Source: an uncultured Pseudomonadota bacterium
GTDB taxonomy: Bacteria; Myxococcota_A; Polyangia; Fen-1088
Assembly (NCBI GenBank): GCA_963847705.1
Contig: CAWKBC010000008.1
Location: 32,001-96,000 of the forward strand
Reading direction: 5' to 3'
DNA: 64,000 nucleotides
Under the pieces are notes generated by a model. That model ran no database searches. It was not told the DNA's origin and saw nothing but the letters and a program-made list of their open reading frames with translations. Below, in pieces: positions 1 through 64,000 of the stretch (position 1 is the first letter of the stretch; the number at the start of each line of letters is the position of its first letter). The position numbers and the translations under genes are program-made.

Positions 1-403
1 CCTGGAAGACGATCTCGATCCGGTCACGCCCGAGGAGCGCGCTGTCGGCGACGAACGTCGACCGATACTCCCAGTCGGTGTGCTCGATCCACTGCAGCGC
101 CTTTTCGTTGGTCCCGCTGAACGGATCGGGGATCTTCCCGGCCCGCAGGAGATCCGTGTGGACGCACCCCGGAACCTCGGCCGGGATCCAGACGCCGAAC
201 CCGGGCGGGCCGTTCACCGCCCGCAACGACCAGGGACCGAAGTCGATCGCTTGCCCGAGCTCCATCTGCGGCAGGGTCTCACGCGCTCGGGCCGGCGAGG
301 CTTCGGGTCGGCGCGCCGGCGCGGCGATCGACAGGGCGACCGCCGCGAAGAGCGCCAGCGCTACGGCTTGTCGATGACGATCGGGATGTTGAAGTCTTGC
401 CAC
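1..403 (-). CDS. GH2 beta-mannosidase-like glycoside hydrolase, N-terminal part (runs off the left edge)
   Basis: Not in the ORF track. Manual minus-strand translation from GTG 403 gives a signal-like segment (VALALFAAVALSIAAP), then WIPAEVPGCVHTDLLRAGKIPDPFSGTNEKALQWIEHTDWEYRSTF..RIEIVFQ, typical of the GH2 mannosidase N-terminal domain. The start codon is uncertain. Confidence 0.8.
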   Translation of the reverse strand, partial: MARLQHPDRHRQAVALALFAAVALSIAAPARRPEASPARARETLPQMELGQAIDFGPWSLRAVNGPPGFGVWIPAEVPGCVHTDLLRAGKIPDPFSGTNEKALQWIEHTDWEYRSTFVADSALLGRDRIEIVFQ

Positions 404-2293
404 GCGGGGGTGGTGTTCAAGCGATTGGCCGGCTGGTTGTAGAGATAGATCGCCGGATAGGTGCTGTACCCGACCTCATTCTTGACGATGGCCGTGATGT
501 AGAGCTGCGAGACGTAAACGGTGTTCGTCATGTTGCCGTTCGTGACCGTCAGCTGCTGCGGGTTGTACCGGTTCGAGGAGAAGATCAGCCAGTAGTAGCT
601 CTTGTTGTTGGCGTTGCCGATGGTTGGAGACCACTTGGCCCAGTGGTTGTTGATACCGGGGCTCGACAGGCCGGTGCACTTCGGCGGGTCGTTGGCGTTG
701 AGGCGAATCGCCTGGGCACCCGCCAGACCGGAGGGTGTCGCAAACGGAGTCACGTAAAGCTCGGCGATCTTGTTGGCGTACATGACCTGGCCCGCCTGGA
801 CGGCCGTGAACGCCAGCATCGAGTCATCCGGCGCGAAGGAGGGATAGTACTCCTCGATCGACGACGAGGATCCACCCGGCACCGGCGTGGCAGCTCCGCC
901 GGCCTTGTTGTTGTACTGAACCGAGTAGAGGTCGGTGTGCCCCACGTTGAGACGCCCGTCCTCGTCGCCCGGCGTGCAGCTTTGCCCCGAGCACCCGCCC
1001 GGCGTCGAGGAGTAGACGATCGTGGTGCCGTCGTTGCTCCAGGTCGGGAAGGCGACGCCGCCGAGATCTCCCGTGTGCTGGATGTAATCGAAGGCAGTCC
1101 CGCGGGTGGGGAACGGCTGCCCGTTGTTCGTCGTGACCGCCGAGGACTCCGTGTCGACCCAGACGAGGTTGCCTGGTTGATAGTCGTCCGTGGTCCAGGG
1201 CATCGTGAGAATCGCTGGCCGGGATCTGCGCGGCCACGATGGCGATCTGGTCGCCCGTCGACCAGTGGGCCTGGGAGAAGGTCATGCCGCCCATCCAGGG
1301 GTACTGGACGAAGGTGCGCGAGCCGGTGCAGGTGTTCCAGTTCGTGCAGCTCGCCCCCGGATAGGTGGGGATGGCCTGCCCCTTGGTGCTTGCCTGGATG
1401 TTGGCGAACGCGCCACCCCAAGGCCAAGCGTCGACGAACCCGACGTAGTTTCCGTCCGGCGTTCCCACGTGGCAGCCAATGCAGTGGGACTGCTGGGTGT
1501 TGCCATTCTGAGTGGCGACCTGCTGCTGCACGTCGGTGATCGCGAGCGCCGGTGTCCCACTCGATTGAAAGAGCGTCGAGTCGTCACCGACGGTGAACCC
1601 GTCGAGAAATGAATCGTTCTTGATGGTGGCGACGTTGGTGATGTTGGACAGATCCTTGCCTACTGCCATCGGATCCATCGACCAGAACACCATGCTGCCG
1701 CCAGCGCCGACCGGGGCGATCTGAAAGCTGGCGCTGGTCGCGCCACCATTGGGGGTCTGAACCGTGACGGTGATGTCCTGCTCGTTGATGTGGGCGGCCA
1801 GGTTCTGCCAGATCGGCTTCGGCAGCGCCCAGCTGTCGCCCTGCGCGTACGCCACGAGGTCCGTCGACTCCATGTCGGCGTGGAAGGTGATCTTGAGGTA
1901 ACCGGTGTTGCCCGGAACGTGCACGCGCGGCGGCAGCCAGTTGTTGGGGAACAGGGAGCCATCCTCGGGCTCGGTGACGCAGGGACCGGAGCCGCTCGGG
2001 CTCCCGAACATGCCGCCCACGTCGGTGGGGACGTTCACCTGAAAGATCGGGTTCGGGTTGCTGGCCGTCGGCTCGAAGTCGGTGCACTGGCCGTTGCAGC
2101 CGCTCGGCGTGATGACGGTGGTGCCGCCACCGCCGGTGGAGCCGCCGTTGCCGGTCCCTATGGAGCCGCCCTTGGCGGAGCTTCCACCGGTGCCGTTCGA
2201 GGCAATCGGCTTCACCCCGGCGCAACCGGCGCCCGCCAACAGGGCGGCCAACGCCGCGACCTCAGTGATCCTCGCATAAGCTCTTGTGCTCAC
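361..2293 (-). pseudogene. Lipoprotein with TolB/PD40-like C-terminal beta-propeller; one frameshift near 1210 (real or sequencing error)
   Basis: ORF 824..2293 (lipobox LAGAGC, Gly/Thr linker, EPEDGSLFPNNWLPPR) and ORF 361..1203 (FPTWSNDG, YYPSFAPDD, WAKWSP, WLIFSSNR) join in frame if one T is removed from GATTCTC, giving ...QIPASDLTMPWT... Confidence 0.75.
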
Positions 2294-2484
2294 GATCTAT
2301 CTCCCCGAAAAGCCTCGATTATATCTGGATTCGTCAAAGCTGCCATCCCCCAGGGTGCGCCCCGGTCTCTCCAAGTGCCTCGAAATGCCGGCCAGGTGTC
2401 ACCTAATGTGCGTGGGGAGCCGCCACTATCCGCCAAGAATGATCTCCTGACCCTGCGCCAACTTGACCCCACCAGACGAAGCTG

Positions 2485-4299
2485 GTGGACTTGAATGCGA
2501 AGATGACCGTTGGTACGCCCTCCGATCACCGCCAGGGCGGGCGGCTCTCCCAATCTCGGATGGACGACGCGGTCAGGCGCCTGGGGCGCTTTCAAATCAT
2601 CGGACGCCTCGCGACGGGCGGTATGGCGGAGGTCTATCTGGCGCTGTCGGGCGAGTTGCCCGGCTACCGCACCCTGCTGGTGGTGAAGCGGATCCTCCCC
2701 CACCTCGCCTCCAACCGGCAGTTCATCGGGATGTTCCTCGACGAGGCGCGGCTGGCGGCGCTGCTCGACCACCCGAACGTGGTGCGCATCATCGAGGTCG
2801 GCCACGACGGCGAGGAGTACTTCCTGGCCATGGAGCTGGTGCAGGGCAAGCCGCTCTCCGCGGTCCTGCGCAAGGCCACGCGCGAACGCCGCCCCCCCAG
2901 CCCGGCGCTGGCCGCCTACATCATCGCCCAGGCGGCCAGCGGGCTCGGCTACGCGCACGCGCTCACCGACGGTGACGGCCGGCCGCTCGGCGTCGTCCAC
3001 CGTGACGTCTCGCCGCAGAACGTGCTGCTCTCCTTCGAGGGGGCCGTGAAGCTGATCGACTTCGGCGTCGCGCGCGCCTTCGGCCGCGTCGCCCACACCA
3101 GCCCCGGAGGTCTCAAGGGGAAGATCGAATACATGTCGCCCGAGCAGGCCTCGGCCGAGGAGGTCGATCACCGGGCCGACGTTTTCGCGCTGGGGGTGGT
3201 GCTCTGGGAGGTGCTGACCGGCCGGCGGCTCTATCGCCGTGAGACCGAGCTGGCCACGATGCGCGCGATCCTGGACGATCCGATCCCGCGCCCGTCGGAG
3301 GTCGCCGACATCCCCCCCGAGCTGGACGCGGTGGTGATGCGCGCCCTGCGCAAGCGGCGCGACGCCCGCTTCGCCAGCGCCCACGAGATGGCGCAGGCGC
3401 TCGAACGCTTCGCCTTCAGCAACGAGGGGTTCAGCCCGCTGCAGGTGGCCAGCTACATGAAGGGGCTGTTCGCGGCGGAGTTTCTGCAATGGCGCAAGAC
3501 CGCCACCGCCGCCCTCGACATGGAGGTCGATCGCGGCGAGCGACGTCCCCGGATCGACACGCCCGGGGCGGAGCCGCCGACGCAGGGGCCGACGATGGCG
3601 TTGCGCCCCGGCCTGTCGACGTCGGGGGTGCGCGCGGCCAGCGAGGTGAAGAGCCAGACCGCGCGGAGCCGGGGGACCATCAGCCAGGCAGTCCAGACGA
3701 TGCCGTCTTCGCCCTCTTCCCCCACTTCGCCGTCGACGGTCGACCCGCGGAGCAACAAGCGGGATCGTCTCTGGGTCTACGGCGGCCTCATCGTGCTGGT
3801 GGCGATCACCGGGTACGGCGCCTGGATGTTGACGCGCGCGCAGGGCACGGGCGTCCCGCACGATCGCCCGCCGCCGCAGGCGGCACCGACGGCCATCTCT
3901 TCTCCGCTGACGCCGCCCGCCCCGGCCGCCACGCCGGCGCCAGCGACGACGGAGGCGGCGGCCCGGGGACCCGCTGCGGCCGCCCCGAGCCCGCAGACCG
4001 CGGCCGCAGCCCCTCGCCCGCAGACCACGGCCCCGGCCGCGGCCCCGAGCGCCCCGCCGGAAGACGCCACAACCGCCCCGGTGAACGCCACCCCCAGACC
4101 CGTCACCGCCCCCGCCGCCGCCACGCCGGGGGCGGCCCAGGCTCAGGAGGGAAAGGGCGCCGGGCACCCACATCCCAGGCGGCGCCGGGTGCGACACGAC
4201 GACGGGGCGGCCGCCTCGGGATCCAAGGACCCCGACGACAAGACGCCTCCCGCCGCGGCGGCCGATTCAGGGGACAAGAAACCCGACCCTTTCGAGTGA
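2485..4299 (+). CDS. Membrane-anchored Hanks-type Ser/Thr protein kinase
   Basis: LATGGMAEVY, VVKRI, HRDVSPQN, KLIDFGVA, GKIEYMSPEQ, DVFALG; one TM helix (LWVYGGLIVLVAITGYGAWML) and a Pro/Ala-rich tail. The true start may be ATG 2560. Confidence 0.95.
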   Translation: MDLNAKMTVGTPSDHRQGGRLSQSRMDDAVRRLGRFQIIGRLATGGMAEVYLALSGELPGYRTLLVVKRILPHLASNRQFIGMFLDEARLAALLDHPNVVRIIEVGHDGEEYFLAMELVQGKPLSAVLRKATRERRPPSPALAAYIIAQAASGLGYAHALTDGDGRPLGVVHRDVSPQNVLLSFEGAVKLIDFGVARAFGRVAHTSPGGLKGKIEYMSPEQASAEEVDHRADVFALGVVLWEVLTGRRLYRRETELATMRAILDDPIPRPSEVADIPPELDAVVMRALRKRRDARFASAHEMAQALERFAFSNEGFSPLQVASYMKGLFAAEFLQWRKTATAALDMEVDRGERRPRIDTPGAEPPTQGPTMALRPGLSTSGVRAASEVKSQTARSRGTISQAVQTMPSSPSSPTSPSTVDPRSNKRDRLWVYGGLIVLVAITGYGAWMLTRAQGTGVPHDRPPPQAAPTAISSPLTPPAPAATPAPATTEAAARGPAAAAPSPQTAAAAPRPQTTAPAAAPSAPPEDATTAPVNATPRPVTAPAAATPGAAQAQEGKGAGHPHPRRRRVRHDDGAAASGSKDPDDKTPPAAAADSGDKKPDPFE

Positions 4300-4345
4300 G
4301 TCATTTGACCGGTCGATTTCGGGCCGTGTAGACTTGAACTCTTAA

Positions 4346-4732
4346 ATGGCGGCGGTGCAGATTACTGGGATCAAGGATACGGAGTTCGAAGCCACGGCGG
4401 CGGCGGACGGCCAGGCGCTGGTGATGCGCCTCTCGGGAAACGCGGACCTGAGGGTCAACGCCCCTCTCGGCCCGTTCTTGGACTCCATCGATGACGAGGC
4501 CCGCCGCGAGCACATGGGAGAGGTGGTCGCGGACTTCCGCGAGCTGGTGTTCATGAACTCCTCCTGCCTCAAGGAGTTCGTTCGCTGGATTGCCCAGGTC
4601 GACGAGCGCACCGACGACCACTACCGCATCCGCTTCCTCAGCGACCCGGGCGCGCAGTGGCAATCGCGCAGCCTGCAGGCGCTGCGCGCCTTCGCTCCGA
4701 ACCTCGTCACGATCGAAATCGCGAAGTCGTAG
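4346..4732 (+). CDS. STAS-fold / SiaC-like phospho-acceptor protein
   Basis: 128 aa. The segment VVADFRELVFMNSSCLKEFVRWI resembles the STAS 'l.fmDSsg' and SiaC 'lyLNTSS' phosphorylation loops. Confidence 0.6.
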   Translation: MAAVQITGIKDTEFEATAAADGQALVMRLSGNADLRVNAPLGPFLDSIDDEARREHMGEVVADFRELVFMNSSCLKEFVRWIAQVDERTDDHYRIRFLSDPGAQWQSRSLQALRAFAPNLVTIEIAKS

Positions 4733-4788
4733 GGCGGCTCGCGCTCCTCCGATCCGGTGGGCGGCTCCGCTCGGCACTTCCGGCGGGG

Positions 4789-4898
4789 GCGGCGGGGGCA
4801 GGGGTGTCCCTCCACCGCTCGCGAGAAGGAATCCTCGGCCGCGAACGATCAGAGCGGCCTGCGAGCGAGCGGCGGAGGGACACCCCTGCCCCCGCCGC
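4789..4898. repeat. 34-bp-arm inverted repeat (REP/MITE-like palindrome) between convergent genes
   Basis: gcggcgggggcaggggtgtccctccaccgctcgc (4789-4822) pairs with gcgagcggcggagggacacccctgcccccgccgc (4865-4898), with 1 mismatch and a 42-bp spacer. Confidence 0.85.
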
Positions 4899-4963
4899 GC
4901 CTCTGGTCGAGCCTCGGCTCCGCTTCGCCGGGCCTCGCTCGGAGGGCGCACCGCTGGCTTCGA

Positions 4964-7900
4964 CTACATCGGCTCGGTGCCGTAGACGAGAGCGGTTCCG
5001 TTGCTGGTGGTGATGTACACGGTCACCTTGGTGGTCGCCAACAAGGTGTTCGAGCCGTTGTATGAGTAGTCGCCCGTCTGGGTGTAGTTGGAGTTGTCGT
5101 TCTTCCTCATGCCTACGCCGAACTCCATGTACTTCCCGGGGGCGATGCTGCCATCCGCAGCAACGAACGCGAGCTGCTCGTAATAGTCCGCTCCCGTGCG
5201 CGCCGGCGAAACCGCGGTGAACGAACCGGTGATGCCCGTGGCCGGCAGGCTCGTCTGCCCGCTGTTGTTCAGGAAGTAGGTGGGCGTGATGAAGGTCTGG
5301 GTCACGGTCCCCGTGTCGTCCCAGGTGTACCAGTAGCGAATCGTGAGCTGTGAGATCGGGACAGCCGTCGTTCCGTTGTTGGTGACCCTGACGTCATAGT
5401 AGAGGCCCTGGGTGACTGCTGGACTCCCGGCGTTGCTCAGCTGGACCGAGATGTTCACCGCCTGAATGCATGTCCCGCCCGCGCACATGTACGCTGCCGA
5501 GATGCAGTCGGAGTTGGCGGAGCAGGTCGCCAGGCAGGCGTTCGTGCCGCAGATGAACGGCGTGCAGGAGCTGGTCGCGGGGGTCACGCAGGATCCAGAC
5601 GCATTGCACGTGGATGTCGGGTGGTACGTCGACGTCGAGCAGCTCTGCGCGATGCACTGAGTTCCACTGGCGTACTTCTGACAGCCGCCGCTGCCGTCGC
5701 AGAAGCCGTTGGTCCCGCAGGTGGCCGCGGTCGCGTCGGTGCACTGGTTGAGCGGGTCCTGGCCCGCGGGGACCGCGATGCAAGTGCCGAGCGATCCGGC
5801 GATGGCGCAGGACGAGCAGTTGGCCGTGCAGGTCGTCGCGCAGCAGACGCCCTGCTGGCAGTGCGCGGCGGAGGCGACGCACTGGTTGTCGGCGGTGCAG
5901 GCCGCGCCCTGCGACAGCAGGCCGCAGCTCATCGTCGAGGTGTTGCAGGTGTTCGGTGAGGCGCAATCGGTGGTGGCCGCGCAGCTCGTCTTGCAGATGT
6001 TGTTCGTCGTGTCGCAGCCATAGGGCGCGCAGAGCGATGCGCTGACCGTCTTGCAGACGCCGGTGCCGTCGCAGGTGCGTGTCGGCGTGAACGTCGAGCC
6101 GCTGCAGCTCTGCGCGGCGCAGACCGTCCCCGAGGCGTAAAGGCGGCACTTGCCGCTGCCGTCGCAGCTCCCGTCGGTGCCGCAGGTGGCGGCGGTGGCG
6201 TCCGTGCAGGCGTTGAGCGGATCGGTCCCGGCGGGGATGTTGGTGCAGGTCCCCAGGGTGGCGGTCAACGCGCACGAGGAGCAGGTCCCCGAGCAGGTGG
6301 AGGCGCAGCAGACACCCTGCTGGCAGAGGCCGGAGGCGCAGGCCCCCGCCGCGGTGCAGGTATGGCCGAGCGGCGCCAGGGTGCAGGTGCCGCCGTTGCA
6401 GATGTTGGGCGCCGTGCAGTCACCGTCCACCGTGCAGGTGATCTTGCAGATGTTGTTGGTCGTGTCGCAGGCGTAAGCGCCACACGAGGTGCCGGTCGCC
6501 GCCGGGCACATCCCGGTCCCGTTGCAGACCGCCGCCGGTGCATAGGTCGAGCCGGTGCAGGTCGCCGCCGCGCACTGGGTGCCCGCCACGTACTTCTGAC
6601 AGGCGCCCGCGCCGTTGCAGAAGCCGTTGTTGCCGCAGCTGGTCGATCCCGCGTCGGTGCATTGCGCCAGCGGGTCCTGACCCGACGGCACGTTGGTGCA
6701 GGTCCCGATGCTGTTCGTCAGCGCGCACGACTGGCAGGTCCCCGAGCAGGCGGTGTTGCAGCAGTAGCCCTGCGCGCAGAAGTTGGAGTTGCAGTCGCTG
6801 TTGGCTGCGCAGGCGGAGCCGATCGGATACTTGCCGCAGCTCATCGCGGTACAGACATTGGGCGACGTGCAGTCGGTGTTGGCGCCGCAGGTCCCGAGAC
6901 AGGCGGTCGCACCACAGACGTAGGGGGCGCAGGACGACGGCGTGCCCGCGACGCACTTCCCGGCGCCGTCGCAGCGGCTGGAGGCGGTCAGCGTCGATCC
7001 CGCGCAGCTCTGCGCCAGGCAGACGGTTCCGCTCGAGTAGAGCTGGCACTTCCCCGCGCCGTCGCAGGACCCGTTGGTCCCGCAGGTGGTGGCGCCCGCA
7101 TCCGTGCACTGGTTGAGCGGGTCGGTCCCCACGGGAACGTTGGTGCACGTCCCGGCGGTCGCGGCGCTCAGGTTGCACGACTGGCAGGTCGCCTCGCAGC
7201 CGGTGTTGCAGCAGACGCCCTGCTCGCAATAACCCGAGCCGCACTCCGTCGCCGCGCCGCAGGTGGTGCCGTTGACCTTCTTGCCGCAGATCGTCCCGTT
7301 GCAGACGAAGCCGGCCGCACAGTCCGCAGTCGTTCCGCAGCTGGTCTTGCAGTCACCGTTGGTGCCGCAGATGTAGGGAGAGCAGGCGGACAGACCACCC
7401 GCGACGCAGGTCCCCTTGCCGTCGCAACGTCCCCCCGCCGTCTCGGTGCCTGCGGTGCAGACGTCGGCTCCGCAGGAGGTGCCGGAGGGGTAGTTCTGGC
7501 AGGCGCCGGCGCCGTCGCAGAACCCGTTCGTGAGGCAGCTGGGGGCACCCTGATCGGCGCACTGGCCGAGGGGATCCTGGCCGACCGGCACCGCGATGCA
7601 GGTCCCCTGGTTCTTGGCGACCGCGCACGACATGCAGGTTCCGGTGCAGGTCGTCGAGCAGCAGACCCCCTGCGCGCAGTGGGTCGACATGCAGTCGCTG
7701 TCGGCGGCGCAGCTGGCGCCCGGCGGCTTGAGCCCGCAGCTGCCGTTGTTGCAGCTGTTGCCGACGGAGCAGTCGGCGTCGGCCGTGCAGACCGTCTTGC
7801 ACGAGCCGACGTTGGCGCCGGTGGTGTTGCAAACGTAGGGGGCGCAGGACTGGCTCGGCTTCACGTTGCAGGTCCCGAGGCCGTCGCAGCGCCCCGCGAA

Positions 7901-8425
7901 GGTGAGCATCGAACCGCTGCAGCCGGCGGTCTGGCAGGCGACGCCCGCCACGTACTTTTCGCAGGCGCCCGTGCCGTCGCAGTTCCCGTCCGTGCCGCAG
8001 CTGGCGACCCCCTGGTCGACGCACTCGTTCCGCGGATCGGTGCCGACGTCGGCCGGGATACAGGTGCCGACGTTCCCCACGCTGGCGCAGGTCTCGCAGG
8101 TCCCCGTGCAGGCGCTCTTGCAGCAGACGCCGTCGGCGCAGAAGGTCGACGCGCAGTCGGACCCCGTCTGGCAGGCCTGTCCAAGCTGCGCCTTGGGTGT
8201 CGTCGGACCATCGGCCGTCCCCCCCGAATCGGTTCCCGGCGTGACCACGCCCATGTCCTTGTTGGTCCCCCCGCCGTCGGGGTGCGTCTGGTTTCCGGTG
8301 CCGCCGCCGCTGCAGCTCGCGACGGACAGGGCGATGATCGCCGCCAAGAGCGGTGCAGCGACCGACGCCGCGATGGAGCAAGACCGGAGCGCGCGCACCC
8401 TAGGCTGGGGGAAACCTATGGTCAT
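4964..8425 (-). CDS. Large Cys-rich repeat lipoprotein with C-terminal CBM3-type cellulose-binding module
   Basis: Lipobox-like SVASC; six ~150-aa Cys-rich repeats (C..GVCC...C.G.C..C...GTC...P.G.DP...C.D). The C-terminus VTNNGTTAVPISQLTIRYWYT..GADYY..DYSY..KVTVY..LVYGTEP carries CBM3 signatures. Confidence 0.85.
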   Translation of the reverse strand: MTIGFPQPRVRALRSCSIAASVAAPLLAAIIALSVASCSGGGTGNQTHPDGGGTNKDMGVVTPGTDSGGTADGPTTPKAQLGQACQTGSDCASTFCADGVCCKSACTGTCETCASVGNVGTCIPADVGTDPRNECVDQGVASCGTDGNCDGTGACEKYVAGVACQTAGCSGSMLTFAGRCDGLGTCNVKPSQSCAPYVCNTTGANVGSCKTVCTADADCSVGNSCNNGSCGLKPPGASCAADSDCMSTHCAQGVCCSTTCTGTCMSCAVAKNQGTCIAVPVGQDPLGQCADQGAPSCLTNGFCDGAGACQNYPSGTSCGADVCTAGTETAGGRCDGKGTCVAGGLSACSPYICGTNGDCKTSCGTTADCAAGFVCNGTICGKKVNGTTCGAATECGSGYCEQGVCCNTGCEATCQSCNLSAATAGTCTNVPVGTDPLNQCTDAGATTCGTNGSCDGAGKCQLYSSGTVCLAQSCAGSTLTASSRCDGAGKCVAGTPSSCAPYVCGATACLGTCGANTDCTSPNVCTAMSCGKYPIGSACAANSDCNSNFCAQGYCCNTACSGTCQSCALTNSIGTCTNVPSGQDPLAQCTDAGSTSCGNNGFCNGAGACQKYVAGTQCAAATCTGSTYAPAAVCNGTGMCPAATGTSCGAYACDTTNNICKITCTVDGDCTAPNICNGGTCTLAPLGHTCTAAGACASGLCQQGVCCASTCSGTCSSCALTATLGTCTNIPAGTDPLNACTDATAATCGTDGSCDGSGKCRLYASGTVCAAQSCSGSTFTPTRTCDGTGVCKTVSASLCAPYGCDTTNNICKTSCAATTDCASPNTCNTSTMSCGLLSQGAACTADNQCVASAAHCQQGVCCATTCTANCSSCAIAGSLGTCIAVPAGQDPLNQCTDATAATCGTNGFCDGSGGCQKYASGTQCIAQSCSTSTYHPTSTCNASGSCVTPATSSCTPFICGTNACLATCSANSDCISAAYMCAGGTCIQAVNISVQLSNAGSPAVTQGLYYDVRVTNNGTTAVPISQLTIRYWYTWDDTGTVTQTFITPTYFLNNSGQTSLPATGITGSFTAVSPARTGADYYEQLAFVAADGSIAPGKYMEFGVGMRKNDNSNYTQTGDYSYNGSNTLLATTKVTVYITTSNGTALVYGTEPM

Positions 8426-8592
8426 TGAGCGGGCCTTTCTGACTAAGAAGAGCAGGCGAAACAGGTCGGCGTGGGTCGGTGTCTGGAAAGGGGCGACTTC
8501 AACGCCCAGATCCGGAAATCATCTTACGCGTGCTCGCAAATCGAATCTACGATCACCTTTAAAAGCGCCCTGCGGGGCATTACGCTCGGGGC

Positions 8593-9096
8593 ATGAAGAT
8601 CGCGCGCGGACGCAGCGTCGAGCTCTCCTACGAGCTCAGAGTCAAAGGCGGGTCGGTGATCGAGTCGTCGACGCGCAGCGGGCCACTGCGTTACGTGCAC
8701 GGCGATGGCAAGATGTTGCCGGGCCTGGAGAAACGGCTGGAGGGGCTTCAGCCGGGCGACGAACGGAAGGGCGAGATTCCGGCGGCCGAGGCGTTCGGGA
8801 CCGAGGCATCCCTGCCCGTGAGGGAGATGGCGCGGAGCGTCTTTCCAAAGGGTCTCAAGGTCGAGCCGGGTGCCGTTTTCGAGGCCAAGGATCCCGCCTC
8901 CGGCGCGCCGGTGCAGTTCAAGATTCTCTCCGCCACCGACACGGTCGCCAACGTACGCTTGATGCATCCGCTGGTGGGCCGCGACATCGAGTACCAGGTC
9001 ACCGTCCTGGCGGTGCGAGATCCCAGCACGGCGAGCGGCCCACCCCCCATCCCGGGCATCGTCGAGCTCGACCCTGACGAGTTGAACGAGAGCTGA
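8593..9096 (+). CDS. slyD: FKBP-type peptidyl-prolyl isomerase, SlyD family (no His-rich tail)
   Basis: V.LSYEL, PLRYVHGDGKMLPGLEKRLEG, EAFG, HPLVGRDIEYQVTVLAVRD. TACGCT -10-like box 6 nt before the ATG. Confidence 0.85.
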   Translation: MKIARGRSVELSYELRVKGGSVIESSTRSGPLRYVHGDGKMLPGLEKRLEGLQPGDERKGEIPAAEAFGTEASLPVREMARSVFPKGLKVEPGAVFEAKDPASGAPVQFKILSATDTVANVRLMHPLVGRDIEYQVTVLAVRDPSTASGPPPIPGIVELDPDELNES

Positions 9097-9260
9097 GACC
9101 GACGGTCCGGCGCGCCCCCCGGCGTAACCGGGGAAACGTCCCGGTCCGGTTGAGATTGTCCCCCTCCCCCTGTCGCGCGGGCCGGACCGTGCACAGCTTT
9201 GTCGTTAGGAAACGTTCAGGTCAGCGACGCGGGCGAGGTTCCGCGAGGAAGGAAATCGTC

Positions 9261-9581
9261 ATGGCGAGCAATGAAAAAGGGGAGAGCCGCGGGCGTGGCT
9301 TCGCGGGTATGGATAGAGAGCGTCAGCGCCAGATCTCGTCGCAGGGGGGCAAGGCGGCCCATCAGAAGGGGACCGCGCACGAGTTCGACTCCGAGGAGGC
9401 CCGGGAGGCGGGGCGCAAGGGGGGGATGGTGAGCGGCGGTCGGCGGCGCGCCCGCGAGGCAGGTACGCCCAATCCGGTGGTCACCGAGCGGGAGACCGAG
9501 GCCGACAGCGAGAGCGAGCGCGAATCCAGGTCGCTGACCGGCGGCGAGGGATCGAACGCGCCGGCTGGTCACGGCGCGTAA
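9261..9581 (+). CDS. KGG-repeat general stress protein (YciG/Con-10/GsiB-like)
   Basis: RGFAGMDRERQRQISSQGGKAAHQKGTAHEFDSEEAREAGRKGG; RBS gaggaagga before ATG 9261. Confidence 0.9.
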   Translation: MASNEKGESRGRGFAGMDRERQRQISSQGGKAAHQKGTAHEFDSEEAREAGRKGGMVSGGRRRAREAGTPNPVVTERETEADSESERESRSLTGGEGSNAPAGHGA

Positions 9582-9627
9582 AGCGCGTAAAGAGGGAAGC
9601 GTCGAAGACGCTGGTAGACTGGCCGGA

Positions 9628-10332
9628 GTGGACGCCAACGATCGTCCGAAACCGATTGCGAGGCCAGTTGTGAGGCTGACTCCGGTGCCCGAGGAAGCGG
9701 CGCCCCCAGAAGGCGACAGCGAGGCGCCGAATGGTCTCGTGGCACTCGGAGGTCGGCTCGATTTCGAAACGCTGGTGACCGCGTATCGAGCCGGGATCTT
9801 CCCCTGGTCGTCCGACCCGGTGCTCACCTGGTGGTCGCCCGATCCGCGCGCGATCTTCGACCTCGACGCCTGGCGGCCTCACCGCAGCGTCGGGCGGGCG
9901 GCGCGGCGGGCCGGCTGGCGGTTCACGGTCGACCTGGCCTTCGAGGAGGTCATGCGCGCCTGCGCCGAGACCGGCGGGGATCGCCCGGCCACCTGGATCA
10001 CGGGTGACTTCGTGCGCGCCTACAGCGAGCTGCACCGGCGCGGGCTGGCCCACAGCGTGGAGGTCTGGGAGGGGGACGCGCTCGTCGGGGGGCTCTACGG
10101 CGTTGCGCTGGGCGGCTTCTTCGGCGGCGAATCGATGTTTCATCGCCGCACCGATGCCTCCAAGGCGGCGGTCGGCCACCTCATCGCGCGGCTGCGGGAG
10201 GGGGGATTTTCACTGCTCGACGCCCAGGTGCCGACCCCGCACCTCGAGCGCCTGGGCGCCATCGCCATCCCGCGCGCCGACTATCTGGCGCGCCTCAAGC
10301 GCGCGCTCCGACAGCCGGCCAAGATCACCTAG
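9628..10332 (+). CDS. aat: Leucyl/phenylalanyl-tRNA--protein transferase
   Basis: GLVALGGRL, AYRAGIFPW, WWSPDPR, AHSVEVW, LVGGLYGV, FGGESMF, DASKAA. Confidence 0.96.
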   Translation: MDANDRPKPIARPVVRLTPVPEEAAPPEGDSEAPNGLVALGGRLDFETLVTAYRAGIFPWSSDPVLTWWSPDPRAIFDLDAWRPHRSVGRAARRAGWRFTVDLAFEEVMRACAETGGDRPATWITGDFVRAYSELHRRGLAHSVEVWEGDALVGGLYGVALGGFFGGESMFHRRTDASKAAVGHLIARLREGGFSLLDAQVPTPHLERLGAIAIPRADYLARLKRALRQPAKIT

Positions 10333-10363
10333 ACAAGATGACCTAGACGAGATGACCTAGACG
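10322..10363 (+). repeat. 3 x 14-bp tandem repeat spanning the aat stop codon
   Basis: agatcacctagaca / agatgacctagacg / agatgacctagacg. Confidence 0.85.
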
Positions 10364-10380
10364 ACGACCCCGGCTGGCTC

Positions 10381-11361
10381 TCATTTTGCCTGCGGATCGC
10401 CTGCGCCCGGTCCGCCTTCCGCATCCCCGCCGCCCTCGGTCTGCCCGGCTTCGGCGCTGCAGACGCGGTTGCGGCCGCTGCGCTTGGCGGCGTACATGGC
10501 CTCGTCGGCGCGCGCCACCAGATCGCCGGACGACGCCATGCCCGGCCCCGGCGCGCGCGCCACGCCCACGCTGATGGTGACCGGCAAGGTGGCCGAGGCG
10601 GACGTGAAGGGGTGTGTCTCGACGGCCGACCGCAGCCGCTCCGAGAGCTCGGCGGCGGCCGCCAGCTCCACGCCGCGCGCGACGATCGCGAACTCCTCGC
10701 CGCCGTAGCGCGCGAAGGTCTCCTCCTCGCCGAGCATGCTCATCACCAGGGTCGACAGCTGCGCCAGCACCTGGTCGCCCGCCAGGTGTCCGTGCTGGTC
10801 GTTGATCTTCTTGAAGTGATCGATGTCCAGGAAGATCAGCGAGAGCGGCGTGCTGTGGCGGAGGGCGTACTGGAACTCGCTCTCGATCCGGTCGATGAAG
10901 TAACGCTTGTTGAAGGCGCGGGTGAGGCCGTCGCGCAGGGCCGACTCGGACATCTGGCGCTGGAACATCTCGTCCAGCTTGTCCTGATAGCTGAACTTCA
11001 GGATGGTCGTCGAGCCGATGAGGATCTTGTCCCCCTCGGCCAGCGGCTGCCGGGCCACGCGCTGCCCGTTGCAGTAGGTGCCGTTGGTCGACCCGAGATC
11101 CTCGAGCACGATCCGCCCCTCTTCCTTGGAAAGACGGACGTGCTCGCGCGAGATCCCGTCGTCGACCAGCCGCAGGTCGACCTTGTCGCCACGGCCGATC
11201 ACCACCTGATCTTTTTCGATCCGGTACATCTCACCGACGTTCGAGCCCGACAGGACGACCAGACAGGCGGCCGCCGGCTGGGCGTCCTCCGGTCCGGCCT
11301 CCTGGGCTGGCGCCATCCGCGTCGTGTCGTCGAGCGGATTGGCGACGCGGTCGCGCGTCAT
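10381..11361 (-). CDS. FHA-GGDEF diguanylate cyclase
   Basis: FHA motifs IGR..D..ISREH..DLGSTNGT; GGDEF domain DGLT..NKR, DIDHFKKIND.HGHLAGD, ARYGGEEF, ADEAMY.AKRSGRN. Confidence 0.95.
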   Translation of the reverse strand: MTRDRVANPLDDTTRMAPAQEAGPEDAQPAAACLVVLSGSNVGEMYRIEKDQVVIGRGDKVDLRLVDDGISREHVRLSKEEGRIVLEDLGSTNGTYCNGQRVARQPLAEGDKILIGSTTILKFSYQDKLDEMFQRQMSESALRDGLTRAFNKRYFIDRIESEFQYALRHSTPLSLIFLDIDHFKKINDQHGHLAGDQVLAQLSTLVMSMLGEEETFARYGGEEFAIVARGVELAAAAELSERLRSAVETHPFTSASATLPVTISVGVARAPGPGMASSGDLVARADEAMYAAKRSGRNRVCSAEAGQTEGGGDAEGGPGAGDPQAK

Positions 11362-11435
11362 TCTGATAGTTTACCGACGGGGACGGGCGTTACGCAAACT
11401 CCCGTCGCGATATAGATCAGGGAGCGGGAGGGACC

Positions 11436-12134
11436 ATGGAGGTCTTGATCGGCACGAGCGGCTTCAGCTATCCGGCCTGGAGGGGGGGCTTTTACCCGGA
11501 AAAGCTGCCGGAAACGAAGATGCTGGGGTACTACGCCGGGCACTTCCGCGCGGTCGAGATCAACAATAGCTTCTATCGCATGCCGACCGCCGAGGTGCTG
11601 GGGCGCTGGGCCGGCGAGACGCCGCCCGAGTTCCGATTCGCGCTCAAGAGCCCGCGGCGCATCACCCATGACAAGCGGCTGGTCGACACCGCCTCGGCGG
11701 TCGAGCGGCTCACCGAGGCGTCGCGCGCGCTGGGGGACAAGCTGGGGCCCGTCCTATTCCAGCTGCCGCCCAACATGAAAAAGGACCTCCCCCGGCTCGA
11801 CGATTTCCTGGCCGCGCTGCCGGTCGGGCTGCGGGCGACGGTCGAGTTCCGCCACGAATCCTGGTTCTCCGACGACGTCTATGGCTGTCTTCGAACGCGG
11901 CGCGCGGCGCTCTGCATCGCCGAGTCAGACGACTTCGTGACGCCGCTCGAGGCGACCGCGGACTGGGGATACCTGCGCCTGCGACGGGAGACCTACGACG
12001 ACGCCCTGGTCGCCAGCTGGGGCGCCCGCATCAAGACCCAGGGCTGGTCGACAGCCTACGTTTTCTTCAAGCACGAGGACACCGGCAAGGGGCCGGTCGC
12101 CGCGGCCCGGCTGCACGAGCTGATGGCGGCCTGA
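11436..12134 (+). CDS. DUF72 (YecE-like) protein
   Basis: IGTSGFSY..W.G.FYP, VEINNSFYRMP, FALKSPRRITH, LGPVLFQLPP, VEFRHESW, YLRLR. Confidence 0.93.
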   Translation: MEVLIGTSGFSYPAWRGGFYPEKLPETKMLGYYAGHFRAVEINNSFYRMPTAEVLGRWAGETPPEFRFALKSPRRITHDKRLVDTASAVERLTEASRALGDKLGPVLFQLPPNMKKDLPRLDDFLAALPVGLRATVEFRHESWFSDDVYGCLRTRRAALCIAESDDFVTPLEATADWGYLRLRRETYDDALVASWGARIKTQGWSTAYVFFKHEDTGKGPVAAARLHELMAA

Positions 12135-12184
12135 ATCTCGACAAACTGGACGGTATCCTACATTAGGATACACTGGAGCACATC

Positions 12185-13090
12185 ATGGCACGACCCATCG
12201 CTGGCGCGACGATCTCTTTTGGCCTGGTGTCGATCCCGGTGCGGCTCTACCCGGCCACGCAGTCGTCGGCGGCGATCTCGTTCAACCTGTTGCACAAGAA
12301 GGACGGGTCGCGCCTCAAGCAGCAGTACATCTGCCCGCGCGACGGCGAGATCGTCAGCCGCGACGAGATGATCAAGGGGTACGAGTTCGCCAAGGATCAG
12401 TACGTCACCTTCACGCCCGAGGAGCTCAAGTCGCTCGAGGAGAAGGCGACCCAGAGCATCGACATCGATTCGTTCGTCCCCCTCTCGGCGATCGACCCGA
12501 TCTACTTCGAGCGCCCGTATTATCTCGGCCCCGAGAAGGGGGGCGACAAGGCCTACCTCCTGCTGGCCGAAGCGATGCGCGAAAGCGGCCGTGCCGCCCT
12601 CGCCCGCTACGCCGCGCGGGGCAAGCAGTACCTGGTGATGCTGCGACCGTCGGCCGACGGTCGCGCGCTGATCCTCCAGGAGCTGCTCTATGCCGACGAG
12701 GTCCGCGCGATGTCCGAGGTGCCGCTCCCCGACGGCGAGGTGCGCGAGGCCGAGCTGAAGCTGGCCAGGCAGCTCATCGACCAGATCGCGACGGAGACCT
12801 TCGAGCCGTCGAAGTACCACGACGAGGTGCGCGAGCGGATCCAGGCCGACATCGACCGCAAGGTGCAGGGGCACGACATTTCGGAGAGCGCGCCCGCGCC
12901 CGAACCGGCCCGCATCATCGACCTGATGGCGGCGCTCAAGGCCAGCCTGGGCAAGGGCGCCGCGGCCGCCAGCAAGGCCGAGCCCGCTGCTGCAGCGGCC
13001 GAGGAAGCTGAAGCACACCATCCCCGGCGCAGCGCCCGCCGCTCGGAGGAGGCCGCGCCGGCCGAGCCCAAGCGCGCCAAGAAGCGGTAA
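12185..13090 (+). CDS. ku: Non-homologous end-joining protein Ku
   Basis: ISFGLVSIPVRLYPA, FNLLH, IKGYEF, IDPIYFERPYYLGP, IIDLMAALKASL; basic C-terminal tail. Confidence 0.96.
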   Translation: MARPIAGATISFGLVSIPVRLYPATQSSAAISFNLLHKKDGSRLKQQYICPRDGEIVSRDEMIKGYEFAKDQYVTFTPEELKSLEEKATQSIDIDSFVPLSAIDPIYFERPYYLGPEKGGDKAYLLLAEAMRESGRAALARYAARGKQYLVMLRPSADGRALILQELLYADEVRAMSEVPLPDGEVREAELKLARQLIDQIATETFEPSKYHDEVRERIQADIDRKVQGHDISESAPAPEPARIIDLMAALKASLGKGAAAASKAEPAAAAAEEAEAHHPRRSARRSEEAAPAEPKRAKKR

Positions 13091-13143
13091 GAAGCGCCGG
13101 CGCCGACGAACGGCGACCGACGCGCGCCGGTGGCGCGCGATTC

Positions 13144-14061
13144 GTGCGCGCAAAAAATCACGCGCTGTATATTGTGGCGGCCTTGAGCGGCTACACGACC
13201 CAGGACGTCGCACGGATGATCGGCGTCTCCTCCGGCCGGCTGCGCGCCTATCTGCGCGCCGGCGTGCTCTCACCCGAGAAGGGCGAGCGCGGTGAGCTGC
13301 GCTTCTCGTTCCAGGATCTGTTGCTGCTGCGCAAGGCGGAGGGGTTGGTGAGCTCGCGCATCCCACCGCATCGGGTGCGGCGCGCGTTGCAGAAGCTGCG
13401 CGCGCAGCTCCCGGAGACCAGCCCGCTCACCGGCGTGAACCTCGGCTCGGAGGGCTCGTCGGTGGTGGTGCAGGAGGGGAACACCCGCTGGCAGGTCGAG
13501 TCGGGGCAAGTGCTGCTGTCGTTCGATCGGCCGTCGCCGGTGGAGACCGAGGAGGCGCCGCTGTCGATGCTGCGCGTGCGGCCGGCCGTGGTGGCCGGAG
13601 GAGACCTCGGAGGAGACGTCGGAGGAGACGTCGGAGGAGACGTCGCCCCCGCCAGCGCCGAGGAGATCTACGAGATCGGGTGCGACATCGACGAGGCGGA
13701 TCCGGCGCAGGCGGAGGCCAGCTACCGGCAGGTCCTGATGCAGTCGCCCGAGCACGCCGACGCGCACATCAACCTGGGGCGCCTGCTGCACGAGCGGGGC
13801 GACATGGCGGCGGCCGAGGCCCACTACCGGCGTGCGCTGGTGATCCGTCCGGGCGACGCGACCGCGCTTTTCAACCTCGGTGTCTCGCTCGAGGACCAGG
13901 GGCGCAACAGCGCCGCGCTCGAGGCTTACGCCCGCGCCATCGAGGCGGATGGGCGCAACGCCGACGCTCACTACAACGCCGCCCGCCTCTACGATCTGGC
14001 GGGCGACTACAGCGCGGCGCTGCGCCACCTCCGAATCTGTCGCGATCTGAGCCGAAAGTGA
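13144..14061 (+). CDS. MerR-type HTH + tetratricopeptide repeat protein
   Basis: YTTQDVARMIGVSSGRLRAYLRAGVLSP..FSFQDL (MerR-like HTH); C-terminal TPRs (AHINLGRLL, ALFNLGVSL, AHYNAARLY). The real start is probably GTG 13174 or TTG 13183. Confidence 0.85.
   Translation: MRAKNHALYIVAALSGYTTQDVARMIGVSSGRLRAYLRAGVLSPEKGERGELRFSFQDLLLLRKAEGLVSSRIPPHRVRRALQKLRAQLPETSPLTGVNLGSEGSSVVVQEGNTRWQVESGQVLLSFDRPSPVETEEAPLSMLRVRPAVVAGGDLGGDVGGDVGGDVAPASAEEIYEIGCDIDEADPAQAEASYRQVLMQSPEHADAHINLGRLLHERGDMAAAEAHYRRALVIRPGDATALFNLGVSLEDQGRNSAALEAYARAIEADGRNADAHYNAARLYDLAGDYSAALRHLRICRDLSRK
13597..13644 (+). repeat. 4 x 12-bp in-frame tandem repeat (GGDL/GGDV) in the MerR-TPR linker
   Basis: ggaggagacctc followed by ggaggagacgtc x3. 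Confidence 0.9.
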
Positions 14062-14080
14062 GCGTGGGAGTGTCGCGGAG

Positions 14081-14179
14081 CGTGGGAGGGGCTGTGCCCC
14101 TCCCACGGGCCCACCCCAACGGACCGATTCCGGGCCCGGATCTGCTCGGCATGTGAGTCTCCGGCGGGCAAAGCCCGCC
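14081..14179. repeat. Two REP-like hairpins between convergent genes
   Basis: cgtgggaggggc-tgt-gcccctcccacg (14081-14107, perfect 12-bp stem) and ggcgggc-aaa-gcccgcc (14163-14179). Confidence 0.7.
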
Positions 14180-14228
14180 TCCGATCAAGGGGAGGTGCCG
14201 GAGTGCAGATCGGGTGGGTGAACGACGG

Positions 14229-14654
14229 CTAGGCCAGCTTGGCGTCGAGTGTGATCTTGGCGGCGGCGATCAGCTTGGAGATCGGGCAACCGACCTTGGC
14301 GGCTTCGGCGGCGCGCTCGAACTTGGACTTGTCCGGGTTGGTGAGCTTCACCGTGACCTCGAGGTGCGAGGTCGTGACCGCAAAGCCCGTCTCCACCTTG
14401 TCGAGCGAGACGGTGGCCTTGGCGTCGATGTTCTCCGGCGTGAGGCCGACCTTCTCCAGCTCCGCCGACAGCGCCATCGAGAAGCAGCTGGCGTGTGCGG
14501 CGGCGATCAGCTCCTCGGGGCTGGTGCCGGTGCCGGTCTCGAACCTCTGCGCGAAGTCATACGGGACATTCGAGAACGTCCCGCTGGCGGCAGAAAACGT
14601 CCCCTTGCCGGCCTTGAGGCCCCCCTTCCAGTTCGCGGTCGCGGATCTCTTCAT
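14229..14654 (-). CDS. osmC: OsmC peroxiredoxin
   Basis: ATANWKGGLKAGKG, GTSPEELIAAAHASCFSMALS, AKVGCPISK; RBS aaggag. Confidence 0.95.
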   Translation of the reverse strand: MKRSATANWKGGLKAGKGTFSAASGTFSNVPYDFAQRFETGTGTSPEELIAAAHASCFSMALSAELEKVGLTPENIDAKATVSLDKVETGFAVTTSHLEVTVKLTNPDKSKFERAAEAAKVGCPISKLIAAAKITLDAKLA

Positions 14655-14800
14655 GGCTTTTCTCCTTGGTGTTGTGAGCGCCGAAACTTACCCATGAACC
14701 GGCTCCGTCGCCAGCGACGCTTTCGAGCGGCACGTCGTCGGGCATGGTTCGCTTCGCTCACCGTCGCCTTTTCGGCGATGCCCTCCTACAATCCCGCGCG

Positions 14801-17800
14801 ATGCCGACGCGCTCCAGGGTCTGCCACCTTCTGGTGGCGCTTTGGACGGCATCCCTGCTGTGGGCAGGCGCGGCGCGGGCCGACGCCGTCGAGGAGCCGG
14901 GCGAGCCTCTCCCCACGCCCCCCCTGCCGCAGGCGAGCTGGTTCACGCTGCAGACGCCTCACTTCAACATCCACTTCTATCGCGACGAATCCGCGTTCGC
15001 CGAGCGGGTCGCCCACTTCGCCGAGCGCGCCTGGCGGCTCAACACCCGCTATCTCAACTGGCGGCCGAGCGGCCGGGTGACCGTGGTCCTCAGCGACGTC
15101 TCCGACCAGGCCAACGGCTCGGCGAGCTCCATCCCCTACACCTTCATCAACGCCTTTGGCGTCCCGCCCGACTCGCTCGACGAGCTGAACGACTTCGACG
15201 ACTACGCCAAGCTGCTCATCACGCACGAGTTCACGCACGTCGTTCACCTCGACACCATGCTCAGCATCTGTCCGCTGGCCATCAACACGGTCCTCGGCCG
15301 AACCTACGCTCCCAACCTGGCGGAGCCGACCTGGTTCATCGAGGGGATGGCCGTCCTCATGGAGTCGCGCCAGACGACCGCCGGCCGCCTGCGCAGCAGC
15401 TTTTACGACATGCACCTGCGGGTCGCCTTCCTCGAAGACAGGATGTTTCGCTTCGATCAGATCTCCTCGATCCCCAGCGCCTATCCGCAGGGGACAGCCG
15501 CCTACCTCTACGGCTCGAGCCTGCTCCGTTACATCGAGGACCGCTACGGCCCGCACAAGATCCGCGAGATCTCCCATCGCTACGCCGACACCTGCATCCC
15601 GGGCGGTCTCAATCGAACCGCCATCAAGGCGGTGGGGACCGGCTACGCTGGGGTCTTCGGTCCCGGCCTCTACGACGACTGGAGCCGCGCGATCGCCCAC
15701 CGCTACACCTTGCAGGCCGAGGACGCCAGGCTGCGGCCGCTCACCGTCGCCACGCGCCTCACCTGGGAGGCGCCCTCGCCGCGCAGCGAGGGTCCGGGGG
15801 CGCGGTTCCTGCCCGACGGCACGCTGGTCTATCACCGCAGCAACAACGATCAGTCACCGGCCTACGTCCGCCTCGATCCCACCACCGGCGCGCAGCACCT
15901 GGTCGCCGACATGCAGGGGGGCGGACCGGCAGCGCCCACGCCCGACGGGCAGGCGCTGATCTTCCAGCGCCTGAACTTCATCTCGCTGCCGCTGCGGCTG
16001 GTCACCAACTCCGATCTCTCCTGGAACGACCTCTATCGCCTCGACCTGGGGGGCGGAACGATTCGGCAGCTCACCAACGGGCTCCGGGCGCACGAGCCGG
16101 ACGTGTCGCCCGACGGAAAACAGATCGCCTGCGTGCTGGTGGGGACCGGCACCCGGCAGCTGGCGCTGGTGCCCATCGAAGGGGGCGCGGCGCGCCGCCT
16201 CATGCCCGGCGCGCCGGGTCTGGCCTTCACACCTGCCTTCTCACCCGACGGCCGCCTCATCGCCTACTCGCGCTGGAAGCCGGGCGGCTATCGCGACATT
16301 CACATCTACGATCTCGCCGCCGCCACCGATCGGGCCATCTCCGTCGACCGGGCGATGGACATCGACCCACGCTTCTCGCCCGACGGGCGCTACGTCCTGT
16401 TCTCCTCCGATCGCAGCGGCATCAACGACATCTACGCCTACGAGCTCTCCACCAGGCGGCTCTGGCAGGTCACCAACGTGCTGTCGGGCGCGTTCCAGCC
16501 GGTGGTCTCCCCCGACGGCCGCCGGCTGGTGTTCACCGGGTTCACCACCGACGGGTTCGACCTCTGGACGATGCCCTACGATCCGACGACGTTCGTCCCT
16601 GCCAAGCCGTACGCCAACTCCCGCCTCGACAGCCCCGTCGACCCGGACGCCGTGACCGACTCGCCCGACGCGGTCCCCGGGGACGCCGACCCGCCGCCGT
16701 TCCCCCAGCGGGTCACCCCCTACGTCCCCTGGAAGTACATGTACCCGCACCAGTGGACGCTCGGCAGTCTCGGCGACGTGTTCGGTCTGGGGCAGACGTT
16801 CCAGGTGTTGACCAGCGTCGGCGATCCGGCCGGCATCCATTCCTTCTCGTTCAATTTCCTCTTTCCGACCACCGGCACCCCTTCGGGACAGATCAGCTAC
16901 ACCTATCTGCGCCTCTGGCCCGCCTTCAGCCTCTCGCTGGCGAAGACCGATCTCATCACCAACGGGCTCATCGTCGACAACCACAACCTCAATTATCTGC
17001 AGCGCACCCTCTCCTTCTCCGCCTCCATGGGTCTGCCGGTGCTCCGGACCCCGGACGCCTCGAGCGACCTCACCTTCGCCTACGATTACTCGGCCTACGG
17101 ACCGATCAGCCCGACGCCGGTCGGCGAACCGACCGGCGCCATCACCATCAAACCGGAGGTCGGCCCGTTCGCCGACGTGCGCCTGTCCTGGTCGTTCTCC
17201 GATGCCCACCGCTGGCAGTACTCGATCAGCAACCAGGAGGGGCGCGGCATCTCGCTCAACCTCCGCCTCTCCGATCCGACCCTGGGCGGCCACTTTCGCA
17301 CGACCGAGGTCTCTTGGTCCTGGACCGAGTACTTCACCCCGCCCTGGGCACGCCTGCACGCGCTGGCGCTCATCACCCAGGGTGGGTTCGGCATCGGCGA
17401 CAAGCGCCAGTTCTTCGGGCTGGGCGGCTACGCGGCGCAGGACGTCCTGCGCGGCGTGCTGCTCAATCAGCAGCAGTTCGCCTTCCTGCGCGGCTATCCG
17501 GTCAACGTCGTCTCGGGGGACAGCTATCTGGTCGCCTCCGGCGAGTACCGGGCGCCGCTGCTCTGGATCGAGCGCGGCTACCAAACGTTCCCGCTCTACC
17601 TGCGCCGGATCTGGGGGACGGGGTTCGTCGACGCCGGCGACGCGTTTCAAGGCCCATTTTCCGCGCACGACCTGAAGGTCGACGCGGGGGTCGAGGCGCA
17701 CCTCGAGTTCACGCTCTTCTATTACCTCGACACGCAGATCCAGCTCGGCTACGCCCGCGGTTTCCAGTCGGGCGGCGGGAATCAGCTCTACTTCGTCACC

Positions 17801-17815
17801 GCGGCCAGCTTTTGA
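14801..17815 (+). CDS. Outer-membrane protein: gluzincin-like peptidase domain + PD40/TolB propeller + BamA/TamA-like barrel
   Basis: Signal peptide; TPHFNIHF, HEFTH..WFIEGMA (HExxH+E); several PD40 repeats (PAFSPDG, PRFSPDG); LRGY and a terminal Phe. TACAAT 8 nt before ATG 14801. Confidence 0.85.
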   Translation: MPTRSRVCHLLVALWTASLLWAGAARADAVEEPGEPLPTPPLPQASWFTLQTPHFNIHFYRDESAFAERVAHFAERAWRLNTRYLNWRPSGRVTVVLSDVSDQANGSASSIPYTFINAFGVPPDSLDELNDFDDYAKLLITHEFTHVVHLDTMLSICPLAINTVLGRTYAPNLAEPTWFIEGMAVLMESRQTTAGRLRSSFYDMHLRVAFLEDRMFRFDQISSIPSAYPQGTAAYLYGSSLLRYIEDRYGPHKIREISHRYADTCIPGGLNRTAIKAVGTGYAGVFGPGLYDDWSRAIAHRYTLQAEDARLRPLTVATRLTWEAPSPRSEGPGARFLPDGTLVYHRSNNDQSPAYVRLDPTTGAQHLVADMQGGGPAAPTPDGQALIFQRLNFISLPLRLVTNSDLSWNDLYRLDLGGGTIRQLTNGLRAHEPDVSPDGKQIACVLVGTGTRQLALVPIEGGAARRLMPGAPGLAFTPAFSPDGRLIAYSRWKPGGYRDIHIYDLAAATDRAISVDRAMDIDPRFSPDGRYVLFSSDRSGINDIYAYELSTRRLWQVTNVLSGAFQPVVSPDGRRLVFTGFTTDGFDLWTMPYDPTTFVPAKPYANSRLDSPVDPDAVTDSPDAVPGDADPPPFPQRVTPYVPWKYMYPHQWTLGSLGDVFGLGQTFQVLTSVGDPAGIHSFSFNFLFPTTGTPSGQISYTYLRLWPAFSLSLAKTDLITNGLIVDNHNLNYLQRTLSFSASMGLPVLRTPDASSDLTFAYDYSAYGPISPTPVGEPTGAITIKPEVGPFADVRLSWSFSDAHRWQYSISNQEGRGISLNLRLSDPTLGGHFRTTEVSWSWTEYFTPPWARLHALALITQGGFGIGDKRQFFGLGGYAAQDVLRGVLLNQQQFAFLRGYPVNVVSGDSYLVASGEYRAPLLWIERGYQTFPLYLRRIWGTGFVDAGDAFQGPFSAHDLKVDAGVEAHLEFTLFYYLDTQIQLGYARGFQSGGGNQLYFVTAASF

Positions 17816-17887
17816 CGCCCAGGGACGGCAGTGCCGTCTCGCACAGACGGGCGGGCGCCTGGCGTGAGACATTTTCGTTGGTTCGCG

Positions 17888-18121
17888 ATGTCCCGATCTC
17901 GATGGTGCGCCTTGTTGCTCTTGGTCTTGACCAGCGGTTGCAGTCAAGGCGCCGAGGGCACCCCCTGCACGCCGTCGACGGATGGCGGCGGCCAAGGTGA
18001 ATGCCTCAACGGGCTGACCTGCCAGCGTCCCGCCAAATGCACGAACTACTACTGCTGCCCCACCCCCGCTTCGATGAGCTCGAACGCCTCCTGCAACAGC
18101 TCGGCGTGCACCGCCTCCTAG
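17888..18121 (+). CDS. Small Cys-rich lipoprotein
   Basis: MSRSRWCALLLLVLTSGC lipobox; mature part has 8 Cys (EGTPC..EC.NGLTC..C..YCCP..C..C). Confidence 0.65.
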   Translation: MSRSRWCALLLLVLTSGCSQGAEGTPCTPSTDGGGQGECLNGLTCQRPAKCTNYYCCPTPASMSSNASCNSSACTAS

Positions 18122-18194
18122 AGATCACACCGGGGCTTGCCGCCGGAGGCCAGGCGAGCGACGATGTCCCGACCAGGGGCGCCCCCCTCCTGCC

Positions 18195-19259
18195 ATGAAG
18201 CACTCCCCGTTCCTGCTCGTCCTCTCGTTTGGTGTTGGACTCGTTGCCCTCGGCTGCAAGAGCGACGGGCCAGGCGGCTCGACCGGAACCGGCGGCAACG
18301 CGACCGGCGGTGTGACCGGGACCGGCGGCGGCGCCACCGGCGGCTCGCTCGGTACGGGCGGCGACGCGACCGGCGGCTCGCTCGGTACGGGCGGCAACGC
18401 GACCGGCGGCTCGCTCGGTACGGGCGGCAACGCGACCGGCGGTGTGACCGGGACCGGCGGCAACCCGACGGGAGGGACCGCCGGCCTCACCGGATCCGGC
18501 GGCACCGGTGGTGCGTCAACGGGTGGACCTGGAGGCGGTGCAGGCAGTGGAACCACGACCGGCACCGGAGGCGCAGCCGGGGGAACGACGTCGGGCTGTG
18601 CCTACAAGCTCTGCGAGGGCTTCGAGAGCGGCTCTGTCGGGGCGCTCCCCACCGGCTGGACCGCCTACGACGGCTACGGCAACGATGCCATGAAGGGGGT
18701 GGCGCTGGCCAGCGACCAGGCCCATTCGGGGACGATGTCGCTCAAGAGCAGCTCGATGACCCCCGGCGAGGAGCGGATTCAAAAGAGCCTCGCGGCGCTG
18801 GGCGCCACGGCGAACAAGCACTGGGGACGCATCTTCTACAAGGTGCAGACGCCGGTGCCGAGGACCTCCGCCGGCGTCTACTTTCACACCACGATGGTCG
18901 CGCTCGAGGGGACGACGGAGAACCGGGTGGTCGACTCCGTCCAGAGCCCCGACGGCACCCACCAGTGGATCTACAACGTGCCGGACGACTCCTGCTGCAC
19001 CGGCTCGGCTTACGACTGGACCTTCGACGCCAACTGGCACTGCGCCGAGTGGTACGTCGACACCACGATGAAGAGCTACCGCTTCTTCACCGACTCGACC
19101 GAGGTGACCTCGCTGGCGTTCACCAACAACGCCAACGCCAAGATGTCGAGCTACACGGCGCTCGTGATCGGATCGATCTTTTACCAGACGCCTCCGTCTC
19201 CGTTCGTCCTGTGGCTCGACGATCTCGTGATCGACGACACGCAGATCGGCTGCCAATAG
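18195..19259 (+). CDS. Lipoprotein with Gly/Thr linker and Cip1-like (beta-sandwich) domain
   Basis: Lipobox ALGC; LCEGFE..AHSG..SL..HWGRIFYK..WHCAEW..LWLDDLVIDDTQIGC, a pattern typical of Cip1-like/lyase-like domains. Confidence 0.7.
   Translation: MKHSPFLLVLSFGVGLVALGCKSDGPGGSTGTGGNATGGVTGTGGGATGGSLGTGGDATGGSLGTGGNATGGSLGTGGNATGGVTGTGGNPTGGTAGLTGSGGTGGASTGGPGGGAGSGTTTGTGGAAGGTTSGCAYKLCEGFESGSVGALPTGWTAYDGYGNDAMKGVALASDQAHSGTMSLKSSSMTPGEERIQKSLAALGATANKHWGRIFYKVQTPVPRTSAGVYFHTTMVALEGTTENRVVDSVQSPDGTHQWIYNVPDDSCCTGSAYDWTFDANWHCAEWYVDTTMKSYRFFTDSTEVTSLAFTNNANAKMSSYTALVIGSIFYQTPPSPFVLWLDDLVIDDTQIGCQ
18288..18470 (+). repeat. 33-bp (11-aa TGGNATGGSLG/VTG) coding tandem repeat, ~5.5 copies
   Basis: Repeated accggcggcaacgcgaccggcggctcgctcggt-type units. 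Confidence 0.85.
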
Positions 19260-19441
19260 CAGCGATTTGCGCGCCCAGAACTGCAGAACGACATTTCGGC
19301 TGCAGCGGGCCCCTTCGTCCGTGCTAGTGGGTTTGTGAGAAGCGAACTGCGCTGAGGCGATGATCGGGTTCGATCGCCCGAACGGGCGCGCGGAGGGAAC
19401 AGCACCGGCGGGCGTTCCAGGGCGAAGGGGGGAGATGATCC

Positions 19442-21622
19442 ATGAGGTTCAGGCTTTTCATGGTCGCCGTGGCCAGTCTTCTGGTCGTCGGCTGCAAGGT
19501 GGGCGGAGGCGGTGCGGTCGGCGTGACCATCGCGGGCGGCGCGGTGTCGGCGACGGGTGTGTCCTGGACCGCCAGCGAAATCCTCGGCCGCCCGACCGAT
19601 AGCTCGGTCACCCTCAAGGCGGTGGCCGCCGGCGGGGTCGAGGCTTACGTCGAATACGGCACCAGCTCAGGGAGCTATCCGGCCGCCACCACCTCGGCCA
19701 CCTTCTCCGACGGGTTCGTGGAAATTCTGGTTGGCTCGCTGTCGCCCGACACCCAGTACGTCTATCGCCTTCGCTCCCGCACCGCCGGCTCGACCGATGA
19801 CTTTGCCGCCAGCACGGAGCACAGCTTTCACACCCAGCGCCCGCGCGGGGAGACGTTCTCGTTCGCCGTCCAGGCGGACTCGCACCAGGGGTTCCCCGGG
19901 TTCTACGACGACGCGCTTTACCGGACGACCCTGCAGAACATCCTCGCCGAAGAGGACGACTTCATGCTCGACCTCGGGGACACCTTCAGCCTCGACGACG
20001 CCACGGAGACCGCCGCGACAGTCGCACAGAAATACGTCAACCAGCTGGCGGTCTTTGGCCTGGCCGCCCACTCGACGCCGGTGTTCTTGGTGCTCGGCAA
20101 CCACGAGAGAGAAGAAGGATGGAACCTGGCCGAGCTCGGCTCTGACGTGGCCGACACCTTGCCGGTGCTGAACGCCAACGCTCGCAAGCAGTACTTCGTG
20201 AACCCGGTTCCGGACAGCTTCTACTCCGGCGACACCGACATCTCCGGCGGATCCGGGTACGTCAGCGGCGACCACCTGCGTGGCGACTACTACGCGTTCG
20301 AGTGGGGCGACGCCCTGTTCGTGGCGATCGAGCCCTACTGGTACAGCATGAAGAAGCCGTACGCGGGGGAGATTGGAGGTGACCTGAGCACCGCTCCGGT
20401 CGGCACGCGCTGGGACTGGACGCTCGGGCAGCAGCAGTACCAATGGCTTGAGCAGACGCTCGCCAGCAGCACGGCCACCTACAAGTTCGTGTTCGCCCAC
20501 CACGTGGCGGGCGGCATCGACGATTACGGTCGAGGCGGCGTGCTCGCCGCCAGGTACTGCGAGTGGGGCGGCTACGACACCGACGGGACGACCTACACCT
20601 TCGACACCAACCGGCCGGGCTGGGCGATGCCGGTGCATCAGCTCCTGGCCCAGAACCACGTCAGCGTTTTCTTTCACGCCCACGATCACGTCTACGCCAA
20701 GGAGACCCTGGATGGCGTCGTCTATCAGGAGACGCCGATGGCGGCGAACGCCAACTACGACACCGGCTTCGATACCAACCCGACGGACTACGCCGGGACG
20801 ACGCTGATCCCGAACTCGGGGCACCTGAAAGTGACGGTCTCTCCGACGGCCGTGACCGTGGCCTACGTGAGATCGTTCAAGCCGGGCGACGGCAGCAACG
20901 GGTCGATCGCGGCGAGCTACACCCTGCCCGGCAGGTGTGGCACCCAGGACTCCGACGGCGACGGCACCGCCGACTGCATCGACGCCGGCCTGTCGCCAAC
21001 GGTCACGGAAGCTGGCACCGGCAGCTTGGGCGGGAGCGGCGGCGCTGTGGCCGCAAGGGGCGACGCGGAGACGCCCGGCATCGACGCGGCCGCGAGCGTC
21101 GGGGGTGCCGGCGGCACGAGCGGCGCCGGTGGCATCGCGGGCGCCAGCGCGAGCTCGGGCGTCGCTGGAATGGCGGGTGGGACCGGCGCGCCCGGAGGGG
21201 GCGGCGTCATCGGAGCCGGCGGGAGGGTGGGAGCTGCCGGCACAGCTGGAGGCGGCGGCGCACTCGGAGGCGGCGGCGCACTCGGAGCTGGCGGCGCACT
21301 CGGAGGCGGCGGCGCACTCGGAGCTGGCGGCGCACTCGGAGCTGGCGGCGCACTCGGAGGCGGCGGCGCACTCGGAGGCGGCGGCGCGACCGCGAACGGA
21401 CCCGCGGCCGGCGGTCGGACCGGGAACCATCCTGACGCGGGAGGCGCTGGTCCAACCTCGCAAGCGCCGACCGGCTGCAGCTGCTCCCTCGGCAACCAAG
21501 CCCCGGGCCCGGGCGCGCTCCTCCTCAGCCTGCTCGCGGGCGGTCTGGCGACTGGACGACGGCGTCGAGGCTCTCGCCCAGGATCGCCGCCATCTGGTCG
21601 ATCTCGTCGGGCGTCACGGTGA
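19442..21622 (+). CDS. Secreted metallophosphoesterase (purple-acid-phosphatase-like) with FN3-like N-domain and MYXO-CTERM-like tail
   Basis: Calcineurin-like motifs ADSH, DLGDTF, LGNHE, FAHH, HAHDH; DSDGDGTAD Ca-loop; tail GCSCSLG..PGALLLSLL..RRRR. Confidence 0.85.
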   Translation: MRFRLFMVAVASLLVVGCKVGGGGAVGVTIAGGAVSATGVSWTASEILGRPTDSSVTLKAVAAGGVEAYVEYGTSSGSYPAATTSATFSDGFVEILVGSLSPDTQYVYRLRSRTAGSTDDFAASTEHSFHTQRPRGETFSFAVQADSHQGFPGFYDDALYRTTLQNILAEEDDFMLDLGDTFSLDDATETAATVAQKYVNQLAVFGLAAHSTPVFLVLGNHEREEGWNLAELGSDVADTLPVLNANARKQYFVNPVPDSFYSGDTDISGGSGYVSGDHLRGDYYAFEWGDALFVAIEPYWYSMKKPYAGEIGGDLSTAPVGTRWDWTLGQQQYQWLEQTLASSTATYKFVFAHHVAGGIDDYGRGGVLAARYCEWGGYDTDGTTYTFDTNRPGWAMPVHQLLAQNHVSVFFHAHDHVYAKETLDGVVYQETPMAANANYDTGFDTNPTDYAGTTLIPNSGHLKVTVSPTAVTVAYVRSFKPGDGSNGSIAASYTLPGRCGTQDSDGDGTADCIDAGLSPTVTEAGTGSLGGSGGAVAARGDAETPGIDAAASVGGAGGTSGAGGIAGASASSGVAGMAGGTGAPGGGGVIGAGGRVGAAGTAGGGGALGGGGALGAGGALGGGGALGAGGALGAGGALGGGGALGGGGATANGPAAGGRTGNHPDAGGAGPTSQAPTGCSCSLGNQAPGPGALLLSLLAGGLATGRRRRGSRPGSPPSGRSRRASR
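21248..21388 (+). repeat. 18-bp (GGGGAL/GAGGAL) coding tandem repeat, ~7.8 copies
   Basis: ggaggcggcggcgcactc / ggagctggcggcgcactc units. Confidence 0.9.
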
Positions 21623-22979
21623 GCGGCGGGAAGAGGTACATGGTGTCGCCGATCGGGCGCAGCAGCGCGCCGCGCCGGACCGCCTCGCGGTAGATCGCGT
21701 AGCCGGTGCGACGGGCGGGATCGCGCGCGCTGCCGTCCGCGTCCCGGACGTCGACGGCGGCCACCATCCCGCAGGCGCGCAGGTTGCGGAGATAGGGGCG
21801 CGACGCCGCGACCGACTCCAGCGCCCCGCGCAGCCGGGGCCCGAACGCCGCCACACGTCCCAGCAGATCGTCGGCGGCGAAGACGTCGAGCACGGCGTTG
21901 GCCACCGCCACCCCGAGCGCGTTGCCGGTGTAGGTGTTCGAATGGAGAAAGGCGCGCCCCTCCGAATAGTCTGCGTCGAAGAGCGCGTAGACCGCGTCGG
22001 TGGTCAGCACGGCCGACAGCGGCAGCACGCCCCCGGTCAGCCCCTTGGAGAGCGCCGCGAAATCGGGGAGCGCGGCGGTCGAGACGCGTCCCTCCCCCTC
22101 GGCGAGGTGACTCGCCAGAACCGCCCCGAGGCGCCCCATTCCCGAGGCGATCTCGTCGGCGATCAGGTAAACGCCGTGCGCGTCGGCCCAGCGGCGCAGC
22201 CGGCGCAACAGATCGGGACTGAAGAGCAGCATGCCGCCGGCCGCCTGCAGAACCGGCTCGTAGATGATCGCCGCCAGGCAATCGGCCTCGGCGGTGAGAG
22301 CCCGCTCGATCGCCGGCCAGGCCTCACTTGCGTCGAGCCAGAGGGGATCGTGGGGGCCGCTTCGATAAGGGAGCGCGCGCAGCCGCTGCACCGGAAAGCA
22401 GAGCGAGCGGTAGGGCGCCGCGTAGAGCTCCAGATCGCCGACGGAGAGCGCACCGACGGTCTCGCCGTGGTAGCCGTTCTCCAGCGCCACGAACCGCGTT
22501 CGCCCCGGCATCCCCCGCTGCGCCTGCGCCTGGAGCGCCATCTTCAGCGCGATCTCGACCGCGGTCGAGCCGTTGTCGGCCAGGAACACCTTGCCGAAGT
22601 GGCCGGGCCGCCGACCTGGCGGCGCCGCCGCTCCCCAGGCCTCGGGCGGGTGGCCGTTGGCGGCGGCCAGCAGCCGCTCGCAGAGCCGCACCAGGGGCGC
22701 GCTGGTGGTGTTGGCGGTGATGACGTGCTCGAACATCTCTTGCTGGTCGCGCAGCGCCGCCGACAGCCGCGGATGACCGTGACCGAGCGCCTTGCACCAC
22801 CAGCTGGAGATGGCGTCGAGGATCTCACGCCCGTCGGCCAGGCGCAGCCGCGCCCCCTGCGCGCCGACCACCTCGAGGGGCGGGAAGTCCAGGTAGTCGC
22901 GCATCTGGCCGCAGGGGTGCCAGAACGAGGCCAGGTCTCGGGCCGCCAGATCATCTGGCGGCCCGCCGAGGATCGTCAT
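21525..22979 (-). CDS. bioA: Adenosylmethionine--8-amino-7-oxononanoate aminotransferase
   Basis: WHPCGQM, DAISSWW..LGHGHP, DNGSTAVEIALKMA, YHGET.GALSVG, LIADEIASG.GR, SKGLTGG.LPLS, HSNTYTGN, LLRPIG. Confidence 0.93.
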   Translation of the reverse strand: MTILGGPPDDLAARDLASFWHPCGQMRDYLDFPPLEVVGAQGARLRLADGREILDAISSWWCKALGHGHPRLSAALRDQQEMFEHVITANTTSAPLVRLCERLLAAANGHPPEAWGAAAPPGRRPGHFGKVFLADNGSTAVEIALKMALQAQAQRGMPGRTRFVALENGYHGETVGALSVGDLELYAAPYRSLCFPVQRLRALPYRSGPHDPLWLDASEAWPAIERALTAEADCLAAIIYEPVLQAAGGMLLFSPDLLRRLRRWADAHGVYLIADEIASGMGRLGAVLASHLAEGEGRVSTAALPDFAALSKGLTGGVLPLSAVLTTDAVYALFDADYSEGRAFLHSNTYTGNALGVAVANAVLDVFAADDLLGRVAAFGPRLRGALESVAASRPYLRNLRACGMVAAVDVRDADGSARDPARRTGYAIYREAVRRGALLRPIGDTMYLFPPLTVTPDEIDQMAAILGESLDAVVQSPDRPRAG

Positions 22980-23154
22980 GCCTCTTTGACTAGCACGACC
23001 GGGGCGCTCGGGTGGATGCCCCCTCTTCGCCCGCGGCGCGGACGGATGGCCCACCCACCGCCGAGGAGGCTGAACAATGCATGCCGCCCGTCGCGACACC
23101 ACCGCCCGCACCCGTCACTGATACCCTCGAGCTCTTCGAGGCTGTCGGTCGGTG

Positions 23155-25338
23155 TCAGGACCTAGGGGCGCGACGTCGCCGCACCGAGAGCGCGCAACCA
23201 ACGAGGAACAGAACCGTCACCAAGACGTGGGGATCTCCGTCGGTGAGCGCGCACGCACAGCCCGCGGTCATGGGCGGGGTGCTGCTGAGGCCGACGTTGG
23301 TGGAGCTGCCACCCTTGACCGCTGCACCGTCCGGCGTTGCGCCCGCGTCGGCGGAGCCTCCTCCGCCTGCCGAGCCGGTCGCGCCGCCCGCGCTGCCGGA
23401 GTCGGTCGACCCTCCGCCGGTCGCGCCCGAACAGGCGGTCAGCGCGTAGCTCGCCGTCTGTCCATCGGCGAGGGCCAGGTAGGAGATGGTCTGCCCGGCG
23501 TAGCTCTCCGCTCCAGGCGTGCAGAGGCCGGTGACAGGGATCGTGGCCGCGTGAGCGACCGTGATGGTGAGGGTGCCGCCACCGACGGTGGCGACCACCC
23601 CCGAGGCGTCGAGCGCCATCCGGTTCCTCACCCGTGTGGCGAGGTCGTCCATGGTCGGGCTCACGATCGGGAAGCTCATCACGGCGGCGTACTTCGCGAA
23701 GGTCTGGTCGAGCAGATCGCTGAGCAGGCTGTGCCCCGCGCCGTCGTAGTTGCGCGTGTTGGCCTGGTGAAACATCCAGGGATCGTTGCTGCCGTTGAGC
23801 ATCAGCCTGTAGAGCTCGTCGCTCTGCGCGCCCTCAAGGGTCGGGTAGTCCATCGCGGCGGGCGACTCCAGCACCTGGTACTCCGGGATCCACTCCGACG
23901 GCTGTGAAACGTTGAAGTAGAGATTGGTCGGCTTGCGGGGGATCTCCAGCACGGAAGGCTCGAGCGCGTTCCAGATGCCGATGTTGGGCGAGGGGTTGTC
24001 TTCACCCTGCACCGAGGTGTCGCTCACGATCTGCTGGATGCCGGCGTCGTGGATCGCGCGCATGGCGTCCGCGCTTCCCAGCCCCGAGATGTTGGGCGTC
24101 ACTGCGTTGATCGTCGCGTAGGGCATGAGCCCGAGCCCGCGCAGATACTGATCGTTCTGGGTGAACTCCTGGAGCACGTCGGCGTAGCTGAGCCCGTCGA
24201 GCACCGGATGATCCCAGCTGTGGTTGATCCACTCGAAGGTCGGCCCGAGCGCGACCGCCTTGGCGGTCAGCGGATCTCCGGGGCGGGACGAGGAGCCCGC
24301 GCCGTTGCAGGCAAAGGCAGCCCGGAAGCCGGCGGTGAGCGGTTTGGCCTGCGTCGCGGTCTGCCAGTCGGCGAACGACTGCAGATCGGCGTCGGTGATC
24401 CGGTAGACGCCGCCCGTGTAGATCGCGCTGGAGAGAAACAGATCGTCGATCTGAGGCACGGCGTAGACGTGACGTTCGCCGACGAAGAGGCCCCGCGTCG
24501 CCCAGCTCACCAGCCCGTAGGCCAGCTCGAGGTAGGAGACGTAAGACGATGCCTGACCGAAGGTGAGCGCCAGCGCCTCCCGCCCGTCCGGGTAGGTGCG
24601 GGTGGCGGCGTAGATGTTCCCGCTGGCGTCGGCGAGCAAGGGGATCGTCGCGCTGTCGGCGGCCATCGTCGGATAGGCGTACCCCTGGTTGATCAGGACG
24701 GGGTTCGCGCAGTTGGCTCCCACGAACACCGCCTTCCCGGCCGCCGTGCAGGTCGTCGAGATGGGCGTCATCGTCGGGTCGACGCCGACGTCGTTGTCGA
24801 CGAAACCGTACGACGCGTCCGGCGACGTGTAGAGCGAGACCCGGCGGACCCCGAACTCGACCTCATAGGTCGTGAGAACGGTCCACTCGGCGTCGGTGAA
24901 GGCGCTGGCGCCGCCGGTGGAGAGGTCGCCCACGTCGAGGAAGATGGCGTTGTATTTCCCGTGCGCGCCGGAGGCCAGAGCGTCGGCGGTGAGTGCCGGT
25001 CCCGTCGAGGCGTTGAGCACGTCGAACGGCGTCCCCAGATACTGCAGCGTTGCCTGAATCGCTCCGAATGAGTCGCTGGTCCCCTTGGCGCTGATGACGA
25101 GGATGCGCGCGTCGACCGTCGCGTTGGCGATCGGAGAGGCGCCGGTGTCCGGCGCGCTGTTGATGCCGGTCGCCGCCGCTATCGGCCCGATGATCACCGG
25201 CGCGACGGCGGCCGGCGCCCGCGAGATCCGTCCCTGCGCCACCAAGGCCGCGCCTTCATCGGGAGGGTTGCACCCGAGCGCAACCCACGACAACCCCACG
25301 ACGACCCACGAGACCAGCCAACCGTTCTTCATCGCCAC
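23155..25338 (-). CDS. Agd3-like (CE18-type) polysaccharide deacetylase lipoprotein with MYXO-CTERM-like tail
   Basis: LSWVALGC lipobox; GERHVYAVPQIDDLFL, WINHSWDH, IPRKPTNLYFNV, PWMFHQAN match Agd3-type motifs; tail GCACAL..LFLVG..RRRR. Confidence 0.75.
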   Translation of the reverse strand: MAMKNGWLVSWVVVGLSWVALGCNPPDEGAALVAQGRISRAPAAVAPVIIGPIAAATGINSAPDTGASPIANATVDARILVISAKGTSDSFGAIQATLQYLGTPFDVLNASTGPALTADALASGAHGKYNAIFLDVGDLSTGGASAFTDAEWTVLTTYEVEFGVRRVSLYTSPDASYGFVDNDVGVDPTMTPISTTCTAAGKAVFVGANCANPVLINQGYAYPTMAADSATIPLLADASGNIYAATRTYPDGREALALTFGQASSYVSYLELAYGLVSWATRGLFVGERHVYAVPQIDDLFLSSAIYTGGVYRITDADLQSFADWQTATQAKPLTAGFRAAFACNGAGSSSRPGDPLTAKAVALGPTFEWINHSWDHPVLDGLSYADVLQEFTQNDQYLRGLGLMPYATINAVTPNISGLGSADAMRAIHDAGIQQIVSDTSVQGEDNPSPNIGIWNALEPSVLEIPRKPTNLYFNVSQPSEWIPEYQVLESPAAMDYPTLEGAQSDELYRLMLNGSNDPWMFHQANTRNYDGAGHSLLSDLLDQTFAKYAAVMSFPIVSPTMDDLATRVRNRMALDASGVVATVGGGTLTITVAHAATIPVTGLCTPGAESYAGQTISYLALADGQTASYALTACSGATGGGSTDSGSAGGATGSAGGGGSADAGATPDGAAVKGGSSTNVGLSSTPPMTAGCACALTDGDPHVLVTVLFLVGCALSVRRRRAPRS

Positions 25339-25380
25339 ACCCCCCGCCTGCAGGAATCGAGATCAGCGAAGCGGAAGACA

Positions 25381-25395
25381 GCAGGAGACGTGCCA
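25381..25395 (-). promoter_or_regulatory. Putative sigma54 promoter for the Agd3-like gene
   Basis: Minus strand TGGCACG-TCTC-CTGC (GG-N10-GC), ~45 bp upstream of the start. Confidence 0.6.
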
Positions 25396-25483
25396 CGCGC
25401 GCACGCACGCATCCGGACGCGCGCAGCTACCGTTCCGTGCGCTCGGAGTCGCGCGCCGTTCCGCCGCGCTCACTCCTTAGGGA

Positions 25484-26842
25484 TCAGTCCGTACCGTCGC
25501 TGCGGGATCCGCCGAGGCCGTGCTCTTCCAGCTTGGCGTAGAGCTGGGGCCGTCCGATGCCGAGCAGGCGGGCCGCCGCCGAACGGTTTCCTTTGGCGCG
25601 CTCGAGCGCGCGCAGGATGAGCTGCTTCTCCACCCGCGCCACCGCGCCGTGCAGGGAGAGATCGTCGTCGTCGGTCGGCGCTCCTGCCGGCGCGGCGTCG
25701 GCGCGCAGGCTGTCAGGCAGATCCCCGACGTCGATCACCTCTCCGGCGCAGAGAACCGCCGCGCGCTCGAGCACGTGAAAGAGCTCGCGCACGTTGCCGG
25801 GCCAGGGATTGACCAGCAGCCGTTGCATCGCCGCCTCCGACACCGCCCGCGCCGACCTCCCCCGCAAGGCATGCGCGACCAGGAGCGGAATGTCGCTGCG
25901 GCGCGCGCGCAGCGGCGGCAGCTCGATCTCGATGACCGCCAGCCGGTAGTAGAGCTCCTCACGGAGCGTCACCCCGGCGGCGCCCGGCCGGACCGGGCGG
26001 TTGGTCGCGGCGATGATGCGAACGTCTCCGGTGATCGGATCGTTTCCCCCCACGCGCTCGTAGGTCCCCTCCTGAACGACGCGCAAGAGCTTCGATTGCA
26101 GCGAGGGATCGAGGTCGCCGATCTCGTCGAGAAACAGCGTACCGCCCGCCGCCGCTTCGAACCGGCCGCTGCGGCGTGTGACCGCCCCGGTGAAGGCGCC
26201 CCGCTCGTGGCCGAACAGCTCACTCTCGATCAAGGTGGGTGGCAGAGCGGCCTGGTTCACGGCGACGAATGCTTTGCGGGCGCGCGGCGAGTAGGTATGA
26301 ATCGCCCGCGCCACCAGCTCCTTGCCCGTCCCCGTCTCGCCGGTGATGAGCACCGGCGCCGTGGAAGCCGAGGCGCGACCGATGAGCTTCCAGATCGCCA
26401 GCATGGCCGCGCTGGTTCCCACCAGATCCTGACGCGCCTCGGGCGCATCGAGGACCGGCCCCGCCTCGCGCGCCAAGGCCCGCTGGTTGAGCGCGCGCTC
26501 GATGGTGGCCCGGAGGATCTCCAGGTCGAACGGCTTGGTCAGGTAGTCGAACGCCCCGTCGCGCATGGCGCGGATCGTCCGCTCGCTGTCGCCATAGGCG
26601 GTGGCGACGATGACCGGCACGCCGCGCGCGGTGGCCCGCAGCTCGACCAGGTAGTCGAGCCCGTCGCCGTCGCGCAGTCGAATGTCCAGCAACACACAGT
26701 CGATCGCCTGCGCGGCCACCAGGGCGCGCGCCTCGCCGATCCCGGCCGCGGCGTGCGCCTCGCACCCCATCGCCTTCGCCACGTCACAGAGCCCCTGGCG
26801 CAGCCCCACCTCGTCCTCGACGATCAGCACCGCCCGCTTCAT
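25484..26842 (-). CDS. Sigma54-dependent response regulator (NtrC/AtoC family)
   Basis: Receiver domain (IVEDE, LLDI, TKPF); AAA+ GETGTGKE, GAFTGA, FLDEIG, WPGNVREL; Fis HTH. Confidence 0.96.
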   Translation of the reverse strand: MKRAVLIVEDEVGLRQGLCDVAKAMGCEAHAAAGIGEARALVAAQAIDCVLLDIRLRDGDGLDYLVELRATARGVPVIVATAYGDSERTIRAMRDGAFDYLTKPFDLEILRATIERALNQRALAREAGPVLDAPEARQDLVGTSAAMLAIWKLIGRASASTAPVLITGETGTGKELVARAIHTYSPRARKAFVAVNQAALPPTLIESELFGHERGAFTGAVTRRSGRFEAAAGGTLFLDEIGDLDPSLQSKLLRVVQEGTYERVGGNDPITGDVRIIAATNRPVRPGAAGVTLREELYYRLAVIEIELPPLRARRSDIPLLVAHALRGRSARAVSEAAMQRLLVNPWPGNVRELFHVLERAAVLCAGEVIDVGDLPDSLRADAAPAGAPTDDDDLSLHGAVARVEKQLILRALERAKGNRSAAARLLGIGRPQLYAKLEEHGLGGSRSDGTD

Positions 26843-28257
26843 GCGCGCGCGTCCTGTTCGAGGGGCGCCTGCGCGTCGCGCCTGGCCACGGGCAAGATCA
26901 GCTCCAGCCGGGTGACCTCACTGTCACGCCAGTAGGTCAGATCGCCGCCATGCGCGCGCGCGATGGCGCGCGAGATCGCCAGCCCCAGGCCCGTGCCGTC
27001 GGGCTTGGTGGTGAAGAAGGGCTCGAAGATCTCACCGGCGCGTCCGGCCGGCACGCCGGCGCCCAGATCGGCGACCCGCACCCGCACCTGATCGTCGTCG
27101 ACCTCGACGGTGGCGTCGACGGTGGCGCCGTCGGGTGAAGCCTCGACTGCGTTGCGCAGGACGTTGTCGAACGCGCGCGCCAGCGCATCACCGTCGCCGA
27201 TCGCCTCGCCCGACCCGCGCGCGGTGATCGCCACGCGCCGCAGCGCCGCCCAGGGGGCCAGCGCCTCGGCGCGCGCGCGCAAGAGGCGGGCGACGTCGAG
27301 CGGCGCGCGCGGCCCGAGCGCCCGCCCCGCCACGATCAGGAGATCCGCCACCAACCGATCGAGCCGCGTGATCTCCGAGGAGGCGTGGTCGATGGCGGCG
27401 CGCGCCTCGGGCGGCAGCGCGACGCCTCCGGACGCCAGGTCGAGCCGCAGCTTGATCGACGCCAGCGGGTTCCGCACCTCGTGGGCGACGCCGGCCACCA
27501 CCCGTCCCAGCGCCGCCAGACGTTCCTGTCGCGCCAGATCACGCCCCATCTGCTCCTGAATTCGCCGCGCCTCCTCGAGCCGGCGCGCCAGCGTCCCGAT
27601 CCCGACCGCGATGTCGTCCAGCTCCCCGATCTCCGATCGGGGAACCGGAGCGGTCAGATCGTCCGCCAGCGCGGCAAGCGCCCCCTGCAACCCCGAGGCG
27701 GCGCGCCTCACGGAGACCAGCGAATAGGCGGCGCTGGCGACCAGCAGCAGCGCCGAAAAGGCGAGCGCCACCACCAGCAGCCGCCAGCTCTGCAACGTGG
27801 GGGACGGCCGCACCGGGACGGCCGCCCACAGGAGCGTGCCGCTGGCGCTGGGCGCGACGCGGGCGACCAGCTCACCGCCGTCGATCTCGGATTCGTTCTC
27901 CGCCGGCTGGGCGCTCCCCGCGGCGCGGGTCGCGGTCGTTCGCATCGACTCGCGCCAGGTGGCCGGAACCGACGCCGCGATCTGCGCAGGCGCCGTCGCG
28001 CCGGTGGCCAGGCCTCCGCGCAGCCCGACCACCGTCGAGAAGGTCGAGGCGATCGCGGCCGGCCCGAGCGACGCGAGGCGATCGATCTCGTCGCGCACCG
28101 CTTCGCGCCCGCGCTCCAGCCGCTGAGCGCGGGTCACCGAGATGGCGCGGTAGAGCGCATCGGCGGAGAGCGCCGCGGTCAGCAGCCCCAACAACGCGAC
28201 CGCCATCAGACGATGGCGAATTCCTCGGCCGATCCGCACGCGGTCGTCGTCAAGCAA
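26839..28257 (-). CDS. Membrane sensor histidine kinase
   Basis: Two TM helices; AHEVRNPL, NVLRNAVEA, D.GAG, FEPFFTTK..GTGLGL; 4-bp overlap with the regulator. Confidence 0.95.
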   Translation of the reverse strand: MLDDDRVRIGRGIRHRLMAVALLGLLTAALSADALYRAISVTRAQRLERGREAVRDEIDRLASLGPAAIASTFSTVVGLRGGLATGATAPAQIAASVPATWRESMRTTATRAAGSAQPAENESEIDGGELVARVAPSASGTLLWAAVPVRPSPTLQSWRLLVVALAFSALLLVASAAYSLVSVRRAASGLQGALAALADDLTAPVPRSEIGELDDIAVGIGTLARRLEEARRIQEQMGRDLARQERLAALGRVVAGVAHEVRNPLASIKLRLDLASGGVALPPEARAAIDHASSEITRLDRLVADLLIVAGRALGPRAPLDVARLLRARAEALAPWAALRRVAITARGSGEAIGDGDALARAFDNVLRNAVEASPDGATVDATVEVDDDQVRVRVADLGAGVPAGRAGEIFEPFFTTKPDGTGLGLAISRAIARAHGGDLTYWRDSEVTRLELILPVARRDAQAPLEQDARA

Positions 28258-28329
28258 GCGCGATACCGCCCGGTTGTCGCCGGAACGCCGCGTTCCACCG
28301 GCACGCGTGCTGCCTCAACCCCCTACAGG

Positions 28330-28424
28330 TGTCCAGAATCGATACAGGTTACTGCCGCCCCATCGGCCCTGCCAGACGCACGATCGGGCGTCTGGAGGCA
28401 CCTTGCCTCTGGCCCAGAAGTTGC
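28330..28424 (+). promoter_or_regulatory. Putative sigma54 promoter plus upstream activator site for tolC-mdtABC
   Basis: TGGCCCAGAAGTTGC (28410-28424, GG-N10-GC); TGT-N11-ACA (28330-28346); inverted repeat ccagacgc..gcgtctgg (28372-28395). A second GG-N10-GC lies at 28299-28313. Confidence 0.6.
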
Positions 28425-28482
28425 GAGGTTGGCGCAGCCGAGCTGTACCACTCCCCCATCCTTGAAGCTAATCTCGCCGCCC

Positions 28483-29874
28483 ATGCTCCCCCGCCCCCTT
28501 GCCATCCTGCTGATCCCTCTCGTGATGTTCGGGATCTTCGTCGGCGCGCAGGCCGCAGACAGTGGCGACGGTGTGGCCGCCGGCACGACGCCTCTGAGCT
28601 TGCAGCAGGCGGAGCAGACCGCGCTGCAGAACCAACCGAACGTGCGCGCGGCACACGGGCTCCAGGAGGCCGCCGAGGGGCGCGTCGAGGAGGCGCGCTC
28701 CGGCTACCTCCCTCAGGTGACCGTGACGGGCAGTTACGAGCGCACGACCGGCAACTTCGCCACGCGCCCGGGCGTCCTGCCGACGAGCCTGACGACGAAC
28801 GGCATGGGGGGCGGGACGGGGACCGCCGTGATGGCTGGGGCCACGCCGGTCAGCTGGGATCCGAAGTACAACTTCTTCCAGCTCAACGTCGGCGCCAGCC
28901 AGCTGCTCTACGACTTCGGCCAGACCAGCAACCGCTGGGCGGCGGCCGGCGCCAGCCGGGACGCCGCCACCGACAACACGCGCACCGTCGGGCTGCAGAC
29001 GCTGCTCAACGTCCGGCGGGCCTACTTCGCGGCCCGCGCCAACCGGGATCTGGTGGCGGTGGCGGAAGAGACGGTGCGCAATCAGGAGAAGCATGTGGAG
29101 CAGACGCAGGCGTTCGTCCGCACCGGCATCCAGCCGGACATCAACCTGGCCACCGTCCTGACGGCGCTGGCCAACGCCAAGGTGCAGCTGGTCACCGCGC
29201 AGAACAACTTCGCGGTGGCCGAGGCGCAGCTCTCCCAGGCGATGGGCGTCTCCGTCAACGAGTCGTACACGCTGTCCGACGAGCAGATCCCGCCCATCGC
29301 GGGCGAGGACGGCGATTCCGTGGCGCTGGTGGCGCACGCCGAAAAGAATCGCCCGGAGATCGCCAACCTGATGGCCCAGCGGCGCGCCCAGGAGCTGACG
29401 GTGAGCTCGGTGAAAGGGTCCTACGGCCCCAGCCTGAGCGCGATCGCCAACCTTTCGGAGGCCGGCGTGGCCGCGGATTCGCTGGCCCCGAACTGGTATG
29501 TCGGCCTGGGCCTCACCTGGAACATCCTGCAGGGGGGGCTGACGCGCGGGCAGGTCCGGGAGGCCAAGGGGACGCTGGAGAACCTGGTCGGCCAGGAGCA
29601 GGCGCTGCGCCTTCAGGTGCAGGTCGACATCGAGCAGGGGCGTCTCGGGGTGCAGGCGGCCAAGTCCACCATCAACGCCGCCGGCGAGGCGCTGGTGAAC
29701 GCCCGCAGTCAGCTGACGCTGGCCGAGAAGCGGTACGAGCACGGGCTCGGCAGCGCGGTTGAGCTCGACGACGCGCAGGTGGCATACACGACTGCAGAGG
29801 CGCAAGTGGTGCAAGCGAAGTTCAACCTGGCCTCGGCGCGCGCACAGCTGCTGGCGGCGCTAGGAGACCAATGA
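28483..29874 (+). CDS. TolC-family outer-membrane efflux protein
   Basis: Signal peptide; LSLQQAEQTALQNQP, LP.V, LYDFG, RPEI, RYEHGLGS..EL.DAQ. The track ORF from 27385 is an over-extension. Confidence 0.92.
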   Translation: MLPRPLAILLIPLVMFGIFVGAQAADSGDGVAAGTTPLSLQQAEQTALQNQPNVRAAHGLQEAAEGRVEEARSGYLPQVTVTGSYERTTGNFATRPGVLPTSLTTNGMGGGTGTAVMAGATPVSWDPKYNFFQLNVGASQLLYDFGQTSNRWAAAGASRDAATDNTRTVGLQTLLNVRRAYFAARANRDLVAVAEETVRNQEKHVEQTQAFVRTGIQPDINLATVLTALANAKVQLVTAQNNFAVAEAQLSQAMGVSVNESYTLSDEQIPPIAGEDGDSVALVAHAEKNRPEIANLMAQRRAQELTVSSVKGSYGPSLSAIANLSEAGVAADSLAPNWYVGLGLTWNILQGGLTRGQVREAKGTLENLVGQEQALRLQVQVDIEQGRLGVQAAKSTINAAGEALVNARSQLTLAEKRYEHGLGSAVELDDAQVAYTTAEAQVVQAKFNLASARAQLLAALGDQ

Positions 29875-31214
29875 GAGGGATCCCAAAGATGTTCTCGCGG
29901 GCGTTGACGTTGACTTGGGCGCTGGGTTTCGCCGCCACCGCCGGCCTGGCGCTGTCCGGCTGCGGGAAGGGCCAGGAGGGTGCCGGCGCCGGCGCGGCGG
30001 CGGCCACGCCGGGCGCGAAGGGCGCGGGCAGCGGCGCCGATCGTCCGGTCCCGGTCCTGGTCGCGGAGACGGTCAGCAAGGACGTCCCGATCTTTCTCGA
30101 AGGGCTGGGGACGGTGACCGCCTACAAGACGGTCAACGTCCGCTCGCAGGTCGACGGCCGCCTCGACAAGGTGGTCTTCCAGGAGGGACAGCCCGTCAAG
30201 CAGAGCGAGCTTCTGGCCCAGATCGATCCGCGCCCGTTCGAGATCCTGCTGCACCAGGGCGAGGCCGCGCTGGCCCGCGATCAGGCCCAGCTGGACGGCG
30301 CCCAGCGCGATTACGATCGCTACGTCGCCGTCGGCGGACAGCACCTCCTGCCGCAGCAGCAGATCGACGATCAGAAGGCGCTGGTCGAGCAGCTCCGGGG
30401 GACGGTCCTCAACGACAAGGCGACGATCGAGAACGCCAAGCTGCAGCTCGACTACGCCCGCATCAAGTCGCCCATCAACGGGATCACCGGCGTCCGTCTG
30501 GTCGATCCCGGCAACATCGTCCACGCCGCCGACACCGGCGGAATCGTGGTTGTCACACAGATGGATCCCATCGCGGTGCTGTTCACGCTGCCGCAAGATG
30601 ACCTGCCGGAGGTCGCTCGCCAGCTGCGGCTCGGCCCCCTGGTGGTCGAGGCGGACAGCCGCGACGGGTCGCAGGTGCTGGCCACCGGGACCCTGGGGCT
30701 CATCGACAACCAGATCAACCAGGGGACGGCGACCATGCGTCTCAAGGCGATCTTTCCCAATCCAGAGCGCACGCTCTGGCCGAACGCGTTCGTCAAGGCG
30801 AGGCTGCGGCTGACGGTGCGCAAGGGGGCCCTGGTGATCCCGGCGGTGGCGGTCCAGCGCGGGCCGCAGGGGGCGTTCGTCTACGTCGCCAAGGGCGACC
30901 AGGCGGAGCTGCGCCCCATCGGCGTCGAGCGCATCGAGGGGGAGGAGGCGCTCATCTCCCAGGGCCTGGTGGCTGGCGAGAAGGTGGTGCGAGAGGGGCA
31001 GAGCCAGCTGCGGCCCGGCTCCAAGCTGGCGCTGCGCGAAGGTGGCGGCGGCGGTGCGGGCAAGGGCGGCGGCGCTGGCAAGAACGGCGCCGGCGCGGGC
31101 AAGATGGGCGGCGCCGCCCAGCCCCCCGGGGGATCCGGCGAGAGCGGCTCCGCGGGCGGTGCGCCGGGGGCGGGCGCTCACGGCAAGCACGGAGGCCACA
31201 AGGTGTCGCAGTGA
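29871..31214 (+). CDS. mdtA: RND membrane fusion protein, MdtA-like
   Basis: GLGTVTAYKTVNVRSQVDGRL..FQEGQ.V..LAQIDPRPF; YARIKSPI.G.TG.R.VDPGN; DNQI...T.T..LKA.FPN..LWP. Confidence 0.88.
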   Translation: MRGIPKMFSRALTLTWALGFAATAGLALSGCGKGQEGAGAGAAAATPGAKGAGSGADRPVPVLVAETVSKDVPIFLEGLGTVTAYKTVNVRSQVDGRLDKVVFQEGQPVKQSELLAQIDPRPFEILLHQGEAALARDQAQLDGAQRDYDRYVAVGGQHLLPQQQIDDQKALVEQLRGTVLNDKATIENAKLQLDYARIKSPINGITGVRLVDPGNIVHAADTGGIVVVTQMDPIAVLFTLPQDDLPEVARQLRLGPLVVEADSRDGSQVLATGTLGLIDNQINQGTATMRLKAIFPNPERTLWPNAFVKARLRLTVRKGALVIPAVAVQRGPQGAFVYVAKGDQAELRPIGVERIEGEEALISQGLVAGEKVVREGQSQLRPGSKLALREGGGGGAGKGGGAGKNGAGAGKMGGAAQPPGGSGESGSAGGAPGAGAHGKHGGHKVSQ

Positions 31215-34200
31215 ACGTCTCCGAAGTCTTCATCCGGCGTCCCGTCGGAACCGCGCTCCTGATGATCGGCGTGGCCGTCGCCGGAGTGGCCGCCTACAAC
31301 CAGCTGCCGGTCTCGGCGCTGCCGCAGGTCGACTACCCGACGATCGTCGTGTCGACCATCCTGCCCGGCGCCAGCGCCGACACCATGGTCTCGGCGGTGA
31401 CGACGCCGCTCGAGCGGCAGCTCGGGCAGATTCCGTCGCTGGCGCACCTGACCTCGGTCTCCAGCGCCGCCAGCTCGCAGATCACCCTGCAGTTCACGCT
31501 CGATCGCGACATCGACTCCGCCGAGCAGGACGTGCAGGCGGCGATCAACGCGGCCTCCAACCTCTTGCCCAAGACGCTGCCCACACCGCCGACCTACAGC
31601 AAGAGCAACCCTGCCGACGTGCCGGTCATCTCGCTGGCGGTCCGCTCGGACACCTCGCCGCTCTCGGTCGTCGATGACTACGCCGACTCGATCCTGGCGC
31701 AAAAGCTGTCGCAGGTCTCCGGCGTCGGCCTGGTGACGCTGAACGGCGGCCAGCGGCCGGCGGTGCGCGTGCAGGTCGATCCGGTGGCGCTGGCCGGGCG
31801 CGGCCTCGGTCTCGAGGACGTTCGCTCGGTGCTGGCGCTGGCCAACGTCAACCAGCCAAAGGGAAACCTGGACGGCCCGCGCCAGAACTACCTGGTGTCG
31901 GCCAACGATCAGCTCCCCTCGGCCGACGGCTACAGGCCGCTGGTGCTGGCCTACCAGAACGGCGCGGTGGTGCGCCTCTCCGACGTGGCCAAGGTGCTGG
32001 ACGGCGTGGAGAACGCGCAGCTGGCCGGCTGGGCCAACGAGCACCCGGCGGTGATCCTGAACGTCCAGCGCCAGCCGGGCGCGAACCTCATCGAGGTCGC
32101 CGAGCGGGTCAAGGCGCTCTTGCCGCGCCTGGAGGCGTCGCTGCCGCAAGGGATCAAGGTCGACATCCTCTCCGACCGCACCGAGACGGTGCGCGCCTCG
32201 GTCCGCGACGTCGAGTTCACCCTGCTCTTGACCATGATCCTGGTGGTCGCGGTCATCTATCTCTTCCTGCGCAGCATGCGCGCCACGATCATCCCCGGCG
32301 TCGCGGTGCCGCTGTCGCTGATCGCCACCTTCGGCGTGATGCTCTTCCTCGGCTACAGCCTCAACAACCTGACGCTGATGGCGCTGACGATCTCCACCGG
32401 CTTCGTGGTCGACGACGCCATCGTCATGATCGAGAACATCGCGCGCCACATCGAGGAGGGGGACGCGCCCTTCACCGCCGCGTTGAAGGGGTCGAAGCAG
32501 ATCGGCTTCACCATCGTGTCGCTCACCGTCTCGCTGGTGGCGGTCCTCATCCCGCTGCTGTTCATGGGCGGGATCATCGGGCGTCTCTTCCGGGAGTTCG
32601 CGGTCACCCTCAGCACCGCCATCGTGGCCTCGGCCGTCATCTCGCTGACGCTGACGGCGATGATGTGCGGCCACATCCTCCGTCCGCTCCGCAAAGAGGA
32701 CGAGGGGCGGGTGGCGCGCGCCTCGGAGGCGGCCTTCGACTGGATGGTGAAGGTCTACGACCGCGGCCTCGGCTGGGTGCTGAATCACCAGGCGCTGACC
32801 CTGGCGGCCACGGTGGCGACCGTCGCGCTGACCTTCTTCCTGGCGGTGGTCATCCCCAAGGGTCTCTTCCCCCAGCAGGACACCGGCCTCTTGCTGGGGA
32901 TCACCGAGGCGCCGATCGACACCTCCTTCCCCGCCATGATGACCCTGCAGCAGAAGGTGGTGGATGTCATCCGGGTCGATCCCGACGTCGACAACGTCGC
33001 GTCCTTCATCGGCGCCGACGGGACCAACCCCACCCTCTCCAGCGGGCGGCTCTCGATCACCCTCAAGAATCGCGAGCAACGAAAGTCGGGCGCGCAGGCG
33101 ATCATCGATCGGCTGAGCAACAAGCTGGGCCAGGTCAGCGGCATCACCGTCTATCTGCAGGCGGTGCAGGATCTCCAGCTCTCCAGCCAGGTGAGCCGCA
33201 CGCAGTACCAGTACACGGTCGAGGACGCCGATCCGACCGAGCTGGCGACCTGGACGCCCCAGGTGCTCGCGCGCCTCAAGCAGATCCCGGAGCTGACCGA
33301 CGTGGCCAGCGATCAACAGGACGGTGCGCTGCAGATGACGCTGGTCATCGACCGCGACAGCGCTTCCCGGATGGGGATCACCGCGCAGGCCATCGACGAC
33401 ACGCTCTACGACGCCTTCGGGCAGCGCCCGGTCTCCACGATCTTCACGCAGCTCAACCTCTACCGCGTGATCCTGGAGGTCTCGCCGCAGTACCAGTCGA
33501 ACCCCAACGGTCTCAGTCAGATCTACATGCGGGCGGCCACCGGTGACTCGGTGCCGCTCTCCGCCTTCGTCCACTTCCAGCAGACCTTTGCACCGGTCTC
33601 CATCGGGCACGAGGGGCAGTTCCCGGCCGTGACGCTCTCCTTCAATCTGGCGCCCGGCGCGGCGCTGGGCGACGCGGTGCGGGCCATCAAGGACGCGGTG
33701 GCCGGGATGGGCGCGCCGGTCGGCCTGCACGCCGACTTCCAGGGGGCGGCAGCCGCCTTCGGCGACTCACTCTCGAGCGAGCCGCTGCTGATCCTGGCCG
33801 CCATCATCACCGTCTACATCGTGCTCGGCGTGCTCTACGAGAGCTACATCCACCCGATCACCATCCTTTCGACGCTGCCGTCGGCGGGCGTGGGGGCCTT
33901 CCTGGCGCTGCTGATCTGCCACTCCGAGTTCTCCATCATCGCGCTCATCGGGATCGTCCTCCTCATCGGCATCGTCAAGAAGAACGCCATCATGATGATC
34001 GACTTCGCGCTCGAGGCGGAGCGCGAGCAGGGCAAGTCGCCGCGCGAGGCAATCCATCAGGCCTGCCTGCTGCGGTTTCGCCCGATCATGATGACCACCG
34101 TCGCGGCGCTCCTGGGCGGCGTGCCGCTGGCGCTCGGCACCGGGACCGGCGCGGAGCTCCGCCGGCCGCTCGGCATCACCATCGTCGGCGGCCTGCTGGT

Positions 34201-34360
34201 CTCGCAGGTCCTGACCCTGTTCACCACGCCGGTCATCTACCTCTACATGGAGCGGCTGGCGGCCCGGTTTCGACGCGGGAAGAAAGCGTCCCCCGAGCCC
34301 GAGGGCGCCCCTCACCTTCCCGCACCCGTCCGCCGTACGCCCGCTCCCGAGACGCCATGA
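31211..34360 (+). CDS. mdtB: RND efflux permease, MdtB-like
   Basis: FIRRPVGT.LLM, LPVSALPQVDYPTI, GFVVDDAIVMIENI, GIVKKNAIMMIDFAL, RFRPIMMTT. Confidence 0.9.
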   Translation: MNVSEVFIRRPVGTALLMIGVAVAGVAAYNQLPVSALPQVDYPTIVVSTILPGASADTMVSAVTTPLERQLGQIPSLAHLTSVSSAASSQITLQFTLDRDIDSAEQDVQAAINAASNLLPKTLPTPPTYSKSNPADVPVISLAVRSDTSPLSVVDDYADSILAQKLSQVSGVGLVTLNGGQRPAVRVQVDPVALAGRGLGLEDVRSVLALANVNQPKGNLDGPRQNYLVSANDQLPSADGYRPLVLAYQNGAVVRLSDVAKVLDGVENAQLAGWANEHPAVILNVQRQPGANLIEVAERVKALLPRLEASLPQGIKVDILSDRTETVRASVRDVEFTLLLTMILVVAVIYLFLRSMRATIIPGVAVPLSLIATFGVMLFLGYSLNNLTLMALTISTGFVVDDAIVMIENIARHIEEGDAPFTAALKGSKQIGFTIVSLTVSLVAVLIPLLFMGGIIGRLFREFAVTLSTAIVASAVISLTLTAMMCGHILRPLRKEDEGRVARASEAAFDWMVKVYDRGLGWVLNHQALTLAATVATVALTFFLAVVIPKGLFPQQDTGLLLGITEAPIDTSFPAMMTLQQKVVDVIRVDPDVDNVASFIGADGTNPTLSSGRLSITLKNREQRKSGAQAIIDRLSNKLGQVSGITVYLQAVQDLQLSSQVSRTQYQYTVEDADPTELATWTPQVLARLKQIPELTDVASDQQDGALQMTLVIDRDSASRMGITAQAIDDTLYDAFGQRPVSTIFTQLNLYRVILEVSPQYQSNPNGLSQIYMRAATGDSVPLSAFVHFQQTFAPVSIGHEGQFPAVTLSFNLAPGAALGDAVRAIKDAVAGMGAPVGLHADFQGAAAAFGDSLSSEPLLILAAIITVYIVLGVLYESYIHPITILSTLPSAGVGAFLALLICHSEFSIIALIGIVLLIGIVKKNAIMMIDFALEAEREQGKSPREAIHQACLLRFRPIMMTTVAALLGGVPLALGTGTGAELRRPLGITIVGGLLVSQVLTLFTTPVIYLYMERLAARFRRGKKASPEPEGAPHLPAPVRRTPAPETP

Positions 34361-37300
34361 ACATCTCGGCGCCGTTCGTCCGCCGGCCCATCGCCACCTC
34401 GCTCCTGGCGGCGGCGGTCATCATGGCAGGGCTCGTCGCCTACAACGGACTGCCGGTGGCGCCGCTCCCCCGCGTCGACTTCCCGACCATCCAGGTCTCG
34501 GGGGCGCTGCCCGGGGCCAGCCCCGACACGATGGCCTCCTCGGTGGCCACGCCGCTCGAGCGCCGCTTCGGCCGCATCGCCGGCCTGACCGAGATGACCT
34601 CGGTCAACACGCTGGGCTCCACCTCGATCACGCTGCAGTTCGATCTCGATCGCGACATCACCGGCGCCGCGCGCGACGTGCAGGCGGCCATCAACGCCTC
34701 GCTCTCCGAGCTCCCGCCCAACCTGCCGAGCCTCCCCAACTACCGCAAGGTCAACCCGGCCGACTCGCCGATCCTGATCCTCTCGCTCACCTCGAAGTCG
34801 CTCCAGCTGGCGCAGGTGTTCGACGCCGCCAACAGCGTGCTGGCCCAGAAGATCTCGCAGATCAACGGCGTGGGACAGGTGTTCGTGGGGGGTGGGCAAC
34901 AGCCGGCCGTGCGCGTCCAGATCGATCAGGAGGCGCTGGCCGGGCACGGAATGTCCCTGGAAGACGTCCGCGCGGCGCTCTCCACCTCGACGGCGAACCA
35001 GCCGAAGGGGACGCTGACCGGCTCGAACACCACCTACAACATCGCCGCCACCGACCAGCTCCTGGGGGCCGACGCCTATCGCCAGCTGATCGTCTCGACC
35101 CAGAACGGTTCGAACATCCGCCTCGGCGACGTGGCCACCGTGTTCGACGACGTGGAAAACAACCGGCTGGCTGGCTGGATCGACGGCGAGCGCTGCGTCC
35201 TCATGATCATCCGCCGACAGCCGGGCGCCAACATCCTATCCACCATCGAAGGCGTCAAGCAGGCCCTCCCTTTCCTGCGGGAGTCGATCTCGCCGGCCAT
35301 CGACGTGCAGGTCGCCGTCGATCGCACCACCACCATCCGCGCCTCGGTCCACGACGTGGAGCGGACCTTGATCCTGAGCGTCCTCTTGGTGACCGGGGTG
35401 GTGTTCATCTTCTTGCGCAGCGCGCGCGCCACCATCATCCCCTCGATCGCCGTGCCGCTCTCGTTGATCGGGACGTTCGGCATCATGTACCTGCTCGGCT
35501 ACAGCATCGACAACCTGTCGCTGATGGCGCTGACCATCTCCACCGGCTTCGTGGTCGACGATGCCATCGTCGTGACCGAAAACATCGCCCGCCTCATCGA
35601 AGACGGGAAGAAGCCGCTCGAGGCGGCGCTGGAGGGGGCCAAGCAGATCGGCTTCACCATCGTCTCCATCACCGTCTCGCTGATCGCCGTTTTCATCCCC
35701 ATCCTGCTCATGGGGGGGATCATCGGGCGACTGTTCCGCGAGTTCGCCGTCACGTTGAGCATCGCGGTGGCGCTGTCGGCGATCGTCTCGCTGACGGTGA
35801 CGCCGACCATGGCCGGACGGTTGCTGCGTCCGGTGAACGAAGAGAAGCTCGGGTGGTTCGCCCGGACCTCCGAGCGGGGGTTCGACGCCCTGGTCCGCGG
35901 GTACGACCGCGCCCTGCGCTGGGTGCTCCGCCACGCGCTGCTCATGCTGCTCCTCACCATCTCCACCCTGGGCCTGACGGTGCTGCTGGCGATCCGGGTC
36001 CCGAAGGGGCTCTTCCCGCAGCAGGACACGGGAATGCTCTCGGGGTTCTCCGAGGCGTCGCAGGACATCTCCTCGGGGGCGATGCGGCGCGCGCAGGAGA
36101 AGCTGAATCAGATCGTCAAGGACGATCCCGACGTCGACCACACCATCGCCTTCGTCGGCGGCACCAGCGGCGCCGGCAACACCGGCACCATGTTCATCAG
36201 CCTCAAGGACTACGACAAGCGGAAGAGCACCGCCGATCAGATCATCAACCGCCTGCGCCCGAAGCTCTCGAAGATCCCTGGCGTGTCGCTGTTTTTGCAG
36301 TCCGTGCAGGACGTGCGCATGGGGGGGCGCTCGTCACGCACGCAGTACCAGTACGCGCTGGAGGACGCCGATCTGGGCGAGCTGCAGGCCTGGGGACCGA
36401 AGGTGCTGGCCAAGCTGAAGAGCCTCCCTCAGCTGCGCGACGTGGCCACCGACCAGCAGACCGCCGGCCTGATGCTCTCGGTCGACGTCGATCGCGACAG
36501 CGCCAGCCGTCTCGGTATCAGCCTGCAGGCCGTCGACGACACGCTCTACGACGCCTTCGGCCAGCGGCAGGTGGCGACCTCATTCACCCCTCTCAACTAC
36601 TACCGCGTCGTGCTGGAGGCGACGCCCGCGCAACAGGCGAGCCCCGACCAGCTGGTGCACGTCTACGTCCGCGGCGCGAACGGCACCCTGGTGCCGCTGC
36701 CGAGCATCGCCAGGGTGACGCCCACGCCGACGCCGCTGGCGATCACGCACCAGGGGCAGTTTCCCGCCACCACGCTCTCCTTCAACCTGGCACCCAACGC
36801 CGCGCTGGGGGACGCGGTCAAGGTGGTCGACGCGGCCACGCGGCAGATCGGCCTCCCCTCCGGCGTTCGCGCCAGCTTCCAGGGGACCGCGCAGGCGTTC
36901 GGCGCCTCGCTCTCCAGCGAGCCCTGGCTCATCGCCGCGGCGCTGTTCGTGGTCTACGTGGTGCTGGGAATCCTGTACGAGAGCCTGGTCCACCCGATCA
37001 CCATCCTCTCCACGCTGCCGTCGGCGGCGCTCGGCGCGCTGGTGGCGCTGTTTGTTTTCCGCACCGACTTCAGCATCATCGCGCTCATTGGGGTGGTGCT
37101 GCTGCTCGGGATCGTGAAGAAGAACGCCATCATGATGATCGACTTCGCGCTGGAGGCCGAGCGGCGCGAGGGGCTCGAACCGGCCGAAGCGATCCGCCGC
37201 GCCTGCCTTTTGCGCTTCCGTCCGATCCTGATGACGACCCTGGCCGCTCTCTTCGGCGCGGTCCCGCTGGCCATCGGCTTCGGCGCCGGCTCCGAGCTGC

Positions 37301-37446
37301 GGCAGCCGCTCGGCATCACCATCGTCGGTGGCCTCTGCGTCTCACAGCTCATGAACCTCTTCTCGACGCCGGTCATCTATCTCTACCTCGATCGCCTCCG
37401 CCGCGACCGCGCCGTCGAGCACCAGAGCGCGACTGTCGAGACCTAG
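34357..37446 (+). CDS. mdtC: RND efflux permease, MdtC-like
   Basis: FVRRPIATSLL, LPVAPLPRVDFPTI, YRKVNPADSPI, GFVVDDAIVV.ENI, RFRPILMTT; second RND subunit in tandem. Confidence 0.9.
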   Translation: MNISAPFVRRPIATSLLAAAVIMAGLVAYNGLPVAPLPRVDFPTIQVSGALPGASPDTMASSVATPLERRFGRIAGLTEMTSVNTLGSTSITLQFDLDRDITGAARDVQAAINASLSELPPNLPSLPNYRKVNPADSPILILSLTSKSLQLAQVFDAANSVLAQKISQINGVGQVFVGGGQQPAVRVQIDQEALAGHGMSLEDVRAALSTSTANQPKGTLTGSNTTYNIAATDQLLGADAYRQLIVSTQNGSNIRLGDVATVFDDVENNRLAGWIDGERCVLMIIRRQPGANILSTIEGVKQALPFLRESISPAIDVQVAVDRTTTIRASVHDVERTLILSVLLVTGVVFIFLRSARATIIPSIAVPLSLIGTFGIMYLLGYSIDNLSLMALTISTGFVVDDAIVVTENIARLIEDGKKPLEAALEGAKQIGFTIVSITVSLIAVFIPILLMGGIIGRLFREFAVTLSIAVALSAIVSLTVTPTMAGRLLRPVNEEKLGWFARTSERGFDALVRGYDRALRWVLRHALLMLLLTISTLGLTVLLAIRVPKGLFPQQDTGMLSGFSEASQDISSGAMRRAQEKLNQIVKDDPDVDHTIAFVGGTSGAGNTGTMFISLKDYDKRKSTADQIINRLRPKLSKIPGVSLFLQSVQDVRMGGRSSRTQYQYALEDADLGELQAWGPKVLAKLKSLPQLRDVATDQQTAGLMLSVDVDRDSASRLGISLQAVDDTLYDAFGQRQVATSFTPLNYYRVVLEATPAQQASPDQLVHVYVRGANGTLVPLPSIARVTPTPTPLAITHQGQFPATTLSFNLAPNAALGDAVKVVDAATRQIGLPSGVRASFQGTAQAFGASLSSEPWLIAAALFVVYVVLGILYESLVHPITILSTLPSAALGALVALFVFRTDFSIIALIGVVLLLGIVKKNAIMMIDFALEAERREGLEPAEAIRRACLLRFRPILMTTLAALFGAVPLAIGFGAGSELRQPLGITIVGGLCVSQLMNLFSTPVIYLYLDRLRRDRAVEHQSATVET

Positions 37447-37691
37447 ACGGGCGGCCCGCCCGCTTCCTCGCTCGGCGGCATGCAGAGGGCATGCTCGTCC
37501 GCACCGAGGCGGCGCATGTGCAGCGGCTCGGCGCCTTCATCGAAACGGTTGCCCGACTTCGAGCGCTAGCTCGCAGGCCACCGGCAAGACGGGAACAGCG
37601 ACCTGCTCGCTGCGCTCGAACAGGGGATCGCGGCGGCGGCCAGACGATCGCGGGCCAGCCGACCCACGAGCGACCAAACAACGGCCGCCGA

Positions 37692-37732
37692 CAAACGAAA
37701 ACGGCCCCGACGTCCCAGACGCCGGAGCCGTT
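37692..37732 (-). terminator. Rho-independent terminator downstream of the spy-like gene
   Basis: Minus-strand RNA AACGGCUCCGGCGUC-UGG-GACGUCGGGGCCGUU (15-bp stem with G-U pairs), followed by UUCGUUUG. Confidence 0.75.
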
Positions 37733-37761
37733 CTTCGGGTCGCGCGTACCAACGCGCGTCG

Positions 37762-38292
37762 TTACTGCCCCATCATTCCGTGGTGATGCTGGAAGCGCCC
37801 GCGCGCCTCGGCCATCGCGGCCGCGGCCGTCTTGCGCTGATCGGGGGTCAGGACCTGCGCCGTCTGGACCAGGCCCTGCGTGAACGTCGATGACAGCTGA
37901 TCGGCGATCCCCATCGCCTGCTTGCGCAGCTGCTCGACGGTGGCCGGGTTGATCGTCGGCGCGGAGAGCGCGGCGGCGATCTGCTGGTGCACCGCCTGGT
38001 GCTGTTGATGGAACGACTTCAGCTGGGGGCGAAGGCCATTCCAGATCGCCTCGATCTGACTCCGCTGGCTGGCGGTCGCGTTCACCTTGTCGAGCAGCCG
38101 CTCGAGATGGCGCGCGCCGAAGCCGCCGGCCGGGCCAGCGTCCGCGCTCTCGGTCGTCTGTGCCTGGGCCGAGGTGTAGGCGCCACCGGCGATCCCCAGG
38201 ACCGCCAGCGCCGGAATGAGCAGCAGCCACGACCGCCGGCGGGGGCGAACTGTGGCGATGTGGGTCTCGGGGGTCTCGATGTCGGTGCGCAT
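37762..38292 (-). CDS. Spy/CpxP-family periplasmic chaperone
   Basis: Signal peptide; helical protein with ATASQR and VLTPDQR (LTxxQ) motifs; strong RBS aaaggag. Confidence 0.88.
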   Translation of the reverse strand: MRTDIETPETHIATVRPRRRSWLLLIPALAVLGIAGGAYTSAQAQTTESADAGPAGGFGARHLERLLDKVNATASQRSQIEAIWNGLRPQLKSFHQQHQAVHQQIAAALSAPTINPATVEQLRKQAMGIADQLSSTFTQGLVQTAQVLTPDQRKTAAAAMAEARGRFQHHHGMMGQ

Positions 38293-38310
38293 GAGCTGTC
38301 TCCTTTCGAT

Positions 38311-38354
38311 CAGTTTGGCTTCGCGCAGTTTGGCTTCGCGAATTTCGCTTCGTG
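38311..38354. repeat. 15-bp direct repeat (2 perfect + 1 degenerate) in the spy 5' UTR
   Basis: cagtttggcttcgcg x2, then aatttcgcttcgtg. Confidence 0.8.
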
Positions 38355-38364
38355 CTTCGGAGGG

Positions 38365-38391
38365 TTGACCCGACCCGGCAAGAAAAGGTTA
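38365..38391 (-). promoter_or_regulatory. Putative ECF-sigma promoter for spy
   Basis: Minus strand TAAC-N18-GTCAA, matching the AAC...GTC spacing of sigmaE-type promoters. Confidence 0.5.
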
Positions 38392-38443
38392 GCGGCCAGA
38401 TCTTTTGGCCCGACCGTGCGTCCGAACAACCAGGAGGCTTCAA

Positions 38444-39445
38444 ATGACCACGCGGACTTGCAGACGGACCTGGCTCGCCACCCTGATTGGAATCGGCGCT
38501 CTGTTGCTGGCGGCCGACTCATGCGCAGCGTCACCGCTCCCCGGCGGCCAGCCGCTGCGGGACCGGGCTGCCGGCTACGAGATGACGGTGCTCGTCGACG
38601 GCGTCCCGGCGGCGACCTACGAGTACGGCGGCGGGACCTACGTGCTCGGCCAGCTCGGGGCGCGCTACACGCTCCGCGTCGCCAACCACTCCGGCCGCCG
38701 CGTCGAGGCGGTCGTCTCGGTCGACGGGCGCGACGCCATCGACGGCCGGCCGGCCGACTTCCGCGGCAAGCGCGGCTACCTGATCCCCGCCTGGGGCTCG
38801 GTCGAGATCGACGGGTGGCGGATTCCGCACAGCGAGGCGGCGGCGTTCCGCTTCTCCTCGGTCCCCGAATCGTACGCCGCGCGCACGGGCAACGCGCGCG
38901 AGGTGGGCGTCATCGGCGTCGCGGTCTTCCCCGAGCGGTACGTTCCGCCGGCGCCGCCCGTCTACTCTCCGCGCCGGCCGGACGAGCTTCCCTATTCGTC
39001 GCGCTCGCGCGAGGAGAGCTCGCGCGGCGGCGGTTTCTCCGACGACAAGGCCGCTCCACCGCCGGCCTCCCCGCAGGCATCGGCCGAGTCCAAGCGAGCC
39101 GGTGGGCTCGGACGGAGCGCCAGCGGAGCGCCGATGGACGCCGAGGCGCAGGCTGTGCCCGCCAAGAGGTCGCGGCCGGGCCTCGGCACCGAATACGGCG
39201 AGGCGGTGAGCTCGCCCATCTATGAGGTCGAGTTCGTCCGCGCCAACGCCGGCCGTCCGGCCGCATTCCTGGGTGCGCACTACAACGATCACGACGGCCT
39301 CCTGGCCATGGGGATCCCCGTCGATGGGCCGGAGACCTGCGAGGATGACGCCGATCTGCGCAACAGGGCCGACCCCTTTCCCGCCAGCGACGGCCGTTAC
39401 GCGGCGCCTCCGCCCGGATGGCGCCGCTCTTGCGGCTGGCGCTAG
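38444..39445 (+). CDS. Conserved secreted hypothetical protein, first gene of an ECF operon
   Basis: RBS aggagg and a signal peptide; G.RYTLRV.N.SGRRVEAVVSVDG.D.IDG, RGYL, IDGWR, F.FS...SYA, VGVIG.AVF.E, LGT.YGE. Confidence 0.75.
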   Translation: MTTRTCRRTWLATLIGIGALLLAADSCAASPLPGGQPLRDRAAGYEMTVLVDGVPAATYEYGGGTYVLGQLGARYTLRVANHSGRRVEAVVSVDGRDAIDGRPADFRGKRGYLIPAWGSVEIDGWRIPHSEAAAFRFSSVPESYAARTGNAREVGVIGVAVFPERYVPPAPPVYSPRRPDELPYSSRSREESSRGGGFSDDKAAPPPASPQASAESKRAGGLGRSASGAPMDAEAQAVPAKRSRPGLGTEYGEAVSSPIYEVEFVRANAGRPAAFLGAHYNDHDGLLAMGIPVDGPETCEDDADLRNRADPFPASDGRYAAPPPGWRRSCGWR

Positions 39446-39467
39446 GGACGGCGAGGATGCCGTCTCG

Positions 39468-40106
39468 GTGGACGGCGACTCCTCGGACGAACAGCTGCTG
39501 GCGGCTTACCGAGGTGGTGACGTGCGAGCCTTCGAACGACTCCTGGCCCGCTACGAAAAACCGATCTGGAGCTTCCTCCGCCGCTTCGTGCGCGACGCCG
39601 AAGCGGCGGAGGATCTGTTGCAGGAGGTGTTCTTGCGCGTGGTGCGCGACGCGCAGGCGTCGGGGCCGGCCTGGAAGGGCCAGGCGAAGTTCTCGACCTG
39701 GCTCTACACCATCGCGCGCAACCTCTGCATCGACCGCGCGCGCCGCACCGCGGTTCGGGGTTCCGCGTCGCCGTCGATCGACGGTCTGACCGAGGGCGAC
39801 GCGGAGGCGATGACCCTGCACGAGCGGATCGCCGCGCCCGGTCCTTCGACCGACGCGGTGGTGGCGGGACGAGAGGCGGCGCGCCGGATCGATCGCGCGG
39901 TCGCCGAGCTGCCCGACGACCAGCGGGAGGTCTTCCTGATGCGCGAGGTGATGGAGATGCCGTTCGCCGAGATCGCGGCCGTGGTGGGCGTCTCCGAGCC
40001 GACGGTCAAGAGCCGGATGCGCTACGCGCTCGAGAAGCTGCGGGCAGCGCTGGGCGACCTCGGCGACACCAGCTCGGGCGCAACCGAATCAACGGGGTCA
40101 GGATAA
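39468..40106 (+). CDS. ECF RNA polymerase sigma-70 factor
   Basis: SDEQLL..GD..AFE.L..RY, AEDLLQEVFL, FSTWLYTIARN..ID, LP..QREVFL.R, EIA...TVKSRMRYA. Confidence 0.95.
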   Translation: MDGDSSDEQLLAAYRGGDVRAFERLLARYEKPIWSFLRRFVRDAEAAEDLLQEVFLRVVRDAQASGPAWKGQAKFSTWLYTIARNLCIDRARRTAVRGSASPSIDGLTEGDAEAMTLHERIAAPGPSTDAVVAGREAARRIDRAVAELPDDQREVFLMREVMEMPFAEIAAVVGVSEPTVKSRMRYALEKLRAALGDLGDTSSGATESTGSG

Positions 40107-40131
40107 GGCAGGATGAGGATGGACGGCTCAG

Positions 40132-41436
40132 ATGGCGAGTAGCTGCCAAGACGTCTCCGCCCGGGTGATGGAGCTCCTCTACGGGGAGCTGTCGGGCGAC
40201 GACCGCGCCGCGCTCGAGGCGCACCTGGCGGGGTGCGCGAGCTGCGCCGCAGAGCTGGCGGCCTTCCAGAGCACGCGCGCCGTCGCCCGACGCGCTCTCG
40301 AGGGCGACGAGCCGCCGGCCCGCGCACATCAGGCGATCCTGCGGGCGGCGGCGGCCGCCGTCGCGGCGAAGGAGGCGAAGCCGACCGGGGCACGCCTCGT
40401 CGCGCCGCAGCCCTCATTCTGGGAGCGCTGGCGCGCGCGCTGGACCCTGCCGACGTTCGCCACGATCGGCGCGGTTGCCGTCGTCGTGCTCGCCAGCAAG
40501 GTCTTCCTCGAGCCCGACAAGACCGTCGAGCTCGGCCGTCGGGCGCTCCAATCGGCGCCCGCGGAGGCGCCGGCCACCCCGCCCGTGCCGGGACCGCCGG
40601 CTGAACCGCAAGCGACGCCGAGAGAAGCGACGCAAAATGAGGACGAACAGGCGAAAGAGGGGCGACCGGCCCCGGCGGAAAAGAAGCGCCAGGACGAGGC
40701 GCCAGAACGGCTGCAACCTCCGGTCGCGAACAACGCGCCGGCCCGATCGATCGCGGCGGCCCCGGCGGCGCAGCGCCGGCGCGCCGCCCCCGACGGTTTC
40801 GGTGCGCTCGGTCTCACGAAGGGGGGCGGTGCCACGAGCGCGGGACGAGCCAAGGCTCCAGCTGCAGGCGGGGTCTCCTTCGAAGATGACCTGGCGGCTC
40901 CGCCACCCGCCGGGTTGAAACCGACCAAGCGCGAGTTCGCACCGCCGCCCCCGCCGCTCGTCGAGCCCGCGCGCCCGTCCACGTCGGCCGCGAACCAGAT
41001 GAGAGAGCGCGACACGGAGGCCCAAGCGCTCGAAGAGACCGATGCCCCTCCCCCCAATCCTCCTCGGGGGGCCCTGGGCCACGTCGCCGCCAGCGCCGGC
41101 GCGGCGCCCCCGGCGGTGCACGCCAAGGCGGAGGCCAGCGCCAAGACCGAGTCCAAGAAGGCGGAGATACCCTCGGACATGGACAGCCTCGAGGCCGACG
41201 CCAAGTCCGAGACCGGAGCGGAATCCAGGCCGGTCGCCGAGTCGCCGGTGGCGCGCGCCAATCGTCTGTTCGCGCAGGGACAGTGGGGGGCGGCCGCCCG
41301 CGCCTACCGCGAGCTTCTGCGCCGCGATCCCCACAACCGCGACGCCGCCCGCTGGCGCCAGCGTCTCGCCGCCTCCGAGGAGGCGGCCTCCGCCCAGGCA
41401 CCCGCCGTGGCCTCTCCGCCCCCGCCGCGGCGCTGA
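40132..41436 (+). CDS. zf-HC2 zinc-binding anti-sigma factor with TM and C-terminal TPR-like helix pair
   Basis: LYGELS..HLAGCASC (HxxxCxxC), TM (FATIGAVAVVVLA), Pro/Ala linker, ANRLFAQGQW..AARAYRELLRRDP. Confidence 0.88.
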   Translation: MASSCQDVSARVMELLYGELSGDDRAALEAHLAGCASCAAELAAFQSTRAVARRALEGDEPPARAHQAILRAAAAAVAAKEAKPTGARLVAPQPSFWERWRARWTLPTFATIGAVAVVVLASKVFLEPDKTVELGRRALQSAPAEAPATPPVPGPPAEPQATPREATQNEDEQAKEGRPAPAEKKRQDEAPERLQPPVANNAPARSIAAAPAAQRRRAAPDGFGALGLTKGGGATSAGRAKAPAAGGVSFEDDLAAPPPAGLKPTKREFAPPPPPLVEPARPSTSAANQMRERDTEAQALEETDAPPPNPPRGALGHVAASAGAAPPAVHAKAEASAKTESKKAEIPSDMDSLEADAKSETGAESRPVAESPVARANRLFAQGQWGAAARAYRELLRRDPHNRDAARWRQRLAASEEAASAQAPAVASPPPPRR

Positions 41437-41442
41437 TCCGGA

Positions 41443-43516
41443 TCAGTCGTCCCGCAGATCGGTCTGAAACGGCGAGACCGTCTCCGGGTCCGCCAGCCAC
41501 AGAAAGACCGCGCGCGCGCGCAAGTATTCCTCGGCGGCGGCGCGCGCGAGGTGCAGCGGCAGCGCGTCGAGATCGATCCCCTGCCACGCGAACCCGGGGA
41601 CGCCGTTGGCCCGGGCCAGCAAGCCGCCGGTCTTGAGCCGATCCTGCGCACGCCAGCAGCGGGTGACGATCGTCTTCATCGCGACTGCGAAGAGAGGCGG
41701 CTCGGCCAGCACCCCGGGGAGCGCCACCCGATCGAGCCCCACCGACCAGCAGAGCCAGGAGAGCGCCCCCCAATCGGCCTGCGCCTCGTTCAGGAGCGCC
41801 GGCACGCCGAGCCCGTCGGTCGTGAGCTCCTCGATGATTTCGACCTCGGTCATCTCGGCCGTCTCGCCCTGGCCGAGATCGCCTGCGCCGCGCTCGACGG
41901 AGACCTTCTCGCGCCGCAACGCAACCGGCCCGCCGGGGAGCAGCGCGGAGAAGATCCGGCGGCAACCAGACCGGCGTCGCGCCGGCGCCAATCAACGCCT
42001 GGATGGCCCCGCGCGCGCGTCCGATCCGGGTGGCGTAGACGCCGATCGCCGCGCACACCTCGCCGAGCTCGCGCACGAGGCCGGCGCCCAGCTCGGCGAG
42101 CGAGGGATCGACCAGGAGCTGCTCCCGCGCGGGCCAGCTGTCGAACGGGCGCAAGACCGCCTGGAGCTGTCCGACCAGCAGGGCCGCAGCGTTGGGCGAT
42201 TCGGCGGCGACGAGCCCGAGATCGGCGCGCGCCCCCTCTTCATCGCCCCGCTGGAGCCGGACGAGCGCCCGGGTGAGATGGGTGGCGCGCCGCTCGGGTG
42301 CCAGGAGGAGCGACGCCGCCACGAAGTCCGCCGCGGCGGCGCTCACCCCCGGCAGGAGGGCCGCCAGCGCGCGGAACGCCGACGCCGCGTCGGCGCCACC
42401 CACGAGCGCGTCGAGGATCGTCCAGACCTTCATCTCGACCGACTGTTCGAGCGCTTCCCCGCGATGCGCGGCGACGGCCGGCGCCAGCGCCACCACCGCG
42501 GCGGCGATCGTACGCTCGAGCGCGGCGCGATCCCCATCGCGCGCCGCCGCGCGGGCCGCCGCGCAGAGCCCTTCGCGCACGCGCCCCTCCGCACGAAGGG
42601 TGCGGGCCAGCGCCCACCAGTCCTCTGCCGTTCCTTGCCCCGTCCTGTACGTCCCCCGGCCGCCGTCCGCCGCGAACGCCGGAGAGCCCGCCTCGGCTCC
42701 CTCGGCGAAGGGCGAGCCACGCTCCACCGTCCTCAGCTCGACGCCCGCCGCGTCCAGGAACGACCAGAGCCCCACCGCCTGTCCGTGGTCGAAGGTGCCG
42801 CGCTCCTCGCGGATGTGGGGGTCGGCGTACGGGCTCTCGGTCTCGGCGGCAAAGCGCCGCACGAACGCGCCGTGACGGGCCCCGGCGGGGGAAAACGCGC
42901 ATGCTTCCGCGAGCCGCCCGGCGGCGTCGAAGGTCCGCGCGGCGCGCTGCCGCCCGTTCGCATACTCGATCTCCGAGGTGAGCACGCCGGCATCGGTCCA
43001 GAACCGGTGCAGCTCGGGGCGCCGGCGGGCCCACTGGCTGCCCGCCTCGTCGTACTCGGCGTCGTCGGGGACGCCGGACGGGCGCGGCGGCCAGGGACGC
43101 CCGTCCGAGAGAATCGGCCGACCGTCCGTGCCATAGAAGATCTCCTGGACGATGTCTCCCTTCTCGTAGAGAAGGTCGAGGCGGACGGCGCCCGGCGGCA
43201 CGCAACACGACCGCAACGGCTCGGCCCCGATGCCGACCCCGGGAAACGCCGAGACGATCCCCTCCGCGCATCCGGCGTTGAAGATCCCCTGCCGCGAGAC
43301 GCTCCCGTCGGGATGGAACATCGCGAACGGCCCCTCGCGCACGCCCGCCACGAACCCGCAACGCGACTGCAAGGTTCCGTCGCGCCGGTAGAGCAGACAT
43401 TCCCCCTCGCGCACGCCTTGCGCGCTCAGCCGGGAGACTTCCCAGCCGCCGATCTCGGGGTTCCAGAAGCCTCCCTCCGGAACCCCCGCCGGCCTTTCGG
43501 GTGCGGTCGCTGCCAC
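41443..43516 (-). pseudogene. MORN-variant/YwqK-like repeat protein with helical C-terminus; one frameshift near 41950 (real or sequencing error)
   Basis: Repeats GVREGECLLYRRDGTL..GVREGPFAMFHPDG..G.AVGLWSFLD. ORF 40814..43591 and ORF 41443..41991 join if one T is removed from GATCTTCTCC, giving WLPPDLSALLPGGPVAL. Confidence 0.65.
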
Positions 43517-43639
43517 GGGCGAACCGACAGGATACCGCGCCTGGCGGGCCGTGGCGGTCGTTCTTGCGAGGCGGGCCGTGCCGTAAGGCAACGGTGAGCG
43601 AACCGGACTATTCCCGACGACGTGCCGCCCGAAGGCGGC

Positions 43640-45268
43640 CTAGTGGCCGCTGCTCATCCGGGTGAACGCCCAGAAGAGCGTCCCCGAGAGCAGGATCGAA
43701 ACCGGCAGCGTGAGCACCCACGCCATCAGCAGGTTGCGAACCGTCCCCCACTGCAGACCGGTCTTGTTCGCGGCCATCGTGCCGGCGACACCGGACGAGA
43801 GCACGTGGGTGGTGCTCACGGGGAGGCCGAAGGCGTCCGCGGCCCCGATGGTCACCATGGCGGTGAGCTCGGCGGCGGCGCCCTGCGCGTAGGTGAGGTG
43901 ATCCTTGCCGATCTTCTCACCGACGGTGACGACGATCCGCTTCCAGCCGATCATCGTCCCCAGACCGAGCGCGATGGCGACCGCCACCTTGACCCAGGTC
44001 GGGATGAACTTGGTCGCCTTGTCGATGTGCTTCTTGTAGTTCTTCAGCACGTCCGCATCGGCCGGTGCGATGGCCGGCAGGTGCGACTTGTCCATCATCC
44101 GCAGCGCCTCGCCGATGAGGTACATGTCGTTGCGGAAGTTGCGCGTCTTGGTCGCGGGGACGTTGCGCAGCTCCTTGTAGATCGACATGTCGCTGCCGAC
44201 CGCGGTGACCAGCTGCTTCAGCCCGGGGAGCGTCGTCGGCGCGAGCGCGCGGGTGCGGATGTAAGTGGTGACCTCTTCGCGCCCGTCGCCGGCGACGGTG
44301 ACGCTCGAATCCGCGTAGTGTCCGATCGTACCGGCCGCCATGGCGGAGACGGCGATGAAGTCCTGCGACTCCTTGGCCGAGACGGCGTGGTTGAGCGCGT
44401 AGGCCGTGGGGACGGTGCCGATCAGGATGAGCATGATGAGCCCCATCCCCTTCTGCCCGTCGTTCGATCCGTGCGCGAAGCTGACACCCGTGCAGGTGAG
44501 GAGCAGCAGGCCCCGGATCCAGAACGGCGGCGGCGCTTCACCCACCGGCGCTGCGTAGAGCTCCTTGTTCTTGATGACCTTGCGCATGGTGAGCAACAGG
44601 CCCCCGGCGCAGACGAAGCCGACCAGCGGCGAGATCAGCAGGGACTTGCCGATGTTCGAGGCCTGGTGCCAGTCGACGCCGCTCGTCGCGGTGTGGACCG
44701 CCATGAACTGGTTGGCGAGGCCGACGCCGATGACCGAGCCGATCAACGTGTGCGAGCTCGACGACGGCAGGCCGAAGTACCAGGTCCCGAGGTTCCAGAT
44801 GATCGCCGCAGTCAGGAGGGCGAACACCATCGCGAACCCCGTGCCGCCGCCCACTTGCAGGATGAGCTCGACCGGGAGCAGCGAGATGATCCCGAACGCC
44901 ACGGTGCCGGTCGAGACGAGGACGCCGATGAAGTTCCACATCCCCGACCAGACCACCGCGATCTGCGGGGCCAGCGTGTGCGTGTAGATGACGGTGGCGA
45001 CGGCGTTGGCCGTGTCGTGAAACCCGTTCACGAACTCGAAGCCCAGCGCCACCAGGAGCGCGATCCCCAGCAGGATGAAGGGCATCGCCGAGGTGGGGTG
45101 CACGTCCGCGAGGTCGGAGAGGAGCTGCGAGCCCGCGTAGCCGATCCCGACGGTGAGCGCGATCCCGAAGATCGCCATCCCGAGCTTGCCAGGGCCACCC
45201 GCCAGCTTGGCGTGGATGGCGGAAGCGTGAGGTTTCGGCTGTTCCAGTGCGGCGGCGTCTGTGGTCAT
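43640..45268 (-). CDS. pitA: Inorganic phosphate transporter, PiT family
   Basis: FEFVNGFHDTANAVATVIYT, GLPSSSSH, SFAHGSNDGQKGMG, GTMIGWKRIV.TVGEKIG, PVSTTH. Confidence 0.95.
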   Translation of the reverse strand: MTTDAAALEQPKPHASAIHAKLAGGPGKLGMAIFGIALTVGIGYAGSQLLSDLADVHPTSAMPFILLGIALLVALGFEFVNGFHDTANAVATVIYTHTLAPQIAVVWSGMWNFIGVLVSTGTVAFGIISLLPVELILQVGGGTGFAMVFALLTAAIIWNLGTWYFGLPSSSSHTLIGSVIGVGLANQFMAVHTATSGVDWHQASNIGKSLLISPLVGFVCAGGLLLTMRKVIKNKELYAAPVGEAPPPFWIRGLLLLTCTGVSFAHGSNDGQKGMGLIMLILIGTVPTAYALNHAVSAKESQDFIAVSAMAAGTIGHYADSSVTVAGDGREEVTTYIRTRALAPTTLPGLKQLVTAVGSDMSIYKELRNVPATKTRNFRNDMYLIGEALRMMDKSHLPAIAPADADVLKNYKKHIDKATKFIPTWVKVAVAIALGLGTMIGWKRIVVTVGEKIGKDHLTYAQGAAAELTAMVTIGAADAFGLPVSTTHVLSSGVAGTMAANKTGLQWGTVRNLLMAWVLTLPVSILLSGTLFWAFTRMSSGH

Positions 45269-45305
45269 AGGGCGCGCACAATACCCATCCGACCGTGCCG
45301 TGCCT

Positions 45306-45332
45306 GCGACTCTCCGGTGACGATTTCGCAAC
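45306..45332 (-). promoter_or_regulatory. Pho-box-like 11-bp-spaced direct repeats upstream of pit
   Basis: Minus strand GTTGC-N6-GTCAC-N6-GTCGC, upstream of a TATTGT -10-like box. Confidence 0.45.
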
Positions 45333-45463
45333 GGCGCGGTTCGCCCTGGGGCGGCTCAGATTTCTGAGTCGAGGACGCGCCGGAACAGCAGCCTGGACGG
45401 CAGAAAGCGGCGAAATTACTATGGTTCGGAATGACCTCCGGTTGCGCAGACTGGCTTCGAGGT

Positions 45464-45478
45464 TGGCGCAGCAATTGC
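45464..45478 (+). promoter_or_regulatory. Putative sigma54 promoter for the rSAM operon
   Basis: TGGCGCAGCAATTGC: GG-N10-GC with canonical TGGC and TTGC. Confidence 0.65.
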
Positions 45479-45494
45479 TCCAAGCTGACGGACG

Positions 45495-46748
45495 ATGCCT
45501 CCGGTGATTGACGGGCGTCACAGCTCGCTGCCAGTCCTGCCCCGCGCGCCCCGCGCCCTGCCGGCGCAGCGCCACCTCCCGCTGGCAGCCGAGGCGCGCG
45601 ACATCGACCGCGCCTGGCGACCGATCTACGCGGTCTGGGAGCTCACGCTCAAGTGCGACCTCGCCTGCGGACACTGCGGCTCGCGCGCCGGACGCACGCG
45701 CCCGGACGAGCTGGACACCGCCGCCTGTCTCGATCTGGTCGCGCAGATGGCCGCGCTCGGCGTCCTCGAGGTGACCGTGATCGGCGGCGAGGCCTATCTG
45801 CACGCCGACTGGTTGACGATCGTGCGCGCCATCCGCGACGCTGGCATGCACTGTTCAATGACGACCGGCGGACGCGGCGTCACCCCGGAGCTGGCGCGCG
45901 CCGGCGCCGAAGCGGGACTGCGGAACGCCAGCGTCTCGATCGACGGCAACGAGGCGACGCACGATCGGCTGCGCGGCGTGACCGGGGCGTACCGCGCGGC
46001 GCTGGCCGCCGCCGGTCACCTGAAGGCGGCCGGGGTCATCCTCTCGGTCAACACCCAGATCAACCGGCTGTCGATGCGCGAGCTCCCCGACGTGCTGGAG
46101 ACGATCATCGCCCTGGGGGCCCGCGCCTGGCAGATCCAGCTCACCGTCGCGATGGGGCGCGCGGGGGACGCGCCCGACCTGCTGCTGCAGCCCGAGGATC
46201 TGCTGGAGCTCTTCCCGCTGCTGGCGACGCTGAAGGCGCGCTGCGACCAGGCGGGGGTGGCGCTCTGGCCGGGGAACAACATCGGCTACTTCGGCCCCTA
46301 CGAATCGGTCCTGCGGGGCGGCCTGCAGCGCGGGCACATGGCCTCGTGCGGGGCTGGATGCACCACGCTCGGCATCGAGGCCAACGGCGCCATCAAGGGC
46401 TGCCCCTCCCTGCACAGCGTCCCCTGGACGGGCGGCAACGTCCGCGACGCCAGCCTGCAGGACATCTGGGAGCGATCGGCGCCGCTCCGCTACATGCGCG
46501 ACCGCACCGCCGACGATCTGTGGGGCTACTGCCGCACCTGCTACTACGCGGACGTCTGCCGCGCGGGCTGCACCTGGACGGGTTTCAGTCTGTTCGGCAA
46601 GCCGGGCAACAATCCTCTCTGTCACCACCGCGCGCTGGAGATGCGGCGGCAGGGAAAGCGCGAGCGCCTGGTCCAGGTCGAAGCGCCGCCCGGCGCCCCG
46701 TTCGATCACGGCAAGTTCGAGATCATCGTCGAGGAGATCACCCCATGA
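45495..46748 (+). CDS. Radical SAM/SPASM peptide/protein maturase (splicease-like)
   Basis: VWELTLKCDLACGHCGSRAG (CxxxCxxC), IGGE, SVSIDG..HD.LRG, WQIQLT..MGRA; SPASM CGAG..LGIEANGAIKGCPSL..C..C.Y..C..GC..C. Confidence 0.93.
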   Translation: MPPVIDGRHSSLPVLPRAPRALPAQRHLPLAAEARDIDRAWRPIYAVWELTLKCDLACGHCGSRAGRTRPDELDTAACLDLVAQMAALGVLEVTVIGGEAYLHADWLTIVRAIRDAGMHCSMTTGGRGVTPELARAGAEAGLRNASVSIDGNEATHDRLRGVTGAYRAALAAAGHLKAAGVILSVNTQINRLSMRELPDVLETIIALGARAWQIQLTVAMGRAGDAPDLLLQPEDLLELFPLLATLKARCDQAGVALWPGNNIGYFGPYESVLRGGLQRGHMASCGAGCTTLGIEANGAIKGCPSLHSVPWTGGNVRDASLQDIWERSAPLRYMRDRTADDLWGYCRTCYYADVCRAGCTWTGFSLFGKPGNNPLCHHRALEMRRQGKRERLVQVEAPPGAPFDHGKFEIIVEEITP

Positions 46749-47245
46749 GCCACCTGGCACCCTGCCCTGCCTGCAACCGCCACGTCGACGTGGACGAGAG
46801 CGCCTGTCCATTCTGCGCGGCCATGCTCGCGCCTTCGTTCCGCGCGACGCGCCCCCTCGGGCCGCCATCTCGCCGGCTGGGGCGGGCGGCCTTGATGACG
46901 GCGGGCGCTGCGCTGATGGGCGCCGCGGCGTGCAGCGCCAGCGACGCCATCGCTATCGAAACGAAGGACGCCACCCCGTCGTACGACGGCTCGCGCGTGG
47001 TGGCGGCGTATGGCGGGCCGGTCCTGCTCGGAACGGGCGGAACCAGCGGCGAAGGCGGCACTGGCGGCACCGGCAACATCGGCAGCATTGGATTGGGCGG
47101 CGCCGGTGGCGTCACCGACGCCGGCAGCCAGGGAGCGACCGACGCTGCGACCGACGCCGCCCACGCGCGCGACGCCAGCCAGGATCGGACGTTCATCGCC
47201 ATCTACGGCGCACCGTTCGCCGCTGACGAGGAGCCGAGCTCGTAG
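46745..47245 (+). CDS. Putative rSAM substrate: Zn-ribbon + internal lipobox + two XYG motifs
   Basis: ATGA overlap with the rSAM stop; CPAC-x10-CPFC; RRLGRAALMTAGAALMGAAAC; VAAYGGP and IAIYGAP in an otherwise low-complexity chain. Confidence 0.75.
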   Translation: MSHLAPCPACNRHVDVDESACPFCAAMLAPSFRATRPLGPPSRRLGRAALMTAGAALMGAAACSASDAIAIETKDATPSYDGSRVVAAYGGPVLLGTGGTSGEGGTGGTGNIGSIGLGGAGGVTDAGSQGATDAATDAAHARDASQDRTFIAIYGAPFAADEEPSS

Positions 47246-47249
47246 CGGC

Positions 47250-47897
47250 TCAGCGCTCGCGCAGCAGCCGCGCAACGGCGGCGGCCAGATCAGGGAGCAC
47301 AGCGTCGGCGGCGGCGAAGTTGCCCGAGGTGGTGAGGCCCGAGGGCACCACCCAGCAGCGGAGGCCGGCCGCCGTGGCCGCGCGCAGGCCCCGCTCGGAG
47401 TCCTCGATCACCAGGCAGCGCGCGGGCGCGACCCCCAGGCGCGCGACGGCGGTGAGATAGGGCTCGGGGTGCGGCTTGGACTCGACGTAGTCGTGTCGCG
47501 TGAGGGTCAGCTCGAAGTGTCGCAAAAGGCCGGTGCGGGCGTGCGTGCGTGCGAACGGCCCCGGCTCCGAGCTGGTGACGATGGCCAGCCTGAAGCGCGC
47601 CGCCAGCTTGGGCAGCAGCTCGGCGACGCCGGGGATGACGATCTCGGCCTCCTCGAGCAGCTCGAAGTAGTGGCGATCGCGCAGGGCTCGCAGCGCCTCG
47701 ATCTCCGCCGGCGAAGCCCCGCGCGCCTCGGCCAGATGCCAGACCCCCACCCCGTCCCGCAGCAAACAGTCGACGTAGGTCGGCAGGTCGAGCACCGCCC
47801 CCACGGTGGCCAGCGCCTCCCGGTTGGCCCGGAAGTAGAGCTCCTCGGTGTCGACGAGCACGCCGTCGTTGTCGAACAGGATCGCGTCGAACGTCAT
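47250..47897 (-). CDS. HAD-superfamily phosphatase (subfamily IA, beta-PGM/CbbY-like)
   Basis: FDNDGVLVDTE, IVTSS, SKPHPEPYL, LVIEDS.RG. Confidence 0.92.
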   Translation of the reverse strand: MTFDAILFDNDGVLVDTEELYFRANREALATVGAVLDLPTYVDCLLRDGVGVWHLAEARGASPAEIEALRALRDRHYFELLEEAEIVIPGVAELLPKLAARFRLAIVTSSEPGPFARTHARTGLLRHFELTLTRHDYVESKPHPEPYLTAVARLGVAPARCLVIEDSERGLRAATAAGLRCWVVPSGLTTSGNFAAADAVLPDLAAAVARLLRER

Positions 47898-48793
47898 GGG
47901 TAGGGGAACTCCGGCGTCGGTTGGGTCGGCTCGAGGTCGTTGAACTTGCGGAGGTCGAGCAGCAGATGACCGTCGGGCGTCTCGCTGAGCACGTCCGCCA
48001 TCCGCTGTCCCCAGAGGATGTCGCGCGCGAAGTAGCGGTGCTCGCCGTGCACCATCTGCATCGTCGCGTCGTCGAGCCCGATCACCTGAACCTGCAGCTC
48101 GATCTCCTTGGCGGCCAGCGAACCGGGCGTCTCGCCGTAAAGCGGGCTGTCGCGATCGATGACGTGGAGCACGTTCCAGGAGCGCGAGAGTGACAGCGCC
48201 CGCTGGCGGGTGAGCGCCAGATCGAGCATCCGGTAGAAGGTCTTTCCCTCGGCGGTCCGCTCGGTCCGCACCAGCAACACCTTGATCTGCGTGTCGACGA
48301 TCGAGTTGCGGCGCTGATTTCCCAGGCGGAACGACAGCGTGGGAACGCCGTTGTGGACGAAGATCGTCGCCTTCTGGGTGAAGATGAGCCGCGCCGTCGA
48401 ACGGGAAAACTTGGCAAACACCAGACCGGTCGCCAGCGCCGTCAACGTCAGCCCCGTGATCGACTCGGCGGTGACCAGCAGGTTGGCGCCCGTCGACTGG
48501 GGGAACATCGCGCCGTAGCCGACCGTTCCCATCGTCTGCACGCTGAAGAAAAACGCGTCGCGAAACGACCCCTCCCCCGCGTGCGCGACCCCGCCGACGA
48601 TCAGATAGAGCAGGCCGAAGAGCGCATTGGCCAGAAGGAACGCGCCGCTGATGGCGGCGATCGACACCCACCAGGGGAGTCCCAGCAGCCCGTGGTAAAA
48701 ATCGGTCAGCGGCGCGCGTCGATCGCCGACGATCCGGATCTCGTAGTCGGCGCCCGGCTCGCGGATCCGTTTGACCTCGTTGGCGCGGTGCAC
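47894..48793 (-). CDS. KirBac inward-rectifier potassium channel
   Basis: DFYH.LL..PW, AFFFSVQTM.TVGYG.M.P, FAKFSR, GVPTL.FR.GN.R, W...H.ID..SPLYG. Confidence 0.95.
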   Translation of the reverse strand: MHRANEVKRIREPGADYEIRIVGDRRAPLTDFYHGLLGLPWWVSIAAISGAFLLANALFGLLYLIVGGVAHAGEGSFRDAFFFSVQTMGTVGYGAMFPQSTGANLLVTAESITGLTLTALATGLVFAKFSRSTARLIFTQKATIFVHNGVPTLSFRLGNQRRNSIVDTQIKVLLVRTERTAEGKTFYRMLDLALTRQRALSLSRSWNVLHVIDRDSPLYGETPGSLAAKEIELQVQVIGLDDATMQMVHGEHRYFARDILWGQRMADVLSETPDGHLLLDLRKFNDLEPTQPTPEFPYP

Positions 48794-48828
48794 GGCGCGA
48801 CGTTACTTCAGTTCACGCCCGCGCTTCA

Positions 48829-50169
48829 TCAGAACGTGATGGCGTTGACCAGCGAGGGGACGCCGACCGCGCCAGCCGGCGCGATGTCCAGCACGACTGC
48901 GCGCGAACCGGGCGGCAGGTCGCGGCGCGCCGCCTCCAGCGTCGCCTGCAGCGAGTCCTTCCCGGCCGGAACTACCAGCGCGATCGCCCGCACGCCCCAG
49001 GCCAGGTGCAGGCGCCGGGTCGTCTCGGGAACGCGGCTGTAGGCCAGGATCGGACGGCGCGGGCGAAAGGCAGCCAGGCTCTGGGCGCTGACGCCGGTGC
49101 TGGTGGGGACGATGATGGCGGCGGCGTCGAGATCGTCCGCCAGATCGGCGGCGGCGTGCGCCAGCGCGTTGGTCATCGCGGTGCGCGCGGGCCCCTCGTG
49201 CGGCGGCAGCAGCGGCTCGGTCTCGACCAGCAGACGGATCATCATGTTCACCGCGCCGGCCGGATCGTGACCGACGGCGGTCTCCTCCGACAGCATCACC
49301 GCGTCGGTGCCGTCGAGCACCGCGTTGGCCACGTCGGTCACCTCGGCGCGCGTCGGCAGCGGGCTCGAGACCATCGACATCAGCATCTGGGTGGCGGTGA
49401 TGACCGGCCGCCCGGCCCGGTTGGCGGCCCGGATGATCCGCTTCTGTGTGGCCGGCACCCGCTCGATCGGGATCTCCACCCCCAGATCGCCCCGCGCCAC
49501 CATGATCGCGTCGGTGGCCGCGACGATCGCGTCCAGCCGCTCCAGCGCCTGCTGCTTTTCGATCTTCGCCACCAGCGGCAGCTTGGTCAGGGTCCGCGCC
49601 TCCGCGATGTCGCGCTCGTGGCGAACGTACGAGATGGCGACGAAGTCGGGCGCCAGGACGTCGAGGTTCGCCAGATCGGCTCGGTCCTTGTCGGTCAGCG
49701 CGGGGAGCGACGAGCTGTCGCGCGGCAGATTGATTCCCTTGCGCGAGCGCAGCGTCCCACCGACGCGAACCTGGCAGACGACGCGATCGGCGCCCACGTT
49801 GGTGGCGACGAGATCGATCGTTCCGTCCGCGATGTAGATCGGATCTCCGACGTGCACCCGTTCGTAGAGCGACGGGTCGCCGACCGGCACCCCGCCCGCT
49901 CCCAGCGTCAGCGAGTCCCCTTCCTTGACGACCAGCTCGGCCGGAAGATCCGCGAGGCGAAGCTTGGGCCCCGCCAGGTCGACCAGCACCGCGATGTCGG
50001 GGCGATGCGCGCGCGCGCGGCGAACGCGGCCGGCCTGATCGCGCGGCCCCGCGTGCGAGAGGTTCACCCGCAGGACGTCGACCCCCGCGTCGAGCAGACG
50101 CTCGAGCGCGCCTGGAGGATCCTGGGCCGGTCCGATGGTGGCGATGATCTTGGTGCGACGCTCGTGCAT
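48829..50169 (-). CDS. pyk: Pyruvate kinase
   Basis: RRTKIIATIGPA, R.NLSH, DL.GPKLR, AKIE, MVARGDLGVE, TATQML.SM, PTRAEVTDVANAVLDGTDAVMLS.ETA.G. Confidence 0.96.
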   Translation of the reverse strand: MHERRTKIIATIGPAQDPPGALERLLDAGVDVLRVNLSHAGPRDQAGRVRRARAHRPDIAVLVDLAGPKLRLADLPAELVVKEGDSLTLGAGGVPVGDPSLYERVHVGDPIYIADGTIDLVATNVGADRVVCQVRVGGTLRSRKGINLPRDSSSLPALTDKDRADLANLDVLAPDFVAISYVRHERDIAEARTLTKLPLVAKIEKQQALERLDAIVAATDAIMVARGDLGVEIPIERVPATQKRIIRAANRAGRPVITATQMLMSMVSSPLPTRAEVTDVANAVLDGTDAVMLSEETAVGHDPAGAVNMMIRLLVETEPLLPPHEGPARTAMTNALAHAAADLADDLDAAAIIVPTSTGVSAQSLAAFRPRRPILAYSRVPETTRRLHLAWGVRAIALVVPAGKDSLQATLEAARRDLPPGSRAVVLDIAPAGAVGVPSLVNAITF

Positions 50170-50189
50170 CGTTGGCCACTCTACCCCGA

Positions 50190-50756
50190 CTAGCGCGCCT
50201 GAATCACCCCGCCGTCGGTCAAGATCAGGTTTCGGTGGCGATGCGCGCCGGTAAATCCCTCGATCTCCTGCACCCAGGACGAATCGGGGTAGTGGTTCAC
50301 GGCGTACTCGGCCTCGCCGCGCGCCTCCTTGGCCATCCCCTGCGCGGCCAGCGCGTGAACCAGGATCGAGGCGCGCTCCGGGGCGTCAGGGCTGTCCGGG
50401 AAGCGCCGGTTGCCGGCGCGGGCCAGCTCGACGGCGAGCGCGAAGTTGCTGCCGGCGACGCTCCGCAGGCGCGCCATCAGGACCGACTCCTTGAGCGGCG
50501 CGGCCGCCTCCGAACCGGCCGGCGGCGGCGGCGCGGTCGTCGAGGGCGACCGGTCGGGACCCGGCGGATGGGACGCGGGGGGCGCAGGGGCCGGCGGGGG
50601 CGCGACCGCGACGGGCGCGGCCGGGGCGACCGGCGAGGGCTCTGCGGGCGGCGGAGTGACCGGCGCGGGCCTGGCGCGCAAAAACGCCGCCGCGCCGAGA
50701 CCGACCCCGGCCACCACGACAAGCGCGGCCCAGACCCGTTTGGTCGTCGGTTGCAC
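50190..50756 (-). CDS. Membrane-anchored protein with Pro linker and C-terminal TPR-like domain
   Basis: N-terminal TM; C-terminus RRFPDSPDAPERASILVHAL..EAR..YPDS resembles the C-terminus of 52406..53242. TAGACT 6 nt before the GTG. Confidence 0.65.
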   Translation of the reverse strand: MQPTTKRVWAALVVVAGVGLGAAAFLRARPAPVTPPPAEPSPVAPAAPVAVAPPPAPAPPASHPPGPDRSPSTTAPPPPAGSEAAAPLKESVLMARLRSVAGSNFALAVELARAGNRRFPDSPDAPERASILVHALAAQGMAKEARGEAEYAVNHYPDSSWVQEIEGFTGAHRHRNLILTDGGVIQAR

Positions 50757-50773
50757 CTGGTCAGTCTACCCGG

Positions 50774-52258
50774 TCAGGGGCAGGCGTTCAGCGTCGCCAT
50801 CTGCGCGGTGTAGAGGTTCTGCATCGGGGTCTTCATCGTCGGCCAGGCGGTCATCGGGTTGCCGCCGTTGTCGTCGTTGGTCTCGTAGTTCCAGGCCCAG
50901 GCGCCGTTGTAACCGTTGCTATAGAGGTTGGTGTACAGGTCGGAGCCGTTCACGCCGTCGGTGGTGACGGCCCAGAACTCGCCCATCACCAGGTTCTTGT
51001 CGAGCTTCCAGTTGGACGCCGGGTGGGTGAAGCAGGAGACGCCCGAGCCGTTCGAGGTGTAGTAGTGGACCTCGTAGAAGTCGAGCGTGCCGTTGGCTTT
51101 GCCGCCCGCGGCCGTGAGGGCGGCGTCCGAGTAGAGGTTGGAAAAGCCGCTGGCGGTCGAGCAGGTGTTGAAGGTCTGCGCCCCGCTCGTCACGCGGGCG
51201 TTGGGATCGGTCGAATGGATCGCGGACGCGAACACGTTGACCGTCTTCTGGATGTACATCTGGTCGACCTCGGTCCCGCCGTTGGCCGCGGTCCACCCAT
51301 GCTGGGTGGTCATCCCCTCGGGCTCGTTGAAGATCTCGTACGAGTAGACGCCCGGATTCCCCTTCAACGCCGTGACCAGAGGCACGAGCACGTTGGTCAC
51401 GTAGGCGTTGCGGTTGGCGTCGACGGTGAGGAGATTCTGGTTCTGCGTGCGCAGGGTGGTCGTGATGTTCTCGCCCCCCTGCAGCATGTCGAACGACCAG
51501 AGGCTGATGTTGAGCGCCACGCCCGCGGTGTGGGCGGCGTTGGCCAGGCTCACGACGTCGTTGAGCGCGCCCGAGGTGAGCGGCATGGCCATCCCGCTCG
51601 AGTCGTAGCCGGGCGTCACCGTGCCGTTGGTGTGAAACCACCAGCGGATCACCCGCCCGCCCACCGAGGCGCTGTTGGTGAAGATCGTATTGAACGTCGC
51701 CAGATTGGGATTGGGGATGTCGTTGGCGAAGTTCACCCAGGCGACGTTCAGGCCGCTGGCGAACTTGCAGATCGCCGGGCTGCCAGCGCCGCCCGCTCCC
51801 GTGGTCCCCCCGGTCGCAGGCGTGCCGCCGGTGCCGGTCGCCCCGGCCTTGCCACCCGTGCCGGTCGCCCCGCCCTTGCCGCCGGCCCCGGCGGTCGCGG
51901 AGGCTCCGCCGGTCCCGATCGTCCCGCCAGTGGCGCTGGTGCCGCCGGTGCCGGTCGTGCCGCCGGTCGCCGTCGCGCCGCCGGTGCCGGTCGTGCCGCC
52001 GGTGCCGGTCGTGCCGCCGGTCGCCGTCGTGCCCCCGGTGCCCGGGGTGCCGCCGGTGGCAACGTTGCCGCCCGTGGCAATCGAACCGCCCGTGGCGGTG
52101 GTCCCACCGGTGCCGGTGGCCCCCCCCCTGGCCCCACTGTTCCCACCCTCGCTGGAAGCACCGCCAGACCCGCCCCCGGCGTCATCGGTGCTCTCGGGCG
52201 AGGCGCAGGCAGCGAGGGAGAGGGTCAACAACAGGGGGAGAACACGGGCAGGCTTCAT
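50774..52258 (-). CDS. GH5 endo-beta-1,4-mannanase-like lipoprotein (GH5_10-like)
   Basis: Lipobox LAAC; TGG-repeat linker; GLNVAW..F..D, RWWFH..G, LWSFD, EIFNEPEG (acid/base), DFYEVHYY, MGEF (nucleophile), GAWAW.Y; RBS ggagg. Confidence 0.82.
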   Translation of the reverse strand: MKPARVLPLLLTLSLAACASPESTDDAGGGSGGASSEGGNSGARGGATGTGGTTATGGSIATGGNVATGGTPGTGGTTATGGTTGTGGTTGTGGATATGGTTGTGGTSATGGTIGTGGASATAGAGGKGGATGTGGKAGATGTGGTPATGGTTGAGGAGSPAICKFASGLNVAWVNFANDIPNPNLATFNTIFTNSASVGGRVIRWWFHTNGTVTPGYDSSGMAMPLTSGALNDVVSLANAAHTAGVALNISLWSFDMLQGGENITTTLRTQNQNLLTVDANRNAYVTNVLVPLVTALKGNPGVYSYEIFNEPEGMTTQHGWTAANGGTEVDQMYIQKTVNVFASAIHSTDPNARVTSGAQTFNTCSTASGFSNLYSDAALTAAGGKANGTLDFYEVHYYTSNGSGVSCFTHPASNWKLDKNLVMGEFWAVTTDGVNGSDLYTNLYSNGYNGAWAWNYETNDDNGGNPMTAWPTMKTPMQNLYTAQMATLNACP

Positions 52259-52405
52259 GATTCCTCCGATAAGGAAGGGCGACGGGGCAAGGGGCAACGG
52301 GGGTCACCGGCGCCAAGGGCGCCCCCGCTCGCGGACCTTCACGGAATCGCACAGACGCGAAAACAACTCGAACGACTGGAAGTGCCGCGGCTGGCCTGAT
52401 TCGGC

Positions 52406-53242
52406 TCAGCGTTGTGCCCGAAGGGCCAGTTCCTCGAACGGTCCGCCGGGGTACCGGCGCAGGTAGCGGGCCCCGAGCGTGGCAGCGTCGCCGTCCCGGT
52501 GGGCCACCGCCGCTTCGATGGTCAGCGCCAGTGCCTCCTCGGCCAGGGCGCCGTTGGGGTGCCGATCGAGGTATCGGGCGAGCAGCCCGCGGGCACGCAC
52601 CGGATCGTGCTCCACGCGGAGGGCGCGCATCCCGGCCAGCACCGACCGGGTCTCTTCATCCTCGCGGTCCCGCGCCGCTTCGTGCCTGGTTTCCTGGTGC
52701 CCGGACTCGTCGCGCGCCGCAGAGGGCGGCGCCGCAGACCGGAGGTGCGGAGGTACGATCTGCTCGCGGCTCGTGACTGGCGCGTCCGGCGGTGGCGCGA
52801 CCTCAGGCAGCGGACCCGACGCCGGCGGTCTGGCGACCGCCAGCGGCTGGGCCGCGACCGACACGGCGTGACGGTCGACCAGCCTGTGCGTCCGTGCACG
52901 TTCCGGCGACACGGCGACCGACGAGGCGGCGGGAACGAGCCGCTCGTAGGCGCGCCCGATCCAGCCACGCCACGGCCCGATCGCCGCGCTGGCGAATGCG
53001 CAGCCGCCTATCAACACACCGGCCACGATCGCCGGGCGCAGGAGGCGCGGCGCGCGGCGAGGAGCGTTCGATCGGCCCAGGCTCAGCAGCACGCGCTGCT
53101 TCCGCCCGGGCGGCGACTTGTAAGGCCCCGTCGACCGCACCAGATCGACGAGCCAGGGGTCGACCCCGGACTCCTCGGTCAGGCGCGGTGGATTGCCTCT
53201 CTCGAGGGCCTGTCCGTCGCGGGAATCGTCGTCGCCCCTCAT
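52406..53242 (-). CDS. Putative anti-sigma-like membrane protein with C-terminal TPR-like domain
   Basis: ATGA overlap with the ECF sigma; single TM (AIVAGVLIGGCAFASAAI); C-terminus EETRSV..ALR..A..LL..YL.RHPNGALAEEA..YL.RYP.G. Confidence 0.7.
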   Translation of the reverse strand: MRGDDDSRDGQALERGNPPRLTEESGVDPWLVDLVRSTGPYKSPPGRKQRVLLSLGRSNAPRRAPRLLRPAIVAGVLIGGCAFASAAIGPWRGWIGRAYERLVPAASSVAVSPERARTHRLVDRHAVSVAAQPLAVARPPASGPLPEVAPPPDAPVTSREQIVPPHLRSAAPPSAARDESGHQETRHEAARDREDEETRSVLAGMRALRVEHDPVRARGLLARYLDRHPNGALAEEALALTIEAAVAHRDGDAATLGARYLRRYPGGPFEELALRAQR

Positions 53243-53263
53243 GCGTCGCCCCTCATGCGTCGC
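53230..53263 (-). repeat. 14-bp tandem duplication at the sigma/anti-sigma junction
   Basis: cgtcgcccctcatg x2 followed by cgtcgc. Confidence 0.85.
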
Positions 53264-53835
53264 TGCGCCTCGCGGAACCGCGCGGCCAGCGCCGCGAAAT
53301 CCCTGCGCGCGTGATAGAGGCGGGTCCAGACGGTGTTGAGGGGAACGCTCTGAATGCGGGCGATCTCCTCGCCCGAGAGCCCCTCGATCTCGAACAGCAC
53401 GAAGGTCGTCCGTCGCTCTTCGCGAATCTTGCCCAGGATGGCGAGGAGGATCCGCTGGTCTTCTCGCCGCTCCAGCGCCGCGGAGGGACCCCCGGCGCCG
53501 CTCTGGAGGGCGTCGGGATCCTCGACCCGGCGCTTGGTGAAGATGTGCTTGACCCAGCTGCGGCGGCGAAAGTCGCGCACCTGGCGGCGGGTGATCCGGT
53601 AGAGCCACCCGGCGGGGTTCGCACCGTCGAAGGCGTCGAGTCGCCGGCGCACGACCAGGAAGACCTCTTGCACGATGTCGTCGCGGTCGGCCTCGGCGCC
53701 ACCGAGCGCGCGGATCCAGCGCGCGACCTCCTCGAACCAGGCGTCGTAGAACGACCGAAAGTCCTGGAGGACGCCCGCTGCCCGGGCTGCTTCATGCGCA
53801 CCGCTCAGAGGGCGCGTCCGTGCCAGGACCTTCAT
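53239..53835 (-). CDS. ECF RNA polymerase sigma-70 factor
   Basis: F...Y..WF..V.RW...LG, DDIVQEVFL.V.RRL..F, GWLY.I, R.TFVLFEIEGLSG.EIA.....P.NTVWTRL..AR. TACAAT 9 nt before ATG 53835. Confidence 0.92.
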   Translation of the reverse strand: MKVLARTRPLSGAHEAARAAGVLQDFRSFYDAWFEEVARWIRALGGAEADRDDIVQEVFLVVRRRLDAFDGANPAGWLYRITRRQVRDFRRRSWVKHIFTKRRVEDPDALQSGAGGPSAALERREDQRILLAILGKIREERRTTFVLFEIEGLSGEEIARIQSVPLNTVWTRLYHARRDFAALAARFREAQRRMRGDA

Positions 53836-53908
53836 GGCCGGGCGATTGTATCCGAGGGACGTCGCCAACGTCTCGCCCAACCAGAGGCGATTCGGATATC
53901 GTGGCCTG

Positions 53909-54949
53909 GTGCGTGAAGCGCTCCTTCGCGGCGCGGGCCCGGCCGCCGCGGCGCTGCTCGGTTTCGCCGCCGCAATGGGCGCGCCGGCCCAGGCAGCGCC
54001 GCCCGATGAGTCGAAGCTGCCGTCAGCGCCCGCGCCCGCGAAGCCGCTCGGGCCGACTGCGCCGACGGGTCCCGCGCCGCTCGACGCGTCGTCCGTGATC
54101 GGGGGACCCAGCACCTGCCCGCGTCCCGACGCCGTCTGGAGCGAGCTCGTGACGTTGGTGCCGCCCGAGCGCCTCGCGGCCCGCCTGCGCACGGCGACGC
54201 GCGGCAAGACTCCGCTCGTCGAGCTCGTCGATCTCGGCGTGCCGTACCGGATCCTCATGGCGGGGCAGATCCGCGAGTACCGGGACGACAGCCGGGACTG
54301 CGCCTACCGCGCGCGCATCGCGGCGGTGTTCGTGGCGCTGGCGATCGATCCGGCCCAGTTGCCCGCACAGCTGCCGATGCCGATGCCACCCGTTGCCCCG
54401 CCGTCGCCGGCAGCGCCGCCCCCGGTCGAGGCACTGCCGTCGCCAGGCGCCCGCCTGGATCTGGGCGCGACGGCGGTGGGCGGTCTCGGACCAGAGGCTC
54501 GCGTCGGTCAGGTCGGAGCCGAGCTGCGCTGGTCGGCCGGGCGCCGGCGGCTCGTTCCCGAGGTGGGCGTGACGGCGCTGCTGCCGGTCGACAACACCGT
54601 GGGGGGCGTGCGGCTGCGGCAGTGGCGGCTGCCGATCGACGCTGGCCTGCGCGCCCGGATCGCCGGCCCCCGTTTCGAACGGTACGGCGAGCTCGGCGTC
54701 TCCGCGGCGCTGCTCTCGGAACGCGCGCTCGATCTCGCCACCTCGAGATCGCAGACGGGGCTCGAGCTCGGCCTGCGGCTCGCCGTCGGGGTGTACGCCT
54801 CTCACGCGCGCTTCGCACCCTTCGCCGCCCTCTCCGGCGAGCTGGTCCCCGCTCCCCCGGCGATCTTCGCGCTGCCCGCGGGAACCGTGGGGCACACACC
54901 CATCTTCTGGATCGGCGCGACGGCCGGCGCGTCGCTGGGATTCCTCTGA
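53909..54949 (+). CDS. Secreted/outer-membrane protein with N-terminal CP..C domain and C-terminal beta-barrel-like region
   Basis: Signal peptide; STCP.PD.V, GQIREY.D..RDC..RARIAAVFVALAIDP, Pro linker, then alternating beta-strand pattern ending GASLGFL. TATCGT 6 nt before GTG 53909. Confidence 0.65.
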   Translation: MREALLRGAGPAAAALLGFAAAMGAPAQAAPPDESKLPSAPAPAKPLGPTAPTGPAPLDASSVIGGPSTCPRPDAVWSELVTLVPPERLAARLRTATRGKTPLVELVDLGVPYRILMAGQIREYRDDSRDCAYRARIAAVFVALAIDPAQLPAQLPMPMPPVAPPSPAAPPPVEALPSPGARLDLGATAVGGLGPEARVGQVGAELRWSAGRRRLVPEVGVTALLPVDNTVGGVRLRQWRLPIDAGLRARIAGPRFERYGELGVSAALLSERALDLATSRSQTGLELGLRLAVGVYASHARFAPFAALSGELVPAPPAIFALPAGTVGHTPIFWIGATAGASLGFL

Positions 54950-55725
54950 TGCGCGGGCGCCCGATCTTGCCGATGATCTTGCTGCTGGGGGCGCTCGCCG
55001 CCGCATGCAGCCCGCTCGACGTCGGGTCGGATCTCCTCTGGACCGCGCGGTTCGAGACCGGCGACTTCAGCGAGTGGACCGGCGTCGCGGGCGGCGACGC
55101 GCAGGCGTTCCCCGCGCCGCCCAACACGATCGCCGTCTCCAACGGGCAGGCGCACACCGGCAGCGAATCTGCCGCGCTCACCATCACCGCCGGCAGCGAT
55201 GGCGCGCAGGAGAACGCCAGCCTCTCGCGCGCCGGCGGCCTGCCCCCCGAGGCCTATTACAGCGCCTGGTACTACCTGCCCTACAGCGTGTCGGTCGGAC
55301 CGTTCTGGGTGATCTTCAAGTTCCGGATGCGCACCAACGCCGACGACGCCAGCACGGCCGGCGAGCTCTTCGACATGGATCTGGCCACCCTGCCGAGCGG
55401 CGAGATGACCCTCCGGCTCTACGATCACCGGACCTCGGCGGACATCCCGCTCGACGTCTCGAATCCGATCGTCCCGGTGGAGCAGTGGTTTCAGGTCGAG
55501 GCGTTCTACCGCGCGGCCGACGACAATACCGGACGCCTGACCTATTGGTTGAATGGCCAGCAGATCGTGGACGTCGCCGGCGCGGCCACCAGCCCGACCT
55601 CGTGGGTCGAGTGGGACGCCTGCAGCGTCGGCGAAAACCTGACGCCGGCGACGGCGACCCTCTACATCGACGACTGCGCCATCAGCCGCTCGCGCGTCGG
55701 ACCCGCCGGGCGGCTCACCGACTGA
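54949..55725 (+). CDS. Lipoprotein with polysaccharide-lyase-like/ConA-like beta-sandwich
   Basis: Lipobox LAAAC; FETGDFSEW, AH.G..SA, EAYYSAWYYLP, W.QVE...A.D.TG....W.NG, YIDD..IS; TGATG overlap with the upstream gene. Confidence 0.7.
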   Translation: MRGRPILPMILLLGALAAACSPLDVGSDLLWTARFETGDFSEWTGVAGGDAQAFPAPPNTIAVSNGQAHTGSESAALTITAGSDGAQENASLSRAGGLPPEAYYSAWYYLPYSVSVGPFWVIFKFRMRTNADDASTAGELFDMDLATLPSGEMTLRLYDHRTSADIPLDVSNPIVPVEQWFQVEAFYRAADDNTGRLTYWLNGQQIVDVAGAATSPTSWVEWDACSVGENLTPATATLYIDDCAISRSRVGPAGRLTD

Positions 55726-55806
55726 CAGGCGATAGCCGGAACATCTTCACGCCAGCGTGACCGCGGGGACCGAGCGATCGTAGAAGGGGCGAGAGGGACC
55801 AAGACC

Positions 55807-56208
55807 ATGAATGACACCGCCGATGAAACCGCGATTCGAAGGCTGATCGAGGACTGGGCGGCGGCCGTCCGCCGGCAAGACCTGGAAGGGATTCTCCGCG
55901 ATCACGCGCCGGACATCGTCATGTTCGACGTGCCGCCCCCGCTCGAGTCGCGCGGCATCGAGGCCTACGAGGCAACCTGGGAGCTGTTCTTTCGATGGGC
56001 GCGGAAACCGGTCCTGTTCGACATCACTCGGATGGAGATCCGCGCGGGAAACGAGGTCGCCTTCGCCGTGGCCCTCATGCGCTGTGGGAGCAAGCAGCCC
56101 GACGGCACGGATCTCGACCTCGACTTTCGCCTGACCGTCGGCCTCAGCAAGGTGGGCGGCCGATGGACGGTCGTGCACGAACATCACTCGATCCCCGCGG
56201 GGTCTTAG
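55807..56208 (+). CDS. NTF2/SnoaL-like (YybH/DUF4440) protein
   Basis: AIRRLIEDW..A.R..D, DIVMFDVPPPL..RG..AY...W, RLTVGL.K..G.W...HEHHS.P. Confidence 0.88.
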   Translation: MNDTADETAIRRLIEDWAAAVRRQDLEGILRDHAPDIVMFDVPPPLESRGIEAYEATWELFFRWARKPVLFDITRMEIRAGNEVAFAVALMRCGSKQPDGTDLDLDFRLTVGLSKVGGRWTVVHEHHSIPAGS

Positions 56209-56237
56209 CCTCCTGGCCTTCCACCAGAGGGTATCTG

Positions 56238-56921
56238 CTATTTCTGTCGCGCCGCCGCCAGCAGGCCGGGGAGATCGCAGTCGCAGAAGTCGCCGATCCG
56301 CGCCAGCGTGATGTCGGGAGGTGGGAAGCTGGCCACCTCGGGCGCCAGCGCATAGTGCCCCTGGCGCGGAAACACGGTGGTGAGCCGCTCGCCCCAGATC
56401 TTCTTCACCGCGGTGAGGATCCTGATCTTGTCGTCGACCAGCACGTAGTGATCGGCGGGGTAGCGGCGCTCGACGTCGTCCAGCTCGTGCTCCTTGTGGA
56501 TGTAGATGAGCACGCGCCTTTCGACGGCGTCGAACAGACCGGACCGCTCGACCTTGCGCGGCTGGAACACCACGTCGCCGTCGGAGAGGATGACGGTCTG
56601 GCCAAACCTCGCCGCGTGCTCGACGGCGTCGAGCGATCCCGGGAACAGCCGGTTGGCGAAGGGGTAGTTCACCAGGAACGAGGAGACCGCCAGCAGATGC
56701 GGGTCGCGCGGGTGGACCAGCCGGTAGCGCTGCAGGGCGCCCAGGTAGTCGGAGTAGCCGAGCTCCGTCCGGAGCGTCTCGAAGATCTCGAAGTACTGCT
56801 CGGCCCGGCCAGCGCCCACCTCGTTCAGCAGGTAACGGCGGAGGTCGGCGCTCACCCGATCGTTGTCGAGCAGCGTGTTGTCGACGTCGAACAGAAAGAC
56901 GACTTTGCCCGGGCCGCTCAC
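56238..56921 (-). CDS. HAD-family hydrolase
   Basis: FLFDVDNTLLDND, ILSDGDVVFQP.K, YIHKE, LVDDK; GTGA overlap with rpiA. Confidence 0.88.
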   Translation of the reverse strand: MSGPGKVVFLFDVDNTLLDNDRVSADLRRYLLNEVGAGRAEQYFEIFETLRTELGYSDYLGALQRYRLVHPRDPHLLAVSSFLVNYPFANRLFPGSLDAVEHAARFGQTVILSDGDVVFQPRKVERSGLFDAVERRVLIYIHKEHELDDVERRYPADHYVLVDDKIRILTAVKKIWGERLTTVFPRQGHYALAPEVASFPPPDITLARIGDFCDCDLPGLLAAARQK

Positions 56922-57670
56922 GGCAAATCCGAGCGCTTGAGGACGTCGACCCGGCCGTCGGGGTAGCCGACCAGCACGCGCTCGGCGGTGCCGAGGAAGA
57001 GCCCGGTGTCGACCACCCCGGGGATCCGGCAGATGGCGGTCTCCAGCGTGCGCGCCAGCGCCGGCTCGGCGAGCGGCCGCGCGCAGGCGCAGTCGAAGAT
57101 CAGGTTTCCGTTGACCGAGATGAGCGGACGCCCACCTGCCGTCGCGGGGTCGACGCGCGCGACCGGGCTGAGGCCGAGCGCCTTCAGCCGGCGGGTGGCC
57201 AGGCCGGCGGCCATGGGGATGACCTCCACCGGGAACCCGGCGTTCGCGCACAGCACCGGGACCAGCTTCTCGGGGCTCACCAGGATGACCTGCCGGCGCG
57301 AGGCGGCGGCCACGATCCGCTCGCGCACGAAGGCGGCGCCCCGCCCCTTGACGAGATCCAGGTTGGGCGTCACCTCGTCGGCGCCGTCGACGGTGAGGTC
57401 GAGCAGCGTCTCCTCGGTGATGTCGATGAGCGGAATCTCCAGCGAGCGGGCCAGCCGCTCGGAGGCCTCCGAGGTCGGCACGCCCGAGACCTTCAGTCCG
57501 CGCCGGGCGCGCGCGCCGATCGCCGCGATGAAGGCGGATGCGGCGCGCCCCGAGCCGAGCCCGACCAGGGCGCCGTCGGTGACCAGCTCGGCGGCGCGGG
57601 TGGCGGCGGCCAGGACGCCCGGATCTGTCGCGGCGCCCGGTGTCCCCTTGGCGGTCCCTTTTGGATTCAT
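56918..57670 (-). CDS. rpiA: Ribose-5-phosphate isomerase A
   Basis: VGLGSGR, GVPTSE, DLTVDGADEV, LVKGRGAA..RE.IV, PVEV, NGN.I.D, IPGVVDTGLF. Confidence 0.93.
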   Translation of the reverse strand: MNPKGTAKGTPGAATDPGVLAAATRAAELVTDGALVGLGSGRAASAFIAAIGARARRGLKVSGVPTSEASERLARSLEIPLIDITEETLLDLTVDGADEVTPNLDLVKGRGAAFVRERIVAAASRRQVILVSPEKLVPVLCANAGFPVEVIPMAAGLATRRLKALGLSPVARVDPATAGGRPLISVNGNLIFDCACARPLAEPALARTLETAICRIPGVVDTGLFLGTAERVLVGYPDGRVDVLKRSDLP

Positions 57671-57685
57671 CGCTCGGTATCTTAA

Positions 57686-59056
57686 CTAGGGCGCGGGAGC
57701 ATGCCAGCCACCCACGTCGGCGGTGAGGCGCGCAGCGTCGGGGGGGCCCCAGGTGCCCGGCTCGTACTGGTGGACGGGGGTGGCGCCTCCCAGGATCGGA
57801 TCGACGATGGCCCAGGCCGCCTCCACGCCGTCCTGCCGCGAGAACAGCGTGGCGTCCCCGGCCATCGCGTCGCCCAGAAGGCGCTCGTAGGCGTCCATCT
57901 CGTCGGCGTCGGACTGGTGCATCACCTTCAGCTCCGTCGGCTCCGACACCATCTGCTCACCCGCCTTCTTGATCCGGGCGCCGACCGCGATGATCACCTC
58001 GGGGGAGAGGCGGAAACGGAAGTGGTTGGTCTCCTCGGGGCCGACCCGGCGGAGCGGCGGGCGCTTGAGCGTGACCAGCACCTCCGTCGTGGAGACCGGC
58101 ATGCATTTGCCGGCGCGGATGAAGAACGGAACGCCGTCCCAGCGCCAGGAGTCGACGTGTAGCCGGACCGCCGCGTAGGTCTCCACAGTGGAGTCGGTGG
58201 CCACCCCCTCCTCCTCCCGGTAGCCGATGAACTGGCCGCGCACCAGATCCTCCGGGCTGAGCGGCCGGATGGCGCGGAAGACCTTGACCTGCTCGTCGCG
58301 AATCGACTCGGCGTAGGTCCCGAGCGGCGGCTCCATCGCCAGGAAGCCGATCACCTGGAGGAGGTGGTTCTGGATGACGTCGCGGATGGCGCCCGCCTCC
58401 TCGTAGAAGCGCCCGCGCCCCTGGACGCCGAAGCTCTCGGCCATGGTGATCTGCACGCTCTCGACGTAGTGCTGGTTCCAGATCGGCTCCAGGAAGGTGT
58501 TGGCGAAGCGGAACAGCAGCAGGTTCTGCACCGACTCTTTTCCCAGGTAGTGGTCGATGCGGAAGATGGCCGACTCGTCGAAGCCGGCGTGCAGCGTCTG
58601 GTTGAGGGCGCGCGCGGAGGCCAGATCGCGGCCGAACGGCTTTTCCACCACCAGGCGCGCCCCCTTGGCGGCGCCCGACTTGGCCAATCCGGTGACCACC
58701 GTCGCGAAGACGCTGGGGGGGATCGCCAGGTAGTGCGTGGGGCGGGCGGCGGCGCCCAGATCTCGCTTCAAGGTTTCGAAGGTCCCCGCATCGGCGTAGT
58801 CACCGCGCACGTAGCGAAGTCTGCCCAGCAGCTTGCCGACCACCGCCTCGTCGAGCGGCTTGACGTGCTCCTTCAAGCTGTCGCGGGCGCGGGCCTGAAA
58901 CTGCTCCAGCGTCCAGGGGGAGTTGGCCACGCCGATGACCGGCATCTCCAGGTGCCCGCGCCGGGTCATGTGGTAGAGCGCCGGGAAGATCTTCTTGAAG
59001 GCGAGATCTCCGCTGGCACCGAAGAAAACGAAGGCGTCCGAGTGAGCTGCGCTCAT
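57686..59056 (-). CDS. zwf: Glucose-6-phosphate 1-dehydrogenase
   Basis: [63 protein letters not shown] 6 nt before ATG 59056. Confidence 0.96.
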
Positions 59057-59121
59057 GGTGGCAGTATATGGATCGCTTAGGAGGGTGTCGACGTGATGCG
59101 AGTGGACGTGAGGCGAGCGCA

Positions 59122-59194
59122 GCGTGGCTTTGCCACGCGGAGCGAGCGGGCGCGCGGGGGGCACCGAGCGAGCAAAGCGAGCGAATGCCCCCCG
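59122..59194. repeat. REP-like hairpins between uxaE and zwf
   Basis: gcgtggc-ttt-gccacgc (59122-59138) and cggggggca...gcaaagc...tgccccccg (59155-59194). Confidence 0.6.
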
Positions 59195-59196
59195 AT

Positions 59197-60444
59197 CTAT
59201 AGAAACAGGGGACGAATGTGACGATCGAAGAGATTTTCGGTCACGCAGCGCCCGGCCACCTCGCGGGCGGCCTCCAGGGCCCCCGTCCAGGCGGGGCCCA
59301 TCTCGGCGGCCACCCGGAAGGCGACGTGCACGAACTGGCGCAGGTGGAGGTCGTAGGCGGGGTTCGCCTGCTCGTGGCGCAGGCGCCCCACCAAGTCGTC
59401 GGCGGTCCAGCGGTCGAGGGCCGCGGGGGTCGGCAGCCGGGCCCGGTCGATCTCCACGACGGTGGCGTACGGCTTGACCAGCTCGTCGAAGCGCGGCAGC
59501 GCGGTGAGACAGATCTGCTTGGCGACCGCCAGCCCGCCGGGGCCGGAGAGCGCCACACCGATCACCTCCTCCAGCCAGTTGGTCCCCGCCGTCTTGAGGT
59601 GAAGGCCCGCGCCATGCTTGGCCAGCGCGCGGTTGATGATCGGGTAGAGCGAGAACTTGTCGCTGCCGGTGTGGACGCTGATCTTGAGCGACGCCGGCAG
59701 ACCGAAGACGGAGATGGCGTGCTTGACCACCGCCAGATCGGCGTCGAGCTCGCGGGCGAAGGCTTCCCTGTCGCCGACGTAGTCGATCCCCTTCAGGAAC
59801 TTGCCGGAGAACTTGGGGGCGATGGTCTGGACGGGGATCTTCTCGCGCGCCAGCGCCCCCAGGATGAAGAAGAGCTCGAACGGCAGCTGCGGCTCCGTGG
59901 CCTCGTCGGTGGAGACCTCGGCGATGAAGTTCCCTTCGCCCTTGGCCGCCAGCACGCGGCGGTAGATCTTCCCCGCCTCCAGCACCGCCGCCAGATAGCT
60001 GCGGCCGATCTTCTCCAGGACGGCGTCGGTCACCTCGAACGCGGCGTCGACGCCGGGGATGCGCAACGTCCCCTTGAACGACGCCATGTCGCGCAGGAAC
60101 GCCGCCAGCGCCGTGGGATCCGGCGGCTGCCCGATGAAGTCGGCGACGTCCAGCGTGTAGAAGTCGCTGGCGGCCAGGAATCCGTCGACCGTCTTGACGC
60201 CAATGTGGTCGGCGTCGACGTGGTACGGGTGCTTCCAGCCGCCGCGCCGAACCGCCTCGTCGGCCTCGGCGCGGACGTCGTCGGGCGTGGTGCCGATGAG
60301 AGAGTGCTCGCGAAAGGACTTGTTCCAGACCGGCACCACCACGACGCCCGCCTTCTCCGCCTGCTGGACCGCGCGGAGCTGCGCCAGCCCCTCGCGGCCG
60401 AACCGGTCGCCGATCCCCAGCGAGAACTTCTCGATCTGCATCAA
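59197..60444 (-). CDS. uxaE: Tagaturonate/fructuronate epimerase family protein
   Basis: [60 protein letters not shown]. Confidence 0.88.
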
Positions 60445-60451
60445 GCCCCTT

Positions 60452-60494
60452 TCAGACCCCCGAGGTCAGACAGCTCAGACCCCGAAGGTCACAC
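60452..60494. repeat. ~23-bp imperfect direct repeat between gnd and uxaE
   Basis: tcagacccccgaggtcagacagc / tcagaccccgaaggtcacac; the second copy overlaps the gnd stop. Confidence 0.6.
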
Positions 60495-61940
60495 GATGTA
60501 GGCGGACGAGGCCGTGTCGCCCCCCCGCCCGGTCCAGTTGGTGTGGAAGAACTGCCCGCGCGGCTGATCGACGCGCTCGTACTGGTGCGCGCCGAAGTAG
60601 TCGCGCTGCGCCTGCAGCAGGTTGGCCGGCAGCCGCCCGTTGCGGAAGCCGTCGAAGTAGGTGAGCGCCGTCCCCGTCGCCGGGATCCAGATCCCGTTCT
60701 GGGCGGCCGTGGCCACCACCCGCCGCCAGCTGTCCTGAACCGCCTCGATCTTCTGCTGGAAGAACGGCGCCAGGAGGAGGTTCGACAGCTTGGGGTCCGC
60801 GTCGTACGCCTCCTTGATCTTGCCGAGGAACTTCGAACGGATGATGCAGCCGCCCCGCCAGAGCAGCGCGATACCGCCATAGCTGAGGTCCCATTTGTAC
60901 TCGGCCGCCGCCGCCTGCATCATCTGATAGCCCTGCGCGTAGGAGACGATCTTCGACGCGTAGAGCGCGTGGCCGATGTCGGTGATGAACGCCTTCTTGT
61001 CGCCGGTGAACTTCGGCGTCGGGCCGCGCAGGATCTTCGAGGCGGCGACGCGCTCGTCCTTCGTCGCCGAGAGGATGCGGGCGAACACCGCCTCGCTGAT
61101 CAACGTCAGCGGAATCCCCAGATCGAGCGCCGTCACGCTGGTCCACTTCCCGGTCCCCTTCTGGCCGGCAGTGTCGAGGATCTTGTCGACCAGCGGCGAG
61201 CCGTCCTTGTCCTTGAAGCCCAGGATGTCGCGCGTGATCTCGATGAGGTAGCTGTCGAGGTCCCCTTTGTTCCACTCGGCGAACACCTCGTGCATCTCGT
61301 CGGCCGACATGCCGAGGAGGTCCTTCATGATCTGGTACGACTCGCAGATGAGCTGCATGTCGCCGTACTCGATCCCGTTGTGGACCATCTTCACGAAGTG
61401 GCCGGCGCCGTCGCTGCCGACCCAGTCGCAGCAGGGCGTCCCGTCCTCGACCTTGGCGGCGATGGCCTGGAAGATCGGCTTCACCGCTGGCCAGGCCGCG
61501 GGAGAGCCGCCCGGCATGATGGACGGGCCCTTGAGCGCCCCCTCTTCACCGCCCGAGACGCCGGTGCCGATGTAGAGCATTCCCTTGGCCTCGACCGCCT
61601 TGGTGCGCCGGATGGTGTCGGGGAAGTGCGAGTTGCCGCCGTCGATGATGATGTCGCCCTTGTCGAGCAGCGGCGTCAGGTGCTCGATGAACTCGTCGAC
61701 GGCCGCGCCGGCCTTGACCATCAGCATCACCTTGCGCGGCGACTTCAGCGCGCCGACCAGCTCCTGCAGCGTGTGGGCGCCGATGATCTTCTTCCCCTTG
61801 GCCCGCCCGGCCATGAACTTGTCGACCTTGTCGACCGTCCGGTTGAAGACCGCCACGGTGTAGCCGCGGCTCTCCATGTTGAGGATGAGGTTCTCGCCCA
61901 TCACCGCCAACCCGACGAGCCCGATGTCCGCCTTTTCCAT
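60489..61940 (-). CDS. gnd: NADP-dependent 6-phosphogluconate dehydrogenase (decarboxylating)
   Basis: [72 protein letters not shown]. Confidence 0.97.
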
Positions 61941-61985
61941 TTTCGTGTTTGTCCTTTTTCGATCCGTAGAAGTTCGTGGAGCTGT

Positions 61986-63107
61986 TCAGCGCTGAATCCG
62001 CGCCGAGCCCCCCCTGGCGAAGGCCCGGACCTGGTCCAGCGTGGCCATGGTCGTATCGCCTGGGAAGGTCGTGAGCAAGGCGCCATGTGCCCAACCCAAA
62101 GAAACTGCCTCCTGGGGGGCGGCCCCCGAGAGCAGCCCATAGATGAAGCCGGCCGCGAAACCGTCGCCCCCCCCGACCCGATCGACCACGTCCAGCTCCG
62201 CGGTCGGCGCCTGATGGGTCTTGCCGTCCAGCCAGGCGACGGCGCTCCAGCTGTGGCGGTTGGTCGAATGGACCTCGCGCAGCGTGGTGGCGACCGCTTT
62301 GACGTGGGGGTGCTTGGCCACCACTTTGTCGATCATGTCGATGAAAGCGGAAGGATCGAGCTTGGACTTGGCCGCCACCTCGGGCCCGGCGATCCCCAGC
62401 CCCTTCTGCAGATCCTCCTCGTTGCCGACCAGCACGTCGACGTTCTGGACGATCTGTTCGACCACCTCGACGGCGACCTTCTGTCCAGATCGGCCGTCGC
62501 CGTTCCCACCCCAGAGGTTCCAGAGCTTCTCGCGAAAGTTGAGATCGAAGCTGGTCACCGCCCCCGCCGCCTTGGCGGCCTTCATCCCCTCGGCGATGAG
62601 GGCGCCCGTCGTCTTCGACAGCGCCGCGAAGATCCCGCCGCTGTGGAACCAGCGGACGCCCACATTGGCCCCGAAGATCGTCGCCCAGTCGAAGTCGCCG
62701 GGCTTCAGCTCCGCGGCCGCCTCGTTGGCGCGGTTGTAGAAGACGACCGGCGCGCGCATGCCAGCCCCGCGATCGCTGTAGACCGTGGCCATGTTGGGAC
62801 CGTTGACGCCGTTGTGCGAGAAGCGCCTGTAGAACGGCCTCACGCCCATGGCGCGGACGCGCTCCCCGATGAGATCGCCGATCGGATAGTCGACCATCGC
62901 GCTGGCGAGGCCGGCCTTCATCCCGAAGCAGTCGGCCAGGTTGGCCGCCACGTTGAACTCGCCGCCGCTGACGTGGATGTCGCAGTGGCTGGCCTTGCGG
63001 AAGGGAATGATGCCGGGGTCGAGCCGGTGCACCAGCGCCCCCAGGCTGAGAAAGTCGAGCGCCCCGTCGGGCCGGATGGCCAGCTTCCCGTGATCTCTTT
63101 CGCTCAT
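61986..63107 (-). CDS. kdgK: PfkB-family sugar kinase, 2-keto-3-deoxygluconate kinase-like
   Basis: SGGEFNVA.NL, WFHSGGI, SFDLNFR.KLW, GNEED, DRVGGGDGF..G.IYG, TFPGD; ATGA overlap with the upstream gene. Confidence 0.8.
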   Translation of the reverse strand: MSERDHGKLAIRPDGALDFLSLGALVHRLDPGIIPFRKASHCDIHVSGGEFNVAANLADCFGMKAGLASAMVDYPIGDLIGERVRAMGVRPFYRRFSHNGVNGPNMATVYSDRGAGMRAPVVFYNRANEAAAELKPGDFDWATIFGANVGVRWFHSGGIFAALSKTTGALIAEGMKAAKAAGAVTSFDLNFREKLWNLWGGNGDGRSGQKVAVEVVEQIVQNVDVLVGNEEDLQKGLGIAGPEVAAKSKLDPSAFIDMIDKVVAKHPHVKAVATTLREVHSTNRHSWSAVAWLDGKTHQAPTAELDVVDRVGGGDGFAAGFIYGLLSGAAPQEAVSLGWAHGALLTTFPGDTTMATLDQVRAFARGGSARIQR

Positions 63108-64000
63108 GTCTGAACCCTCGTGGTGAACGGATCGTTCTTCAAGCGGTATAGCGTCTCGCCGGCCTTGGGGACGTACAGCAAACCTTCGTTCTCGCGGTCG
63201 CGCCAGGCGGCCGCGTCGATGGTCCGGTGATCGCGGTAGCCGAGGTTCACCGCGCCACACTCCTCGGGACCGATTCCGGTGGCCAGGGTGACGGTGATGC
63301 GCGGCGTTTCGACGCCGTCTTCGTAGCGGCCGATCCCCTTGACGTGCGTCGCGTGCGCCAGCACGCCCCGCGGCACGCCGGGAAAACGCCCCGGCTGCTT
63401 CAGGAAGTAGTCGCGCACGTGGTAGCCGATCTGGCGAATGAGCGCGCCGTGCACCACAGAGATCTCCTGGATGTGCGGCGCGTAGATGACGATCTCGCCG
63501 CCGTCGGCGACCACCGGCTCCAGCTTGTAGGCGCACTTTCCGCCCACCCAGAGCTCGTCGTACATCGCGGGCGCGCAGGAGAGGACGCTCCTGAACGGGC
63601 GGTCTTTGTAGATGACGTGGAGCTGGTTCGACAGCGTCGCCGCCGCCTTCCAGGTCTCCTCCGGCGCCCCCAGATAGAGCCCCGCCAGCGCGGTCCCCTC
63701 GACCACCAGGCTGGCGCACTTGCGCTCGACCGGGACCAGCGCCGCCGCGCGATCGACGACCGCGCGCACCGGCGTGGACTTGGTCCCGATGATCGAGGGG
63801 TTGGTGATGAGCGCACCCAGCCAGTGGAACATGTTCAGGATCTCGGGGCCACCGATCCCCGGGAACAGGTACTTGTTGCCGCCCGAGAATCCCACCACCT
63901 CGTGCGGAAAGGTCGGGCCGATGATCAGCAGGAGGTCGTAGGCGAGCGCCAGCTTGTTGATGGTGACGTCGACCCGCTCCCGCATGAGGCCGCCCGAGAT
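63104..64000 (-). CDS. LarA-superfamily (nickel-pincer) racemase/epimerase homolog, C-terminal part (runs off the right edge)
   Basis: V.IN......D....G..FPHEVVGFSGGNK..FPG, ELW...K..YK.EPVVADGG...IYAPH. Confidence 0.82.
   Translation of the reverse strand: MSGGLMRERVDVTINKLALAYDLLLIIGPTFPHEVVGFSGGNKYLFPGIGGPEILNMFHWLGALITNPSIIGTKSTPVRAVVDRAAALVPVERKCASLVVEGTALAGLYLGAPEETWKAAATLSNQLHVIYKDRPFRSVLSCAPAMYDELWVGGKCAYKLEPVVADGGEIVIYAPHIQEISVVHGALIRQIGYHVRDYFLKQPGRFPGVPRGVLAHATHVKGIGRYEDGVETPRITVTLATGIGPEECGAVNLGYRDHRTIDAAAWRDRENEGLLYVPKAGETLYRLKNDPFTTRVQT

Follow-up and report, generated by a model that had tools for sequence, protein, structure and literature searches.

A two-gene unit in a 64,000-nucleotide stretch of myxobacterial DNA (the window) couples a radical SAM enzyme to a lipoprotein-like partner. 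The enzyme gene (45495..46748, + strand) encodes a 417-residue radical SAM/SPASM protein of the PlpX type, a candidate tyramine splicease; translation could also begin at an in-frame GTG (45504), a position that holds an ATG in two related loci (L004, L005). The partner gene (46745..47245, + strand) overlaps it by ATGA and encodes 166 residues, the putative substrate. Near the partner's N-terminus lies a Cys4 zinc ribbon, CPAC-x10-CPFC (46763..46816, + strand; C7, C10, C21 and C24). An internal lipoprotein-type signal follows (46871..46933, + strand), made up of RRLGRAA at residues 43-49, a 15-residue uncharged stretch and the lipobox AAA-C63. The chain beyond it holds two XYG sites on the same strand: Ala88-Tyr89-Gly90 in AAYGGP (47006..47014, Tyr codon at 47009) and Ile153-Tyr154-Gly155 in AIYGAP (47201..47209, Tyr codon at 47204), the latter 12 residues before the C-terminus. 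A third tyrosine, Tyr80, is followed by Asp.

The initial annotation of this DNA had drawn both genes and their overlap correctly. The conserved partner elements it named, the ribbon, the lipobox and the YG motifs, all held up; its list was incomplete, since the RL[SG]RAA motif is itself conserved and Tyr80 had been passed over. Flanking genes are unrelated to the pair: a divergent phosphate transporter gene (pit) on one side, convergent HAD hydrolase and potassium-channel genes on the other. An Rfam search gave no match within the window. As had been proposed for this locus, no protease, transporter or RRE gene recurs in the flanks of 27 cluster representatives of the 45 listed, surveyed for ORFs of at least 90 residues. 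The flanking genes that do recur (ECF sigma, RsgA, TrmO, PP2C, PALP, Rieske) track subclades, not the system.

The enzyme is a close relative of the backbone-editing spliceases, and splicing activity is predicted from its sequence. Its best NCBIfam models are TIGR04103 (495 bits, cut-off 725) and TIGR03913 (481 bits, cut-off 591.75), both matched below cut-off; every remaining model scores at most 150 bits. We take PlpX to match TIGR04103. PlpX is assigned to IPR026482 (PMC11002830). The TIGR03913 match covers profile positions 12-391 of 477, with positions 392-477 missing. CxxxCxxC at C54, C58 and C61 together with the SPASM domain place the protein in the radical SAM core family. A Nostoc protein that scores 853 bits with TIGR04103, above the cut-off, shares 52% identity with it over 381 residues, and the Nostoc gene lies between a YG-bearing Nif11 precursor and a Y-like gene. 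Three splicease-family references have 138 columns in common, of which the enzyme agrees at 118 and differs at 20, keeping all ten shared cysteines; near the SPASM entry it has M282 and S284 where the references have W and G. Its motif blocks can be recognized by eye in the PlpX, PcpX and RhaX sequences of PMC11414181 (Table S3).

Phylogeny and structure were examined as well. A quick tree set it among Myxococcota sequences, which grouped with four references of the splicease family and apart from five further radical SAM proteins encoded in the genome; PlpX itself was absent from the set, and the tree does not show the root because the outgroup branches are saturated. The AlphaFold model (pLDDT 83) has the radical SAM/SPASM fold, and its best PDB folds are PqqE, SkfB and SuiB at about 20% identity. 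A sequence search of the PDB found no solved splicease, with SkfB and PqqE as best matches, and the ESM Atlas returned Myxococcota clusters only, at 0.96. This is the one splicease-type enzyme in the 6.1-Mb assembly (85% complete). The PlpX-type assignment made at the outset is thus borne out: when compared with TIGR03913, TIGR04103 and TIGR04133, as had been suggested, the enzyme favors the first two by far, and at no more than 150 bits a heme, PQQ or sulfatase maturase is ruled out. The suggested kinship with TIGR04133/TIGR04134 systems is not supported: the TIGR04133 score is 139.5 bits where the cut-off is 425, and the partner lacks a TIGR04134 match. Nor is the citing of TIGR03913 as a radical SAM/lipoprotein pairing, as enzymes of that family adjoin DUF1843 peptides and not lipoproteins.

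Enzyme and partner are linked across Myxococcota. We analysed the best 80 of 228 enzyme loci, whose named records are nearly all Myxococcota or unclassified proteobacterial MAGs. A ribbon-bearing partner is present at 71 of these 80 loci, immediately downstream in 62. Of the nine partnerless loci, four have less than 250 nt of downstream sequence and two have an upstream variant with a 9-residue spacing. Partners share one architecture: a Cys4 zinc ribbon, RL[SG]RAA, a hydrophobic stretch, the lipobox Cys and a low-complexity stalk, usually with one to six xYGxP motifs. They make up a large Myxococcota family: a leader-only profile, built with the YG region left out, matches 1,451 clusters at E<=1e-10, a number that rises to 4,158 at E<=1e-3, the weak tail of its matches including generic ribbons. 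We looked through 151 genomes of the phylum: the leader profile matches in 37, the enzyme is present in 43 and both occur in 29, so that 14 of the 43 enzyme-bearing genomes are without a leader match. At E<=1e-5, 22 of 23 leader-bearing genomes also carry the enzyme at E<=1e-80, and the 23rd has it in pieces. Linkage and motif counts are not independent because the loci are related; the pairing pattern nevertheless spans many families. No longer, fused form of the partner leader turned up among 150 candidates, a count that carries little weight.

Partners also occur away from an enzyme gene. The pair had been described as a minimal two-gene locus; the system is not strictly two-gene, since contig C7 of the same genome (G000:C7:39062-39860; L089 7062-7860, - strand) encodes two orphan partners of 110 and 103 residues, each with one YG, and between them lies the frameshifted relic of a third. 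Their neighbors are a UvrD-like helicase, a thioredoxin and an ECF-type sigma factor, with no splicease-type enzyme nearby, and the enzyme likely serves the orphans in trans. A protein on contig C34 with two YGAP motifs proved to be an unrelated Pro-rich protein without a ribbon and was set aside. At some loci (L030-L033, L035-L038, L040, L047 and L058) a pair of enzyme paralogues occurs together with several partners in tandem, and the second paralogues form a clade of their own. Genome G049 has two enzyme copies, on contigs C69 and C128 (L117, L120); each is broken into two frames beside intact partners, reflecting either assembly error or decay.

Tyrosine in the partner stalk is nearly always followed by glycine. 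In partners at the 80 loci, 291 of the 305 tyrosines downstream of the ribbon-distal cysteine belong to Tyr-Gly pairs, with Gly making up 25% of residues. Around them the consensus is [PA]-x-Y-G-[AG]-P-[PA], and 13 different kinds of residue occupy the X position across partners. YG counts run from zero to six per protein, mostly two to four, over 110 complete partners that include one unrelated ribbon protein and one truncated protein, and the last YG lies a median of 8 residues from the C-terminus. Among the best 150 matches to the leader profile, the Cys stands where expected in 147, of which 133 have a YG, and 322 of 370 tyrosines are in YG. By comparison, YG accounts for 29 of 458 tyrosines in 277 candidate lipoproteins picked from the genome by pattern, and for 2 of 20 in the subset of 75 with similar stalks. 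Aligning the neighbors of homologues, the check that had been set for this locus, thus found YG sites and zinc ribbon alike conserved, and the linked precursor with conserved XYG sites expected of a splicease is there at 71 of the 80 loci. None of the grounds for rejection named at the outset that sequence can address was borne out.

Some partners depart from this pattern. In P0200, P0213, P0260 and some of the locus partners, Ser or Ala takes the place of Gly after the Tyr of the C-terminal motif, possibly reflecting relaxed specificity. In distant partners (L107, L110, L114, L102), YG stands right behind the lipobox Cys as C-Y-G or C-A-Y-G, and two of these proteins have PF11617 motifs. Not every YG need be a target: in the known precursor RcsA, DYG is left unspliced, as described in PMC11626197.

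The enzyme likely converts the YG sites to keto-amides, because the enzyme-partner pair recurs across myxobacteria. We propose that a PlpX-like enzyme splices its coupled partner at two XYG sites and that the partner is then exported and lipid-anchored at Cys63, an account that we consider moderately probable as a whole. In this lineage, enzyme and partner would be co-transcribed from a sigma-54-dependent promoter. The cytoplasmic enzyme would bind the partner's N-terminal region, through the ribbon, the RL[SG]RAA helix or both, which would take the place of the type I Y protein. Tyramine would then very probably be excised at Tyr89 and Tyr154 before export, to leave alpha-keto-beta-amino acids; cytoplasmic splicing at each XYG would match what is described for spliceases (PMC11414181, PMC11626197). 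Processing by Lgt and LspA at Cys63, which we consider likely, would remove ribbon and signal together, so a dedicated protease or transporter would be unneeded.

The product would be a flexible, lipid-tethered stalk bearing several ketoamides, whose most plausible task would be to trap Ser/Cys proteases, whether in the envelope or on vesicles. The tethered protease trap is our leading guess, a tentative one drawn by analogy, because the spliceotides examined inhibit Ser/Cys proteases through their ketoamide (PMC11626197). According to a 2022 review, no native spliceotide end product had by then been isolated, and what such products do in nature was an open question (PMC9811515). A lipid-anchored substrate, if real, would point to the membrane or vesicle fraction as the place to look for the product and would make that role testable. 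An enzyme whose substrates offer 13 kinds of X residue could also serve protein labelling.

The zinc ribbon may act as a docking module. C7, C10, C21, C24, R12-H13 and P22-F23 are invariant in 49 of 49 aligned leaders, for which the four Cys and the Pro were themselves the selection pattern, and Pfam gives weak DZR-type matches. In TIGR03913 (GDL)-type enzymes of Azospirillum, Aureibacter and Ralstonia, a CxxC-x10-CPxC ribbon sits at the C-terminus in three of three cases, within the TIGR03913 model and beyond the point where the myxobacterial enzyme ends; the DUF1843 peptides inspected have none. The myxobacterial arrangement is the reverse, with no ribbon on the enzymes of the tree set or on the 120 closest homologues. 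A splicease-like enzyme on a Tropicibacter oceani plasmid (L093:2201-3823) carries a partner-like zinc ribbon fused to its N-terminus. Because of this complementary distribution, and because the activating element of binary spliceases sits on the precursor, enzyme and substrate may have in the ribbon a common docking part. The Tropicibacter operon also encodes another radical SAM protein, a phosphotransferase and two peptidases.

The docking role is suggestive at this stage because a generic ribbon scores equally well. Partner and GDL-enzyme ribbons align in hhalign with 92% probability, and the partner-ribbon profile gives the ribbons of an unrelated membrane protein (P0160) 14-30 bits against 20-31 bits for enzyme-fused ribbons, so specific homology between the two could not be established. 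These scores favor a serious competitor, to which we give somewhat less than even weight: splicing and lipidation are real, and the ribbon is unrelated to the enzyme, being a generic cytoplasmic module that binds metal or a partner, or a means of delaying export. Myxobacterial proteins with cytoplasmic N-terminal ribbons and other partners do exist, GltJ among them (PMC11135422), and such a ribbon would be compatible with most steps of our mechanism. The complementary distribution across the two systems and the Tropicibacter fusion argue against it. A bolder reading, which we regard as rather doubtful, is that the ribbon moved from a TIGR03913-type enzyme to the front of a lipoprotein signal. 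There it would be a docking or activating handle, retained in the cytoplasm and lost at signal cleavage, and the outcome would be lipid-anchored multi-ketoamide stalks in a large and polymorphic family, arrayed at the surface as protease traps. Such a relocation, if true, would mean that RiPP leader and lipoprotein signal no longer compete for the N-terminus.

The partner is predicted to be a membrane-anchored lipoprotein. R47, A49 and C63 are invariant in 49 of 49 aligned leaders, an uncharged stretch of 12-20 residues follows RL[SG]R in 99 of 103 partners, and the invariant Cys lies in the context [AG]-C-[GS], with Gly or Ser mostly next. By pattern, the segment thus has the basic n-region, hydrophobic h-region and lipobox Cys of a lipoprotein, and lgt and lspA are present in the genome. 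Ordinary candidate lipoproteins of the genome have stalks of the same type. Distant partners differ in hydrophobic sequence and keep its character and the Cys, followed in two of them by the PF11617 motifs. The signal does not sit at the N-terminus: it starts at about residue 43, the lipobox Cys falls at residues 61-63 (quartiles), and only 20 of 110 partners have an internal Met ahead of the basic motif. It is also Ala-rich, with a mean hydrophobicity of 1.58 against 1.95 in the genome's stalk-bearing candidate lipoproteins, which were themselves selected at >=1.2.

The strict conservation of RL[SG]RAA exceeds what a signal needs and suits a protein-binding helix equally well. It thereby lends something to a second, improbable explanation, an ordinary spliceotide RiPP in which residues 1-63 serve as leader, made up of the ribbon and an activating helix comparable to PlpY or to the RhaA leader, Cys63 stays unlipidated and housekeeping proteases release short ketoamide peptides. 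Binary spliceases do use a leader helix as activator (PMC11414181), and the partner's repeated cores are separated by poorly conserved spacers. An invariant Cys in a lipobox context behind an uncharged stretch argues against such a leader, as do distant partners that vary in sequence yet keep the signal character, cores that have no conserved cleavage motif and flanks that have no recurring protease or transporter. That this diverged clade acts at YGxP by another chemistry, such as a Tyr cross-link, is very unlikely: scores under both family cut-offs, M282/S284 in place of W/G and the few Tyr-Ser or Tyr-Ala partners would allow it, against which stand 52% identity to a TIGR04103 member, motif blocks in common with characterized spliceases, a target motif that is the splicease motif and other RiPP maturases at <=~150 bits and ~20% identity.

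A lipid-anchored, spliced partner would combine two known themes. Splicing has been described, as have RiPP-lipoprotein hybrids; our literature searches brought up no description of a myxobacterial ribbon-lipoprotein as a splicease substrate. Scott et al. 2022 reportedly typed the spliceases, types II, III and V among them, and may include the myxobacterial clade. According to PMC10849128, their survey took in YG-rich neighbors from 189 genera and confirmed 27 pairs. The myxobacterial pair shares its enzyme family, its XYG target and, often, several sites per precursor with the type I systems PlpX/PlpY/PlpA and PcpXYA (Pleurocapsa). It differs from them in having no Nif11 leader (the partner has no Nif11 match), no double-glycine cleavage site and no separate Y protein among the ORFs examined, the gene after the enzyme being the partner; its substrate instead has a zinc ribbon, a signal-like segment and a lipobox. 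With a TIGR04103 score short of 725 as well, it falls outside type I.

Other known systems each share part of this design. The binary type II systems RhaX/RasX/RcsX (Rheinheimera) likewise have two components, no Y protein and a recognition element on the precursor, and their products inhibit proteases, as described in PMC11414181 and PMC11626197; theirs is a short peptide precursor with a helical leader, and their enzymes have a long C-terminal tail absent here. TIGR03913 GDL maturases with DUF1843 peptides have a core ~50-53% identical and a CxxC-x10-CPxC ribbon within the system, yet their ribbon is on the enzyme C-terminus and their substrates are mostly short peptides without a lipobox; in score, C-terminal extension and neighboring peptides our locus lies outside that family. 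TIGR04133/TIGR04134 systems also pair a radical SAM/SPASM gene with a lipoprotein-type partner, and differ from the myxobacterial pair in the scores given above. Nearest in logic are the DAG-RiPPs described in PMC13056109 (DybA/DybH, NedABC), with cytoplasmic modification, predicted Lgt/LspA maturation and no dedicated protease or exporter. Theirs are MNIO enzymes and N-terminal signals, whereas here the enzyme is a radical SAM protein and a folded ribbon precedes the signal. That RiPP enzymes can act on lipoproteins has its precedent in these MNIO enzymes (PMC13056109); the terms 'splice' and 'radical' do not occur in the main text of that paper. Should our proposal hold, radical SAM enzymes would join MNIO enzymes in forming RiPP-lipoprotein hybrids, and a recognition module would stand ahead of the signal, whereas that paper expects leader-independent or follower-based routes.

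Expression of the pair is likely sigma-54-dependent in this lineage. A -24/-12 element, TGGC-N7-TTGC, lies upstream of the enzyme gene (45464..45478, + strand), and the genome has rpoN. The window holds six such sites against 2.27 expected, a number reached by 5 of 100 shuffles and weak on its own. Scored 148-195 nt upstream of the residue-45 codon, the element is kept in 11 of 73 loci, including 6 of the 6 closest (with a varying spacer), against 3 of 146 control stretches. A sigma-70 scan found no promoter, and no + strand terminator was found behind the partner. A 14-bp palindrome, CTCAGATTTCTGAG (45355..45368), starts 109 bp ahead of TGGC, is the sole CTCAG-N4-CTGAG in the 6.1-Mb assembly and is a candidate site for a sigma-54 activator. 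By a pattern defined after the alignment had been seen, it occurs at 6 of the 73 loci, the present one plus L001-L005. L003 and L005 keep it although neither yielded a match to the divergent pit. Its distance to the sigma-54 site is 109-110 or 76-78 bp, classes about three helical turns apart. Because the promoter element is found in 6 of 6 closest loci and 11 of 73 overall, and the palindrome in close relatives only, the sigma-54 promoter read at the outset stands for the closest relatives and not as a general trait.

Two ECF sigma genes also lie in the window (39222-41436 and 52406-54258), and a zf-HC2 anti-sigma-type gene comes after the first. Near them, at 50774-52297, is a gene for a GH5-like lipoprotein that has the same kind of Gly/Thr stalk as the partner.
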